A DNA stretch of 64,000 nucleotides from assembly GCA_965218295.1 (NCBI GenBank), contig CBDCKN010000012.1:1-64000 (forward strand), in the 5' to 3' direction. How positions within the stretch are numbered: position 1 is the first letter of the stretch; each line of letters opens with the position of its first letter. The notes beneath the pieces are model-generated. The model was given only the letters and a program-made list of their open reading frames with translations, was not told the origin of the DNA and searched no databases. This stretch comes from Longimicrobiales bacterium (GTDB taxonomy: Bacteria; Gemmatimonadota; Gemmatimonadetes; Longimicrobiales; Gaopeijiaceae). The translations under genes were made by a program, and so were the position numbers. Positions 1 to 64,000 of the stretch are shown piece after piece.

Positions 1-396
1 CTGGGCGACCTTCTTGAGCTGGGTGTAGAACTTGGCCTTGGAGCCGCTGGGGATGCGCGCCGTCAGGATGAGGGCGAGATCGGGCGGTGGGGACCCGGCC
101 AGGCCCAACACCAGATCACGAGCCCGGGCGGCCCCGGCAAAGGCCTCGGCTCCCCTGACGACCACCACCCGCCACTCGGCCATCATGGGAGGCGTTGCAA
201 CAATGCGGGCCAGATCCTCGACGTTCACCTCCGAGCCCTGAAGAACGTCCAGGTTGAAGTCCTTTGTGGACTCGTCGAGGTGGGCGTCCGCGAGCTCCTT
301 TACGGCCTCTCCCTTGCGGTGCTCGTCCTCGCCCCAAAGGAAGAAAACCCCGCCCCGGGATCCCTGCTCGAGGGCCTTCCGGAGGGAGCTCGTCAT
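1..396 (-). CDS. holA: DNA polymerase III delta subunit (N-terminal part; runs off window)
   Basis: Manual translation MTSSLRKALEQGSRGGVFFLWGEDEHRK...DFNLDVLQG...TPPMMAEWRVVVVRGAE matches the HolA N-terminal pattern; absent from ORF track because it has no stop in the window. Confidence 0.85.
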   Translation of the reverse strand, partial: MTSSLRKALEQGSRGGVFFLWGEDEHRKGEAVKELADAHLDESTKDFNLDVLQGSEVNVEDLARIVATPPMMAEWRVVVVRGAEAFAGAARARDLVLGLAGSPPPDLALILTARIPSGSKAKFYTQLKKVAQ

Positions 397-404
397 TGCA
401 TCGC

Positions 405-460
405 CCGGGTTGTCATTGGCTCCGGGTTGTCACCGGCTCCGGGTTGTCACCGGCTCCGGT
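405..460. repeat. 17-bp tandem repeat, about 3.3 copies (CCGGGTTGTCACCGGCT)
   Basis: Copies at 405, 422, 439 and partial at 456, directly upstream of holA. Confidence 0.9.
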
Positions 461-464
461 GCGT

Positions 465-1013
465 TCAATCGAGGCCCGTTCGTCGGAGCACCGAGTTGTT
501 CCGGTACCGCTCACCCATGGGAGAGTACTCGTAGAGCAGCGTGTTAGGATCGGACCAGAGTCCGCTCCCCAGGTTCAGGGGCGACCCGACGGGAAATCCC
601 AGGACGTCCGTGGGGACCAGAGGCGCCGGCCCCGGCGGACCCGATACGATGATGGCCGGGAGGCTCACCTCGGGAGTGGCGCGCCACACGGACGGGTACC
701 AGGCGATGATCGTGAGGAGAATGGCCATTCCCACGGCGGCCGCCACCGGCACCGCTGAAGCGCTGGTCGTATGAGCCGCCCCATCCCGATCGTCGATGTG
801 GAAGAGCCGGTGTTGGAGACGGGGACGGAAGGATTCGGGCAGCTCCATCCGGGGCGCGCCTTGGAGGAGCTTCACCCCCCGAGAGACGACCTGCTCGTAG
901 CGGGCGCACTTCTCGCACTCCTCCATATGGGTTTCCGCATCCCTTCGAATGGGCGCGCCCAGAGGAGCGTCATAGAACTCGGAAAAGCGGCCGAGAAACT
1001 CCGAGCAATCCAT
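465..1013 (-). CDS. Zinc-binding (zf-HC2) anti-sigma factor, single TM
   Basis: MDC...HMEECEKC HxxxCxxC motif, one TM segment, downstream of an ECF sigma gene. Confidence 0.8.
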   Translation of the reverse strand: MDCSEFLGRFSEFYDAPLGAPIRRDAETHMEECEKCARYEQVVSRGVKLLQGAPRMELPESFRPRLQHRLFHIDDRDGAAHTTSASAVPVAAAVGMAILLTIIAWYPSVWRATPEVSLPAIIVSGPPGPAPLVPTDVLGFPVGSPLNLGSGLWSDPNTLLYEYSPMGERYRNNSVLRRTGLD

Positions 1014-1163
1014 GGTGCCGAGCAGTCTCCTGTCCTGATACTCCCAGTCCGACATCATACGTCGAGGTGGGATATTACGTAGAGTGGTATCGCGGTGTTC
1101 CCTCTCCCACGGGGTTGGTACAGGAGGGAGTGGATCAGATTCCGGAAAAGTGGGAGGCCCGCA

Positions 1164-1805
1164 CTACTCCAGGGAGGGTCCGATCACTCGGGCGAAGTTG
1201 TTACGCGCCCGGTTCAATCGGCTCTTCACGGTCCCCAGGTTGCACCCGGTGATCTCTGCGATCTCCTCGTACGTCTTGCCCTCGAGCTCCCGGAGCACGA
1301 AGACGATGCGGTGATGCTCCGGCAGCTCCACCACCGCCTTCTCCACGAGCTCCTTCAGGAAGCGCTTGCGATAGAGGTCGTCGGGCTTGAAGGACGAGTC
1401 CTCCCACTCCAGCGGACGGTGGTCGGCTTCCCAGTTCCTCCGGATCGTCTGGAAGAGCACGAGTGGGTTGCGGGATCGGTTCCGCAGCTCGTTCTTGGCC
1501 AGGTTCCCGGCGATGGTGTAGATCCACGTCGAGAACTTCTTGGTCTGGTCGAAGTGGTGCATGTGGCGGTACACCCGGACAAAGGTCTCCTGGACCAGGT
1601 CCTGGCCGCGCTCCCTGTCACCCACCGTACGGTAGACGAAGTTGAGCAGCCGTCCGTCGTAGCGCTTGACCAGCTCTCCGAACGCGCGCTCGTCGCCCGC
1701 GAGGAAGGCTCGGACGACTTCGCTGTCGTCCAGCTGCCCGAGCATCTTGCGATGCTCTTTTGCCGCCTCCCCAGGCACGACCTGTAGTTTCGCTACTTCC
1801 GTCAC
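1164..1805 (-). CDS. ECF RNA polymerase sigma-70 factor (RpoE/SigW-like)
   Basis: Region 2 DLVQETFVRVY...FSTWIYTIA; region 4 YEEIAEITGCNLGTVKSRLNRAR. Confidence 0.92.
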   Translation of the reverse strand: MTEVAKLQVVPGEAAKEHRKMLGQLDDSEVVRAFLAGDERAFGELVKRYDGRLLNFVYRTVGDRERGQDLVQETFVRVYRHMHHFDQTKKFSTWIYTIAGNLAKNELRNRSRNPLVLFQTIRRNWEADHRPLEWEDSSFKPDDLYRKRFLKELVEKAVVELPEHHRIVFVLRELEGKTYEEIAEITGCNLGTVKSRLNRARNNFARVIGPSLE

Positions 1806-2057
1806 GTCTCAACCCCCGCTTCACGGGTGCGCACCAACCCCCTGCGAGAATCGCCGCAGGTTCCGTGCCACCCCCGAGATCGCCTCAAAACAGGCCGATC
1901 CCTGCCGTATCTGCACTTCTTCCGTCCTACAATAAGGACGTGTCATGTCACGACCGCGACACACCCCACGATCAGGCCGCCCGTCTCGCACCCTTTGTTT
2001 CCCTCGAATGAAGGATAAGGGAGACCCCAGGCGGCCGGATCCCGGGCGCCCGACCAC

Positions 2058-3421
2058 TCAGGAAGCCTCTTCTACCTCCACCGGTCCCAGGCCGAGGTCC
2101 TCCAGAGGACCGCGGACCACCTTGGCATCCCCCCCGACCAGCACGGTGATCTCATCAGGCCGGATGCACCGGCGCGCGGCGTCCAGAGCCTGGTCGCAGG
2201 TGACCTCGCGGATCCGGTCCCTGTAGGTGGCATGGTAGTCGTCGGGGAGGTCGTAGATGATCAGCTCCGAGATCCGGGACGCGATCTGCCCCGTGGTCTC
2301 GAAGCCGCAGGGGGAAGACGCCCGCCATGTAGTCCCGGGACGCCTCCACCTCTTCATCGGTCGGCCCGTCTGAGAGTAGGCCATCCACCTCGCTCACCGC
2401 TTCCCGGACGGCGTCCGCCGTTACCTCGGTGCCCACGGCGGTGGAGATGGTCCAGGGACCCGCGTCACGCCGGAAAGCGAACCCCGAGCGCACACCATAG
2501 GTGAAGCCGTTGTGCTCTCGGAGATTCAGGTTCAGGCGGCTCGTGAAGGCCCCGCCGAGGATGGTGTTGAACACCAGGAGCGGGAAATAGTCCGGCGTAG
2601 AGCGCGGCTGTCCCACGTGCCCGATGCGGATCTCGGACTGGACGGCGTCGGGACGGTCGACGATCACCACCCTCTGCTCGCGGGTCCTGGGCTCCGGCTC
2701 GAATCCGTTCCGGGCGGGCGCGTTCCCCCGCCAGTCGCCGAAGCAGCGCTGGGCCAGGACCTTCGTCTCGTCCAGATCCACGTCGCCCACCACCACCAGT
2801 CCCGCGCTCCCGGGGCGGTAGCGGGCTTCCACGAAGCCGGCAGCCGCCTCGGGACCGAAGGGGGTCACAGACTCCACGCTGCCCCCGAGGGGGCGCCCGT
2901 ACGGAATTCCTTCAGCGTAGGTCAGCCGATGGGCCGCGTCGGTGGCGATGCTGGCCGGATCCATCTTGCGCTGCTGAATGGCAGCCAGGTGCTGCCCCCG
3001 CACCCGGTCCACCTCGTCGGCGGGGAAGCCCGGGCGAAGCACGACCTCGGCCAGGATGCTCATGGCTTCGTCCAGCCGGTCCGGGAGGCACGAGAGAGAG
3101 ATGGTGGTGGCGTCCCACCCGGTCCCCACGGAGAGCCCGGCGCCGAGGGACTCCAACGCCTCTGCCAGCTCGGCCCCAGATCGCGCTACGGTCCCTCCCT
3201 CCAGCGAGTCGCCGGTGAGCACGGCCAGCCCGGCCCCAGTCCTCGCTCAGCGTGGCCTCACCGGCATCCAGCACCAGGCTCACGGCGACGATGGGGAGCC
3301 TGTGGGTCTGGACCGAGCGCATCTCGAGACCGTTATCGAGACGATCGGTCTGTACGGGCGGAAAGTCGAAGCGGCGGATGGCCCCCGGGGCTGGGGCGGC
3401 GGAACGTTGGGTGTGGCTCAC
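2058..3421 (-). CDS. M16 (pitrilysin) peptidase, non-catalytic subunit; two apparent frameshifts (~3235, ~2310)
   Basis: Three consecutive frames join into one M16 protein (LDNGL...ILGGAFTSRLNLNLREHNGFTYG...LPDDYHATY); no HxxEH. Confidence 0.8.
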
Positions 3422-4711
3422 GAGGCCTCCTTGGCGCGTGGCTCATGCATAGCGGGTACGTAGGTCAGGACGGCCCGGTTGCTGGGTCCCAGGAAGCCCC
3501 TGGTGAACTCCGAGACCTGAGCGGGCGTCACGGCGCGCATGCGCTCCAGCTCGCTGTTCAGACGGCCCGGGTCGTCGAAGAACTGGTCGAACATGGAGAG
3601 AAGGTCGGCCCGCTCCCCCACCCGCTGGATCTGACGGATGAGGCGGGTCTCGGTGAGGGCGACGGCTCGCTGGATCTCCTCCTCCCGTACGGACTCGAGC
3701 CTCTCGAGCTCGTCGGCCAGAGCGGTCTCGAGCTCCACGGGATCGGATCCGGCGAAGCCGGTGGCCCACACCAGAAGCATCCCAGCGCCGGTGGTGAGCG
3801 GGAAGGTGTGGCTCACCACGTCCTTCGCCACCCTTCGCTCGCGCACGAGAGAGCGGTAGAGCCGCGACGCCCTCCCCTCCCCCGCCACGGCGCTCGCCAC
3901 GTCGGCGGCGTAGAACGCCGGATCGGTGTAAGGGGGGATGCGGAAGGCCATGAGGACCCTGGGGAAGGGCACTTCCGCTTCCACCCGCTCCCGGACCGTG
4001 GAACCGATCGTTGGGCTCAGCTCCGGCTCTCCCGCCATGGGCGGGATCTCGCCGCCTCGGGGAATCTCGCCGAAGTGCCACTCGATCATCTCCAGGGCCT
4101 CGTCCTCGTTGAAGTCCCCGCACACCGTCAGGACCGCGTTGTTGGGCACGTAGAACGTCTCGAAGAACTCGGCCACGTCTTCCAGGGTGGCCGCCTCGAT
4201 GTCGTCCATGGAGCCGATCACCGTGTGGTGGTACGGATGGGCCTCGGGGTAGACCATGGCCTGGATCCACTCGTCCCAGTCTCCGTAGGGCTGGTTGTCG
4301 TAGCGCTGGCGCTTCTCGTTCATGACCACGTCGCGCTGGTTGTCCAGCTTCTCCTGGGTCATGGCCGGAAGCATCCAACCCATCCGGTCGGACTCAAGCC
4401 AGAGCGCCAGCTCGAGGTGATGGGACGGCACCGTCTCGAAGTAGTTCGTGCGGTCGAACCAGGTCGTGGCGTTGAGGGTCCCTCCAGCCCTCTCGACGAA
4501 CTCGAAGTGGCGGTTCTTGGGCACGTGCTCCGAGCCCTGGAACATCATGTGCTCGAAGAGATGCGCGAAGCCCGTCTTCCCGGGGCGCTCGTTCCGCGAC
4601 CCTACGGCGTACCAGAGGGTTCACGGCCACCACGGGCGTGGAGGGATCGTGGGAGAGGTTGACACGGAGGCCGTTGTCCAGCGTGAAGCGCTCGACAGGT
4701 ATCGACAGCAT
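3418..4711 (-). CDS. M16 peptidase, catalytic subunit; one apparent frameshift (~4620)
   Basis: GKTGFAHLFEHMMFQGS (HxxEH), NATTWFDRTNYFE, LESDRM; N-terminal LDNGL lies in the adjacent frame. Confidence 0.85.
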
Positions 4712-4741
4712 ATAGTGTAGTAGCTCCTCGAGCGGTCAGGA

Positions 4742-6316
4742 CTAGGGTGCGTCGTCCATCACCGTCGGATCGGTAAGTAAAGTCACGGAACCCAACCCCA
4801 ACCCCTCAAGGCCCTCCTGGATCGCCGCGCGATCACCGGCGATGACGACGACCATCTCGTCCGGATCCAGGTACTCGACGGCCACGCGCCGTACGTCCTC
4901 AGCCGTCACCTCTATCACACGCTCTACGTACGTCTCGTAGTAGTCGTCGGCAAGATTGTTCAGCACCTGGTCGGCGATCTGCGCGGCCACGCTCCCCACG
5001 GTCTCGAACCGCTGGGGAAGCCGCAACGTCAGGTACTTGCGGGCCCGGTCCAGCTCCACGTCCCCCACGGGCTCTTCGACGAGGCGCCTCAGCTCCCGGA
5101 GGAACTCCACCACGGCCGAGTCCGTGACCGGCGTGTTCACGGCGGCCCGGGCCACGAACGGCCCCGGCTCGCGGCGCATGGAGAAGCCGGAAGTGGCCCC
5201 GTAGGTGTAGCCCTTGTCCTCACGGAGGTTGCTGTTCAGCCGGCTCGTGAAGGACCCACCCAGGATCGTGTTCATGACCATGAGCGGGAAGTAGTCGGGC
5301 GTGCCCCGATCCACGGCCACCCGGCCAATGCGGATCTCCGACTGTGCGGCGCCCGGCTTGTCCACCACGTAGATGGCCAGGCCGTCCAGGATCCGAGGAG
5401 CCTGCTCGACCAAGCCCGATCCCTCGCCGGAGGGCAGGGAGCCCAGAGCGGCCTCGAGCTGCTCCTCCAACTCCTCCCGATCCACGTCGCCCACCACCAC
5501 CACCGACATATTGCCGGACTTGAACGTCTGCTCGTACAGCTCTACCAGATCGGCGCGCACCATCGGCTGCAGGGCGGCCTCCGTTCCCAAGAGGGGCACC
5601 CCGTACGGGCTGCCCGGCTCGTAGAGCAGATCTGCGAAGGCGTTGTCGGCCAGCTCCCGGGCCTCGTCGCGGGTCTGCAGGATGCGCGTGATCCGCTGCC
5701 GCTTCACCCGATCGAGCTCGGCCTCGTCGAAGGCCGGGTTCAGCACCACGTCGGCCAGGATTTCCAGGACCTCATCCAGCCGGGGCTTCAGAACTCCCAC
5801 GCGAACCACCGAGCCGTCCCGCCCCGCACCGGTGGACAGGCTGGCTCCGAGACGCTCCACCTCTTCGGCCAGCTCCACGGCGCTTCGGGTGGTGGTCCCC
5901 TCGTCCAGCATGTCGGCCAGCAGCGCACCGAGCCCAGGGGTGCCCACCCGGCCTCCGCCTCCGATGTGGACCTCCACGCTGACGATGGGGAGATCGTGAT
6001 CCTCCACCACGTGGACCGGCAGGCCGTTGGACAGCTCGAAGACCTGGCGCTTCGGCACGCTCATGGACGGCGGAGAGCCCACCGAGGGCGGAACGCTGCG
6101 GTCGAAGCTCCCCTGCCGGTCCTCTTCGTTGTGGTCGACGCCGATGCTCATGGACCCACCGCGGGCGCCTCCCGAGGCGCTCACCGAGCACCCCGCCAAC
6201 CCGGTCAACACCGCCAAGCCGATCATCGTCCTAATGCGACTCCTGTATGGTCTGCGCCACCGTGGTCCGATCCCGTCCGGCCCGGGACTACTCCCGTCCG
6301 ACCCAGGACTAGCCAT
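4742..6316 (-). CDS. M16 peptidase, non-catalytic subunit, probable lipoprotein
   Basis: LSNGL, ILGGSFTSRLNSNLREDKGYTYG; LAGC lipobox-like motif; start uncertain. Confidence 0.85.
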   Translation of the reverse strand: MASPGSDGSSPGPDGIGPRWRRPYRSRIRTMIGLAVLTGLAGCSVSASGGARGGSMSIGVDHNEEDRQGSFDRSVPPSVGSPPSMSVPKRQVFELSNGLPVHVVEDHDLPIVSVEVHIGGGGRVGTPGLGALLADMLDEGTTTRSAVELAEEVERLGASLSTGAGRDGSVVRVGVLKPRLDEVLEILADVVLNPAFDEAELDRVKRQRITRILQTRDEARELADNAFADLLYEPGSPYGVPLLGTEAALQPMVRADLVELYEQTFKSGNMSVVVVGDVDREELEEQLEAALGSLPSGEGSGLVEQAPRILDGLAIYVVDKPGAAQSEIRIGRVAVDRGTPDYFPLMVMNTILGGSFTSRLNSNLREDKGYTYGATSGFSMRREPGPFVARAAVNTPVTDSAVVEFLRELRRLVEEPVGDVELDRARKYLTLRLPQRFETVGSVAAQIADQVLNNLADDYYETYVERVIEVTAEDVRRVAVEYLDPDEMVVVIAGDRAAIQEGLEGLGLGSVTLLTDPTVMDDAP

Positions 6317-7707
6317 TCCCTTCCCCCTCCGGAACGGCCAGGTCCGTCCTTCCCCGGGGCACGACGGAGAGCACTACCCTGTGCGCCCCCACCAGGTAGT
6401 TGCGGCCGTACTCCCTCACGCTCTCGCCCGACACCCCGCCGTAGCGGGCGAAGTCCCGACGCACGAAGCCGGGATTGCCGGTGAGGAAGTAGTACTCGTT
6501 TAGGCGCTCGGCCTTGCCGCTGAAGCCGCCGCCCCGCTCGAGGGCCTGCACGAAGCCGGTCTCGATCTGATTGAGGGACCGCTCCATCTCCACCCCTTTG
6601 ACACCGTCGTCCACGAGGCTGTTGATCTCCTCCCGGACCGCTCGCTCCAGATCTCCCAGGGACCCCTCGGGCTTGGCCGTGACGATGACGACGAACTGCG
6701 ATCCGATCTCGCTCGGGCTCTGGAAGGCGCTCACGTCCTGAGCCACCTGCTCTTCCAGGACCAGACGGCGATAGAGCCGGGAGCTCTTGCCCTCGGCCAG
6801 GATGGAGCCCAGAACCTCCATGTTGGCGTCTCCCTGGCTGAAGGCCTCCGGCGAGTGCCACGCCATGTAGAGCCGAGGGAGCTGTACATCGTCCTCCAGC
6901 ACCACGTGGCGGTCGGACAAGAGCGTGGGGTCGGGGACCTCCACCTCGGGGATGGGCAGGCCAACCGGGATGTCCCCGAAATACTTCTCGGCCAGCTCCC
7001 GGACCTCCGAGACCCGCACGTCGCCGGCGACCGCCAGGCTGGCGTTGTTGGGGGCGTAGTACGTCCGGAAGAACTCGCTCACATCTTCGAGGGTGGCCGC
7101 GCTCAGGTCCTCCATATAGCCGATGACGGGCCAGTGGTACGGATGGTCCTCGGGGTACAGATTCGCCGAGATGGTCTCGAACGCCGTGCCGTAGGGGGCG
7201 GTCGTCGTAGCTCTGGCGCCGCTCGTTCTTCACCACGTCGCGCTGGATGTCCAGCTTCTCCTGGGTCATGGTGTCCAGGAGCCACCCCATGCGGTCCGCC
7301 TCGATCCAAAGGGCGAGTTCGAGAGCGTTGGAGGAGACGGTCTCCAGATAGTTGGTGCGGTCGGTGGTGGTCGACCCGTTGGGCGCTCCACCCACCGCCT
7401 CCAAGAGGTTGTCGATATCCCCTTCAGGCACGTTGGCCGACCCCTCGAACATGATGTGCTCGAAGAGGTGGGCGAACCCGGTCCGCCCCGGGCGCTCGTT
7501 CCTGGACCCCACGTGATACCAGAGATTCACAGCAGCGATGGGCAGGGACCGATCCCTGTGGACGATCACGTTGAGGCCGTTCTCGAGGGTGAACTGGGTG
7601 TACGGGATGTACACCTCCATGGCCTCCTCCTCCTGTGCCGGAATCACGTTGGGCCAGACGGCCAGGAAGGCGAGGGCGACCGCGCAACCCCCCGCAACTC
7701 TCACCAT
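6309..7707 (-). CDS. M16 peptidase, catalytic subunit, secreted; one apparent frameshift (~7195)
   Basis: Signal peptide, VNLWYHVGS...GFAHLFEHIMFEGS; C-terminal half in ORF 6309..7115. Confidence 0.85.
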
Positions 7708-7810
7708 GCACTACTCTACCAGGCGAACAAGAGCGGGCCAGCCCACCGCCGTGCGATGCCACGACGCAGAGCCACCCGCTGATAACGGATCTGTGGAAGA
7801 TAAGGTACGA

Positions 7811-8011
7811 TCAGGGACGCGTCATGAGTCTCTCGCGCAACGCGCCCGTAATGAATTCCTCTTCGAGGAAGGTCTTGCACGCCTCGTGTCCCTCTTCCAC
7901 CTGGTCCGAGACAGCCTCCACGAGGGGAAGATCTCCAGATTCGGCCCACAGTCGGGCCCGCTCCACGAGCTCGTAGGCCCGGTCTTCCTCACCGGACACC
8001 GCGGCCGCCAA
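7811..8011 (-). CDS. Small hypothetical protein (N-terminus possibly frameshifted)
   Basis: Helical 66-aa ORF lying in the gene run between apgM and the M16 genes. Confidence 0.4.
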   Translation of the reverse strand: MAAAVSGEEDRAYELVERARLWAESGDLPLVEAVSDQVEEGHEACKTFLEEEFITGALRERLMTRP

Positions 8012-8053
8012 CGCGGCCAGCAGAGCACGGCCGGGTCGCCCGGAAGTCGCTCA

Positions 8054-9268
8054 TCAGGCGCCGTACTTCTCCAGCCGGACGGCGTGCGCCAGGGCCAGCG
8101 ACATGAGCTCCTTGCCGGGCACGACCCCCAGGTCTCCCCCCCGGCACGCCGTCTCGCCGAACTCGTACGCCGAGGGCCGTGCCCAGGGGGATGCGATGAG
8201 CGCCGGCACATGGTGCCAGGAGTGCTCGCGGTAGAGAGCGGGCGTGGAGTGGTCTCCCGTGACGATAACAACGTCGGGATTGAGGGCCGTGATCCTCGGA
8301 ACGACGGCGTCCACCGCTTCGATGGCCGCCGCCTTGCCCTCGAAGTCGCCGTCGTGGCCCAGGGAGTCCGGGTCCTTGAAGTGGACGAAGTAGAAGTCGT
8401 AGTCGCCGTAGCGTCCCTCCAGGAGGGTCACGGTCTCTTCGTTGGATCCGGGCACGCCGTCCACCGTCATCCCCACCAGGCTCGCCACCCCCCTGTACAT
8501 GGGGTACTTGGCCACGGCCACCGCACGGAGGCCATAGCGCTCCTCGAAGGTCGGATAGGAGGAGAACTGCGCGAAGCCCCGGGCCAGGAAGGCGTTGGCC
8601 TGCGGCTCGTCGGCGAGGATCTCCCCGACCTGGTCCAGGAGGCCCTGGATCATCTCGGCCGTGGAGGCCGAGGCGGGATCGGTGGCGGTCACTGGGACGG
8701 GCCTCAGCCCCGTTCGTTGCGGGTCCGTGTCCTCGAGGTCGGCGCCAAGCGCGTCACCCCGAAGCACGAGGACAGCGCGGTGCTCCTTCTCGTGGATGAG
8801 CGTGACCTCCACGCCGTCGGGCGGGCGGATCTCAGCCAGGACCCTGTCCACCACCCGCCGCCCGTCTTCGTCGGAGGGACGCCCGGCCCGGCGGTCCGTC
8901 ACCACCCCGTCGCCATCCACGGTGGCCAGGTTCAGGCGCGCCGCCACGTCTCCCGCGCGTAGGTCGAACCCGACGCCCAGGGCGCTCAGGACCCCCCGTC
9001 CGATCATGGCTGTGACGGGATCGTAGCCGAAGAGGGAGAGGTGCCCAGGCCCGCTCCCCGGCGTGACTCCGTGCGCCACAGGCATGATCATGCCAAGCGA
9101 GCTCCGGGCCGCCAGGGCGTCGAGGTTGGGAGTCGAAGCCGACTCCAGCTCCGTCCTGCCCGTATTCGGATGGGGCAGCCCGCCGAGGCCGTCCAGCACC
9201 ACCAGGATGATCGTTCCACCATCGACACTCCGGAGGGCGAGCTCATGGGGGAGCGAGGCGTGTGTCAT
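8054..9268 (-). CDS. apgM: 2,3-BPG-independent phosphoglycerate mutase (ApgM/archaeal type)
   Basis: LDGLGG, TPNLD, TPGSGPGHLSLFGYDP, GHDG, TGDHSTP, HSWH motifs; GGAGG RBS. Confidence 0.88.
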   Translation of the reverse strand: MTHASLPHELALRSVDGGTIILVVLDGLGGLPHPNTGRTELESASTPNLDALAARSSLGMIMPVAHGVTPGSGPGHLSLFGYDPVTAMIGRGVLSALGVGFDLRAGDVAARLNLATVDGDGVVTDRRAGRPSDEDGRRVVDRVLAEIRPPDGVEVTLIHEKEHRAVLVLRGDALGADLEDTDPQRTGLRPVPVTATDPASASTAEMIQGLLDQVGEILADEPQANAFLARGFAQFSSYPTFEERYGLRAVAVAKYPMYRGVASLVGMTVDGVPGSNEETVTLLEGRYGDYDFYFVHFKDPDSLGHDGDFEGKAAAIEAVDAVVPRITALNPDVVIVTGDHSTPALYREHSWHHVPALIASPWARPSAYEFGETACRGGDLGVVPGKELMSLALAHAVRLEKYGA

Positions 9269-9273
9269 GTATC

Positions 9274-9314
9274 CTCCGTGAACATTGCGGCTCCGTGAAC
9301 ATAGCGGCTCCGTG
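9274..9314. repeat. 17-bp tandem repeat, about 2.4 copies (CTCCGTGAACATWGCGG)
   Basis: Copies at 9274, 9291 and partial at 9308; overlaps the apgM RBS. Confidence 0.85.
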
Positions 9315-9349
9315 GAGCCGAATCGACGCATGGGGGTACGTCCGCCAGA

Positions 9350-9409
9350 CAGCGAGCTGCCGGGCAGCGACCTGCCAGGCAACGACCCGTCAGGCAAGGA
9401 CCCGCAGGG
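9350..9409. repeat. Degenerate 15-bp tandem repeat x4
   Basis: cagcgagctgccggg / cagcgacctgccagg / caacgacccgtcagg / caaggacccgcaggg in a divergent intergenic region. Confidence 0.65.
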
Positions 9410-9432
9410 ACACTAGCGAGGAGGACGAGGAC

Positions 9433-10566
9433 GTGCGTTATAGTCCCTTCACCATGGAGCGGTGGCAGTCCACGTATGAACACCGCGTACGCTTCAACCT
9501 GTCGGAGAGCGGTGTACATCCACTCTCGGTCTCAGAGCTCCTGGGGCTGGCCGACCGCGGGCCGGAGGCCTTGGACGTCGGGCTGGGCTACGGACAGTCC
9601 AACGGCAGCGACGAGCTGAGGAACCGCATCGCGGCCCTGTACGCCGGAACGACCGAGACGTCGGTCCTGGTGACCATCGGAGGGGCCGAAGCCAACTTCG
9701 CCGCCTTCTGGCACCTTCTCGATCCCGAGGCCCCCACCGCCGTCATGCTCCCCAACTACATGCAGGTGCCCGGCCTCCTGGAGAGCTTCAAGGCTCCGAT
9801 CCTGCCCTATCACCTCACGGAGGAGGCGGGGTGGCAGCCCGACCTGGAGATGCTTGAAGACTGCCTCGAGGAGGGAGCCCGCTCCATCCTGGTCACGAAC
9901 CCCAGCAACCCGACGGGCGCAGTCCTGAGTCCCGAGTCCATGTCGGGGATCGTGACGCTGGCCGAGCGCTACGGCGCCTGGATCTTGGCGGACGAGGTCT
10001 ATCACGGAGCCGAGCTCGACGGCGAGCGGACCCCGTCCTTCTGGAGACGGACCGAGCGCGCGATCGTCACGAACTCGCTGTCCAAGGCCTACGGCCTTCC
10101 GGGTCTGCGCCTGGGATGGCTCCTGGGCCCGCCGGAGATCATGGAGGGCATGTGGGGCCGGACCGACTACACCACCATCGCCCCGGCCAACCTGTCCGAC
10201 ACCCTGGCTTGCCTGGCCCTCGAGCCCTCAACCCGGCAGAAGATCCTGGCCCGGACGCGAGGCATCCTCAACGACAACCTGGACCTGTTGACCGAGTGGC
10301 TCGATGGCCAGGAGGGTCGCTATACGTATCGCCCGCCCGACGCCGGAGCCATCTGCTACGTCCGCTACAACACGCCGGTGAACTCCACCCAGTTCGCAGA
10401 GAAGATCCGGACGGAGATGGACCTTCTGGTGGTCCCAGGAGACCATTTCGGTATGGACGGCTATCTGCGCTTGGGGTTCGGGCCGCCTGCGGAGGAGCTC
10501 CAGGAGGCGCTCGGGAGACTGGCCGAAGCCTTCGACCAGGTAGAGGCGGGGGCCGCTGCGGGCTGA
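9433..10566 (+). CDS. PLP-dependent aminotransferase class I/II
   Basis: NLSESG, NPSNPTG, DEVY, SLSKAYGLPGLRLGW; GTG start after a GAGGAGG-rich region. Confidence 0.9.
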   Translation: MRYSPFTMERWQSTYEHRVRFNLSESGVHPLSVSELLGLADRGPEALDVGLGYGQSNGSDELRNRIAALYAGTTETSVLVTIGGAEANFAAFWHLLDPEAPTAVMLPNYMQVPGLLESFKAPILPYHLTEEAGWQPDLEMLEDCLEEGARSILVTNPSNPTGAVLSPESMSGIVTLAERYGAWILADEVYHGAELDGERTPSFWRRTERAIVTNSLSKAYGLPGLRLGWLLGPPEIMEGMWGRTDYTTIAPANLSDTLACLALEPSTRQKILARTRGILNDNLDLLTEWLDGQEGRYTYRPPDAGAICYVRYNTPVNSTQFAEKIRTEMDLLVVPGDHFGMDGYLRLGFGPPAEELQEALGRLAEAFDQVEAGAAAG

Positions 10567-10568
10567 GA

Positions 10569-10811
10569 CTACCCCGAGCGCAGCCAATCCCCGAGGCGCT
10601 CCATGGCACGGACGAACGCTTCCGCCTCTTCCCGGGCGGACTCGGGAGCCAAGGCGGCCAATTCGCGGGCCTTCTTCAGGTCGTCGGTGATCGTATCGGA
10701 GTCCGCCGAGACCCAGATTTCTCTTAACTGATCGATCACGGCTCTTCTCGACCCGCTTTCCGTGGAGCTTTGGATCACCGCCTCCGGGCGCGAATGATAT
10801 TCAACGATCAT
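10569..10811 (-). CDS. Small hypothetical protein
   Basis: Helical ORF convergent with the aminotransferase; no motif recognised. Confidence 0.3.
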   Translation of the reverse strand: MIVEYHSRPEAVIQSSTESGSRRAVIDQLREIWVSADSDTITDDLKKARELAALAPESAREEAEAFVRAMERLGDWLRSG

Positions 10812-10936
10812 GCCGAAATGGCCGGTAACGCAAGACCGCCGCACGTTGCGTCGCCTCTTGGGGATACCGTTATTACGGTCGGTCTCACTCACATTTTTCC
10901 GGCGGGCCCGTTTGGAGCTCACCCGAAGCAGGAGGA

Positions 10937-11131
10937 AGCGGCTTCAGCGGATCGGAGATCGAGGTGGTGGTGGTCTCGACTCTCTACTCGGCTTTCTCGG
11001 GGACGGACGAACTGACCATGAACGCGTTCCTGAACGAGATCAAGCGCACTCGGCCCCTATCGGTGATGCGGGCGGAGCACGTGGAGGGACTAAGGGCCTG
11101 GGCCAAAGAGAGGACCAGACCGGCGAACTAG
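10937..11131 (+). pseudogene. C-terminal remnant of a Ycf46-like AAA ATPase
   Basis: Manual translation SGFSGSEIEVVVVSTLYSAF...EIKRTRPLSVMRAEHVEGLRAWAKERTRPAN*; Walker motifs and N-terminus absent. Confidence 0.7.
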
Positions 11132-11802
11132 GCTCCGCCGGCTCCTACGGGCTCAATGCACTCCGGGACGTCGTTGGCCGGAGAATTCACCAGCGTCGAC
11201 ACGGCGTAGGCGGCCAGCTCGCCCTCGTAGGGTCGGAGGATCTCCAGGGCGTTCTCGGTCCGCACACTCTTGTCGAGCCATGTCGCGCGCTCGCCCTCGG
11301 GTACGATGGCCGGCATGCGATCGTGAAGGGGACGGACTGCTTCGTTCGGGGCCACCGTGATGATGGTGAAGGAGTAAACGGGCTCCTGGCCCCCGCCTTC
11401 CCACCGCTCCCAGAGCCCGGCCAGGCTCATCGGTGTGCGATTCGGGTCGTGAACCCAGTACGGGACTTTGCCCGACCCCTCCCGCACCCACTCGTAGAAT
11501 CCGTCGGCCGGCACCAGACAGCGGCGGGCGATCACGGCCTCCTTGAAAGATAGCGTGGTCCGGAGCGTCTCGGCCCGGGCGTTGATCATCCGGGATCCGA
11601 TGGACGGGTCATCGGCCCACGACGGAACCAGTCCCCAGCGCATCAGGCCCATCCGGATGCCCCGTCGATCCGAGGCCACGACCGGGGCCTCCTGCGTGGG
11701 CGCGACGTTGTAGCGCGGTTCGTGATCGAAGGTGACGGGTGGTACGTCGAAGACCTCTACCAGATCGTCCATTGGGGTGGATAGGGTATAACGGCCGCAC
11801 AT
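11128..11802 (-). CDS. SOS response-associated peptidase (SRAP/YedK, abasic-site protection)
   Basis: N-terminal MCGRY, NARAET, GFYEW, HDRMP. Confidence 0.95.
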   Translation of the reverse strand: MCGRYTLSTPMDDLVEVFDVPPVTFDHEPRYNVAPTQEAPVVASDRRGIRMGLMRWGLVPSWADDPSIGSRMINARAETLRTTLSFKEAVIARRCLVPADGFYEWVREGSGKVPYWVHDPNRTPMSLAGLWERWEGGGQEPVYSFTIITVAPNEAVRPLHDRMPAIVPEGERATWLDKSVRTENALEILRPYEGELAAYAVSTLVNSPANDVPECIEPVGAGGA

Positions 11803-11820
11803 GGCGCGGGAGAGACCCCC

Positions 11821-13764
11821 TTAATCCCCGAAAGCTGTGTCACTGGCCGTGTGCTGTTCCTCCATCAGCTTGCTCTCGAGAAGCTGGTACGCGATGGGCA
11901 TGAAGTCCGCCTCCGTCACCAGCCCAACGAGCTTCCCGCCCTTCACCACCGGCAGGCAAGACACTCCGTGTTTCCTCATGATATCGATGGCTTCGAGCGT
12001 CGGCGTCTCGGGGGCCACCGTGATTGGATCTTCATCCATTATCGACCTCACCGGCATGGTTTCTTTAACGCCCTCGCTGCCGAACTCGGAGACCATCCGC
12101 AGAATCGACCGATACGACACCAGCCCAACCAAACGGTGCTGGTCGTCCTCCACCGGCACGTGCCTGATCTGCTTCCGGTCCATGAGGAAGGCGACCATCT
12201 CCAACAGCTCGTCTTCCTGTACGGTAAAGAGCTGGGTGGCCATGTACTGTTCCACCTTCGTGTAGTTCCTTGTCCATCCGCCAGCTTCCTCCAGCTGGGC
12301 CAGTCCCCATTCGTGGCCCGGCTTTCGCCCTGTCTGGTTACGGACCGTGGCCGCCGTGAGCGCCGCCAGGCGCTCGACGCGCGTGCCCCGGTGCTTCATC
12401 TCCTGCAGGGAGCGGATCATCCAATCCGACCCGGTGCCCCGGCTCTCGACCCGTGCCTGGATCACGCCGAGATACTTGTCCAGCTCCGAGGAGTCGACGC
12501 GACCCTCGAGGCCTGCCCGCGCGAGAGGAATCAACGTGTCGAGGATGAGCTCGGGAGCGCTCACCTGCTCACCGTCCACCCAGTGGAATCCCGCGTTGAG
12601 CCCTTGCCTGGACGCCGCCAGGAAGTTGTACTTGGCATCGTCGAAGTCGAGCCTCTGGGTGATGTCGCCGTACTCCTCGCGGGCGCCGCGGACCAGTCCG
12701 ATCCAGAAGACGGCATTGGCCACTTCGTCCAGGACGGTGGGTCCTGCCGGGAGGGCCCGGCACTCGATCCTCAGGTGTGGCTTACCCTCCGAGATTCCGT
12801 AGCACGGTCGATTCCAGCGGTAGACGGTGCTGTTGTGGAGCTGGAGGGCCTGCAGCTTCGGAACGCACCCGGCCTCGAGCTGCTCAAACGGATCCTCCTC
12901 GCAGTCCTGGGCCAGGAGCACCCTGAAGTTGGCGATGTCCGACTGGAAGAGCTCCGTCACCGACTTCTCCACCCACTGCTCTCCGAAGCGCACCCGGGGG
13001 CTCAGCTCGCGCAGATGAACGGCAGTGCTCCGCGTATCTAGGGACTGCTGGAAGAGCGCGATGCGGGTCTCGGCCCACAGGCGCTTCCCGAACAGGAGGG
13101 GGGAGTTGACCGCAGCCGCCACCACGGGCCCAAGGACCGCCTGCGACAGGTTATACATGTCGGCGAACTCGTCGGCGTCGACCTGGAGATGGACCTGGCA
13201 GCTGGTGTTGCAGGCCTCGAGCATGACCGAGTCGTGCTCCAGGTGGAGCTCGTCCCGCCCCTCGATCCGGAGACGATAGGTCCCGCCGCGCATCTTGGTC
13301 AGAGCTTCGTTGAGGGCGTAGTAACGGGCCTTGGGGGTGATGTTGTCGAGGCTCAGATCGGACTTGCTCAGCGTGGGCAGGATGCCGGACAGCACCACCT
13401 CCGCCCCCACTTCGCGGGCCGCATCCCGGACCATGCCCATGAGCTCCTCGATCCGGACCTGCAGCGCGCTGAAGCATCGCCCCTCGAGCAACATCGGCTC
13501 GATGTTCATCTCCAGATTGAACCGGGCGAGCTCCGGGGTGAAGTTCTCGTGATCGAGGAGCTCGAGAACCTCCGGGCCGACGGTGGCGGGCCGCCAGGCG
13601 CGGTCGACCAGGAACATCTCCTGCTCGCAGCCGAAGCGGCGGACGCCCGACTCTATCATCCCGTCCTCCAGCATCTTCTCCAAGGCCCGCAGGTCCGTGA
13701 GAAGGGCCTTGGTGAAAGACCGGATCGATTCGCTGTCCTGCTCGGGGACGAGGTCTTGACCCAT
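11821..13764 (-). CDS. Glutamate-cysteine ligase (GCS2) family protein with C-terminal CBS pair
   Basis: GCEQEMFL, QVHLQV, NSPLLFG, HLRIECR; CBS repeats (IRHVPV, VSCLPVV). Confidence 0.85.
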   Translation of the reverse strand: MGQDLVPEQDSESIRSFTKALLTDLRALEKMLEDGMIESGVRRFGCEQEMFLVDRAWRPATVGPEVLELLDHENFTPELARFNLEMNIEPMLLEGRCFSALQVRIEELMGMVRDAAREVGAEVVLSGILPTLSKSDLSLDNITPKARYYALNEALTKMRGGTYRLRIEGRDELHLEHDSVMLEACNTSCQVHLQVDADEFADMYNLSQAVLGPVVAAAVNSPLLFGKRLWAETRIALFQQSLDTRSTAVHLRELSPRVRFGEQWVEKSVTELFQSDIANFRVLLAQDCEEDPFEQLEAGCVPKLQALQLHNSTVYRWNRPCYGISEGKPHLRIECRALPAGPTVLDEVANAVFWIGLVRGAREEYGDITQRLDFDDAKYNFLAASRQGLNAGFHWVDGEQVSAPELILDTLIPLARAGLEGRVDSSELDKYLGVIQARVESRGTGSDWMIRSLQEMKHRGTRVERLAALTAATVRNQTGRKPGHEWGLAQLEEAGGWTRNYTKVEQYMATQLFTVQEDELLEMVAFLMDRKQIRHVPVEDDQHRLVGLVSYRSILRMVSEFGSEGVKETMPVRSIMDEDPITVAPETPTLEAIDIMRKHGVSCLPVVKGGKLVGLVTEADFMPIAYQLLESKLMEEQHTASDTAFGD

Positions 13765-13775
13765 CGGTGCTATCC

Positions 13776-14450
13776 TCACTCGAGAAATGTAGCGATCTTG
13801 TCGAGTGACTTCTTGCCAATATGGGGCACCGTGGCGTCCGCCTCCGGATAGCCCACCACCAAGATCAAGAAGGCACGCTCGTCGTTCTTGGGCCGGCCGA
13901 GAATCTCGTTCAGGAACCCCATGGGTGACGGGGTGTGCGTGAGGGAGACCAGTCCAGCCCGGTGCACGGCGGTGATCAACATCCCCGTGGCGATGCCCAC
14001 CGACTCGGTGACGTAGTAGTTCTTGACCTTCTCGCCGTCCTCCCCCACCTCGTGGCTCTCGGCGAAGATCACGATCAGGTAGGGTGCCCTCACCAGAAAG
14101 GGCTTCTCCGCTTCGGTCCCCAGATGCTCCAGCGCTTCCAGCCATTCGTCGGAGGCGCGGCCCGAATAGAACGCCCGCTCTTCTTCCTCGGCCGCCTCCC
14201 GGATCTTGCGCTTGATCTCCGGGTCGCCCACCACCACGAAGTGCCAGGGCTGGCGGTTAGCACCGTTGGGGGCCGTCCCCGCCGCCAAGAGGCAGGCCTC
14301 GATGACCTCACGCGATACAGGCCGATCGGAAAAGTCACGGACAGTGCGGCGCTTGCGTAACTCGTCCCGGAAGGCCTCGGACCGGGCCTTCATCTCGTCT
14401 TCGGGAATCTGTACGTAGTCCGGAAGAGGGATGAACCGAGGTTCGGTCAT
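13776..14450 (-). CDS. Iodotyrosine deiodinase (nitroreductase superfamily)
   Basis: [20 protein letters not shown], lid [21 protein letters not shown]. Confidence 0.85.
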
Positions 14451-14454
14451 GGGT

Positions 14455-15009
14455 TCAGCTGCTCGTCAGTTGTTCGTGGACGAGGACCAGATCGCCGATG
14501 CGCTCCCAGGCGGCGAGCACTCGAGCCGCCGGCACGCCCAACTGGCTCGAGAGAATGCGGATGTTGACCAGGGCCACCAGGGCCCGGTCTTCGAGAGGGA
14601 GGGTGGCCCAGGAAGCCCGCGGGGTAGCGGCGAAGCTCTCATACGTGTCCGCCAGCGGGCCGAGGCTCGTGCCCGGCGGGAAAGAGATGTGGAACACCCC
14701 GGCGCTCACCCCGTAGCGCTGGACGATCGAGGCCCACGGCGCTCCGGCACCCCGCTGCGTGGCGATCACGTCCGGGGACACGCCGGCCCGCCTCGCCAAA
14801 AAGAGGACCACCGCGATCTCCTCGGGCGGCAGCTGCCACTCTCCTAGGATCCGGACCTCTTCCAGGGAAACGGAGAAGGCGACACCCACGGTCCGGTAGT
14901 ACGCCTCCACGGCCTGGGCATCGGGTCCACGGCGCTGGGCCTCCGACAACGAAGGCAGGACGCACGTCACCACGAGCGCGCCCAACATAGCTTTCACGAC
15001 TGACCCCAT
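14455..15009 (-). CDS. Exported hypothetical protein
   Basis: Signal peptide ending SEA-Q; GGAG RBS. Confidence 0.7.
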
Positions 15010-15293
15010 GGCTCTCCTCCCGACCGGTGTGGGTCCCCGCCCGGCGCGCTGCTTACCGCCGGATCTCCGCGACCCGCACACCTACTATAACCTTCCACCC
15101 GAATCGAGGATCCGCCATGCGCGACTGCACTGTGCGTACCGCACCGCATCGACGAGATCAGCCGGTCGGCAGAGGTTGCACACCCTAGTCTTGCCAAAAC
15201 GGCAGGTTTCTTGACGTGCCGTGGCACGACTCTCGAGGGAAACGAGGGTGGGACGGAGGTCGTCACGGCACCGCCCACCGAAACGAGGAGGTC

Positions 15294-15608
15294 ATGATGA
15301 ATGGGCACGACAGCAACAGGTGGGGTCGGAAGCTTCCGGCTAATATGCCGGTTGTTGCCACCGCGCCTACGGAGACAGCACCTCTCGAAACGCCCCCGGA
15401 ACTCGATCTCGTGATCGACTTTGCAGGGACGCAAATCGTTGACCTGGCTGGACTTACGATGCTCCTGACGGCACAGCAGATCGCCGACTCGGAGGACCGA
15501 CAGGTCTGGCTGATGGACCTTCCCGAAGGGGCGTGGAGCCTCCTGAAGGCCCTGGGTCTCGATGACCTCTTCGTATGCGTCCCCCTACTCGGAGACCAGC
15601 CGAACTGA
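15294..15608 (+). CDS. STAS-domain protein (anti-anti-sigma-like)
   Basis: LVIDFAGTQIVDLAGLTMLL...LLKALGLDDLF; GAGGAGG RBS. Confidence 0.75.
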   Translation: MMNGHDSNRWGRKLPANMPVVATAPTETAPLETPPELDLVIDFAGTQIVDLAGLTMLLTAQQIADSEDRQVWLMDLPEGAWSLLKALGLDDLFVCVPLLGDQPN

Positions 15609-15623
15609 GGGCGACGTTGGGGG

Positions 15624-15663
15624 AAAAAGCCCTTCGCCGAGCACCGGCGAAGGGCTTTTTTTT
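15624..15663. terminator. Bidirectional intrinsic terminator
   Basis: A5-GCCCTTCGCCG-loop-CGGCGAAGGGC-T8 between convergent genes. Confidence 0.9.
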
Positions 15664-15809
15664 CGCATTTCGGACCAATGTGCCCCCCAAATAGGTCAGA
15701 TTTCGGGGTGCCGACACCGTCTCATCGACACTTTAGCGACTCTGGATCCTCAGGATTTTCGCGGAGATTCCCCGCCTGGACCTCCGGGGTCGACGGCATC
15801 GTCATCCCA

Positions 15810-17360
15810 TCACTCGCCGTCAGAAACGATTTGCCGGAGGCTCGCCGGATTCCACTGCGGGCGCTCCGTCCGGTTGGCCACCTCGTAGCCGAGGAAGAAC
15901 ATGAGCTTCGTGATCCTCGACGCCTTGTCCGCGTCGATGCGATCCACCTCGTCGTCCCGTCCGTGGTAGTCCTCGTGGGTGCCGTTGAAGAAGAACAGGA
16001 TCGGCACGCCCTTCTGGGCGAAGCTGAAGTGGTCTGACCGGAAGTAGAACCGCTGATCGGGCCAGAGGTCGTCGATGGCGGTCATGTCCAGCTCGGGGTG
16101 GGCTTCGTTGACCCGGTTTAGCGTCACCCCGAGGTCGGAGTGCTCCTTCCCGATGACGACGATGGTGTCGGACCAGTTCCGCCCCACCATGTCGGCGTTC
16201 AGGTCGGCCACGATCCGCTCGATGGGCACTGACGGGTTGTTAGTGTAGTACTCGCTGCCCCACAAATGCTTCTCCTCGCCGCTGACGAGGAGGAAGATCA
16301 TGGAGCGCTTGGGCTTGGTCGCCAGTTCGACGTAGGCCTCGGCCAGCTCGAGGACCGCCGTGGTCCCCGACGCGTCGTCGTCTGCGCCGTTGTTGATGCT
16401 GTCCCCCTGGGCGTTGGGCGACCCGATCCCGATGTGGTCCATGTGGGCGCTGAAGACCACATACTCCTCCTTGAGCTCCGGATCGCTCCCCTCGAGGATG
16501 CCCACTACGTTAGGCGCCGAGTCGTCGGCGAGGACCTCGATCCGGGGAGACAACATCAGGGTGAGGCCCGGCACCTCCAGCACGGTCACGGATCGCCGAT
16601 CCCGAGCCGCCATGAGGTCGACTCCGTACGCCGCAAGGATGGGCTCGATGGCCGCGTCCCGCACCTCGAGGGTCAACCCTCCCGAGCGGCCGCCGCTGAA
16701 GCCCACGCGGACAGAGGTCTGACGCAAAACCCTCCGAACGGCCTGGTTCCAGGCCCGGGTGGACCGGTCGGTGGCGACGAGTACGGAAATGGCGCCTTCG
16801 CGCCGGAGGTTTGAGACGAGGCGGAAGCTGCTCCCGTCGCGTCCCGCCGGGCTCGACGCCACGACGACGTGCTTTCCGCTCACGGCGGCCCCGATCTCCG
16901 GCGTCACCCTGCCCAAGCCCCCGAGGACCACCACCTCGCCCTCGAAGTCTCCCTTGGCCGCGCCGGAGGGCATCATGAGGTCGCGGCCGAACCTGAGCTC
17001 CCAGCCCCCACTCACCTCGGCAGACGAAGCCACCAGATCGGCCCGGATCGTCTGGATGGCGTAGCGCTGGATGTAGCTTCCGTCGTCACCCCCCGGAGTC
17101 AGCCCCAGACGCTCGAACTCGCTGGCGATCCACGCGGCCGTCATCTCCAGTCCGTGGCTCGGTGTGTCCCGGCCGCCCATGCTGTCGTGGGCGATGACTC
17201 CGATCTTCCGGAGATAGTCGGCAGGGGTGATGGACGCGGCAGCACGGAGCGCGTCATCGGTAAGGGGAGCGATGTTGGACTCCGGGGCGTCCTGGGCGCA
17301 GGCCGAGCCGGCCCACACCAAGATCCCGACGAACAACGCGCTTCCCGACTTCATGCTCAT
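15810..17360 (-). CDS. M28 family aminopeptidase, secreted
   Basis: SAHMDH, NGADDDASG, GEE, NADM, RSDH, HEDYH. Confidence 0.92.
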   Translation of the reverse strand: MSMKSGSALFVGILVWAGSACAQDAPESNIAPLTDDALRAAASITPADYLRKIGVIAHDSMGGRDTPSHGLEMTAAWIASEFERLGLTPGGDDGSYIQRYAIQTIRADLVASSAEVSGGWELRFGRDLMMPSGAAKGDFEGEVVVLGGLGRVTPEIGAAVSGKHVVVASSPAGRDGSSFRLVSNLRREGAISVLVATDRSTRAWNQAVRRVLRQTSVRVGFSGGRSGGLTLEVRDAAIEPILAAYGVDLMAARDRRSVTVLEVPGLTLMLSPRIEVLADDSAPNVVGILEGSDPELKEEYVVFSAHMDHIGIGSPNAQGDSINNGADDDASGTTAVLELAEAYVELATKPKRSMIFLLVSGEEKHLWGSEYYTNNPSVPIERIVADLNADMVGRNWSDTIVVIGKEHSDLGVTLNRVNEAHPELDMTAIDDLWPDQRFYFRSDHFSFAQKGVPILFFFNGTHEDYHGRDDEVDRIDADKASRITKLMFFLGYEVANRTERPQWNPASLRQIVSDGE

Positions 17361-17452
17361 CTATCCCAATCAGCAGTTCAAAAACGAGCTCGAAAGAGAT
17401 ACGAAACAAGCCTTTAACTTACCGCGGGGCCACATTCGGGCCAACGCGTGAA

Positions 17453-17603
17453 CCTCTCCCGGGGACCGCGTACGCCGCCCTCGATCGCATGGAGAGGAAG
17501 GGGCTGATCCACTCGAGCGTGGGGAGCCCGACTCCGGAGCGAGGAGGCCGGGCCAAGCGTTTCTACGAGCTCAGGCCACCGGGGCTGGAGGCCCTCCTGA
17601 GGC
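17453..17603 (+). pseudogene. PadR-family regulator remnant (5' truncated)
   Basis: Manual translation GTAYAALDRMERKGLIHSSVGSPTPERGGRAKRFYELRPPGLEAL; first helices missing. Confidence 0.7.
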
Positions 17604-17606
17604 CGA

Positions 17607-18800
17607 TCAGCGGCCGGCCACCGCCTCGTCGAGCAGCGCGGACAGCTCGGCCTCGCTGAGCGGTCCGCGAAGTATTGCTACCCCACCCTGGACGGCGCGA
17701 CCCACCTGACTCCACCCTTCCGGGATGGACTCCCCGAAGAGCCACTGGGCCTCCTCGAGGGCGTCACGCTCCTCCAGCTCACGGCCCGACGGGACTCCCT
17801 TCGAAGCCTTTCGCGCCGACGCTGCGTCGTCCGCTGCGCCTCCTCGTGCCACCGCCACGAAACGAAGCTCCAGGGTACGCCCGTCCGGAAGCTCCTGGAT
17901 GACGGTCACCGAGGGCTCGAGCCCTTCCGTGAGGGCCGAAAGCCGAACGTCGCGGACCGGAAGCCCGGGGATGACGAAGGAGCTCGTCCGCGCGGTGATC
18001 GACATCTCATCGAAGGCCTCGGCGTTGGCCTCGTTGGCGAAGAGATCCTGGGGGTCGGTCTTGGAGAGCTCGTCGGCCAGGGCAGTGGGAGCCACCTCTC
18101 TCGCCGGTGCGCCTGCAGCCCGGTTATCGGCGGCCCCCGCCACACCGGCGGGGGCGATGGCCTCGAGCCTTCTCCGTGCCTGCGCCGGCTCAGCCTGGCG
18201 CTCCAGCTCACGCTGCCGATCCAGCCGCAGCTCGCCACCGACCACATCGCGCCGCCCGACCTCAGCCTGCTCAGCAGGTCTAGACGGGGCGGCGGCGGGT
18301 GCCATCTGCGCCGCAGCCGGGGCATCGAGGTCCCGGGACTCCTCAGGCGCCTGGGGCTGGATCGCGAAGTCGCTGACGGCGGCCTGCCTTTCGACGGACT
18401 CGTCCTCCGCCGTCACTTCGAGCCGGATCAACGAGGCCGCCGCGTCGGGCTCATCCTCCTCCTGGGCGACATCCTCGTTGGTGCGTGACGCAACAGCATC
18501 CTGTGCCCGCACGGCATCGAGGGTGGGCCCCGTCGCCAGGTCGCGAGCGGGAGTCGTGAGATCGCGGGCCAGCCATCCGGCGCCGAGAGACACGACCACG
18601 GTGGCCGCCATACGGAGCACGCGGAACCTCGAAGCTCCGCCGGCGGGACGCGACGGCTCCGCCTCCCCCGCCCAGGCGACCAGCTCCTCGAAGGGATCGA
18701 GATCCACCGGAGCTTGCGCCGTCGCGGCCAGAATCTCCGATGCCACCCGGCGGAGGTCTCGCTCTTCCGCCAGCGCTTCGGCGCACTCGTGGCACTCCAG
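17607..18800 (-). pseudogene. 5'-truncated zf-HC2 anti-sigma-like membrane protein
   Basis: Frame opens upstream of the listed start with LECHECAEAL (CxxC, no preceding His, no start before an in-frame stop), then a TM segment and an Ala-rich region. Confidence 0.55.
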
Positions 18801-18950
18801 GTCGGGAGCACAAGACTTGGGTCAGGTACCCCACGGACGTCCCCGGGGAGCCGTCCTATGTACCCGATGACGAACGAGGCGGGAAGACTTGCACAGGTTG
18901 GGGCAGAGCCAGGCGAACCTTGTGCCACTACCAGCCCCACCACGAACGAA

Positions 18951-18976
18951 GAGGGAGTGACGGAAGTCACCCCCTC
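18951..18976 (-). terminator. Hairpin, probable terminator of the ABC ATPase gene
   Basis: GAGGGAGTGAC-GGAA-GTCACCCCCTC, followed by TTCGTT on the minus strand. Confidence 0.5.
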
Positions 18977-19045
18977 TGTCTGTCCAGAATACGGTGCTCG
19001 GAAGCCGCTCAGTCCCTCAAGCGTGCCGAGATCCGCAGTCTCTCA

Positions 19046-19801
19046 CTAAACGTCGAAGCCGCTCTCCTCGAGCTCATGCGCATGCTCCGCCCGCTTGGCG
19101 TCCTCCTCGTCGACGACCTGGCCGTCGAAGAGGTGAACCGAGCGCTCCGCCACCGTGGCGTAACGCGGATCGTGCGTCACCATGCAGATCGTGGCCCCTT
19201 CGTCGTGGAGCTCACGCATCAGGTCCATGACCGCGTTGCCGTTCTTCGAGTCCAGGTTACCCGTCGGCTCGTCCGCCAGCAGGATGAGGGGCCTGCCCAC
19301 GATAGCGCGGGCTACGGCCACACGCTGCTGCTGACCGCCCGAGAGCTGGCTGGGATAGTGGCTCATCCGGTGAGCCATCCCCACCCGCTCCAATGACACA
19401 TGCACGCGCTCCTTGCGCTCGCTGCCGGCCATGCCGCGATACGTGAGCGGCAGCTCGACGTTCTCGAAGACCGTCAGGTCGCCGATCAGGTTGAACGCCT
19501 GGAAGATGAACCCGATGGCCTGGTTGCGGATCTTGGCCCGCTGTGAAGCCGTGAGGTTCGCTGCCGGCTCGCCGTCGAGATGGTACTCACCGGCCGTGGG
19601 CGAATCCAGAAGCCCGAGGATCGACAGCAGCGTGGTCTTCCCGCAGCCCGAAGGGCCCGCGATGGAGACGAACTCGCCCACCGCAATGTTCAGGTGAATG
19701 TCCGACAGGGCGTGGGTCTCCACCTCTTCCGTGTAGAACACCTTGCTCAGGCCGTTCAGGTGGATGAGGGGCGTGTCCTGTGTCGAATCGCTTGTTTCCA
19801 T
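19046..19801 (-). CDS. ABC transporter ATP-binding protein (LolD/MacB type)
   Basis: GPSGCGKT, LSGGQQQR, LLADEPTGNLD, VTHD. Confidence 0.95.
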   Translation of the reverse strand: METSDSTQDTPLIHLNGLSKVFYTEEVETHALSDIHLNIAVGEFVSIAGPSGCGKTTLLSILGLLDSPTAGEYHLDGEPAANLTASQRAKIRNQAIGFIFQAFNLIGDLTVFENVELPLTYRGMAGSERKERVHVSLERVGMAHRMSHYPSQLSGGQQQRVAVARAIVGRPLILLADEPTGNLDSKNGNAVMDLMRELHDEGATICMVTHDPRYATVAERSVHLFDGQVVDEEDAKRAEHAHELEESGFDV

Positions 19802-20005
19802 CCCTACTGCTCCTTCTCTGTGAACCGACTCGCGAAAGGCATCCCCGGACCCTCTCTGCCAACTTACGTGAGACACGGAGCAGCTAAGGAATTAGAGTAG
19901 GGCGAAGGCAGAGAAACCGAGGATGCTGAGACACCGAGAGAGAATGGAATAGCCCCACCAACCTGGGACGGTAAGCGAAGCGCGGCAGCTCCTGCGGACT
20001 CGGAG

Positions 20006-20362
20006 GTGGTAGATAGGCCGCTGCGCCGGCGGTTCGCTCCGTCGTACAAGCTGCGGATCGTCGAAGAAGCGGACCGGTGCACGGAGCCCGGAGAGGTTGG
20101 CCGACTCCTACGGCGGGAGGGCTTGTACTCGTCGCACCTGACGACATGGCGCAAGGCGGCGCATAGCGGGTCCCTGAAAGCGCTGTCGAAGAAACGAGGC
20201 CGTAAGCGCGAGCGCAATCCGCTGGAGGAGAAGGTGCGCAAGCTGGAGCGCGAGAACACTCGCCTCGAGAAGGAGCTCCAGAAGGCGCACTTGATCATCG
20301 ACGTCCAGGGAAAAGTTGCAGGGCTGCTGGGATTGAGCCTCGAGGACGGGACGAACTCATGA
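20006..20362 (+). CDS. IS3-family OrfA (HTH plus coiled coil); start uncertain
   Basis: RRRF..YKLRI..LRREGLYSSHLTTWR. Confidence 0.85.
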   Translation: MVDRPLRRRFAPSYKLRIVEEADRCTEPGEVGRLLRREGLYSSHLTTWRKAAHSGSLKALSKKRGRKRERNPLEEKVRKLERENTRLEKELQKAHLIIDVQGKVAGLLGLSLEDGTNS

Positions 20363-21366
20363 AGGCGACCCAGGAGCTAGCCAAGCACGTAGGGGTGAAG
20401 CCCGCGTGCGATGCGCTCAGGGTGCCGCGAGCCACGTTCTACCGTCGTCGGAGGCCATCGACCGGGCATCAGCAGCCCCGCCCGACCCCCGCCCGGGCCT
20501 TAAGCGAGAAGGAACGAGACAAGGTCTTCGACACGCTGTGTTCGGAGCGGTTCGTGGACCGGTCCCCAGCCGAGGTGGTGGCGACGCTGCTCGACGAGGA
20601 CGTCTACCTGTGCAGCGAGCGTACGATGTATCGCGTTCTGGCTTCCCAGGTGCCGGTTCAGGAGCGTCGAGCGCAGCGGAGTCATCCCAAATACCAGAAA
20701 CCCGAGTTGATGGCGAGGGGCCCGAACCAGGTCTGGTCCTGGGATATCACCCGGCTGCTGGGGCCGAAGAAGTGGAGTTACTTCTACCTCTACGTGATCC
20801 TGGACATCTTCAGCCGCTACGTCGTGGGATGGATGGTGGCGGATCGGGAGAACTCTGCCCTGGCCAGCCGGCTGATCCAGCAGAGTTGCTTGAAGCATGG
20901 CGTCCAGCCCCACCTCCTGACCCTGCATTCCGATCGAGGGGCTCCGATGACGAGCCAATGCACGGCTCAACTACTCGCCGATCTCGGCGTGACCCGCTCG
21001 TTGGGCCGACCCCAGGTCTCGGATGACAATCCGTTCTCCGAGGCTCAGTTCAAGACCTTGAAGTACCATCCCTCGTTTCCCGGCCGGTTCGGGGATCAGG
21101 GGCAAGCCAAGACCTTCTGTCGCTCGTTCTTCCGTTGGTATAATGCCGAGCACCGCCATGGCGGCATCTCGATGCTGACCCCCGAACAGGTCCACTTCGG
21201 TCACGCCGATCGGATCATCGCCTGCAGGAAGGCCGTGCTCCGTGAGGCATGGGCCGCTCATCCCGAGCGCTTCGTCTCCGGTGAGCCGAAGCCTAAACCA
21301 CTCCCGGAGGCCGTCTGGATCAATCCTCCCACCCCATCCCTCACTACACAGGAGATTGCTCTCTAA
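20359..21366 (+). CDS. IS3-family OrfB DDE transposase
   Basis: PNQVWSWDIT, HSDRG, DNPFSEAQFKTLK, WYN..H.H. Confidence 0.95.
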   Translation: MKATQELAKHVGVKPACDALRVPRATFYRRRRPSTGHQQPRPTPARALSEKERDKVFDTLCSERFVDRSPAEVVATLLDEDVYLCSERTMYRVLASQVPVQERRAQRSHPKYQKPELMARGPNQVWSWDITRLLGPKKWSYFYLYVILDIFSRYVVGWMVADRENSALASRLIQQSCLKHGVQPHLLTLHSDRGAPMTSQCTAQLLADLGVTRSLGRPQVSDDNPFSEAQFKTLKYHPSFPGRFGDQGQAKTFCRSFFRWYNAEHRHGGISMLTPEQVHFGHADRIIACRKAVLREAWAAHPERFVSGEPKPKPLPEAVWINPPTPSLTTQEIAL

Positions 21367-21506
21367 TTGATTTCCAAGAGTGTCTCACTGGCGTTGACAG
21401 GTTCCGGGTCACAGCATAGTCATGAATAGGGTCATAACTATAGACGAGATTTCACCGCCGAAAGTTGCATCCTTCCATCGAGTGCTCCCGGGAGGTTGTA
21501 TCGAAT

Positions 21507-21920
21507 TCAGCGGTCGGAGAGCCGGTACACGAAACGCAAGCCCGACCAGTCCTCGTCGACGGCGCACACCTTGTTGTCGACGAGTCCGGCCTCCAATCCC
21601 ACGCTGCGAACGTGGCTACCGCGCAGGTCGGTTGCCAGGGGAGAGCTCTTCTTGGGCCAGCTCACCCAGAGGCCGCCATTCGACTGAAGGCGCCGGGAAA
21701 CCTCCGGAAACCGGGCTCTGAGCTCACCTTCGTCGGTCACGAACAGGACGGCCACGTCGAGCTCGACGTCAGTGGCAGGTTCCGCCTCCACCCGGACATC
21801 GTCGGGCAGTGTCACCAAGAGGTCGGGAAAATGGGACGGGGCATTGAATGTGCCCACCCGGTGCCCCGCTTTGATCCCGAGCTTCCTGACCAGTGGTGTT
21901 CCGGAGTATCCCACGCTCAT
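21507..21920 (-). CDS. DUF3052-family protein
   Basis: GYSGTPL..KLGIK, LWVSWPKKSS, GLVDNKVCAVDEDWSGLRF. Confidence 0.8.
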   Translation of the reverse strand: MSVGYSGTPLVRKLGIKAGHRVGTFNAPSHFPDLLVTLPDDVRVEAEPATDVELDVAVLFVTDEGELRARFPEVSRRLQSNGGLWVSWPKKSSPLATDLRGSHVRSVGLEAGLVDNKVCAVDEDWSGLRFVYRLSDR

Positions 21921-21987
21921 GAGCGGCACGCATGTGTGGTCATGCGTCCATCGTACCGATGAGGTCGTCGCCGGTCCACTGTGCACA

Positions 21988-22080
21988 TTCTTGTTGCTGC
22001 TCACCGGCGTCGCCGCGAGCTATCTCCCTGCGTGCCGAGCGACACGCGTCGACCCCATGCTCGCTTTGCGCCCGGACTGA
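21988..22080 (+). pseudogene. 3' remnant of a MacB/FtsX-type ABC permease
   Basis: FLLLLTGVAASYLPACRATRVDPMLALRPD* matches the PARRAxRVDPxxALR terminus. Confidence 0.7.
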
Positions 22081-22141
22081 GGAGCGTCGAGTCTACCGGC
22101 CCACCTCTTTGTTCAGTCGGTCCTCGACTCCATACTAGTGG

Positions 22142-22936
22142 ATGGAATTACTGACAAGCTCTGAAGCGTGGGTCGCCTTGGCCACGCTCACGGTCCTCGA
22201 GATCGTTCTCGGGATCGACAACATCATCTTCATATCCGTTCTCGCGGATCGACTTCCTGCCGATCAGCGCCCCAAAGCGCGTCAGCTCGGCCTGGGCGTG
22301 GCGATGGCGACGCGGATCCTGCTGCTGCTCTCCATCACCTGGATCATGCGGCTCACGGCGCCGCTCTTCGCGCTGTTCCAGCACGCCGTGTCGGGGAGGG
22401 ACCTGATCCTCATCGTGGGGGGGCTCTTCCTGCTCACCAAGTCCACCCGTGAGATCCACCACAAGATGGAGGGGGCGAGAGACGCGCACACACCCAGTGC
22501 CAAAGTGGTGACTTTCACGGGAGTGCTGATTCAGATCGCTCTCCTGGACATGGTGTTCTCGATGGACTCGGTGATCACCGCTGTGGGCATGGCAGACGAT
22601 CTGGCGGTCATGGTCGTGGCGATCGTCCTGGCCGTGGGGGTCATGATGATCTCGGCTGGACCCGTGGGAGACTTCGTCTCGGATCATCCCACGGTGAAGA
22701 TGCTCGCCCTGAGCTTCCTCCTCCTCATCGGAATGAGCCTGGTGGCCGACGGGGCGGGCTTCCACATCCCGAAGGGCTACATCTACTTCGCCATGGGCTT
22801 CTCGGTGTTCGTGGAGTTCCTGAACCTCCGTGCGCAACCGGCGAGTGCGGGGGGCCCGAGGGCGGGAGACGGACACGGGGAAGCTCCCCATCCCCCCGAG
22901 GTGCGAGAGGCAACGGCCAGCGACGGAGAGGGCTAG
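22142..22936 (+). CDS. TerC family membrane protein
   Basis: LEIVLGIDN, DMVFSMDSVITAVG, HIPKGYIY. Confidence 0.93.
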   Translation: MELLTSSEAWVALATLTVLEIVLGIDNIIFISVLADRLPADQRPKARQLGLGVAMATRILLLLSITWIMRLTAPLFALFQHAVSGRDLILIVGGLFLLTKSTREIHHKMEGARDAHTPSAKVVTFTGVLIQIALLDMVFSMDSVITAVGMADDLAVMVVAIVLAVGVMMISAGPVGDFVSDHPTVKMLALSFLLLIGMSLVADGAGFHIPKGYIYFAMGFSVFVEFLNLRAQPASAGGPRAGDGHGEAPHPPEVREATASDGEG

Positions 22937-22964
22937 TGCGCCCGTACATGAGCCCCCGCGGTCC

Positions 22965-23130
22965 TAGTGTTCCGTTTCCGAAGTTCGCGAGCCACCAAGA
23001 GGGCCGGGGCGCCGTGGGATCAAGGCGGGACGACGCGGCGTAGCGCAAGCTACGGCAAGGAGTTCCAACGCCGAGCCCACGGATGCACCGTGCCCTCGAC
23101 TGGCCGAGACACTTTGGTAACGGGACACTA
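22965..23130. mobile_element. MITE-like element with TA-bounded terminal inverted repeats
   Basis: TAGTGTTCCGTTTCCGAAGT versus revcomp of right end TAGTGTCCCGTTACCAAAGT (17/20); non-coding interior. Confidence 0.6.
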
Positions 23131-23718
23131 CATGCTTACGCCCGCTTCACCCTCGGCAGAGACGTTGAAACGGACCCACATGCCGGTGAGGGCGTGTCCG
23201 GGGACGTAGCACACCATGGCGTACTCCCCGGCGACGTCGGCCGTGAAGGTGAAGGACTCGCTCTCCCCCGGCATCGTCGCCTCCTGCATGGACGTGGGGG
23301 TGCTGCTGACGGCTCCGCTGAACGCCGGTCGAGGATCGGTGAACATGGCGGGGTAGTCGCCCACCTGCGCATCGATCCCGACGCTGTGCGCCATGGCGGG
23401 GTCGTCGTTGGTGAGCTCCACGGTGATCGCATAGCCCAAGGGCACGGTGATCGTCTCCTCACCCCCCGCCATGCCGTTGAACTTCCACCCGCCATCCATC
23501 TGGCCGGCCATGTGCAGCTCGACGGTCTTGGCGTCGTTGTCGATGTGGTACCAGTCGGGTATCCCGCCTTCGGCGGCGGCATCGGTTGCCGGAGCCTCGG
23601 CCGGAGCCTCGACCGGCTCCGGGGCGGCAGGAACGGAGTCGGGGGAGTCGGAGCCGCCACAGGCCACGAGCCCGGCGGAGATGAGGGCGCTGAGGCCCAC
23701 CTTCGAAGAGCGCTTCAT
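23128..23718 (-). CDS. Sulfocyanin-like blue copper lipoprotein
   Basis: LVAC lipobox; AHS and C-YVPG-H-ALTG-M type 1 copper ligands. Confidence 0.85.
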   Translation of the reverse strand: MKRSSKVGLSALISAGLVACGGSDSPDSVPAAPEPVEAPAEAPATDAAAEGGIPDWYHIDNDAKTVELHMAGQMDGGWKFNGMAGGEETITVPLGYAITVELTNDDPAMAHSVGIDAQVGDYPAMFTDPRPAFSGAVSSTPTSMQEATMPGESESFTFTADVAGEYAMVCYVPGHALTGMWVRFNVSAEGEAGVSM

Positions 23719-23882
23719 GATCCGTATCCTGTCGAGACGGTGGGCGAGTAGCCGCGGGGGCCACCGGCCCTCGGCATGGGGACACCGAAAAGTATCCAAG
23801 CCGCAGTACGGAAGTAAGACGAGAAAGGTTGCGTCAGGGTCACATCGCTTGACAGCCGTCGGGGGTGGTCGCACGCTGCGGG

Positions 23883-25042
23883 ATGCCTGACCCAGCCACG
23901 AACGCCCCGGACGGCGGAGCTCCCACTCCGAGCCTACTTCAGCGGTATCTACTCCCCGGTTTCATCTTCCAATCCGTGGTGATTGCCGGAGGGTACGGCA
24001 CCGGCCGGGAGCTGGCCGAGTTCTTCCTACCCTACGGCCCCACGGGTGGGCTCATGGCCATGATGCTCGTGTCCATGACGTTCTGGTCGCTGGTGTGCGC
24101 CGTAGCCTTCGAGTACGCACGGGTCTTCCAGGCCTATGACTACCGGTCGTTCTGCCGGCACCTACTCGGGCGTGGCTGGGTCGTCTTCGAGCTGACGTAC
24201 TCGGTCATGCTGATCGTCGTCCTGGCGGTCATCGCCTCGGCGGCGGGCTCCATCCTCCAGGAGACGTTCGGGCTCCCCTACGCTGTCGGGGTCATCGGGA
24301 TCATGATCGCCATCGGCTTCCTGGTCTTCGAGGGCACCGGGCTCATCGAGAAGGTGTTGGCCAGCTGGTCCTTCGTGCTCTATGGCACGTTCATCGTCCT
24401 GTTCGCATGGTCGCTGTCGGCTTTCAGCTCGGAGATCACGACGGCCTTGAGGACCATCCCCGTGGGCGACGGCTGGTTCGTCGGGGGGATCGACTACGCG
24501 TCCTACAACGTGGCCCTCATCCCCGCCCTGCTCTTCGGAGTGCGGCACGTGAGCACGAGAAAAGAGGCGTTGATCGCCGGAGGCCTCGCCGGACCCATCG
24601 CCATGATCCCCGGCTTCTTCATGCTTCTGGCCATGGTCGGCCACTACCCCGAGATCGCAGACGAGACCGTGCCCGTGAACTACATCCTCGAAAGGCTGGG
24701 CTCACGGGGCTTCCAGATCGCGTTCCAGGTATGCCTGTTCGGGACCCTGATCGAGACCGGCACGGGCATGATCCACGGTGTGAACGAGCGCCTGGCCCAG
24801 ACAGTCGCCGAGCGGGGACGCGAGCTTCCCACCGCGGTACGCCCGGTGGTGGCCGTGACGCTCCTGATCATCGGCGCACTCCTGGCCCAGTTCGGGCTGA
24901 TCGGCCTCATCGCCCGGGGCTACGGCACGCTCACGAGAATCTTCCTGGTGGTGATCCTGCTCCCACTCCTGACCTGGGCGTGTGGCAGCTGGCCAAGGCG
25001 GGCGAGGAGGGCCGGGCCGCCGCCCCAGGGGGCGCCGCCTAA
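23883..25042 (+). CDS. YkvI-like multipass membrane protein (putative transporter); apparent frameshift ~24975
   Basis: VIAGGYGTGRELAEFF motif, about 10 TM segments; a plausible C-terminus GVWQLAKAG...GGAA* is in the adjacent frame. Confidence 0.8.
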
Positions 25043-25065
25043 GCCGCTCGGGCGGGCGAGGAGGG

Positions 25066-26850
25066 CTAGGGCCGATCCGAGATGGGCCGCTCGTCCGGCA
25101 TCCGGTAGCCGGGGCCCCGGACGATCATGCCGGGCTTGGCCCCTGTGTGCTGGCCGTCTCTGACCACACCTACACCGTTCACGAACACGTCGCGTATCCC
25201 CTCCGAGACCTGGTGAGGCTCCTCGAAGGTGGCTCGATCGATGATCGTCTCGGGGTCGAAGACGACGATGTCGGCGTAGAAGCCTTCCTTGAGCAGACCG
25301 CGATCCCGGATGGAGAGCCGGGTGGCCACCGCCGAGCTCATCTTGCGGATGGCGTCCTCCAGGGGCACCACGCGTTCCTCACGCACGTATCGTCCCAGGA
25401 TTCTGGGGAAAGTCCCGTAGGATCGCGGATGGACGAGGGCTTGGGTCGTCTCCGGATTCACGCCTCCGGCGTCCGTCCCGAACTTCATCCACGGCTGCTG
25501 GATCTGGAGCTTGATGTTCTCCTCGCTCATGAGGAAGTAGATGCTGCCGATTCGCTGACGCTCGTCCAACACCAGGTTCATGGCCGTGTCGATCCAGTCC
25601 GTCCCCATCTCTGCCGCGATGTCGTCCAGGTAGCGGCCCGCGTACTTCCTGTTCTCCGGCTTGTCGAACCCGAGGAGGAGCACGCCATCCGGGGTCGCTA
25701 GGCTGCAGAGGTTCTCCCAATCCTCCGTCTGGTTCTGGATCTCGGCGCGGATGCGTTCCCGCATCTCGTCATCGGCCAGGTTCTCGAAGAGTCTCCCGTT
25801 CGCCGAGGCCCACGGAGGGAAGCAGGCGGTCAGACCGGTGCCCCCGGCCACGTACGGATACATGTTGGCCTGCACGTCCACTCCTGCCGCCCTGGCCGAG
25901 TCGATCTTGGCTATGGCCTGGGCGGCCTTGGGCCAGTTGCGGCGACCACCGGCCTTCAGATGGTAGATCTCCACGGGCACCCCACCGCGCTCGCCGATCT
26001 CGATGGCCTCGTCGATGGCCTCCAGGAACCGGTCCGCCTCGGAGCGCATGTGCGTGATGTAGACGCCGCCGTAGCCCGCCATCGCACCGGCGATCTCCCC
26101 CAGCTCCGCCGTGGAGGCGAAGTTGCCCGGCGGATAGATGAGGGCCGAGGCGATGCCGAAAGCCCCGTCCTCCATGGCCCGCCGCACGACCGCCTTCATG
26201 GTATCTAGCTCAATAGGGGTGGCTGCCCCCATCCGCATCCCGGCGGCGTAGGTCCGAACCGTACTCGCCCCCAGGAACGAACCTTGATTCACCGACGTGC
26301 CGTGGCTTTCCATGGCACGGAGCCAGGCATCGAAGCCGTGCCCGCCCGAAAAGCTCAGGGCCAAGCGGTCGGCCTCGGACTCGTCGTCACTGGCCGGCCC
26401 AAGACCGGCCGGGTTCACGGGGGCGTTGGTGGTGCCCTCGCCCATGATCTCGGTGGTGATGCCCTGGGTCACCTTGCTGATGACGCGTCCGTCGCCCTGG
26501 AGGAATGCGTACCGGGAGTGGCTCTGGATGTCGATGAAGCCGGGGGCGACCACGTGTCCGAAGGCGTCGACGCGCTCCTTGGTCGATGTGCGCCGCAGCA
26601 TACCGCGTGGCGCGATCCGTGCGATGCGGCCGTCCTTCACCGCCACTTCACCATAGAACCACGCGCTCCCGGTGCCGTCCACGATCCGCCCGTTCTCGAT
26701 GACCAGGTCGTACTCCACCTCGGGAGCCGGCTCCGCGGGAGGCTCCGGGGCCGGACGAGGCACGGCCACGGCCGGAGGAGGCGTGCTGCCTCCACACGCG
26801 GAGAGTGCCAGGGCCGTGAGGAGGAGGGCGAACGGTCGCGAACGAGGCAT
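25066..26850 (-). CDS. N-acyl-D-amino-acid deacylase (amidohydrolase), lipoprotein
   Basis: PGFIDIQSH, QGITTE, THMRSE, HPRSYGTFPRILG, DRGLLKEGFYADIVVFD. Confidence 0.9.
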   Translation of the reverse strand: MPRSRPFALLLTALALSACGGSTPPPAVAVPRPAPEPPAEPAPEVEYDLVIENGRIVDGTGSAWFYGEVAVKDGRIARIAPRGMLRRTSTKERVDAFGHVVAPGFIDIQSHSRYAFLQGDGRVISKVTQGITTEIMGEGTTNAPVNPAGLGPASDDESEADRLALSFSGGHGFDAWLRAMESHGTSVNQGSFLGASTVRTYAAGMRMGAATPIELDTMKAVVRRAMEDGAFGIASALIYPPGNFASTAELGEIAGAMAGYGGVYITHMRSEADRFLEAIDEAIEIGERGGVPVEIYHLKAGGRRNWPKAAQAIAKIDSARAAGVDVQANMYPYVAGGTGLTACFPPWASANGRLFENLADDEMRERIRAEIQNQTEDWENLCSLATPDGVLLLGFDKPENRKYAGRYLDDIAAEMGTDWIDTAMNLVLDERQRIGSIYFLMSEENIKLQIQQPWMKFGTDAGGVNPETTQALVHPRSYGTFPRILGRYVREERVVPLEDAIRKMSSAVATRLSIRDRGLLKEGFYADIVVFDPETIIDRATFEEPHQVSEGIRDVFVNGVGVVRDGQHTGAKPGMIVRGPGYRMPDERPISDRP

Positions 26851-27127
26851 GGAGACCTCCGGCGATGGGTTCTCGGTCACGTAAGAGCCGTTGGAGCTCT
26901 CACGTGCTCGGGTCCAATAGTACAGGGCGAGACGCTACCGCACACCGGCAAGGTTCGGGCCGGGGGGCGGGTGCGCTCGATCCGGAGTGGCAGGGTATCT
27001 GGGCCGGTGGGGGCGTCTAGCGCTCGGACTCGTAGTCCATCCAGCGCTCGAAGAGCCTAGCCGAGTACGTCGAACGGGCGTGGCGCCGGCTTGCACCTTG
27101 CGTCTCCCGCGCAGAAGCTTCCCCACC

Positions 27128-27829
27128 ATGACAACAGGACTTATGAGCCGCGAGCACTTCGATGAGTCTGATCGAGCTGGCCGTGAGCAGAAGGGGCTGG
27201 CTCCGATTCCGTGGCAGAAGAGGATGCTGGACGTCACCCTTTCCTTGGGCCTTCTCCTGTTGTTCTCGCCCCTGATGGTGCTGGTTGCCGTGATGATCCT
27301 GCTGGAGGGACTCGTCCGACCCGCGAGCACGGGCCCGATCCTCCTCTCGGAGCCTCGGGGTTCGGAGGAGAGGGTCTTCGGAATCCCCAAGTTCCGGATC
27401 ATCCGGATGGATGTGTACCGTAGGGTCTCCAAAGAACAGAAATACCTTCACATCAAGCCTATGGAACGGGTGCCCGAAAACCTCACGACGGTAGGCGGCT
27501 TCTTGAAGAAGTTCTATCTCGATGAGCTTCCTCAACTCTTCTCGATTCTAAAGGGTGACATGAGCTTCGTGGGTCCCCGGCCCTGGCCGCTCGAGCCATA
27601 CTACGATGAGCTCGAGCGCGGCATCCTCAGGAAGAAGCTGATCAGGCCCGGGCTGACGGGATTGGTTCAGGCGAACAAGGGAAACCCCGACTCGCACGAT
27701 GAGTGGACCCTCGACTACGTCTACATCGGATTCATGGCGTCGAGCCGAAGCGGTTGGGTGAAGCTCGGGCTCGACCTCAAGGTCCTGTTCTGGTCCCTCA
27801 AGACCGTCCTTCAGGCCAAAGGCCTCTAG
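27128..27829 (+). CDS. Bacterial sugar transferase (monotopic phosphoglycosyl transferase)
   Basis: KRMLD, KFR, LDELPQL, GDMSFVGPRP, RPGLTG. Confidence 0.9.
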   Translation: MTTGLMSREHFDESDRAGREQKGLAPIPWQKRMLDVTLSLGLLLLFSPLMVLVAVMILLEGLVRPASTGPILLSEPRGSEERVFGIPKFRIIRMDVYRRVSKEQKYLHIKPMERVPENLTTVGGFLKKFYLDELPQLFSILKGDMSFVGPRPWPLEPYYDELERGILRKKLIRPGLTGLVQANKGNPDSHDEWTLDYVYIGFMASSRSGWVKLGLDLKVLFWSLKTVLQAKGL

Positions 27830-27913
27830 GGCCCGCAGGGGGATTGACTCGGAGACATACACCTGTTAGAAATATACCGTCAGAAAGTACACTCGTAATA
27901 AGGCGAGGACAGC

Positions 27914-28294
27914 GTGACCGACACGGCTCCACGGGTGGCTCCAACGGATGACGTCGAGAGGCACGTGCCACTCACCAACCTGGCTTTTCTGATCCTCCTC
28001 GCGCTCGCCGATCGGGATCTGCACGGCTACGCCCTGATCAAGGAGATCGACCCCTGCTCCGGCGGATACACAAAGCTCCGCTCGGGGACCCTGTACGCCG
28101 CCATGCGGCGCCTCGACGCGGCGGGCCTGGTCTGTGAGTCGGGGGAGCGTCCGGCGCCGGACCAGGACGACCAACGCCGGCGCTACTACGGGATCACGGA
28201 GCTGGGGCTGGCCGTGGTGCGAGCCGAAGCCAACCGGTTGGCGGGCCTGGTGGACGCGGCCCAGGCCAAGGACCTGGTGGGCGAAGGAGCTTAG
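27914..28294 (+). CDS. PadR family transcriptional regulator
   Basis: LHGYALIKEI, GTLYAAMRRL, RRRYYGITELG. Confidence 0.88.
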   Translation: MTDTAPRVAPTDDVERHVPLTNLAFLILLALADRDLHGYALIKEIDPCSGGYTKLRSGTLYAAMRRLDAAGLVCESGERPAPDQDDQRRRYYGITELGLAVVRAEANRLAGLVDAAQAKDLVGEGA

Positions 28295-28321
28295 AGGCCT
28301 GTGCTTCCACAGGCCTCTAAG
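28290..28321. repeat. Perfect 14-bp inverted repeat between convergent genes
   Basis: CTTAGAGGCCTGTG-CTTC-CACAGGCCTCTAAG. Confidence 0.8.
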
Positions 28322-28382
28322 GGGCTTCTGCCGGTGCGACCTCGGCTGCCCCGACTGGTCCAGCTCCTGGCGCGATGGCGGG

Positions 28383-28994
28383 TCAGGCTTCCGAGGTAGC
28401 CACCTCCACGAGGCCGCGCTCTCGCCTCGGCAGCTTGGCCGCCATCGCCAAGGCTTCCTGTCGGCCCGCATCCGACATCTTGGCCCACGTCCGTCGGAGG
28501 ATTCCCACCATCTTCTCGTCGTCGTGCTTGCGCGCGAGCTCGACGAACTCGTTCTCGAAGAACACCATACAGATGGCGTCCTCAAAGAGCTGGACTTCGG
28601 GGTCACGCCCGAGTCCGATCTTGCGGAGGAGCGTCTCGACGCGGACGACGGTCGCCTCGTCGTATCCCACCTCCTCGAGCACTTCGCGCGCGATCTCCGC
28701 ATGTATTCTGGACAGGTCGCTTCGCCAGCGGCGATACCCCCGACGACCCGCGTCGTACTCGCTCCGGGGCACCTTCCAGCGCCGAATGTGCTGACACGCG
28801 GCCGCGAGGCGAAGAGGGACGGAAGCCTCCGCATCGAAGTGGAGGACCCAGTGCGCCAGGCGCTGATGGTAGTGGACGGACCACGGCGTTTCGGCGCCCT
28901 CCAATGCGAAGGAGCGGGGGTCCTCCCGGTGGGCGGCTTCAAAGCGCGCGATCGCCTCCCCTAGACGCGGATCAAACTTCGCTTCTTCGCTCAC
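28383..28994 (-). CDS. DUF4202 family protein
   Basis: EDP, LAAACQHIRRWKVPRSEY, QLFEDAICMVF, TWAKMS. Confidence 0.8.
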   Translation of the reverse strand: MSEEAKFDPRLGEAIARFEAAHREDPRSFALEGAETPWSVHYHQRLAHWVLHFDAEASVPLRLAAACQHIRRWKVPRSEYDAGRRGYRRWRSDLSRIHAEIAREVLEEVGYDEATVVRVETLLRKIGLGRDPEVQLFEDAICMVFFENEFVELARKHDDEKMVGILRRTWAKMSDAGRQEALAMAAKLPRRERGLVEVATSEA

Positions 28995-29038
28995 GTCCTC
29001 CCCCCAGGCTCCGCCGTCCGACTGTCTCGCCCCCGTGC

Positions 29039-29653
29039 CTACGGTCTGGGCACCGCGAGCTGGCCCAGGAGCTCATCGACGGTGGGGGAGTTCGGCGTCG
29101 TGATCGCCACCACGAATGGCTCCTCGGGGCCCGACACCATGTCGAAGCTCGCGTCTCCGTCCCCGTAGAGTGCCTTCACGTACTTCTCCAGCTCCGGCCG
29201 AGCGGCGGCGAACGTCTCAGCGTCGCTGGGCGCTCGGAGCCGGTCGTAGATCCCGACCTCCACCTCGCTCGTACGGAACCGGTACCGCCCCTCCAGGGCC
29301 GGGTCGCTCTCCAGGAGCGACCCGGCCTGCAACACGGAGCGGAAGGCCCGCGCGATCCCCTCCTCTTCCGTGGCTTCGGCCTTCCGGCGACCACGATACC
29401 GGAGCCCCGGGCGACCGGCGCGCATATCGAAGTAGTAGTGGGCCGTGTCGCAGATCAGGACGACGCCGGGGCCCTTCGGCACGTGCTCGTAGTTCGCCAC
29501 GTCGATGAGGAGCTCGTCCTCGAGAAGGCTCTCTTTGATCCACCGGTGGAAAACGGGGATCAGCTCCTTCAGACGCACGCCGGAGGGATCGTCGACGAAG
29601 AGCTTGACGCTGATCTCCGACGACGCGAGGGGTCGCAGGGGCTCCCCGGTCAC
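29039..29653 (-). CDS. Hypothetical protein coupled to the sulfite reductase gene
   Basis: GTG start overlaps the sir stop; IPVFHRWI...LIDVANYEHVPKGPGVVL; DRLRAP. Confidence 0.75.
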   Translation of the reverse strand: MTGEPLRPLASSEISVKLFVDDPSGVRLKELIPVFHRWIKESLLEDELLIDVANYEHVPKGPGVVLICDTAHYYFDMRAGRPGLRYRGRRKAEATEEEGIARAFRSVLQAGSLLESDPALEGRYRFRTSEVEVGIYDRLRAPSDAETFAAARPELEKYVKALYGDGDASFDMVSGPEEPFVVAITTPNSPTVDELLGQLAVPRP

Positions 29654-31923
29654 ACGGGTGTTCCCGCGGTCCCCATCCGCTGGTAGCAGGCGTACGCCGC
29701 CTCGATGAAGAGTTGAGCCTCCTCGACGCGCTCCCGGGCTTGGTCGGGCCTCCCGCCATTCCCTCCGACCTCGTGCGCTCGGAACAGATAGCTGGCGAAC
29801 TTCGCTCCCGCGAATCGGTCGTGGAAGCGCTTCGTCTCATGGAAGCGGGTCCTGAACTCTTCCACGATATGCTCGGGGTCGTCGGTGACGTCGAGGAATT
29901 CGGTCTTCACCAGAGCCTTCGCGGCGGACAGCATGGCTCGATAGGCCAGTTCCGTGGCCTTCGCCGAAGCCTCCGCGTCGAGGAAGAGCTGCGCTTCGAA
30001 GACCTCGCGCTCGCTGGCCTGCAGCCCGAACTCCACCAGCGGCAGCATCTCGCCCGCGCACTCACCCTCTCCGTAGTCCTCCATCGTGTACTCACGTGGA
30101 TCGCCCCAGTCGGAGTAGGAGGAGGGATCTTCCGCGTAGCTAGGCACCGCGGAGAGGTCTTTCAGGAAGTCCTTCACCTCCGCCTTGCCGAGGCGCTGAA
30201 TGAACTCTCCGAAGGTCTCGTCCGCCTCGCGCTCCTTGACATACCGGTCTGTGACCCGCCGAACGACTTCGGGTATCCTCTTCGACGGGATCGCGAGCGT
30301 CGCCAGGCCGTACGAGCCGGCGTTCTCGGTCCACTTCCCGCCGAGCACGACCTGGAAGTGCGGCACGAGGCGGCCGTCCTTCTTGCGGCTGATGCCGTAG
30401 AAACCGATGTCAGCGACGTGGTGCTGTCCGCAGGAGTTGAAGCAGCCACTCGCCTTGATCCGGAGGCCCTTGATGGCGTCATCGACGCCACCCAACTGGC
30501 TTCGAAGCTCGGCCGCTAGGCCCCGGGACGAAGCGATCCCGAGCTTGCAGGTGTCGGTGCCCGGGCAGGCCGTGATGTCCGCGATGCTTTCGGCACCGGC
30601 CTCGGCCAGGTCGACAGCCTCGAGGGCCGCGTGCAGGCGTGGGAGGTCGGCCTCCTTCACCCAGCGAAGCACGATGTTCTGCTCCACCGTCAGCCGGACG
30701 TTGTCGCCCACGAAGTCGCGCGCGATGTCCGCCAGGGACCGCATCTGGTCCGACGTGATGTCTCCAAGCGGCAGCTTTGCCGTGGCCACCGCGTATCCTG
30801 CCTGTCTTTGGGGCCGGACGTTGGTCTGCTGCCAAGCCTGGAAAGCCGCAGAAAAGTCGCCGTTGGTTTGCGGGTCGAGCGGCCTTCCCTCCCCGAGCGG
30901 TCGCTCCTCGTAGGCGTCCAGCTCTTCGAGGTATGCCGTCCAACGGGGATCGTGTGGAAGCGCCGCCCGCTCTTCGAGCACCAGCTTGCGGAACTCGTCG
31001 ATGCCGAGCTTGGCCACGAGGAACTTGATCCGCGCACGCCCCCGATTCTTCTTCTCACCCAGTCGTGCGAAGACTCGGCACACGGCCTGGGAAAGGGGCA
31101 ACAACTCCTGCTCGGTCACAAACTCGTCCAGGAGCTTCGCCTGGTGCGGGATCGCGCCGAGCCCCCCGCCAACGTAGAAGCCGAACCCGCGCCGGAGCTT
31201 TCCGTCCTCCATGCGCTCCCTGGCGATCAGCCCCAGATCGTGCAGGCTCACGAGCCCGCACGCCTCACCCTCACAGCCCGAAAACGCGACCTTGAACTTG
31301 CGGCCGAGGTCCTGCACGTCGGGGTGACCCAGCAAGAACTCTTTGAGGGCCTCAGCGTACGGCGTGACGTCGAAAATCTCCGTACGGCACACACCGGCGA
31401 GGTAGCAAGCCGTGACGTTGCGCACCGAGTTGCCGCAAGCTTCGCGCGTGGTGATCCCCACCGCGGCCAAGCGTCGCATGAGGTCGGGAGTGTCGTCAAT
31501 ATGGACGAAGTGGAGTTGGATGTCTTGGCGGGTCGTCACGTGGGAAATCCCGTCCGAGTAGTCCTCAGCCAACTCCGCGAGCACGTCCATCTGCTCGGTC
31601 GTGACCTTCCCGTATGGGATCTTGATCCGGACCATGCCCGGCGCGTCCCACACGGTTTCGGCGCCCTTCGTTTCGTGCTCCTGATAGGGCAGGCTCCGGT
31701 TTTGGGTCCCGTCGTGACGCTGACCGTTGTCGTAGCGCTGGCCGTAGACCCCGCACCGGAGACGAGTCTCCGCGAACAGCCGCTCATCGACCTCGCCCTG
31801 ACGTCGGAGCTCCATCTGCATCTCGAAGATCTCGATCTCTCGACCGAGCTTGTCGGGGATCCGCCCCTTCAGCTTCTCACTCCAGGAGCCGGGCGTCCCT
31901 GTACTCTCGAGCACGCCTTCCAT
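29650..31923 (-). CDS. Siroheme nitrite/sulfite reductase (Sir/CysI type) with C-terminal helical extension
   Basis: TTRQDIQLH, RKFK, CPGTDTC and SGCFNSCGQH [4Fe-4S]/siroheme ligands. Confidence 0.92.
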   Translation of the reverse strand: MEGVLESTGTPGSWSEKLKGRIPDKLGREIEIFEMQMELRRQGEVDERLFAETRLRCGVYGQRYDNGQRHDGTQNRSLPYQEHETKGAETVWDAPGMVRIKIPYGKVTTEQMDVLAELAEDYSDGISHVTTRQDIQLHFVHIDDTPDLMRRLAAVGITTREACGNSVRNVTACYLAGVCRTEIFDVTPYAEALKEFLLGHPDVQDLGRKFKVAFSGCEGEACGLVSLHDLGLIARERMEDGKLRRGFGFYVGGGLGAIPHQAKLLDEFVTEQELLPLSQAVCRVFARLGEKKNRGRARIKFLVAKLGIDEFRKLVLEERAALPHDPRWTAYLEELDAYEERPLGEGRPLDPQTNGDFSAAFQAWQQTNVRPQRQAGYAVATAKLPLGDITSDQMRSLADIARDFVGDNVRLTVEQNIVLRWVKEADLPRLHAALEAVDLAEAGAESIADITACPGTDTCKLGIASSRGLAAELRSQLGGVDDAIKGLRIKASGCFNSCGQHHVADIGFYGISRKKDGRLVPHFQVVLGGKWTENAGSYGLATLAIPSKRIPEVVRRVTDRYVKEREADETFGEFIQRLGKAEVKDFLKDLSAVPSYAEDPSSYSDWGDPREYTMEDYGEGECAGEMLPLVEFGLQASEREVFEAQLFLDAEASAKATELAYRAMLSAAKALVKTEFLDVTDDPEHIVEEFRTRFHETKRFHDRFAGAKFASYLFRAHEVGGNGGRPDQARERVEEAQLFIEAAYACYQRMGTAGTPV

Positions 31924-31939
31924 AATCGTTCTCCTTCTC

Positions 31940-33379
31940 TCAGGCAACGCCCACCACCGCACGCCCACCGTCGGCCACCGCGGCGTATTCGTCGTTGCGT
32001 TCGCCCTTCAAGACTCCTCCCTCGTTTTCCAGCAGTCGCCGGGCCACCTCGCCTACGATGAGGGTCGCGGGCGAGCGGAGCTCCGACGTGCGGATTCTCT
32101 CGGCTAGCGTAGCGAGGGTTCCGACGACCATCCGTTCGTCGCTGCGGGAGGCGCGGCTCACGGCCACCGCAGGGGTGTCGGGTGCGCGCCCCTCCGAAGC
32201 GAGCCCCTCCAACACGTCTTCGGCCGATGCGAGTCCCATCAACACGATCACGGTTTCCTCTTCGGGAGGAAGCTCACCACGCGTGCGGCCACCGGCGTCG
32301 TGCCCGGTTCGCACCGTGAACCCCTTCGCGAGGCCGCGCTGGGTCAGGGGTGTTCCCGCAGCGGCGGGCGCGGCGACCACGGCACTCAAGCCTGGCACAA
32401 CCTCCCAGGAGATCCCGGCTGCAGTGAGGGCCTCCACTTCCTCGCCCCCCCGCCCGAAGACGAACGGGTCACCTCCGTGGAGGCGTACCACGCGTCTTCC
32501 GGACCTCGCCTCTCGGATCATGAGCGGAACCCTCCGATCCGAGGGTGAGACAACGCGCTGCGACGCCCCCCGCGAGCGGTGCCCTACGTCGACGACCCTC
32601 GTTCCTGGAAGCGCGAGCTCCAACACCTCATCCTCCACGAGGGCATCGTGGAGGATGACGTCGGCCCGCTGGATCCGGTCCAGAGCACGCAACGTCAGAA
32701 GCTGCCGACTGCCCGGTCCCGCACCCACGATCGCCACGGTCCCCGGGTCGAACGGCTCCTCCTCCTCCCGATATATGGCCTCCAGGCGGCGCGCGGCCGT
32801 CTCCGTGTCACCCCGGTCCACCAGCTTGGTGATGGTCGGATCGAAGAGCGCCCTGAGGAGGTGGCCGCGTTGCCTGAGGCCCTTGAGGCCTCGAGAGCGA
32901 AGGCGGATGAGTAAGTCCGCCACCGACGTCAGGCTCCGGGGAATGGCCGCCTCCAGCAGTCGGCGAAGCTGCCCCGCCAGGAGCGGCGAGCCGCCGTCGG
33001 TGCTGATGGTCATCACCACAGGACCCCGGCGGACGATGGCCGGCGAGTAGAAGTCGCAGAAGGCCGGGTCATCCGCCGCGTTCACGAGGATGCCCCGAGC
33101 CCGGGCCGCCTCCGCCAGTCGGCGATTCACGGCGGGATCGTCCGTGGCGGCCACCACCACCTTGGCTCCCGAGACATCGTCGTCCCGGACCGGCCGCCGG
33201 TCGAAGCGCCACACCTCGGGCAGCCACGCCCGCATTTCCGGCGACACGCCCGGAGAGACGAGGTGGATCCTGGCGCCCGCGTGGATCAGCGGCACGATCT
33301 TCTCCGCCGCGACCCCGCCGCCCCCGGCCAGGAGGACGCGCTGGCCTTCCAACCCCACGAGCTGAATCGGATATCCCAT
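31940..33379 (-). CDS. cysG: Siroheme synthase
   Basis: N-terminal GGGGVA, NAADDPAFCDF, ISTDGGSP; C-terminal VGAGPG, RLHGGDPFVFGRGGEE. Confidence 0.92.
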   Translation of the reverse strand: MGYPIQLVGLEGQRVLLAGGGGVAAEKIVPLIHAGARIHLVSPGVSPEMRAWLPEVWRFDRRPVRDDDVSGAKVVVAATDDPAVNRRLAEAARARGILVNAADDPAFCDFYSPAIVRRGPVVMTISTDGGSPLLAGQLRRLLEAAIPRSLTSVADLLIRLRSRGLKGLRQRGHLLRALFDPTITKLVDRGDTETAARRLEAIYREEEEPFDPGTVAIVGAGPGSRQLLTLRALDRIQRADVILHDALVEDEVLELALPGTRVVDVGHRSRGASQRVVSPSDRRVPLMIREARSGRRVVRLHGGDPFVFGRGGEEVEALTAAGISWEVVPGLSAVVAAPAAAGTPLTQRGLAKGFTVRTGHDAGGRTRGELPPEEETVIVLMGLASAEDVLEGLASEGRAPDTPAVAVSRASRSDERMVVGTLATLAERIRTSELRSPATLIVGEVARRLLENEGGVLKGERNDEYAAVADGGRAVVGVA

Positions 33380-33414
33380 ATGACAGCTCCAAGAGCTCCG
33401 AAGCTTCAGGAACG

Positions 33415-33450
33415 AAAAAAAACCCCGACCTCCTCAGGGAAGCCGGGGTT
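33415..33450 (-). terminator. Intrinsic terminator in the cysG leader (attenuator)
   Basis: AACCCCGGCTTCC-CTGA-GGAGGTCGGGG followed by T8, 35 nt before the cysG ATG. Confidence 0.88.
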
Positions 33451-33470
33451 CGGGAGACTCGCCGCGTCCG

Positions 33471-33554
33471 TTAGGCGCAGCCGGCTCCGGACCCGCCCTC
33501 CCGGGGCAAAGTCATGCGACAACAGCAACAAGCGCAGTGATCAAAGCGACTCAT
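33471..33554 (-). CDS. Cys-rich leader peptide MSRFDHCACCCCRMTLPREGGSGAGCA (27 aa)
   Basis: Manual translation; 5 Cys codons within 6 positions; lies between the promoter and the terminator. Confidence 0.8.
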   Translation of the reverse strand: MSRFDHCACCCCRMTLPREGGSGAGCA

Positions 33555-33610
33555 GTTTGGGATGTTTCCCTTCCGGTCGTACGCCGATACGTACTGAACT
33601 CCACGCTATC

Positions 33611-33640
33611 AGAGTAAAAGGACACCCCCGGCCGAGTCAA
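33611..33640 (-). promoter_or_regulatory. Sigma70-like promoter of the cys leader
   Basis: TTGACT-N18-TACTCT on the minus strand. Confidence 0.6.
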
Positions 33641-33737
33641 CGCCGCCCGCTCCGGATGGCGGCGGTCTCAATCGTGGAAAGGGTCGAAACGACCCGGGAA
33701 GAGGTGGTGGAGAAGAATGCTTACTGAGGTGACACGT

Positions 33738-33830
33738 ATGACGCGAGCCAGGAAGGCGGTCCGCATGGGACTGATCGTTACGTCCTGGGCATTCGTAGTA
33801 CTCGGCTTCATGCTGATGCACAACGCATGA
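33738..33830 (+). CDS. 30-aa single-TM small protein
   Basis: GAGGT RBS; MTRARKAVRMGLIVTSWAFVVLGFMLMHNA*. Confidence 0.5.
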   Translation: MTRARKAVRMGLIVTSWAFVVLGFMLMHNA

Positions 33831-33954
33831 CCACTCGGGTGTCCGCCTGACGGACGCCCTTACACTCTGCCAATATGGCATGCTACGAGCAGATCGGTGG
33901 CCCGAGAGGTAGCCGCCGGGAACTATGTAGGGGCTCGACCCTCAGGGGTGGTTG

Positions 33955-34317
33955 TCATGGGCTGTCAGGCCTGCAGACGCCCCCTGCGAGTCGATCCGTC
34001 TTGGCCGCCGCGATGAAGTCGTTCTGGTGGAGACCGCGAATCTTGTGCGTCCACCAAGTGATCCTCACCCTCCCCCATTCGGTCAGCAAGGCCGGGTGAT
34101 GCCCCTCGGCCTCCGCAAGCTCTCCCACCTTGTTGGTGAACGCGAGGGCTTCGGCGAAGTCGGGAAACGTGAACGTTCTCTCCAGGCGCTGGATCTCTTC
34201 CCGCTCGACGATGCTCCAGTCGGGGATCTGGACGCGAAGCCTTTGTGTCTCCTCGGCTGTGACCCTGGGAGCATCGCGGCGACACGCTTCACACTTCATC
34301 TGAATGAGCTCACCCAC
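33955..34317 (-). CDS. phhB: Pterin-4-alpha-carbinolamine dehydratase
   Basis: [40 protein letters not shown] before GTG. Confidence 0.9.
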
Positions 34318-34331
34318 TTGCTTGCACCTCC

Positions 34332-34375
34332 GTCGATCTGTTCCTCTGTCGATCTGTTTCCCTCTGTCGATCTGT
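34332..34375. repeat. 16-18-bp tandem repeat (GTCGATCTGT core x3)
   Basis: Seen directly, abutting the phhB RBS. Confidence 0.8.
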
Positions 34376-34500
34376 CTTACACCGCTCGACTCCACCCGCT
34401 TCCGCCCGTAGAGTGTGGAAACAATCCCTATGCGTTGGATGGCGCAGAGTTGAAGGGTCTTGTGGGTCGCCATCCCCGCGGCGGCTGATGAGCAAGCGAC

Positions 34501-36258
34501 ATGACGGACCAGAAGCGCAGACTAGCGGCAATCCTGAGCGCCGACGTTGTCGGGTATTCCCGGCTGATGGGCGATGACGAGGAAGCGACGATCGAAGTCC
34601 TCGTGGACTGTCGGGATGTGTTCAGCAAGCGTGTAGAGAACCACGACGGCAGGGTGGTCGACACGGCCGGTGACAGTGTTCTCAGCGTCTTCGATAGCGT
34701 GGTCGAGGCCGTCCGCTGTGCGATGGAGATTCAGATCGCGCTGTCTGAGCGGAACGAGGAACTCAGCGAGGATCGCAGAATGCGATTCCGCATCGGCATC
34801 AACCTGGGCGACATCATCGAAAAGGAAGACGGGACGGTCTATGGCGACGGCGTGAACGTCGCTGCTCGAATGGAGGCGTTGGCCGAACCCGGGGGCGTGA
34901 CCCTGTCGGACGACGCATACCGCCAGGTTCGCGCCAAGCTCGAGGTGACGTTCGAGGACATGGGTGATCAGGAGGTCAAGAACATCGCGGAGCGGATCCG
35001 CGCCTTCCGCCTAGTGGACTTCGACCGCACGCGAGCTGGGCCGGTCTCTCAGGCTCGGTTGGAGCTGCCGGACAAGCCGTCGATCGCGGTGCTGCCGTTT
35101 CAGAATCTGAGTGGCGACCCCGAGCAGGAGTACTTCTCGGACGGACTCACCGAGGACATCATCACGGATCTCTCGAAGCTATCCGGCCTATTCGTGATCG
35201 GTCGCAACTCGTCCTTCGCGTACAAGGGGAAGGCGGCGGACCTGACGAGGGTCGGAAGGGAGCTCGGCGTTCACTACGCGCTGGAGGGAAGTGTGCAAAA
35301 GGCCGGCAACCGCGTGCGCATCAACGCCAAGCTCGCCGATACCAGGAGCTCCCGCTATACGTCTGGGCCGAACGGTACGACGGGACCTCCGACGACATCT
35401 TCGCCCTGCAGGACGACATCACGGGAAAGATCGTGTCGGCCCTCTCCGTCCAGCTGACCGCAGCAGAGGAGAAACAGAGGGGAAGCGAGTACACGAGCAG
35501 CGTCGAAGCTTCATGATCTTTTCCTCAGAGCTCGAGTTCTGTACCGTCAACCCAGTCCGGTGACCAACGCCGAGGCACTCGCGATGTTCGATGCGGCCCT
35601 AGCCCTGGATCCAGGCTTCGCGCTGGCCTTGGCGTATCGCAGCTACGTGAAGCTCCATGCGTGGTTATTCGGCTGGAATACCGATCCTGACGCCTTGGAC
35701 TTGGCGATTCGGGACGCCGAAGCTTCCATCGCCCAGGATCCGAACCTGGCCATCGGGCACTCCTTCCTGGGCTGGATGCACATGTGGAAGGACGGGCATC
35801 AGCGCAGCCTCTCCGAACATGAACTGGCGCTAGCTCTCGACCCGAATTCCTCGGATGCCCAACTCTTCTATTCCTCAAGCCTCATCTTCAGCGGGCAGCC
35901 GGAGCTGGCGGAAGCGCCTATGATACATGCGCACCGCCTGGATCCGCACCTCTCGGCTCCGGCCCTGCTCAACTACGTCCACCTGTACCTCCAGACGGGG
36001 CGGTACGCGGAAGCCGAGCGTCATAGGGATGAGCTACTGGAAAAGGCGCCCGACTATCCCGCCGCTCATGTGTACGACGCAATGCTCCGAAACGCTTGCG
36101 GCGACCAGGAGGGCGTCCGGAGGTCCGGGGAAGAGATTGTCAGGTTGATGCCCGGGGCCACTGTGACCGCTCTCAGCCGGCAGTACCCTTACGCCAAGCC
36201 CGAGCAACAGGCCCGATTGCTTGAGGGTCTGCGGGCGGCCGGGCTACCCGAGTCCTAA
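34501..36258 (+). CDS. Class III adenylate/guanylate cyclase domain, TolB-like domain and TPR; two apparent frameshifts (~35355, ~35510)
   Basis: [38 protein letters not shown]; the missing linker VWAERYD...IFALQDDIT is in an adjacent frame; TPR part in ORF 35560..36258. Confidence 0.85.
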
Positions 36259-36286
36259 CCCCCTCTCATGAGCCGAAGGGCGTGAT

Positions 36287-39200
36287 TTACGCTCCGGAGA
36301 CCACATCCGTCGCCACCCGCACCAGCCCCGGATTCGCCCGGCGCTCCTCCTCGAACATGTTCCGGACGCAGACGGCGAAGTGCTGGCCTCCGGGAGCGGT
36401 CCCCGTGACCGCGAGTGGGATACGGATCTCGTCCCGCCCCTCGAAGTCCACGCTGAATCGCTTCACGAGCCCGCCGCCTCGCATCCAGGAGAGGCAAGCC
36501 GGCAGGTCGACGTGGACGAGGTCTCCGACCCGGTACCCGTCCTCGAGTCCGACCACCAGATCGACGCGCCACCCGGGCTGAAGGAGGCTCGGTCGCCGAT
36601 CCCCGTTCTCACGAAGGCCCACCCGGACCTCGAATCCAGCCCCGTACTCCTCCCAATCCTCCTCCCGAATGGCCAGCACCTGCACGGCGACGGTGCCTTC
36701 GATGGACTCGACCGACTCCGCACGATCTCCGAGGGCGATCGCTTCCCCTAGGTCCATCTCCTCACCGTTCACCCGCAGGCGCGCCTTGCTTGAGATCACG
36801 GACCGGATGCGCAGCTGGATCAGGAGGGCGATGGCCCCCACGGAGTCGACCGTCGAATAGAGGGCCCCGTTCTCCCCGAACTCTCCCACCACGACGTTGG
36901 CAGCCCTCAGCCCCCGGTCCACATCCCCGGCCGCGAGGAGACCCGCGGCGACGTATGCGAGCCCTGCGCGATTCGCCACCGCATGCCCACCACTCCGGAG
37001 GCGCACCTCGTTCCCAGAGAAATCCACGAAACGGTCGATAACGGTAAGCGCGTCTGAGCGATTTCCGCCGCCTACCAGAGCGGCGTAGGCGTCGTCCAGG
37101 GTGGCCGGCTTAGACGGGATCTTCTCGATACCGTGGAACGCGCCGGCGTCGTCCGCCATCTCGCTGCCTCTCTTCACCGCATCCCTGAGACCCGGCGAAA
37201 GGTCAGGGATCTCCGCGAGGCGATCGAGCTTCCATAGGTACCGGGCCGTGAGTTGGCTGTAGTGATCGCTCACCTGGCCGGACTCGGGGTACATGAGGAA
37301 CCCTGCTCCCGGCCGGAACATGCTCTCTTCCCGGGCGATGCCCTTACGGATGATGCCCTCGGCCTTGGACCTCCGCCCGTCGTCTCCGGAGGCGAGATAC
37401 ATCGCTACTGCCGACAGGATCTTGGCGGCTGTCTGCTCGCAGCAAAGGGGAGTATATGTGGCGGTGGTCTCGATCAGGAGGTCGAACGGCTCGTCCAGCC
37501 CGGGGAGGACCCGCAAGCTCACTGCGCCTGCGTCCTCCAGGGTGATGGACTCGCCCTCCGAAAGGAGAACGAGCTCCCGAGCGTGCGACCGGAGGCGGCC
37601 GGGCTCGGAAACCACGGCTTCCATCGAGTCGATCTCGCCCGACTCCGGATCCTCGACGCGTACCTCGTATGCCCCAGGAGCGACAGCGAACGTCAGGGCG
37701 GCCGGAGCCGAGATCTCTCCCTGCACCGTGGCGCCGTCTGCCGATCGAAGCTCGACTGCATCACCGTCACGAGTCAGGCTCACGAGCGCTCGCCCCGACG
37801 CCGTCGTCACACGGAGCCGACCGGTGACATCGTCGCCGGCGCGCACCATGGGTGGAATCTCCAGGTCTGCGCGCACGGGCAGGTCGATGACCAGATCACG
37901 GACTACGGCCCGCCAATCACCGGCATCGTAGGCGAAGGCCTCGATCAGGAAACTTCCCGTTCCGTCGCCCGTCCACACGGGGACCTCTGCGCGGCCCTCG
38001 ACCTCGACGAGGCCGACGAAGAGAACCGGCGGAAACTCGGCACGGGGCGGAGGCGCCTCCGCGTCCACCGGGATTCCCACGTCTTCCGTGTCCACGAACT
38101 CAAGGGCTTCGGCGGCCATTTCCTCGTGGAGCTCGGCCATCCCCCCCGCGGTTGGCTCTACGGCTGCCACGTAGACCACGGCGGGCTCGTCCGCACCCAG
38201 CTCGATCTCCAATCCGTCCTCCAGGTCCAAGAGGACGTCCATCATCTCGCCCTCGAAGATCCCGGATGGCATCGCCGAGGGAAAGAGCTGCTCCTGGAGA
38301 TCCAGCGGCTCGATCCCCCACTCCGCCATCCCCTCCGTGGCGGACTCGACCCCCCGCTTCAGAGAAGCCGCGAGGCCCGACGACGGCGTGTCGGTCCGCG
38401 TCAGGCGGCGATCCCGCACCGTAAGCAGCACCGGAACGGCTCGCTCCGCGTTCGTCTCGATCTCGAGCGTCACTTCCTCCCTGGGCCGGACCGTCTCGGG
38501 CGCCGACACCTCGACCTCCAGACGGCTCGGCCGCATGAAGGTCGTGAAGCCTTCGAAGGGCTTCCCGCCGACGATGCCTGCCGCCACGACCAGCATGAGG
38601 CCGGAAGGGTTGTCGAGAGGAATCGAATCACCGGCGGCGGCGTCGCCGTGCTCGATTACGTGAGCCTCGTCCCCGACGAGGTCGAACACGAGGAGATGGA
38701 GCTGAGAGGTATCCGCATGGACCTCGATCGCGGGCTCCTCGGTGAGAACCGACTCGACGGTGAGTGGAGTGGTGAGCCGATCTCCCTCCGTGAGGTGGCC
38801 ACCCCGCACGGGCATGGAAGAGGGCTCGGGAAGCAGAGAGAACATGAACTCCAACCCGAGCTCGTTGAGGACCGTGAGCTCACGCTCAGCCTGGCGGGTC
38901 CCCGGGATGGACACGGTGGCGATCCGACCGGGATCCGTCTCGACCCGGGCTTCGAGTCGGAAGGGCCCTTCGCCCTCCATCTTGAGGACACCCCGGTACC
39001 GACCTGGCGCTTCCGGACGCAGCACGGCCGAATCGACCGGACGATCGTCATCGAGCAGTGAGACCTCCAGACTCTCACCGCAGGGCTGCTGCCAGCTCTC
39101 CACCGAGAGTGCGAAGGAGAGCTGCCCGGCCTCACGGTCGGCCGCATGCTCGAGCAATCGAGCGCTCAGGGGGGCGAGTGAGAACTCGGCCACCGTGAAT

Positions 39201-39700
39201 TCCGCGCGAGCCCCAAGGCGGGCTCCGGCGACTTCCACGTAGGCGCAGTATTGCCCCGCAAGGAGCGCCGCGAGAGGGACGAGCTCCATCCCTTGATCGA
39301 GGGCGAGCTCCCGCTCCGCGAACGGCTGACCGTCGCACTCGACCACGAGCCTGGCGTCCGCAGGGGCGGAGGGCAGAACGACCAGGAGCTGGGCCGTGTC
39401 TTCCTCGGCCCGGTAGAGATCTCGATCCGCGACGACCGCGGCCAGCGGCTCCAGGTCCGCGCTCGAGGAGGTCAGCGTCATCCCCGGGAGGTGGACGGGT
39501 CCTGTGGAAATGGGGTACACGCGAAGGCGCTCCCCCGCCTCCGCGAGCTGAAGCCTCTTCTTTCGGGCGGAGGGCCAAATGCCGCTTCCCTTCATAGGCA
39601 TCTCCCTCACAAAGAGGAAGTGCCAGCCGGCCCAGACGTGGCCGTCGAATTTCTCGACGAGCTTCCGGTTCGTGATCTCGATTTCGATGGGGTACTTCAT
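36287..39700 (-). CDS. Alpha-2-macroglobulin-like thioester protein lacking a signal peptide
   Basis: ADRDLYR (MG2-like), LTVRDRRL, RAEFPPVLF...FLIEAFA, LEIPPMVRAGD, thioester-like LCCEQT. Confidence 0.7.
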   Translation of the reverse strand: MKYPIEIEITNRKLVEKFDGHVWAGWHFLFVREMPMKGSGIWPSARKKRLQLAEAGERLRVYPISTGPVHLPGMTLTSSSADLEPLAAVVADRDLYRAEEDTAQLLVVLPSAPADARLVVECDGQPFAERELALDQGMELVPLAALLAGQYCAYVEVAGARLGARAEFTVAEFSLAPLSARLLEHAADREAGQLSFALSVESWQQPCGESLEVSLLDDDRPVDSAVLRPEAPGRYRGVLKMEGEGPFRLEARVETDPGRIATVSIPGTRQAERELTVLNELGLEFMFSLLPEPSSMPVRGGHLTEGDRLTTPLTVESVLTEEPAIEVHADTSQLHLLVFDLVGDEAHVIEHGDAAAGDSIPLDNPSGLMLVVAAGIVGGKPFEGFTTFMRPSRLEVEVSAPETVRPREEVTLEIETNAERAVPVLLTVRDRRLTRTDTPSSGLAASLKRGVESATEGMAEWGIEPLDLQEQLFPSAMPSGIFEGEMMDVLLDLEDGLEIELGADEPAVVYVAAVEPTAGGMAELHEEMAAEALEFVDTEDVGIPVDAEAPPPRAEFPPVLFVGLVEVEGRAEVPVWTGDGTGSFLIEAFAYDAGDWRAVVRDLVIDLPVRADLEIPPMVRAGDDVTGRLRVTTASGRALVSLTRDGDAVELRSADGATVQGEISAPAALTFAVAPGAYEVRVEDPESGEIDSMEAVVSEPGRLRSHARELVLLSEGESITLEDAGAVSLRVLPGLDEPFDLLIETTATYTPLCCEQTAAKILSAVAMYLASGDDGRRSKAEGIIRKGIAREESMFRPGAGFLMYPESGQVSDHYSQLTARYLWKLDRLAEIPDLSPGLRDAVKRGSEMADDAGAFHGIEKIPSKPATLDDAYAALVGGGNRSDALTVIDRFVDFSGNEVRLRSGGHAVANRAGLAYVAAGLLAAGDVDRGLRAANVVVGEFGENGALYSTVDSVGAIALLIQLRIRSVISSKARLRVNGEEMDLGEAIALGDRAESVESIEGTVAVQVLAIREEDWEEYGAGFEVRVGLRENGDRRPSLLQPGWRVDLVVGLEDGYRVGDLVHVDLPACLSWMRGGGLVKRFSVDFEGRDEIRIPLAVTGTAPGGQHFAVCVRNMFEEERRANPGLVRVATDVVSGA

Positions 39701-40371
39701 GGTATATCTCCCTGGTCTTGGCTCTCTATTTCCTGTTCGTTTTCCTGTTTGTCTTCCTGTTCGTTTTCCTGTTCGCTCCTGAGTGTCGCGGCCACCTCCT
39801 CGAGCGCTCGAGCGAGCGCTTCCCGTGCGGCCGGGTTCGCGACCGTCTCCGGTGGGACGTCCAGACTCGCCCCGCCGGGAAGCTCGACCCGCCGGACCGT
39901 CCGGCCCGCTAAGGGTCCCGGCGCCGGGGCGCCCATCGAGGCACGTGGCGGAGCTTCACTCGGCTCGGGCGGCAGGGTGATACCCTCCGCCCCGCCCTCA
40001 CTGGTCCGCGAGGGGTCCGAATCCTGACCGAGGAGGAGCCGGAGGACGGACCCATCGTCTGCACCCTCGAGCGTGCTGCTGATCCGCGTGAGCGTGTGAT
40101 GCTCCGTCTGGAGCTTCTTGATGAGAAGCAGCCTCATGAGGTGGGCGCCCCCGTAGCGGGCTCGCCCTCCCTCGTAGCCGCTCGCCCGGGGCAGAAGCCC
40201 TCGGGTGACGTAGTACCGGATCGTCCGGACGTCTGGACGGTCTGTGACCTTGTAGCGCGTTTGGCGGTCGGCGACTACGGGCAGCAGCCGATCAGCCTCG
40301 TCCACGAGGTCGTCGATCGTCATTCCCTGGCGGGACTGAAGCTCCTGAAGCACGTCGCGCAGCTCGTTCAT
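39697..40371 (-). CDS. MerR-type HTH regulator
   Basis: PDVRTIRYYVTRGLLP...RYGGAHLMRLLLIKKLQ; stop overlaps the A2M-like start (ATGA); 12-bp EQEN repeats at the C-terminus. Confidence 0.82.
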   Translation of the reverse strand: MNELRDVLQELQSRQGMTIDDLVDEADRLLPVVADRQTRYKVTDRPDVRTIRYYVTRGLLPRASGYEGGRARYGGAHLMRLLLIKKLQTEHHTLTRISSTLEGADDGSVLRLLLGQDSDPSRTSEGGAEGITLPPEPSEAPPRASMGAPAPGPLAGRTVRRVELPGGASLDVPPETVANPAAREALARALEEVAATLRSEQENEQEDKQENEQEIESQDQGDIP

Positions 40372-40377
40372 GCTTCG

Positions 40378-40406
40378 ATTATAGTATATAGTGTGAATAC
40401 TGTCAA
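40378..40406 (-). promoter_or_regulatory. Consensus sigma70 promoter, probably giving a leaderless mRNA
   Basis: TTGACA-N17-TATAAT, then 6 nt, then ATG. Confidence 0.85.
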
Positions 40407-40547
40407 CCGTAAGGCGTGGCGAGGTGACCCTAACAGCGTCGTAGTCAGAGGAGCCCCGGATGTGACAGGGGGGACGAGACAGGGTCGGCGACGCCGTAAT
40501 GCTCGGCCTGGTGCGAAACCCGTGACCGGGCGAATCCGGGGGTCTCG

Positions 40548-42833
40548 CTAGCGCCCTGCCCGGTCGGCCTCCTCCTCGGTCTCCACGAGTCGACCCGTGG
40601 TAAGCTCCAGCACCAACCTGTCGCTGTCGTAGATCTCGTCGAGGGCCTCCAGGATGGCACGCACGTCGACCGCGACGGACCGGTTCAGCTCCGGAAGGTA
40701 GATGTAGTCGCCCGGCAGGCTCTCGATGTTGCCGTCGAAGACCACGCCGACCACCTCGAGCTCCTGGTCCAGAACCGGCGCACCGGAGTTGCCGCCGATG
40801 ATGTCGGCGGTCGAGACGAAGTTGATCGGCGTCGAGAGATCGAGCGTCTCCCGCGTGTCCAGCCAGCGGTCCGGGAGTGCCCAGTCATCGTCACCCGCGT
40901 GCGAGTAGTGGCGGTCGTACAGGCCGTAGATCGTGGTGAACGCCGGCGCCCGGGTGCCGTTGTAGTCGTATCCGGTCACGACCCCGTCGGCGATCCTGAG
41001 CGAGAAGGTCGCGTCGGGCGGCTCATCGGTCCCGTAGATCTCGAAGCGGGCCCGACCCAGCTCGGCAGCGATCTCCTCCTCCTGCGGGAAGACAGACGCG
41101 ACGATCTGCTGGAACTGGGCGAAGGTAGGCAGATAGGCGCGCACGATCCCGAGCGCGGGGTCGGCCATGGTCAACGTGTTGTTCTCGATCGCGGCGGCCG
41201 CGGCCGCCGAGTCTTGGAGCTGCGACCCACTGACCACGGCAGCGGCCCGGGCCTCGACGCTCATGCCCTGCAGCACTGCCGTGGAGAGCGGTGAGCGGTC
41301 ACCGTAGGAGTGCGTGAAGTCGTGGAACCGTGCCTCGACGAAGGCCTGGTCGAGCTGGGGAGCCTGATCTGGGACGCCTTGCAGCCGCTCCATGAGGCTT
41401 TCGATCGCCTCGGCGGGAGCGCCCCTCTGTCGTGCGCTCAGGATCTGAAAGGCGATGAGGGCGCGATGCAGCGTGGACGACGCCATATCGGGACTCGACA
41501 GCGCGAGGAAGGCGCCGAAGCCGGGCGCCTGTGCGCGCTTCTGATCCTGTTGCTCGGCCATATCGGCGATCAGCGATCCGTAACGGCCAGAGAGCGCCGG
41601 ATCGGCGTCGATCGCCGCCTGGAAGTCCCGTTCGGTGTCCTTGCGGCGCGCAATGATGATCGGGTCCTCGAGGCCGCGCACTTGCCCCGTATACGCCTTC
41701 AAGGAGTTCGACAAGCTGAAATACGTATTCCTGAGATCTCGCTCCTCGGCGTCCTCCGGAAACTCCTTGATGTATGAGTCGAGGGCCTCCATCCGGGAGC
41801 GCAGCAGGTCGAGGATCGCGCGGTCGTTCACGTCTCGGCGGAACTCGAGCTCGGCCACGGTTTGGAGTCGGCTGGTCGAGCCGGGATTGCCGACGATGAA
41901 GATGGGATCGCCCTCCTCCAGACCGTCGTCGTCGAATTGGAAGTAGTTCTCGGTCGACAGCGGCTGCCCGTCGTCGTCATAAATGCGGAAGAAGGAGAAG
42001 TCGAGGTTGTAGCGGGGGTAGGTGAAGTTGTCGAGGTCGCCACCGAAGAATCCGATCTGCAGTTCGGGCACGATGACGAGCTTCGCGTTCGTGTAGCGGC
42101 GGAAGACATACGCGGACGTGCGCCCGCCGTTGTACAGCGAGATCATCTCGACCACGTGCCCGGAGTCCTCACCACCCCGCTCCTCCAAGATACGCGCCTC
42201 GATCTCTTCGAGGAGGCTCTCGCGCCGCTCCACCCGCTGCGCGGCAGGAAGCGCGTCCAGCGTCGAGTTCACCTCGTCGGTGGCGTCGACGATGTCGACG
42301 AGCTGGTCGGCCTGGAAGTCTTCCAGGAACCGCTCGTCGGCGAGATCCCGCGTCACCAGGCCGTCGTCGAGAAGCGACTCCCCGTCGCCCGAGACCTGCG
42401 AGACGAACTCGCGCGCGCAGTGGTGGTTGGACAGGACGAGTCCGTTCGGAGAGACGAAGGAAGCCGAGCAGTTCGAGAGACGCAGCGAGCCGAGTCGGGC
42501 CTTCTCGAACCATGCGTCGTCCGGACGGAATCCGTACGTCTCCTCGAGGTAGTCGACCGGGGGAAGCTCGAAGGTCCACATCTTCCCCTGGTCGAAGCGG
42601 CTGGCCTGGACCGTGTCGAGGTCGACCCCGTACACGAAGGGCTGAGGCTTGGCGGTCTGAGGCGGAGCTTCGGCAACCACCTCCGCCGATCGGTCCGCAG
42701 GATCGGGGTCGACTACCGGTGCCGGCGGGGGAGCCGGTGTGGCGGCCCCACCGCAGGCGGCCATGAAGAGAACTCCGCCGAGGCAGGTCAGGACACGCGA
42801 ACGCTCACCCAAAGTACCCATCGACTCCATCAT
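40548..42833 (-). CDS. S46 family dipeptidyl peptidase, probable lipoprotein
   Basis: GKMWTF, CSASFVSPNGLVLSNHHC, FGGDLDNFTYPR, DIIGGNSG. Confidence 0.93.
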   Translation of the reverse strand: MMESMGTLGERSRVLTCLGGVLFMAACGGAATPAPPPAPVVDPDPADRSAEVVAEAPPQTAKPQPFVYGVDLDTVQASRFDQGKMWTFELPPVDYLEETYGFRPDDAWFEKARLGSLRLSNCSASFVSPNGLVLSNHHCAREFVSQVSGDGESLLDDGLVTRDLADERFLEDFQADQLVDIVDATDEVNSTLDALPAAQRVERRESLLEEIEARILEERGGEDSGHVVEMISLYNGGRTSAYVFRRYTNAKLVIVPELQIGFFGGDLDNFTYPRYNLDFSFFRIYDDDGQPLSTENYFQFDDDGLEEGDPIFIVGNPGSTSRLQTVAELEFRRDVNDRAILDLLRSRMEALDSYIKEFPEDAEERDLRNTYFSLSNSLKAYTGQVRGLEDPIIIARRKDTERDFQAAIDADPALSGRYGSLIADMAEQQDQKRAQAPGFGAFLALSSPDMASSTLHRALIAFQILSARQRGAPAEAIESLMERLQGVPDQAPQLDQAFVEARFHDFTHSYGDRSPLSTAVLQGMSVEARAAAVVSGSQLQDSAAAAAAIENNTLTMADPALGIVRAYLPTFAQFQQIVASVFPQEEEIAAELGRARFEIYGTDEPPDATFSLRIADGVVTGYDYNGTRAPAFTTIYGLYDRHYSHAGDDDWALPDRWLDTRETLDLSTPINFVSTADIIGGNSGAPVLDQELEVVGVVFDGNIESLPGDYIYLPELNRSVAVDVRAILEALDEIYDSDRLVLELTTGRLVETEEEADRAGR

Positions 42834-43076
42834 GCACCTCGTCGGATTCTACAGGAAGGCAAACCAATACCCTTTGACGGGTCGGGATAACGTGAGGGCC
42901 ATGACCAACCCGGTCAACATGAGGTCTCGCCTGGCGTTCGGGGGTCAAGCGGGCGCTGATACCGAAGCCTACACCGCCTCGCCCAACCGCGCCGACAGTC
43001 GAGGAGATCAACCTTCTACTTGCGTGTTGGGCTGCGCGAACGGGATGTTGAGCCCGTAAGCATTCAGGAGGTGACG

Positions 43077-44579
43077 ATGGAACGAAGGCGATTCCTCGGC
43101 CTGGGGGGCGTGGCCGCGCTCGGCGCAGGCCATCCTGCACTGGGCGCGATCCTTTCCGGCCCCGTGTCGGGCGGCCACGGAGCGTCGTCGGTCACCCGCT
43201 CGAGACAACCCGACCCCCGCTTCGACGAGATCAGCAATCTGATCGAAGCCAAGATGGCCGAGTACCGGATCACTGGCGTCGCCTTCGGTCTCTCGAAGAA
43301 GGGCGCGTCGCAGCTGCGCGGCTTCGGGCTCACGAACATCGACAATCCGCAGCCGGTCACGCCCGACACCGTCTTCCCGATCGCGTCGATCTCGAAGACG
43401 GTCGTGGGCACGGCGATGATGCGACTGCACGATCAGGGTTTGGTCGATGTCGAGGCGCCCGTGCGGGAGTACATCACCGACTTCCAGGTCGGCGACGCGG
43501 CGGCGACGCGTGACGTACGCATCTGGCACCTGCTGACGCACACGCCGGGCTGGGAGGGCCAGCTCGACACGCCCGATCGCGGCTCAGCCACGCTGGCGAA
43601 CCTCACAGAAGGGCTCCGGGACCTTCCGCAGCTCGCCAGACCGGGGGAGGTGTGGAGTTACAACAACGCCGGGTGGGGCGTGGCCGGGCGCGTGATCGAG
43701 GTCGTGACGGACAGCACGATCAGCGACGCATTGTACGCCCTCGTCTTCGAGCCGCTAGCGCTCGACCGGGCCTTCTCGCAGACCGGCGAAGCGATGTCGT
43801 ACCGCTTCGCAGCCCCGCATCGAGAACAAGGTGGCCGGACGGTCGCTACCCACGCATTCCAGCTGTACCCGAACGTCGCGGCAGGTGGCTGCGCGATGAG
43901 CCTCGAGAACATGATCCGCTACCTGGAGTTCCACCTCGGCGACGGAACAACCCCGGACGGCGCACGCCTCCTCTCCCGGCCATCGCTAGAAGCGATGCGG
44001 ACGGCGCGCATCCAGAAGAACAGCTCGACGGACGAGATGGGCCTCGGTTGGCATCTGCGCACGCTCAACGGTGTGCTGACGGGACAGCACGGAGGCACGC
44101 TCGGTGGCCACTGTCTCCATGCGCAGCTCGTGCCGGAGCGGAATCTCTGCTTCTCGATCCTCACGAACCACCGGGACGGGTGGCGGCTCAACGAGGACGT
44201 AGCGACGGTCATCCTCGACACGTACGAGGGGCTCGCGCTCGCTCCGGGTCAGATGACCGGCGGGAACCGGGGCGGAAACGAGCGGATGACGTACCATGCC
44301 GAGCCGGTGTCCCCGCAGCCGGAGCTCGGCGAATACGTCGGCCTCTACCGAAGGCCTCCGATCGGTGAGGTCGACATCCGCGTCGAGGGCGGACGCCTCA
44401 TGGTCGGCCAGAGACCGAGCCACTACCCCCTCGTCTTCTGGGGACCCGACGTGACGTACGCGACCGGTCCCGGCGCCTTCGTGGGCATGGCCGTCGAGTT
44501 CATCCGAGACGAGAGCGGCGCCGTGACGTGGGTGCGAGTGAACGGACGGATCGCGAGGAAGGAAGGGCTAGGAGGATGA
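43077..44579 (+). CDS. Serine hydrolase (beta-lactamase class C-like), Tat-exported
   Basis: RRRFL Tat motif; SISK, LLTHT, YNN, HGG. Confidence 0.9.
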   Translation: MERRRFLGLGGVAALGAGHPALGAILSGPVSGGHGASSVTRSRQPDPRFDEISNLIEAKMAEYRITGVAFGLSKKGASQLRGFGLTNIDNPQPVTPDTVFPIASISKTVVGTAMMRLHDQGLVDVEAPVREYITDFQVGDAAATRDVRIWHLLTHTPGWEGQLDTPDRGSATLANLTEGLRDLPQLARPGEVWSYNNAGWGVAGRVIEVVTDSTISDALYALVFEPLALDRAFSQTGEAMSYRFAAPHREQGGRTVATHAFQLYPNVAAGGCAMSLENMIRYLEFHLGDGTTPDGARLLSRPSLEAMRTARIQKNSSTDEMGLGWHLRTLNGVLTGQHGGTLGGHCLHAQLVPERNLCFSILTNHRDGWRLNEDVATVILDTYEGLALAPGQMTGGNRGGNERMTYHAEPVSPQPELGEYVGLYRRPPIGEVDIRVEGGRLMVGQRPSHYPLVFWGPDVTYATGPGAFVGMAVEFIRDESGAVTWVRVNGRIARKEGLGG

Positions 44580-44676
44580 GCGCAGCTCCTGTGACCCGAC
44601 CCTCATCCGCCTTGCCGGCGTTACTTCTTGATCTTAGGCCGCGGACTGTGGGGTCATAAAGTCAGATCTTCCGTGC

Positions 44677-45912
44677 TCACCATACATGGTTCCACATTCG
44701 TTCAGAGATGGGGCTGGCCCCCCCACGACCGAGCATTCCCCCGCAACTGTAGGTCAGCGTGAGATCACCGCTGATCTTGTTCCCGACCACCCAATTCTCA
44801 CTACCAAAAGGATTGGGGTCGTCTCGGCAGATCAGTTGGCCGAACATCACGGGCTTGCCGGAGACTTCGCATTGGGAGCCGGCGTAGACCAGCCCCTCGA
44901 AGTTCTGCTCGCCTCCCGACGGGCTTCCGTTCAGCTTCACGTCTCCCTCGGCCACGATGAGAATGCTGTCCGAGTGGGCCGGGACCATGTAGGGATCCCC
45001 CGGAATCGTTACCGACTTGGTCGTCAGGATCGTGATGGCCAGGGGAGTGCTGGGCGAGCCGAGTTGGCTCGTCATCTCTGCGTTGCCGTCCATGCAATAG
45101 ACGCCGGGCGCGACGTTGTCGTTGTCCGTCGTGTACGTGCCTCCGCTCCACTTCCAACCCCACCAAGTTCCGGTCGCGAGGTTTCTGGTGGTCATGGTGG
45201 CGACCTGGGTACCCAAATTGCCGGCGAAGATGTAATCCGCTTCGCCGCAATAGTCGTCGGGATCGAGATCGGGGATGGGCAGCTCGGGCGCGTCGGACGT
45301 TGGAGTGACCGGGTTCCATAGCATGTCCTGCAATGTGCCCCCAACCGATGCCGTGCCGGAGCTACTCACGTTGCCGTCTACGGCTACCGTCGAGGTCCCG
45401 CTAATATCGAGGTCGCCGTTGGAGTGGATATTCGGGCACTGCCCTTTGATGGTCGGGTTGCTTGACAGCGCCGCGTCACCTCCGAAGACGAGGGCGGCAG
45501 CGAGCCCGACCCTGCTCCTTACGATGATGCCGATCCGGCGCCTTCCCCCGTTGAGCCCAGGGCTCCGAGCTGTGGACTCGACGGTGTAGAGCTTGTCGGA
45601 CGCGTCACCACCGTCGATGCGGCGGTATACGAGCTGGTAGCTACAGCGGTTCTCGATCGTCGTCCACGACCCCACGAGGCTGTCTCCCGGGCCGGCCATC
45701 AACGTGTCCATGGCCGGCTGGTCCCAGTTCGAAACAGCGCTGTGGATGCCCGCTTCGGCGGCGTAGAACGCCTGATTGGAGTGGGTCACGGCCTCTGCCG
45801 AGAGGATCTCGTCGCGGGAGCTCTGGAGCGCCGCGCCGCCAATCATGCCCAGCAGCACCAGCGCGAAGACCGCAATCGGCAGGGCGAAACCCGCGTCGCG
45901 GGTCCGGACCAT
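44677..45912 (-). CDS. PilX-like type IV pilus minor pilin
   Basis: GFALPIAV.. N-terminus without E5, QAFYAAEAGI. Confidence 0.8.
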   Translation of the reverse strand: MVRTRDAGFALPIAVFALVLLGMIGGAALQSSRDEILSAEAVTHSNQAFYAAEAGIHSAVSNWDQPAMDTLMAGPGDSLVGSWTTIENRCSYQLVYRRIDGGDASDKLYTVESTARSPGLNGGRRRIGIIVRSRVGLAAALVFGGDAALSSNPTIKGQCPNIHSNGDLDISGTSTVAVDGNVSSSGTASVGGTLQDMLWNPVTPTSDAPELPIPDLDPDDYCGEADYIFAGNLGTQVATMTTRNLATGTWWGWKWSGGTYTTDNDNVAPGVYCMDGNAEMTSQLGSPSTPLAITILTTKSVTIPGDPYMVPAHSDSILIVAEGDVKLNGSPSGGEQNFEGLVYAGSQCEVSGKPVMFGQLICRDDPNPFGSENWVVGNKISGDLTLTYSCGGMLGRGGASPISERMWNHVW

Positions 45913-45955
45913 CGGGGTGTCCGTGAGGCCGGCGGCCGGCTCGCCGCCGCTCTTG

Positions 45956-45981
45956 GAGGAGGCTCTGTGAGGAGGCTCTGT
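45956..45981. repeat. Exact 13-bp tandem duplication (GAGGAGGCTCTGT x2)
   Basis: Seen directly, between the ATG at 46012 and the pilX ORF. Confidence 0.9.
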
Positions 45982-46034
45982 AATGTATCCACGTGGTGCG
46001 GGGTCTCGGCATCTGCTCTATTCTCCTGAACACT

Positions 46035-46898
46035 CTAGTTGTTGCGCAGGCTCACCGTGAGGCGGAGCGTGTCCGCGAGGTTACCCGAGCTCACGTAGGC
46101 GGACAGGTCCTCACGGCTCTCGGCCTTGAGGAGGATCTCGACGGTGGCGACGTCCGACGGCGTGGCGGTCACGGCGCCATTCACGTCGTAGTAGTGGAAG
46201 ACCAACCCGCTGTCGGCGGGACTCATGAGCGGGCCGGCCAGCCTCTCCGGATCGATGGCTCCCGAGACTCTCTGCACCAGCCAGTATCTCCCGCTCACCT
46301 CCTCGAGACCGAACTGGACCGGGTGGAAGGCGCGGATGGGCGAGCCCACCAAGAGGCTGTCGATGATGGTTGGCGCGCCCGCCAGGTCGATGGCGACCTC
46401 AGGGTTGGGCGCGCTGGTCGTGTCGCTCCAGAAGCAGTCTGGAGTCTTGGTGGCCAATCCCGATGTCGTGGTATCCGTGGCCGCCACCGTTACGATGTTC
46501 CAATCGTCGTTCTGAATGGAGTAGATCAGCACACTGTCGCTTGCGGTGAACTGTCCGGATACGTCGTGAATGCCCAGCCACTGGGTGCTCGTGGAGCAGA
46601 TGATCCCGCCGGCGTGGACCGCCCTCATGGTTACACTGTTCGTACCGAGGGTCGTCAGGTCGCCCCCCGTGGCGGACACTTCCTGGATGGCCCACGACAG
46701 CATGCTGGCTCCCGTACGTAGGCTTACCTGAGTTCCCAGCTTGGCGCTTTGCACGGTATACAGGGCCACCTGAGAACTGAGGATCGCGAACGCCCCGGCC
46801 GCGAGCAGACTGGCCACCGCTAGTGTGACTAGCAACTCCACCAATGTGAATCCTCCAACGCCGGCGGGGATCACTGAACGATGTCGGGTGGCGCTCAT
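46035..46898 (-). CDS. PilW-like minor pilin
   Basis: GFTLVELL prepilin motif; C-terminal VSLRN. Confidence 0.85.
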   Translation of the reverse strand: MSATRHRSVIPAGVGGFTLVELLVTLAVASLLAAGAFAILSSQVALYTVQSAKLGTQVSLRTGASMLSWAIQEVSATGGDLTTLGTNSVTMRAVHAGGIICSTSTQWLGIHDVSGQFTASDSVLIYSIQNDDWNIVTVAATDTTTSGLATKTPDCFWSDTTSAPNPEVAIDLAGAPTIIDSLLVGSPIRAFHPVQFGLEEVSGRYWLVQRVSGAIDPERLAGPLMSPADSGLVFHYYDVNGAVTATPSDVATVEILLKAESREDLSAYVSSGNLADTLRLTVSLRNN

Positions 46899-47269
46899 TA
46901 GTTCTCAATATCAGCGGCGTAGGTTACGAAGGTGTCCACCGTCATGCCGCCGAGAACGGAGGGACGTTCTATGGCGAGGACGACGACCTTGGGCGCCGTA
47001 CCCGAGACCGTCCAGCTGATCGGAAATCCCCACACCGTGTCCGAGCCCGAATCGACGCTGTCGTACGGAAGCGAGCGCAGCGTCTCCATCTGGTACTGCG
47101 CCACCGCCGCCGCCTCGGTGATGATCTCTCCGGCCTTGGCCTGTTGCCTGGCCACGAGCGTGTACTGGGCGGCGGCAAGGGCTCCGATCGTGAAAACGAG
47201 CAAGGCGATCAGCACCTCCACGATGGAGACACCAGCCTCGGGCCCCGACGTCCTCGTGCGGGTACTCAT
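46898..47269 (-). CDS. PilV-like minor pilin
   Basis: GVSIVEVLIAL prepilin motif. Confidence 0.8.
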   Translation of the reverse strand: MSTRTRTSGPEAGVSIVEVLIALLVFTIGALAAAQYTLVARQQAKAGEIITEAAAVAQYQMETLRSLPYDSVDSGSDTVWGFPISWTVSGTAPKVVVLAIERPSVLGGMTVDTFVTYAADIEN

Positions 47270-47757
47270 GGAGAGGCCTTGAACAGCAGCCCCGACGCGG
47301 TTGCGCTCATCGAGTCCGACGAGCTTCCACGGGAGAATGCGATAGCGAGAGATCCCTGAGTCGGACATCCAGCAGCGGCGGCGATGAGTCCCCGCGGGTC
47401 GAAGCAAAGCAAAGACCTGGTGGCCCTCAAGTCCACCTGGTTCTCGCTCAAGTCGACAACGCGGCCTATGGTATCCATGATGCCGGAGCCGGAGGCCGTC
47501 GTATCGATCTGGACCCAGAACCGATCCGTGGAAGCGTCGATATGAAGTTCGGCTACAGCGCCGAATCGCACCGCCGTAGTGCGCGCCTTCTGATGCGCCG
47601 ACGTGAACTGATCGGCAGCCCCCCTTGTCGCAAACTGGTCCCAGGCATCCGTCCGACGAAGGGTGATTCCAGCCAGGAGCCCGACAACACTGATCACGAT
47701 CATCAACTCCAGGAGGGTGAATCCAGACTGCTTCATGCGCTTCTGCCGCCTTTTCAT
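47266..47757 (-). CDS. FimT/FimU (GspH)-like minor pilin
   Basis: GFTLLELMIV, ARTTAV, CFDPRG, ATASG. Confidence 0.82.
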   Translation of the reverse strand: MKRRQKRMKQSGFTLLELMIVISVVGLLAGITLRRTDAWDQFATRGAADQFTSAHQKARTTAVRFGAVAELHIDASTDRFWVQIDTTASGSGIMDTIGRVVDLSENQVDLRATRSLLCFDPRGLIAAAAGCPTQGSLAIAFSRGSSSDSMSATASGLLFKASP

Positions 47758-48023
47758 CTTCGTCCTACTTTTTTTGGACCGATCGGATGTCGAGTTGAAC
47801 TCCTTACCGAGATCGACACTCATATCCGTTCGTTCGCAGAGCCGATGGGGGGGCTCGGCGGACTATTCGCGAGATCCGTGCCATGTGGAAAACTCGATCC
47901 CTACGGCCTTTTGCCCTGGAATCGCCCCATTATCGAGCAAACTTTTCCCCGGCACCGGGAAAAGTATCCCGTCAAGAGAGATCATCTTCGGCCTCCGAAC
48001 CTCGCCGAGCTGCTCGCCGGAGA

Positions 48024-48061
48024 GGCGTACGTATCTTTACATCGTGAACATACGTACGAGG
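48024..48061 (+). repeat. 38-bp AT-rich palindromic site, copy 1
   Basis: GGCGTACGTATCTTTACATCGTGAACATACGTACGAGG; 35/38 identical to the revcomp of 60366..60403. Confidence 0.85.
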
Positions 48062-48206
48062 GTTTCGGCCTCAATGATGTGCCGCGATCGGGGGTGGCTT
48101 ATTGAGACCCTTTTGTCACCGTGAGTGTCACCGCGACCTCCGCAGACCCACAACGACAGAGGTCCCACAGGGCTGGAAAGCCTTACGGGACCTCATCTTC
48201 TTCTAG

Positions 48207-48305
48207 TACGCCCGACAGGATTGACGTCGCTACGCTCCGTCGTCTCGGCGATTCACATCTGGGTCGCATAGCGAAGAACCATCCTGACGCCTCGGCTCGA
48301 ACCTG
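48207..48305 (-). repeat. Duplicated tRNA-Arg 3' end interrupted by a 75-bp insert
   Basis: TACGCCCGACAGGATT + 75 bp + CGAACCTG versus tRNA TACGCCCGACAGGATTCGAACCTG. Confidence 0.8.
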
Positions 48306-48330
48306 AGGACCCGAATCCGCACCAGGTCCT

Positions 48331-48372
48331 ATTGAAGAGGGCCCCAGGGCTTTGCCCCGGGACCCTCTTCAA

Positions 48373-48373
<1 letters not shown>
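48331..48373 (-). terminator. Hairpin directly 3' of tRNA-Arg
   Basis: ATTGAAGAGGG...CCCTCTTCAAT inverted repeat; no U-tract. Confidence 0.5.
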
Positions 48374-48446
<73 letters not shown>

Positions 48447-48452
48447 GACAAC

Positions 48453-48833
<381 letters not shown>

Positions 48834-48944
48834 TACGAGCCAGTGCGGACGAAAGAGCCGGCGCCGAAGCGTCGGATCTCGAACCGCGTAGGCACGTTCT
48901 AACTCTAAACGCAACCGCGATTTGGAACAACGACCGACCAGTGA

Positions 48945-49556
48945 TCAGAAGGTCCAGAACAACCCCACGGTCGCCTCGTTATTGGAGTAGGTGACGACCT
49001 CGTGGTTGTCCTCACGGAACCGGTATTCACCTCTGATCCCCAGGTGGTCAGTAATCCAAATACGAAGGCCGAACGGGAACGAGAAGGTGTTCCGGGAGAA
49101 TCGCCTTCCTTCGGAGTCGTCGTCGACCCGCGCGAACAGGCCCGCGGAGATACCGCCGTACGGCTCCACTCGGCCCATGGTGTGGCGCGCCTGGAAGCCC
49201 GCCGTGAGGGTGAAGAGATTGGCGCTCTTGGTGGGCAGCGACGGGTCGAAGACGAATCCCTCATCCTGCTGCACGTCAGGACGGCTGTAGGACGTCTCGA
49301 TTTCGAGCCGGATATACTCGCTCATAGAGTGATCGGCCCTGACCGAGAAGATGGGGAAGCTCTCGTCATCGGACGGCTCGTAGCTCAGGATTCCCCCGAC
49401 GACCGAAATAGTCCAGCTCTCACTGAGGGGTCCCGGGTCCAACGTTTGAGCCGAAAGTGGTGATCCGAAGAGCAGGATCGCCGCTGCGGCGAATCCGGTG
49501 GCGGACCGGCCAGGGACCTGAAACGGAGTACGTAGGGAGACGGTCACAGCGTTCAC
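48945..49556 (-). CDS. Outer membrane beta-barrel protein (OmpA-like, 8 strands); start uncertain
   Basis: Signal peptide, EPYGGISAG, amphipathic strands, terminal Phe. Confidence 0.75.
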   Translation of the reverse strand: MNAVTVSLRTPFQVPGRSATGFAAAAILLFGSPLSAQTLDPGPLSESWTISVVGGILSYEPSDDESFPIFSVRADHSMSEYIRLEIETSYSRPDVQQDEGFVFDPSLPTKSANLFTLTAGFQARHTMGRVEPYGGISAGLFARVDDDSEGRRFSRNTFSFPFGLRIWITDHLGIRGEYRFREDNHEVVTYSNNEATVGLFWTF

Positions 49557-49624
49557 GTTGGACGTTCTGATGAGGGATCGTTTCGTTCGCGGAGCTAGGA
49601 GCGGAGCGTTCAGACTCCGGGCGG

Positions 49625-50503
49625 CTACCCCCCGGCCATCCAGCGGTAGATCGCCCGCACGTTCAGCGGGAACCAGGCGTCGTACTGGCCCCAGTCGCTG
49701 AACTCCGGCAGTCGGATCTCCGCCGCCGCCCGGTCTTCCGACCATCCCGCGTCGAGCGCCTTCCCCACCTCGGACCGGATCTGGTCGTAGTAGCGGATCT
49801 GCCGGTGTATGGAGCTCCGGTCCCCCGCCGGCCCGTACCCGAAGACCATGGTCTCGAAGTCGATCTCCAGGAGGCGGGGCATGGACTCGAAGAAGTCTGG
49901 GAACTGCCAGCCGGGAAGGCCCTGATAGCCGACGCGGTCGTGGTTTACGAAGTCTACGGCGAACGCCACCTTCACGTCCGGGACGTAGACCACCGTGGAG
50001 TTGTCGGTGTGGTTCGCGCCCACGTAGTGGAGCTCGATGTCACGGCCGCCCTGGTTCATGGACATGAACTCCTGGTAGGTGACGGTCGGCACGGGTAGAT
50101 CCGCGCTGCCGACCGCCGCGATGGCCGCTACCGAGTTGCGATGCGCCAGGATGGGCACCGACTGGCCCATCTCGCTCATGAGCGCCGGAGCACCCGTGGC
50201 GTGGTCGGCGTCCTGGTGGCTGTAGATGATGGCCAAGAGAGGAGCGGCCGGGGCCACCTTCCTGATCTCCCGGGCGTACTGCATGGCCGCCTCCGGCGAG
50301 ATCGGGTCCACGGCCACGACTCCGGCGGGTGTGACCACGAAGAACCCGTTGTGCGCCTGCCAGCGGAACTGAAAGACCCCGTCGGCAATACGGGTCGTCT
50401 CGTAGTCGGGGGTCTGGGCCTCGGCCATGACGGGGCCGAGAACGACGACGACCGTCGACAACAAAACGGCCACCAGCAGCGGAATATGTCTCGCTCGCAC
50501 CAT
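49625..50503 (-). CDS. MBL-fold metallo-hydrolase, secreted
   Basis: VAVDP, IYSHQDADH, GANHT, AVD. Confidence 0.85.
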   Translation of the reverse strand: MVRARHIPLLVAVLLSTVVVVLGPVMAEAQTPDYETTRIADGVFQFRWQAHNGFFVVTPAGVVAVDPISPEAAMQYAREIRKVAPAAPLLAIIYSHQDADHATGAPALMSEMGQSVPILAHRNSVAAIAAVGSADLPVPTVTYQEFMSMNQGGRDIELHYVGANHTDNSTVVYVPDVKVAFAVDFVNHDRVGYQGLPGWQFPDFFESMPRLLEIDFETMVFGYGPAGDRSSIHRQIRYYDQIRSEVGKALDAGWSEDRAAAEIRLPEFSDWGQYDAWFPLNVRAIYRWMAGG

Positions 50504-50564
50504 GGGATCCTCCTGGCCGATCCGTCCCGCGGCCGGCCGTTGGCTGAGTCTTCTGAGGTGAGAC

Positions 50565-51374
50565 CTAAGGAATGACGGGCAGCAGGGCGCCGGAGTCCAG
50601 CAGGTCCTGGGCTATCGTCGCGTCGAGGGCGAAGACGACCACGAACCCTCCGACGCCAATGATCAAGGCGAACATGAATACGGTGTAGGATATCCGTAGG
50701 AGGTTGAACTTCTTCTTGAGCACCTGACCGAGCCCGTACAGATCCCTCACCATGTTGATGTAGAGGTGGTCCGGCGTCATCATCAGGTCACGCATTCCCT
50801 CCACAAAGTCTTCTTCCGACAGGTTCACGAAGTTCCCGAAGAACAGGATATTGGCGTCGTTTCGCTCGATGTCGTCCAGCGTCAGCGGCTGGTTGCTCAC
50901 CCCGGGGCGTGCGGCCAGAACCGCGTAGACGAGCGCTATGAGGCACCCCACGAGCAGGATGCTGACAGGCAGGACGAGGAGCGGCAGGCCTCCCATGCGG
51001 GGCGCCAAGGCCGCGAGCGTGATGGAGATGATCAGTCCGTTCACGCTGATCATGATGTTCGCCTTGGCGTCGGCCAGGCCGACCAGATCCTGGTGGACGC
51101 GGTAGCTGGTCCGGAACATCGTCTCGATGCCACGGGACGTGCCGAGGCCCGTGGGCTTCTTTTTCTTCTTCTTGCCCTTCTTGCCGTCGTCGGCCTCGCC
51201 CGCCCCCGCGTCGGCGTCAGCTTCCTGTGCCTCGCCCGTCGCTGAGACTTCGGCTTCGGTGACCCCGAGATGGGGGTCATCGGCTCCCGCCACGGACCCG
51301 GTGCCGCCAACCTCAGCCGTCTCGTCGTCTACGGCTTCCGCAACGTCTCTCGGTTCGTTCTGGTCTACGTCCAT
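50565..51374 (-). CDS. DUF5706 / Pycsar-effector-like 3TM membrane protein
   Basis: RGIETMFR, ADAKANIMISVN, NILFFGNF, LGQVLKKKFNLLRISY. Confidence 0.8.
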   Translation of the reverse strand: MDVDQNEPRDVAEAVDDETAEVGGTGSVAGADDPHLGVTEAEVSATGEAQEADADAGAGEADDGKKGKKKKKKPTGLGTSRGIETMFRTSYRVHQDLVGLADAKANIMISVNGLIISITLAALAPRMGGLPLLVLPVSILLVGCLIALVYAVLAARPGVSNQPLTLDDIERNDANILFFGNFVNLSEEDFVEGMRDLMMTPDHLYINMVRDLYGLGQVLKKKFNLLRISYTVFMFALIIGVGGFVVVFALDATIAQDLLDSGALLPVIP

Positions 51375-51390
51375 GCGCTCTCACCCTGGG

Positions 51391-53538
51391 TCAACTGGCC
51401 CGGACCTTTCCCAACAGTTCTTCCAAGTACCGGTACGTGTCAATCTGGCTGCGCACGGAGGGGTTATCGTCGGCCGTCACGAACCGGTTGCTCTGGTCTC
51501 CGTCAAGGATGCGGGCCTTGGTGTTGTCGGCGAGCTGGAGCACCAGAACATGCCGAAGCTCGGCCCTGAGGTCGGGATCGTAGATGGGAAACGCCACCTC
51601 CACCCTTCGGTTCAGGTTCCGAGTCATCCAGTCGGCCGATGCCAGGTACAACGCCTCGGCCCCTCCCGCGTGGAAGAGGTACATCCGCGAGTGCTCCAGG
51701 AATCGGTCCAGGATGCTTCGGCCCTCTATGGTCTCGCTCAGCTCGTGTACCCCCGGCCGGAGGCAGCAGATGCCTCGTATCACGAGTTGAATCGGGACAC
51801 CGGCGGCGCTGGCTTCGTAGAGCCGGTCGATGATCCCGCGGTCCTGGAGGCTGTTCATCTTGGCTGTGATCCCAGAGGCCCGCCCCGCTCGGGCCGCCTC
51901 GATCTCGGCATCGATGAGCGAGTTGAAGCGGTCCCTGAGGTCGGAGGGGGCCACCAGCAAATGCTCGAAGGCCGGCTCGACCTCCTCTCCACCGAGGATG
52001 CGGAACACCCGGTACACCTCTTCGGTGAGCCTCTCGTCGGCGGTTAGCAGACCGTGATCGGCGTAGATCCGGGCCGTCTTCTCGTTGAAGTTGCCCGTGG
52101 CCAGGAAGGCGTAAAGCCTGCTCGCGTCGCCTTCGCGCCGACGGATGAGCGCGAGCTTGGCGTGCACCTTGATCCCCTTCCGGCCGTAGAGCGTGCGCAC
52201 GCCGGCCCGCTCCATCTGCTCGGCCCACTCCAGGTTCAGCTCTTCGTCGAAGCGGGCCTGCACCTCCACGAAGGCCGACACCTCCTTTCCGTTCCGGGCT
52301 GCCTCGATGAGGGCTTTGACGACGGCCGAGTCCTGTGCGACCCGATACAGCGAGATCCAGATGGCGTCCACGTCGGGGTCGCCGGCGGCCTCCTCGAGGA
52401 GGCGCACCACGTAGCCGTACGACTGGTAGGGAAAGTGGAGCAGCCGGTCCTTCTCCGAGACCACGTCGAAGAGATCCGGGGCGCCCTCGAGCGCCGGGTG
52501 TGCCAGGGGCTGGAGCGGGGGATCCTGGTGCTCGGGGGCCTCGCCCACAGGGAGCCCGAACAGGTCGTGCAGGTTGTGGTAACGCCCGCCCAGGATCAGG
52601 TCCTCTTCCTGGAGGCCGAGGCAGGCCTTCAGGCGGTTCACCATGACGTGAGGCGATCGCATGTCGTAGAGGAAGCGGATCGGGATCCCTGTATCGCGCT
52701 TCTTCAGGCTCTTCTTTATGGCCTGCTTGAGTCCGTGGTCGAACTCGTCGTCGAGGTAGAGGTCGGCGTCCCTGGAGACCTTGACCGCATACGCGCCCGC
52801 CGCGACCTGGCCGGGGAAGACGCGCGGAAGGTTATGCCGGATGACGTCGTCCAGGAATACGACGTAACGCCGGTCACCTGGGGCCGGGATGTCGATGAAC
52901 CGTGAGAGGGGCGGGCTGGGAACCTTCACCAGTCCCAACCTCGGCCCAGCGGACCCCACGGCGATGTCCTGGACCGGCTGGAGCTCCACCACCAGATAGA
53001 CCGTCTGATCCTTCAGGAACATCGGCTCTCCGACGTCCTCCAGATAGCTAGGCTCCAGGAGTGGCTCGACGTGCTCGATGAAGTAGTCCTCCAGAGTCGA
53101 GCGGTACTCATCGGGCACTGCGAGCTCATCGACGAGGTCGATCCCGGCCTCGCTCAGCCCCGGGAGGATCTGCTCGCGGAAGACGCGCCCGAATCGCTCC
53201 TGATGCGCAAGCGCGACCTCGGGGATCTCACGGAGCAGCCTGGTGGGATCCAAGCGGCGTTTCTTGCCCTTCTTCTTCTTGAGCGAAAGGAGGCTCCGGA
53301 GGGACGCCACACGCACTCGGAAGAACTCGTCCAGGTTGGACGAGAAGATGGCGAGGAACTTGAGGCGCTCGAAGAGAGGCACCGCCGGGCTTTCGGCCTC
53401 CTGAAGCACCCGTTCGTTGAAGGACAGCCAGCTCAGCCCCCGGTTGACGTAGCGCACCTCGGTGGAGGAGACGCCCAGCGCGGCCTCACTAGGATCCTCC
53501 TGCGCCTCGATGACGACAGGACTCGTGCTCTCAGCCAC
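51391..53538 (-). CDS. ppk1: Polyphosphate kinase 1
   Basis: NRGLSWLSFNERVL, SSNLDEFFRVRV, HFPYQSY, ARFDEE, KVHAK, TGNFNE, RFLEHSR, SADWM. Confidence 0.96.
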   Translation of the reverse strand: MAESTSPVVIEAQEDPSEAALGVSSTEVRYVNRGLSWLSFNERVLQEAESPAVPLFERLKFLAIFSSNLDEFFRVRVASLRSLLSLKKKKGKKRRLDPTRLLREIPEVALAHQERFGRVFREQILPGLSEAGIDLVDELAVPDEYRSTLEDYFIEHVEPLLEPSYLEDVGEPMFLKDQTVYLVVELQPVQDIAVGSAGPRLGLVKVPSPPLSRFIDIPAPGDRRYVVFLDDVIRHNLPRVFPGQVAAGAYAVKVSRDADLYLDDEFDHGLKQAIKKSLKKRDTGIPIRFLYDMRSPHVMVNRLKACLGLQEEDLILGGRYHNLHDLFGLPVGEAPEHQDPPLQPLAHPALEGAPDLFDVVSEKDRLLHFPYQSYGYVVRLLEEAAGDPDVDAIWISLYRVAQDSAVVKALIEAARNGKEVSAFVEVQARFDEELNLEWAEQMERAGVRTLYGRKGIKVHAKLALIRRREGDASRLYAFLATGNFNEKTARIYADHGLLTADERLTEEVYRVFRILGGEEVEPAFEHLLVAPSDLRDRFNSLIDAEIEAARAGRASGITAKMNSLQDRGIIDRLYEASAAGVPIQLVIRGICCLRPGVHELSETIEGRSILDRFLEHSRMYLFHAGGAEALYLASADWMTRNLNRRVEVAFPIYDPDLRAELRHVLVLQLADNTKARILDGDQSNRFVTADDNPSVRSQIDTYRYLEELLGKVRAS

Positions 53539-53540
53539 GG

Positions 53541-56231
53541 TCAGAATGAGAAGCCGAGGCCGACGAGCAGTCTCGTCGAGTCGTCGGAGTCCGCAAAGGT
53601 CACCGAGATCAACGGTGTGTGCTGCCTGAGGAAGGAGAACCAGAGACCTCCACCGTACGCCCAATGCCACAGGTCCGAGTCCTCGCCCTCCAGGTACACC
53701 CGTCCCACGTCGGTCATGGCATGGACTCCGAACTGGCCCGGCAGGACACTGCTCAGCGCCCCCAGACGGAGCCGTAGCTCGCTCTTCGCGAAGATCATGG
53801 CGTCGCCGGCGTAACGGTCGTCGTGCGTGCCCCGGAAGGTCTCGGCCCCGCCCAGATAGGCGGCACTGAGGTAGGGATAGTCTCCCCACACCTTCTTACC
53901 CCCGACCTTGAGAGCGAGCACGGGAGACATGGGCATGGGCGCCTGGAGGAAGACCTCCACCGAACCGGCCAGCGTCCCGTAGTCCGACCTGAGCTCCGTG
54001 AACTCAGGGAAGTATGTGGCCTCGATCTCGATCCGGGCGCCTCTCGTCGGGAACCAGTCGTGGTCTCGGCCATCCCACTCCATCCCCGTCTTGATTCCGA
54101 ACTGGAAGAGGTCGGAGAAGCCGTAGGGGTTCTCCTGGGCGATGAGGCGTCCCCTGTTCTTCGACTGCGAGTGCAGATCCAGCTCGAACAACGCGCCGCT
54201 GGTGATGACGAAGTCGTCGCCGGACATCCACTGAAGCTCCGACTCCAGCGTCAAGATCTGGCGATCGACCCGGAAGAAGTCGAGCCCGAAATCCGACCTC
54301 GTCGTCTCGTTCCCGAAGCCGAAAAAGCGGTAGCGGTCGGCCCCTGGTACCGAGCCCTCACCTCCCCCCTGAGACGACCCAGGGGGAAGTTCGTCCGGAG
54401 CTCGAGGAGCGGGAGCTGGGTTGCCGTCCCGATTCCCGCAGTGAATCCAAAGGCGGTGCGGTACGGGTAGTGACGGAAGCCGAACCCGTGCCGGGTGGCG
54501 CCCATCTGGACGTAGGCGCCCTTCCTTCCGCCGACCTCGAAGATGGGGAAGTAGGCCCAGACATGACCCCAATCCTGCGGGCGAGCCCCATAGCTCTCGA
54601 CCACGTCGGGGGCCCGGTAGTCGTACTCGTGGACCTTAGTGTTGCGCCCCTTGGTGATCTCGTTGTTGCCGCGGTCGTCGTGGAAGTGCACGCGGCCCGA
54701 GCCGGTGGTCTCGTCGATGAGGACGTCGGCGCGGCCACCCCCGATGATGCGCACGGTCACCCGGCCCGACGCGTCTCCTCGTACGACGGCCCGATCCTGC
54801 TCTCCCAGCAGGTAGACGCGAACGTCGTCGGTCTCCGAGCCGAGGAAGGTGCGGTCGTACCGGGCCTCGCCCCTGGGCTCCTCCTCGCTGTTCTTCTCCC
54901 AGAGCCGAACCCTTACCCGGTCACCCTCCAGCCATTCGACCAGGGCGTACTCCTCCTCGTCGGTCCCGAAAACGTCCACGTTCCGGGCCAGGAGGTCGTA
55001 GAAGTCCCGGGCCTGGACCATGAGGTTGTCACGCCGCAGGGTGAGGGCCCGCGTCATGAAGTCTCCGACCCGATCGTAGTAGGCCGGTGGGAGTCGCCCC
55101 ACGGCGTCCCGGATGACCGCGTCGCTCAAACGGCGCTGGAGGTCTGAGGCGATGGCTTCCCAGGTGCTCCACTCGAGACCGGTGAGGAACTGCCGGTCCA
55201 GCGCCCGGCCCGACCACGTGATCGCCAGGGCCGAAGGGTACTCCTCCTCGAAGCCCACCAGGTGCGGAGCGACGCCGGGGGCGACACTCCGGAACCAGCG
55301 CAGTATAAGACCGTCCAGCTTGGTCAGGGCCCAGTCCCGGTCTCGCGGGACCGGCCTGAAGACCAGGAAGTCACCATCATCGAACCCGGCCCACCGCCAC
55401 TGATCGGGATGCCTGTCCCAATCTCCCACGAACATGTCCATCAACCGGGCCCGCAGGAAATCCTCCGCGTCGACCCGGTCGTCCGGATCTTCTTCGAGGC
55501 GCTCGAAGAGCCGCTCCGAGCCGATGACCCGGGTGGAGCCAGCGAAGCCGGGCTCGCCGTCGGGCCCCTCGTCGGGCCGCTCTTCGATGAATCCCAGGAG
55601 TCCGGCGAACTCATCCTGGAACTCGCCGAGTCGGGGATCGTCGGGCATGACAACTAGCGTGGGATCGGGATGAAGGAGGTCTGCGGCCCCGAGGAGGGGG
55701 GCCACCACGATGGCCGCCATGGGAAAGATGGCCGAGATCTGGTCTTGCTGTGCCCAGGCCACGAAGGTCTCCCGCAACAGTGGGTCCACCCCGGGCCGCG
55801 TCCTTGTCGATGGAGCGGAAGTTGTAAAGGACGCCATCCTCTCCCCTCATCCTCAAAGACGACGTCTGCTTGCCGCCGCCCCGCCGCACCACGGTGAGCC
55901 CCCCGGCGTACTGGTCGAGGTCGAGCACCTGCGTCTTCACCTGGACCCGCCAGAGCTCCCGCCAGCCCCGACCCATCATGGCCGCGCGCAACGGATGCGC
56001 GTCGTAGCTCATCCGCGGTCCGGCGAGGACCGAGTCGCCCCCCTGGGGAGTCTGCGCCGACCCGACCGTCGGCGAAGCGAGGGCGGCCATGCAAAGCAGC
56101 CCGAGCCCCACCACCTCCCTCCGAAGCCCTTGCCCCGAAGGCGTCCAAGACCCATCGCGGCGACGGCGATGTCGCGCACACGAGGGCCGCGCGGGCTCCA
56201 CCCGGATGCGGGCCGACGGCGGATCGATCAT
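53541..56231 (-). CDS. Fusion of an atypical kinase-like domain and an Omp85/BamA-TamA-type barrel; two apparent frameshifts (~55790, ~54335); start uncertain
   Basis: GGGKQTSSLR, FRSIDK, DWDRHPDQWRW, PRDRD; C-terminal barrel (PTRG, LGGAETFRG..RYAGD, DVGRV, GLGFSF). Confidence 0.7.
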
Positions 56232-56536
56232 GGATGGCTCCGTTGGTATGCGCAGAGAGAGGTCGGTGCCGGTCAAGTATTGACGCCCCATGTTGCACGG
56301 GGCAAGGCGTCCTCGATGTGTGCCCGCCCCAGGCTGATCTTCGTTCGATCCGGCGACCACCTCTCAGAAAGCACAGCCCATGCGCGTTGTCCCCAGGCCC
56401 ACATGATCTACCGGGTGAGTTACACGGGAAGCTGACGGGGCGACCCCATGAGCCCCCCTGGGATCCTGGGGAAGGAACCGCCATCTTGTCTCGTAGTGTA
56501 GGTTAGTCTATTCGAAGGATCCTCAACGAGACGCAC

Positions 56537-58129
56537 TTGGCCAGCATCGCCGTAGCAGAAGCCCAACCCGACGTCCTCAAGGCCCTTCGGTCCCTGGGGG
56601 GACGGGGCACGGTGGGAGACGTCGTATCCGATGCAGGACTCCCCCGCGACCAGGTGGAGGCCTCCCTCAAGGGCCTCCTGGAGACCCACCAGGGACACCT
56701 GGAGGTCTCGGAGTCGGGAGAGCTCGTCTACCTCTTCGACCGGAAGCTGATCCGGCGCGACCGCGTCTCGACGCTGGAGCGCATCAAGAAGGCGACCAAG
56801 ACGTTCCTCACCGGTGCGTTCAAGGCATGGATCGTCACCATGCTCGTCGTCTATTTCGTGGTGTTCGTGGCTCTGGTCATCGCGGCTCTCCTGGCGATGA
56901 TGTCGAGAGGCGGCGACCGAAGGAGCGGCGGAGGGATCCTTGGACGCGGTGCCGGGAGACATCATGGCCACTTCCACTTCCCGAGCTTCTGGCTGTGGTA
57001 CTACATCTGGACGCCGCGCTGGCGCTTGGGTCGGCCGTACTACGGCCACCGCTGGGAGAGGACGCTGGAGAAGGACAACCGTCCTCCCTTCTACAAGAAG
57101 GTCTTCGCGTTCGTTTTCGGCCCGGACCGGCCCGAGCCCACGCAACAGCAGCTCGACCGCTCGACGATAAGGCTGATCCGGGCGCGGAAGGGCGTTCTGA
57201 CCACGGCTGAGCTCATGGAGCACAACGCTCTCCCGCGTCCCGACGCCGAGGAGGAGATGGGGCGGCTGCTGGGATCGTACGCCGGTGAGCCCACCGTGTC
57301 CCGCGACGGAGAGCTGGTCTACACCTTCCCTGAGCTCATGGTAAGCGCTCACGGACCGGTGACGGCCAAGGAGCCCAATCCGGCCTGGCTGCGGCTGCAG
57401 TACCCGCTAGATCTGACGGGCAACGAGAAGAAGCACGACGCCATCATCATCGGCATGAACGGCTTCACCCTGTTGGCTGGGGCGACGGCGCCCTGGTTCA
57501 TCTTTCCGCAGCTCGGCATCAGCGGGACTGCCGCTTTCGTCGGACTCGTCCTGATACCGGTGGTGTTCAGCGTGCTCTTCTTCGGCGTGCCCCTCCTGCG
57601 CGTGATGGGAGTGCGCCGTGAGAACAAGGCACGGAAAGCCCGGAACGTGAGACGCCTGGTCCTGGGGATGGTCTATCGCGAGGCCCTGGCCGGGAGAGGG
57701 GCAGTGACGGTGGAGGGAGCCGTGGGCTACGTCCGCAACCGGCTGAAGGACCAGCCAGTGGATCATTCTGCGGTTGAAGCCGCGCTCCACGACCTGGCGG
57801 CCGAGCTGGACGCCGACGTGTCCTCCGCGGTCGATGGGGCGCTGGTCTTCACTTTCCCGGCGATCCGAGGGGAGTTCGTGGCCAGCGAGACGATCCGTCG
57901 GGAGCTGACGCTCGAGGACCGCGAGCTGGGCGACGTCGTCTACTCGAGCGCAGACACGCCACAGGAGGCCGCCGAGCGCGACATGGCCGACTTCGACCGC
58001 CAGCTCGCCGCCGCAGAAATGGACCTGAGCGCTTACCTTCCCTCCCCTGACCGCACGGGGTTCGAGGACGATTACGAGATCGTCGCGTTCGATGAGGAGT
58101 TGAGAGGCCGCGGCATCAACCAGGGCTAG
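56537..58129 (+). CDS. Membrane protein resembling the cyanobacterial/plastid At5g03900 family
   Basis: TVGDVVSDAGL...GHLEVSESGELVYLF repeated as GEPTVSRDGELVYTFP and VSSAVDGALVFTFP; VFAFVFG. Confidence 0.65.
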   Translation: MASIAVAEAQPDVLKALRSLGGRGTVGDVVSDAGLPRDQVEASLKGLLETHQGHLEVSESGELVYLFDRKLIRRDRVSTLERIKKATKTFLTGAFKAWIVTMLVVYFVVFVALVIAALLAMMSRGGDRRSGGGILGRGAGRHHGHFHFPSFWLWYYIWTPRWRLGRPYYGHRWERTLEKDNRPPFYKKVFAFVFGPDRPEPTQQQLDRSTIRLIRARKGVLTTAELMEHNALPRPDAEEEMGRLLGSYAGEPTVSRDGELVYTFPELMVSAHGPVTAKEPNPAWLRLQYPLDLTGNEKKHDAIIIGMNGFTLLAGATAPWFIFPQLGISGTAAFVGLVLIPVVFSVLFFGVPLLRVMGVRRENKARKARNVRRLVLGMVYREALAGRGAVTVEGAVGYVRNRLKDQPVDHSAVEAALHDLAAELDADVSSAVDGALVFTFPAIRGEFVASETIRRELTLEDRELGDVVYSSADTPQEAAERDMADFDRQLAAAEMDLSAYLPSPDRTGFEDDYEIVAFDEELRGRGINQG

Positions 58130-58263
58130 TGTCAAGGCCGTCTACGAGATGGACTACGGCGCTGAGGCCAGTCGCCGTCGCTTGCGGCGGAGGACGGGGT
58201 CCCGCAGGTTGACGCTGACCCCCCACCGGCCGCCCATGCTAGTCCAAAGAGGAGATACGTTCC

Positions 58264-58779
58264 ATGATTCGATCACTCTTGTTTCTGTTGGCCGTGCTCC
58301 TCCTTCCGGCATGCACGGCCGAGGACGCAATCCGTAGCGCCAGGTCGGCGGCCCCGGCATCCATATCCGCCGAGGCTACCGTCATGGATTGGTCCTTCGA
58401 CGTGCTGCGTGAGGGCAGCAATGGCTGGACGTGCCTGCCCGATCGCCAGGACACGCCTGGAAACGACCCGTGGTGCATCACCGACGCGTGGATGAACTTC
58501 CTCAACGCATACGTCGGACAGACGGAGCCCACGTACGAGGACATCGGCTTCGCGTACATGCTCCGGGGCGACACACCGGTGAGCAATTCGGACCCCTACG
58601 CCACTGAAGCCACGGGACCGGAGGACTGGGTCACGGACCTCGGTGCCCACCTCATGATGCTGGTGCCCGACCTCGACCTGCTCGAGGGGATCTCCACCGA
58701 TCATCTGAATGGCGGGCCCTGGATCATGTGGCCAGACACTCCCTACGCACACATCATGATCCCCGTCGACGACAGGTAG
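58264..58779 (+). CDS. Exported hypothetical protein (possible lipoprotein)
   Basis: GAGGAG RBS; LPAC; LREGSNGWTCL, AYMLRGD, HLMM, YAHIMIP. Confidence 0.75.
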   Translation: MIRSLLFLLAVLLLPACTAEDAIRSARSAAPASISAEATVMDWSFDVLREGSNGWTCLPDRQDTPGNDPWCITDAWMNFLNAYVGQTEPTYEDIGFAYMLRGDTPVSNSDPYATEATGPEDWVTDLGAHLMMLVPDLDLLEGISTDHLNGGPWIMWPDTPYAHIMIPVDDR

Positions 58780-58818
58780 CACGCCGAAGGACCGATACAA
58801 CTCCGGCCTCCAGAACCC

Positions 58819-58965
58819 CTGGCGAAGGCCTTCATGGCGTTGGCCGAGAAGGAGCTGGGGAACGAGGAGGAAGCGAGCCGTTGGGAGCAGGCCGTCATGA
58901 CGCACAACCAGCACAGCGCGTTCAACCTGGGTGTGGCCTTTGCCCGCCTGATCGTGTCCGACTAG
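58819..58965 (+). pseudogene. Probable C-terminal remnant of a TPR-like protein
   Basis: LAKAFMALAEKELGNEEEASRWEQAVMTHNQHSAFNLGVAFARLIVSD*, with coding-like codon usage. Confidence 0.4.
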
Positions 58966-59196
58966 GGCAGTTCGTCCTTCCTGGAGGGCATGAGGGCCCC
59001 GACCCCCCACGCGGGTCGGGGCCCTCCTCATGCATAGTAGCGGGACAGCCCCTTCGACCTGAGGACTTCCTGGTCCTTCGTCACGATCATAGCCTCGGCG
59101 TCTTCTGAGGCGGCCTCCCGGTTGCAGCCCGGATTCCGGGAGGGTATCGTCGGCGGTCCGTCCCTGCCACGGGCTCACTGATCCCTCGGAGCGATC

Positions 59197-60132
59197 TTGG
59201 ACCTCGTCCTCCTCATCCTCGCACTTCTGGCCCTCTGGCAGGGGACCGATTTCGCTATCGAAGGCGCCCTCCGGATCAGCGACCGCTTCGGCGTCTCACA
59301 GGGATTCATCGGGCTGACCGTTTTGGCCATCGGGACCGGGCTGCCCGAGCTCGTCGTGGGTGTCGTGGGCGGCATGGAGCAGCTGCGCGGGATCGAGGCG
59401 TCCGGGGTCGTCGTCGGCAACGTCACCGGCAGTGTCGTTGCGCAGGGCGCCCTGGTGCTCGGGTTGTCGGGTCTCTTCACCTACCTGCGCCTCGCTCCCC
59501 GCATGGTCCGCCGGGACGGGATCATCCTGCTACTTGCCATAGGACTCTTTACGCTGGTGAGCATCGACGGACGCATCATTCGCGCTGAGGGGGCGGTCCT
59601 CATCCTCGCGTATGCCATCTATCTGGTCGCTCTCGTCCAGTCCGAGCGAAACGGGGAGTACACCCCGAAGCCATCGCAGCGGCGGGCCATCGTCGACTTC
59701 GCCACCGTAGCCCTCGGCATGGCGACCGTCGTCGTCGCGGCGCACGTGGTGGTCACCCGGGCCGTCTCCATCGCCGAGGCCTGGAACGTCAGCCAGACCG
59801 TGATCGGCATCTTCCTCGTGGGGGCCGGCACCAGCCTGCCCGAGATGGCCGTCTCCGTCCGCGCCGCTTTGAAGGGGCAGGCCAGCATCTCGGTGGGAAA
59901 CGTGATCGGGAGCAACACCTTCGATCTGATGGTCCCGTTGGGCGCGAGCGCCGCGCTCTTTCCGCTCGCCGTCAACCGGGACTCGCTGGTAATCGACGTA
60001 CCCGTCATGGCGCTGGTCACCGTGGCGATGCTGATCTTCTTCCTCCGGAGGAAGGGTCTCCAGAGGGGCGAGGCGGCGTCACTCGTCCTCATGTACGTGG
60101 GCTACCTTGTCCTCCGGGTCTTCATCGTCTGA
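59197..60132 (+). CDS. Calcium/sodium antiporter (YrbG/CaCA family)
   Basis: Two alpha repeats GTGLPE...GNVTGS and GTSLPE...GNVIGSN. Confidence 0.9.
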   Translation: MDLVLLILALLALWQGTDFAIEGALRISDRFGVSQGFIGLTVLAIGTGLPELVVGVVGGMEQLRGIEASGVVVGNVTGSVVAQGALVLGLSGLFTYLRLAPRMVRRDGIILLLAIGLFTLVSIDGRIIRAEGAVLILAYAIYLVALVQSERNGEYTPKPSQRRAIVDFATVALGMATVVVAAHVVVTRAVSIAEAWNVSQTVIGIFLVGAGTSLPEMAVSVRAALKGQASISVGNVIGSNTFDLMVPLGASAALFPLAVNRDSLVIDVPVMALVTVAMLIFFLRRKGLQRGEAASLVLMYVGYLVLRVFIV

Positions 60133-60164
60133 CCTGGGGGGGGATCGAAGCTAGGGCGTCCGGT

Positions 60165-60359
60165 TCAGACGTAGGCCGCGTCCACGTAATACCAGCGCCA
60201 GGTCTCGCCAGGCTCGGCGGACTGCATAACGGGATGTCCCGTGTCGTGGTGGTGGGCAGTGGCATGCTCTCCTGGTGACGAGTCGCAGCAGTCCACGTGC
60301 CCACGGCTCAGGCACATCCGCAGCTGCACCCAGCGGCCGCCGGAGCACAGGAGAGAGGG
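60165..60359 (-). pseudogene. Degenerate UBP-type zinc-finger gene remnant
   Basis: WVQLRMCLSRGHVDCCDSSPGEHATAHHHDTGHPVMQSAEPGETWRWYYVD; first CxxC missing, other Cys replaced, in-frame stop upstream. Confidence 0.75.
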
Positions 60360-60365
60360 TCAGGG

Positions 60366-60403
60366 CCTCGTACGTATACTCACGATATAAAGATACGTAC
60401 GCC
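60366..60403 (-). repeat. 38-bp AT-rich palindromic site, copy 2
   Basis: Revcomp GGCGTACGTATCTTTATATCGTGAGTATACGTACGAGG. Confidence 0.85.
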
Positions 60404-60602
60404 ACTCCGAAGAGCCGCGGCTTTCCTCTACACCAGTGCGGAAACCGGGTTTACCGTCTCACTACGAAAAGGCACCGGCCACTCCCCAGGCTCATCAGAT
60501 GCTCCAGCGGTGGGGGGCGGTGCTCAAGGGCGCCGATTGCCACCGTGATTGTCACAGCGCTCGGACCCACGACCAGGCTCCAGTGCGAAGAAGTGACCGT
60601 GC

Positions 60603-60986
60603 TCAACTCTCAACGCCCAGGCAAACATCACTACTTGCTAGGCAGTCCACGAAGATGATGATTCCGATGACCAGGACGACCGCTACGACGATGAGCACAA
60701 CCTTGACCGGCGTGGAAAGTGGCGTTTCATCCACTCGGGGATTGAGCGCCACGGCGAGGCCCAGGTCCGGTGTGGGAAGGACCGCGTCCGCTGGGTTCGT
60801 CATGGGCAGAGCGAGAAAGTCGGGCACCGGCGACTGCTCTTGTGTCGCATCTGGTGTGACGGACTGTGCAGGTGGGAAGGCACGGCGGGCGGGAACGTCA
60901 TGCTGCTGAGGAGCTTGTGCGAGCACCTGAGTGGCAGGTGTCGCGACCATGATGACTGTGAGCACGAAGACTACAGCACCTCTCAT
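60603..60986 (-). CDS. Small exported protein with C-terminal TM segment
   Basis: AGGAGG RBS, signal peptide VLA-Q, hydrophobic C-terminus. Confidence 0.65.
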   Translation of the reverse strand: MRGAVVFVLTVIMVATPATQVLAQAPQQHDVPARRAFPPAQSVTPDATQEQSPVPDFLALPMTNPADAVLPTPDLGLAVALNPRVDETPLSTPVKVVLIVVAVVLVIGIIIFVDCLASSDVCLGVES

Positions 60987-62193
60987 GGTGGCCTCCTGAG
61001 GGAAGTGACGGCGAAGGTAGCGGTGCCGAAGTCCGAGATCGTAACGGTGTAGTCGCCGGCCCGCAGACCGGTGAACTCGAAGTCACCGTTCGTGTCCGAG
61101 CTGCCAGTGGCAGACACACCGGCCAGCATACCGGTACCGGCGACGGTCACCGTCGCCACGATCCCGGTGGTTCCGGCCGTGATGCGACCCCGGATGCTCG
61201 ACGTGCGGATGTAGTTACCGCCGAAGTCCGCGGTGACCGTTTGACGGTCACGCCGGGAAGCCCAGTGCCCTCGACGGAAACCCTACCACTCACGGTGCCG
61301 ACGATGGGGACAGACGCCTCGAGCGAGAGCTGATACGATTCGCTTTCACCTGGGTCGAAGCTCGTGGCCCAGATCAGGTAGTCCCCTGCCTCGAGCGTGA
61401 TGTTGATCTGCGAGTTCACCCCTCCGCCCCCGTCGTCGTCCGAGTCTAAAGTGACGATCATGTCGTCGGTGAGGATCAGGAACGCGTCGAACTCGCTGCT
61501 CGTCAGATTGATCTGCACGGCCGTGGAGGAGCCCAAAGAGAAGCTCCACACGTCGACGAACTCCCCGCTCGTGAGCGAGCAGTTACCGGATGCGAGGGTC
61601 CCGTCCACCGTCTGGTTCATGGAGATCGAACCGACGAGGCACGTGAGACCCTCGAAGTTGACCGTGGCCGACTGCCCGGCGGCTAGCGTGACGCTCTGGG
61701 ACGTTGTCGTAAACAAGTACAGGCCCTCGCTGAAGCCGCTGATCATCACGGTATAGGCGCCCGCCAATAACGATGTGAAAGAGAACTGGCCGTTGGCGTC
61801 GGTCATCGCCGTCGCCGGACTGGGTCCTGACAGCACGACCTCGACATTCGGGACGCTGAACCCTTCAGCGGTCACCGCACCCGAGATCGACGCGTTTGCG
61901 GCGGGCACGCACGTGAAGTGGGCGGTCGCCTGAAGTGCCGAACTTGAAATCGTGACCGACAGGCTGGTCGTGCCGCAGGTCACTTCTGAAGAGACGTTCC
62001 TGATTGTTACGGTGTAGGAGCCGACCGGAACGCCCGAGAACGAATAGTTCCCGCTCGCCCCCGTCGTGGTGGCGGAGCCGTTCGAGAGCGTCACCGTCAC
62101 ACTGGAGATACCCGTTCCACCGACCGTGACCCTACCGCTGATGGTTCCCGTGACCGGCGGCGGCGAAGCTGAGACCGCCAGTGGCGGAACCAC
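60983..62193 (-). pseudogene. Fragmented surface protein with carboxypeptidase-regulatory-like repeats and a PPC domain
   Basis: GTISGRV...G.YSF..V..GSYTV repeats; FDAFLIL..DDDGGGGVNS; frame switch near 61240 into another partial repeat; no signal peptide. Confidence 0.65.
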
Positions 62194-62630
62194 GACGCGG
62201 AGGACGATGATGTGCCGGGGCCGGCAGCCGCAGATGTCACCGTGCCGCGTGTCACCAACACCTTCGGCGCTCCTAGGGCCTCATTCAAGCGGATAACTGG
62301 ATCGGACATGGCCGCACTCCGGGATCAGATGTGGTCAATGTCCTATGAGGGGGCCGGTAGGCGCAAGGAGAGCCCGTTCAGACGCCTGCAAACACGTCCT
62401 GAGCGTCTTCGGACTTCTTCGGGTTTCGTGCCCACGTGTGGCGCGGAGGCGACTGCGCAACGCCACGGCTTCAGTCTGCGGGTGGCGCGCCACCTCTGGT
62501 TTGCTTACGACGTTGAAGCAGGTAGCTCGCGAAAGAACCCAGTCCGCTGAACTTGTATTGGCCATCGACGTATTTCTCGATGACATAGAACGGAACCTGT
62601 CAACGCCAGTGAGACACTCTTGGAAATCAA

Positions 62631-63638
62631 TTAGAGAGCAATCTCCTGTGTAGTGAGGGATGGGGTGGGAGGATTGATCCAGACGGCCTCCGGGAGTGGT
62701 TTAGGCTTCGGCTCACCGGAGACGAAGCGCTCGGGATGAGCGGCCCATGCCTCACGGAGCACGGCCTTCCTGCAGGCGATGATCCGATCGGCGTGACCGA
62801 AGTGGACCTGTTCGGGGGTCAGCATCGAGATGCCGCCATGGCGGTGCTCGGCATTATACCAACGGAAGAACGAGCGACAGAAGGTCTTGGCTTGCCCCTG
62901 ATCCCCGAACCGGCCGGGAAACGAGGGATGGTACTTCAAGGTCTTGAACTGAGCCTCGGAGAACGGATTGTCATCCGAGACCTGGGGTCGGCCCAACGAG
63001 CGGGTCACGCCGAGATCGGCGAGTAGTTGAGCCGTGCATTGGCTCGTCATCGGAGCCCCTCGATCGGAATGCAGGGTCAGGAGGTGGGGCTGGACGCCAT
63101 GCTTCAAGCAACTCTGCTGGATCAGCCGGCTGGCCAGGGCAGAGTTCTCCCGATCCGCCACCATCCATCCCACGACGTAGCGGCTGAAGATGTCCAGGAT
63201 CACGTAGAGGTAGAAGTAACTCCACTTCTTCGGCCCCAGCAGCCGGGTGATATCCCAGGACCAGACCTGGTTCGGGCCCCTCGCCATCAACTCGGGCTTC
63301 TGGTATTTGGGATGACTCCGCTGCGCTCGACGCTCCTGAACCGGCACCTGGGAAGCCAGAACGCGATACATCGTACGCTCGCTGCACAGGTAGACGTCCT
63401 CGTCGAGCAGCGTCGCCACCACCTCGGCTGGGGACCGGTCCACGAACCGCTCCGAACACAGCGTGTCGAAGACCTTGTCTCGTTCCTTCTCGCTTAAGGC
63501 CCGGGCGGGGGTCGGGCGGGGCTGCTGATGCCCGGTCGATGCACTCCGACGACGGTAGAACGTGGCTCGCGGCACCCTGAGCGCATCGCACGCGGGCTTC
63601 ACCCCTACGTGCTTGGCTAGCTCCTGGGTCGCCTTCAT
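62631..63638 (-). CDS. IS3-family OrfB DDE transposase
   Basis: Same as 20359..21366 except RP to SA near the N-terminus. Confidence 0.95.
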   Translation of the reverse strand: MKATQELAKHVGVKPACDALRVPRATFYRRRSASTGHQQPRPTPARALSEKERDKVFDTLCSERFVDRSPAEVVATLLDEDVYLCSERTMYRVLASQVPVQERRAQRSHPKYQKPELMARGPNQVWSWDITRLLGPKKWSYFYLYVILDIFSRYVVGWMVADRENSALASRLIQQSCLKHGVQPHLLTLHSDRGAPMTSQCTAQLLADLGVTRSLGRPQVSDDNPFSEAQFKTLKYHPSFPGRFGDQGQAKTFCRSFFRWYNAEHRHGGISMLTPEQVHFGHADRIIACRKAVLREAWAAHPERFVSGEPKPKPLPEAVWINPPTPSLTTQEIAL

Positions 63639-63991
63639 GAGTTCGTCCCGTCCTCGAGGCTCAATCCCAGCAGCCCTGCAACTTTTCCCTGGACGTCGAT
63701 GATCAAGTGCGCCTTCTGGAGCTCCTTCTCGAGGCGAGTGTTCTCGCGCTCCAGCTTGCGCACCTTCTCCTCCAGCGGATTGCGCTCGCGCTTACGGCCT
63801 CGTTTCTTCGACAGCGCTTTCAGGGACCCGCTATGCGCCGCCTTGCGCCATGTCGTCAGGTGCGACGAGTACAAGCCCTCCCGCCGTAGGAGTCGGCCAA
63901 CCTCTCCGGGCTCCGTGCACCGGTCCGCTTCTTCGACGATCCGCAGCTTGTACGACGGAGCGAACCGCCGGCGCAGCGGCCTATCTACCAC
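63635..63991 (-). CDS. IS3-family OrfA
   Basis: Identical translation to 20006..20362. Confidence 0.85.
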   Translation of the reverse strand: MVDRPLRRRFAPSYKLRIVEEADRCTEPGEVGRLLRREGLYSSHLTTWRKAAHSGSLKALSKKRGRKRERNPLEEKVRKLERENTRLEKELQKAHLIIDVQGKVAGLLGLSLEDGTNS

Positions 63992-64000
63992 CTCCGAGTC

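Follow-up and report, generated by a model that had tools for sequence, protein, structure and literature searches.

The DNA upstream of cysG in the 64,000-nt stretch that we analysed (the window) very probably carries a classical four-segment transcription attenuator, which would sense Cys-tRNA in front of a cysG-reductase operon. This reading is drawn from sequence comparison and folding. The parts of the element and the genes behind it, all on the minus strand, are as follows (nt numbers count from the leader ATG).

33611..33640, minus strand: candidate sigma-70-type promoter, TTGACT (-35, 33640-33635), an 18-nt spacer and TACTCT (-10, 33616-33611)
33471..33554, minus strand: leader ORF of 27 codons plus TAA, read from the sequence, with homologues 18-38 codons long in 38 genomes
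33519..33536, minus strand: Cys control codons 7, 9, 10, 11 and 12, three of the five being TGT
33504..33513, minus strand: segment 1, leader nt 42-51, predicted to form a 1:2 protector hairpin with segment 2
33490..33502, minus strand: segment 2, nt 53-65, codons 18-22, predicted antiterminator strand (folding, RNAalifold)
33453..33488, minus strand: stop-codon hairpin, nt 67-102, nested in the predicted antiterminator and containing the 8-mer of an earlier note on this DNA
33415..33451, minus strand: intrinsic terminator, segments 3 and 4 (33451-33420) with a T8 tract (33422-33415), from the terminator scan and covariation
31940..33379, minus strand: cysG, siroheme synthase, 479 aa (NF007922, 401.8 bits with a cut-off of 400; Pfam)
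29650..31968, minus strand: siroheme sulfite/nitrite reductase (NIR_SIR), up to 772 aa (PF01077, PF03460)
29039..29653, minus strand: 204-aa ORF without family match, overlapping the reductase stop
28383..28994, minus strand: DUF4202 protein gene (PF13875), with the same position in relative L003

The earlier note had read a TTGACT-N18-TACTCT promoter, a 27-codon ORF with five Cys codons in six positions, a GC-rich hairpin with T8 and a downstream cysG, and each of these is found at the positions listed. The ORF begins with the ATG at 33554 and has a further Cys at codon 26; its Cys run sits 15 codons ahead of the stop. The promoter is weak, with 8 of 12 consensus matches; an alternative -10 at 33618-33613 would leave a 16-nt spacer, and a promoter scan at its own threshold listed no site at the leader, the TTGACT/TACTCT pair included. 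The predicted -10 and the leader ATG are 56 nt apart, which would place the transcript start about 50 nt upstream of the ATG and give a 5′ UTR of roughly 50 nt. A TTGAC -35 with a -10-like hexamer was found at most 110 nt upstream in 35 of 44 homologous leaders in first position, a count made without a shuffle control. The leader Shine-Dalgarno is also weak (a purine stretch ending 12-14 nt before the ATG), and in many homologues the pattern used here detected no ribosome-binding site for the leader. No match to Pfam or NCBIfam was obtained with the leader peptides.

The first gene past the terminator is cysG, after a gap of 35 nt, and the promoter scan gave no promoter-like site between the two. 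The reductase that follows scores below every NCBIfam cut-off, the NirA family being the best, and its nearest counterparts among solved structures bear the names nitrite reductase or NirA; among named genomes, its best matches (76-83% identity) are titled Gemmatimonadota or Longimicrobiales. Because the reductase gene lies directly behind cysH in several genera (g10, g81, g82 and g91), we infer that its substrate is sulfite. The 204-aa ORF, for which neither Pfam nor NCBIfam gave a match, is likely the third gene of the operon, and the DUF4202 gene likely the last. A similar ORF occupies the position of the 204-aa ORF, after the reductase, in four relatives (L001-L004), and the ORF (29039-29653, minus strand) is a candidate accessory factor. 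Elsewhere in the window, at 34501-36258 on the plus strand, an ORF with an adenylate/guanylate-cyclase domain (318 aa) is followed by a 232-aa ORF resembling its TPR-containing tail; the pair may represent a single gene interrupted by a frameshift.

The earlier note had proposed an alignment of the regions upstream of orthologues and had taken a lack of Cys-rich uORFs there as an argument against its reading. We searched 251 genomes of the family, 46 of which have a reductase orthologue; two (G185 and G244) were left out because of contig ends. A Cys leader with a terminator hairpin precedes the operon in 39 of the 44 testable genomes and in all 12 genera with the reductase, counts that do not represent independent events since the genomes are kin. 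The leader holds at least three Cys codons in 38 of these 39 genomes and two in the remaining one (G168). The five genomes without a leader all belong to genus g74 (five of its six), and two of them had less than 700 nt of upstream sequence. At g74 loci L134, L137, L139, L142 and L143, the reductase gene stands without cysG or cysH in front.

In the 49 elements tabulated from 38 genomes, the length of the leader (18-38 codons) and the distance from the last Cys of the run to the stop (11-16 codons in 46 of 49) are kept, while the number of Cys (2-9), their spacing and the flanking residues, including those ahead of the run, vary. At seven loci of genera g81 and g82 (L131, L132, L138, L141, L144, L155 and L157), an Ala and a Met codon interrupt the run, which may make these leaders responsive to methionine too or give them two possible starts. 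Domains were searched in 55 of 68 picked downstream ORFs, once near-duplicates and those already annotated were dropped. Sulfur-related genes made up 47 of these 55 first ORFs (28 PAPS reductase, 15 CysG N-terminal domain, two NIR_SIR, one TauE and one ATP-sulfurylase); one other was an IS1595 transposase and seven had no match. Outside the family, 80 named loci were examined, with taxa grouped by record title, and counted where at least 2.5 kb of upstream sequence was available. Cys leaders were present at 16 of 24 loci in Vicinamibacteria and unplaced Acidobacteriota, one of two in Gemmatimonadota and five of 13 in others; none was found in Latescibacterota (0 of 10), Myxococcota (0 of 11), Deltaproteobacteria/Binatia (0 of 8) or Thermoanaerobaculia/Holophagales (0 of 4). 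As a control for these loci, 1.72 Mb of downstream and opposite-strand sequence gave eight matches, one of which lies before an ATP-sulfurylase gene.

The terminator stem has 14 pairs, eight of them G-C. In a 23-row alignment, 97.2% of 252 cells are paired and both sides change in four of 11 pairs; none of 500 shuffles reached as high a value, which also lies above all slid controls. The putative 1:2 hairpin (nt 42-51 with 57-65) shows 81.2% of cells paired, with changes on both sides in three of nine pairs. Its probability at length 104 is 0.57 in the naked transcript and falls to between 0.30 and 0.00 when a ribosome stalls at codon 12. In most homologues a hairpin follows the Cys run; the model for this genome loses 1:2 only on late stalls.

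Folding of a transcript that ends at the terminator loop pairs nt 53-65 with nt 104-118 at a probability of 0.95-0.96. This helix encloses the stop-codon hairpin, for which 75.5% of cells are paired and six of 12 pairs change on both sides. RNAalifold predicts the same 2:3 helix for truncated homologues in subgroups of 14 and nine sequences, with 94% of cells paired in the outer helix of the group of 14; some pairs differ on one or both sides between groups and few within them. In 25 of 27 cysG-type leaders the antiterminator strand begins 15-21 nt past the last Cys codon of the run, a start that is predicted to fall just outside the footprint of a stalled ribosome. Covariation of the 2:3 helix is weak: in the unadjusted 23-row alignment, 86.8% of its cells are paired but 67 of 500 shuffles score as high, partly due to a one-column register shift between groups. 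With shuffles that keep composition, 12 of 49 elements stand at 5 of 100 or fewer (this element at 5 of 100) and the mean is 9.9 versus 7.7 pairs; the procedure is invalid for G011, G130, G239, G188a, G201a, G232a, G172a and G050, because a late Cys was counted into the run and the partner strand was missed.

At equilibrium, the full-length terminator dominates in every state, with a probability of 1.00 even in the presence of a stalled ribosome, so that read-through would need kinetic control. Masking the stop codon with a ribosome removes the inner hairpin, and the energy goes from -43.9 to -27.1 kcal/mol (about 17 lost). The outer 2:3 helix persists under this mask in the equilibrium model (0.29-0.88); a ribosome bound at the stop would presumably block it.

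These predictions bear on the antiterminator that the earlier note had proposed, a helix between codons 23-25 (nt 67-74) and the 5′ arm of the terminator. The 8-bp complementarity is present in this genome (seven Watson-Crick pairs and one G-U), 20-23 of 23 homologues keep each of its first three pairs, one of which differs on both sides between groups, and a ribosome at the stop codon would cover it directly. Folding with and without a ribosome mask, as the note had advised, does predict a competing helix, but a different one. The codons 23-25 helix has a mean pair probability of 0.00 in the naked and Cys-stalled transcripts and of at most 0.18 in any state, because its bases sit in the hairpin over the stop codon, where RNAalifold also places them. 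Moreover, five of its eight pairs are broken in 6-12 of the 23 homologues, with 71.7% paired overall. An attenuator in which this helix is the working antiterminator, or in which both helices act in turn, is thus improbable. We therefore reassign the predicted antiterminator to nt 53-65 (codons 18-22), which would pair with the 5′ arm of the terminator and enclose the hairpin over the stop codon.

Codon usage provides a further indication. TGT accounts for 186 of 267 Cys codons in the 49 leaders versus 763 of 3220 in the long ORFs of this genome, and for 44 of 63 when one leader per genus is taken. In the two leaders of this genome, eight of 12 run codons are TGT, compared with 23.7% genome-wide (binomial p=0.002). 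Since a single tRNA-Cys, with anticodon GCA, was found, TGT is the codon read by wobble. A preference for the slower codon would fit a stalling sensor and would be unexpected under selection on the peptide.

The following scheme can be proposed. Transcription would start some 50 nt upstream of the leader ATG. Under a shortage of Cys-tRNA, the ribosome would stall at codons 7-12, covering or weakening segment 1; nt 53-65, left free, could then capture the 5′ arm of the terminator, with the stop-codon hairpin enclosed, while the 3′ arm has yet to be transcribed, and RNA polymerase would read through into cysG. With ample cysteine, the ribosome would run over segment 2 and melt the stop-codon hairpin, the 3:4 terminator would form and transcription would end at the U run, close to position 33415. 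The sequence itself displays the ORF with its Cys run, the terminator and the downstream genes, all of which recur among relatives, whereas leader translation, stalling, its timing and termination are what we infer from them. Conservation, gene context, terminator covariation and codon bias all support the overall reading of the earlier note, a Cys-sensing attenuator acting through a terminator. Six RNA runs, all available as assembled contigs, contained only 0.05-0.10 of the words, two of them (X5 and X6) being without usable sequence; in run X4, a 180-nt contig of a relative covers 33415-33579 with a 15-letter loose end past the U run, at a depth of 2.8.

Other explanations can be weighed against this scheme. 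In translational attenuation of the Mycobacterium Ms5788A type, a stall would free the cysG ribosome-binding site and the hairpin would be no working terminator. According to the available text of 10.1101/834739, this is the only mechanism shown experimentally for poly-Cys leaders. The cysG ribosome-binding site, about 25 nt past the U run, is indeed predicted to be partly paired, and the U tracts are poor in some homologues (G220 and G149). Nevertheless, access to the cysG Shine-Dalgarno is 0.21, 0.21 and 0.20 across the three modelled states, which argues against a translational switch, and the Cys codons do not pair with it. With a hairpin and U run conserved with covariation and a distance from terminator to next gene that varies widely among homologues, we consider this mechanism very unlikely. 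Much the same degree of doubt applies to a functional small peptide, binding metals or sensing redox state or metals, whose small gene would end at the hairpin while cysG would depend on leaky read-through or on other control. Clustered Cys residues can bind metals, and residues past the run are partly conserved within subgroups. However, Cys number, spacing and flanks vary while length and distances are kept, the conserved downstream codons correspond to helix strands, and the TGT bias points to selection on decoding. The lack of a promoter-like site between terminator and cysG, the lack of a family match for the peptide and a gene context of sulfur assimilation rather than metals also speak against a peptide function.

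Finally, read-through could be set by Rho, by an RNA-binding protein or by a ligand, with a minor part for the leader ORF. A rho gene was found in the genome, and Rho-dependent control has been proposed for actinobacterial cys leaders (PMC1262725, available portion). Here, a conserved intrinsic terminator and a predicted competing helix are already in place, and the attenuator model does not need Rho. Searched with Rfam, six loci gave nothing that reached the gathering score, the T-box and SAM riboswitch models included, and the window stretch gave four chance-level matches only (E 0.29-0.88). We regard this as the least probable of the explanations considered, and retain the Cys-tRNA attenuator.

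The association of Cys runs with terminators appears specific within the genome. The assembly contains 171 terminator-like sites, 34 of them closely preceded by an ATG ORF of 8-45 codons. Cys runs (at least three Cys in eight codons) occur in two of these 34 ORFs, the leader before cysG and a leader before cysH, both ahead of sulfur-assimilation genes. Searched separately for short ATG ORFs with at least four Cys in seven codons, the 3.57-Mb assembly yielded 15. No Cys leader with a terminator was found in this genome before sat or before four PALP-family genes, nor at the cysS loci of five relatives. The cysS gene itself was not found in this assembly (90.67% complete), probably an assembly gap since it is present in five of five relatives.

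Leaders with other codon runs were also observed. A His-run leader (seven His in eight codons) with a terminator precedes hisG (G000:C3 474880, plus strand; L166), where a promoter-like site lies nearby and the leader may be leaderless, and a Tyr/Phe-run leader with a terminator precedes a DAHP synthase gene (G000:C10 11909, minus strand; L167). The organism thus appears to use leader-peptide attenuation more generally. Three near-identical stretches with a short ORF, two Trp codons and a terminator (G000:C3 144229 and 140808, both minus strand, and C9 359191, plus strand) are more likely a repeated element than an attenuator.

The second Cys leader of this genome lies before the PAPS/APS reductase gene cysH (G000:C3 419052-418981, minus strand; L007 14053-13982). 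It has seven Cys in eight codons and a good promoter-like site, and two tandem terminators follow, the first 5′ arm recurring in the second. Two terminator-like hairpins follow the cysH-type leader in all nine relatives compared with it, as well as in G001 and G138. In G011, G130, G153 and G239, folding predicts a helix between the freed 3′ arm of terminator 1 and the 5′ arm of terminator 2, so that one stalled ribosome could disable two terminators in a relay. As the cysH copy of this genome folded into a different helix, we offer the relay as a hypothesis.

Two Cys leaders with their own terminators are placed in series before a single cysH/reductase operon in five g10 genomes (L151, L152, L153, L154 and L147) and in G001 (L173/L176). 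No TTGAC -35 was detected within 110 nt of the second leader in the five g10 genomes. In G214, an IS1595-family transposase gene lies between the two stacked leaders. G001 carries cysH with stacked leaders twice (G001:C1 1719875 and 1745683; L176 and L173), 26 kb apart and with identical upstream sequence in the part compared; this duplicated cysH resembles the g10 type and is 74% identical to that of our genome, hinting at duplication and transfer. The cysH query used gave no match in G002 and G005. A comparable arrangement, with a pair of serial Cys leaders and their terminators upstream of cysH, was observed at a locus titled Phototrophicaceae (L087 4255-4501, plus strand). Tentatively, and leaning slightly against it, we consider that the family may run sulfur assimilation as a cysteine 'ribulon' of intrinsic-terminator attenuators, combining separate cysG-reductase and cysH leaders, serial attenuators and a two-terminator relay. 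If true, a biosynthetic operon would for the first time be shown to undergo terminator-type cysteine attenuation, and the arrangement would be a natural multiplicative switch.

Cysteine is a gap in the classical list of attenuators, the tested poly-Cys system being translational and the terminator-type case that we found being a prediction for cysS. The element described here is a complete, conserved and compact candidate switch. It suggests how an uncultured family, likely Gemmatimonadota, senses its supply of cysteine, points to small ORFs missing from the annotation of its genomes and speaks for sulfite as the substrate of a reductase that is closest, among solved structures, to proteins named nitrite reductases. 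The stacked and relay designs are possible parts for a cysteine biosensor; the control logic itself is textbook.

In the literature covered, with subscription and Russian-language comparative papers outside its scope, we found no report of such elements in Gemmatimonadota or Acidobacteriota or before cysG, cysH or reductase genes. The main text of PMC11109978 does not contain 'cys', and the available portions of PMC2965389 and PMC13236596 hold no additional terminator-type Cys attenuator. The statement of the earlier note that poly-Cys leaders are established in Actinobacteria agrees with the available text of the reports that predict them (PMC1262725) and that examine them experimentally (10.1101/834739). 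Its remark that no terminator-based version was known to it in this lineage also stands, although a terminator-type Cys uORF is already in print, as a prediction, for cysS of Rhodobacterales (PMC8632094, available portion).

Among known systems, the cys and cbs leader peptides predicted in Actinobacteria, with Rho-dependent control proposed, likewise carry Cys-codon runs in leader ORFs upstream of cys operons; the portion of PMC1262725 available describes them without conserved terminator hairpins, unlike the element here, in which the terminator is conserved. The polycysteine sORF Ms5788A of M. smegmatis is leaderless, has its Cys tract near the 3′ end and acts on translation through Shine-Dalgarno occlusion and not through termination, as far as the accessible part of 10.1101/834739 describes it. 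It shares with our element a poly-Cys uORF before cysteine-metabolism genes and several independent loci per genome (a 'ribulon'). In contrast, the element here has a terminator, a predicted 5′ UTR of roughly 50 nt and a run located 15 codons before the stop. Going by the predicted -10 the leader is not leaderless, while in G221, G087 and G230 a -10 lies within 6-11 nt of the chosen ATG; nor do its Cys codons hide a Shine-Dalgarno, access being unchanged between states. Closer in design is uORFC-8-2 before cysS in Rhodobacterales, a Cys uORF with a predicted intrinsic terminator for which attenuation by Cys-tRNA was proposed (PMC8632094), so that both it and our element are predictions of ribosome-mediated attenuation. 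In the available text of that source, uORFC-8-2 has two tandem Cys at positions 14-15, is found exclusively before the tRNA synthetase gene and comes without a described antiterminator. The leaders here have 2-9 Cys and precede cysG, cysH and reductase genes; the two were compared by description, and one supplement of PMC8632094 gave no match. The element is a member of neither the Ms5788A nor the uORFC-8-2 family.

E. coli trpL and Salmonella hisL are classical leader-peptide transcription attenuators of amino-acid operons (10.1101/834739, available portion). As in these, the element has a short ORF rich in codons for the end product and a terminator with a U run, before a biosynthetic operon, together with a predicted competing antiterminator that shares the terminator 5′ arm and a predicted 1:2 hairpin. 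It differs from them in its predicted sensing of cysteine, in its likely Gemmatimonadota lineage, in an antiterminator predicted to be a long helix enclosing a conserved stop-codon hairpin, and in the stacking of two leaders or two terminators among its relatives. Attenuators of the trpL/hisL type work with four RNA segments, and in terms of its sequence features the element is one of this class.
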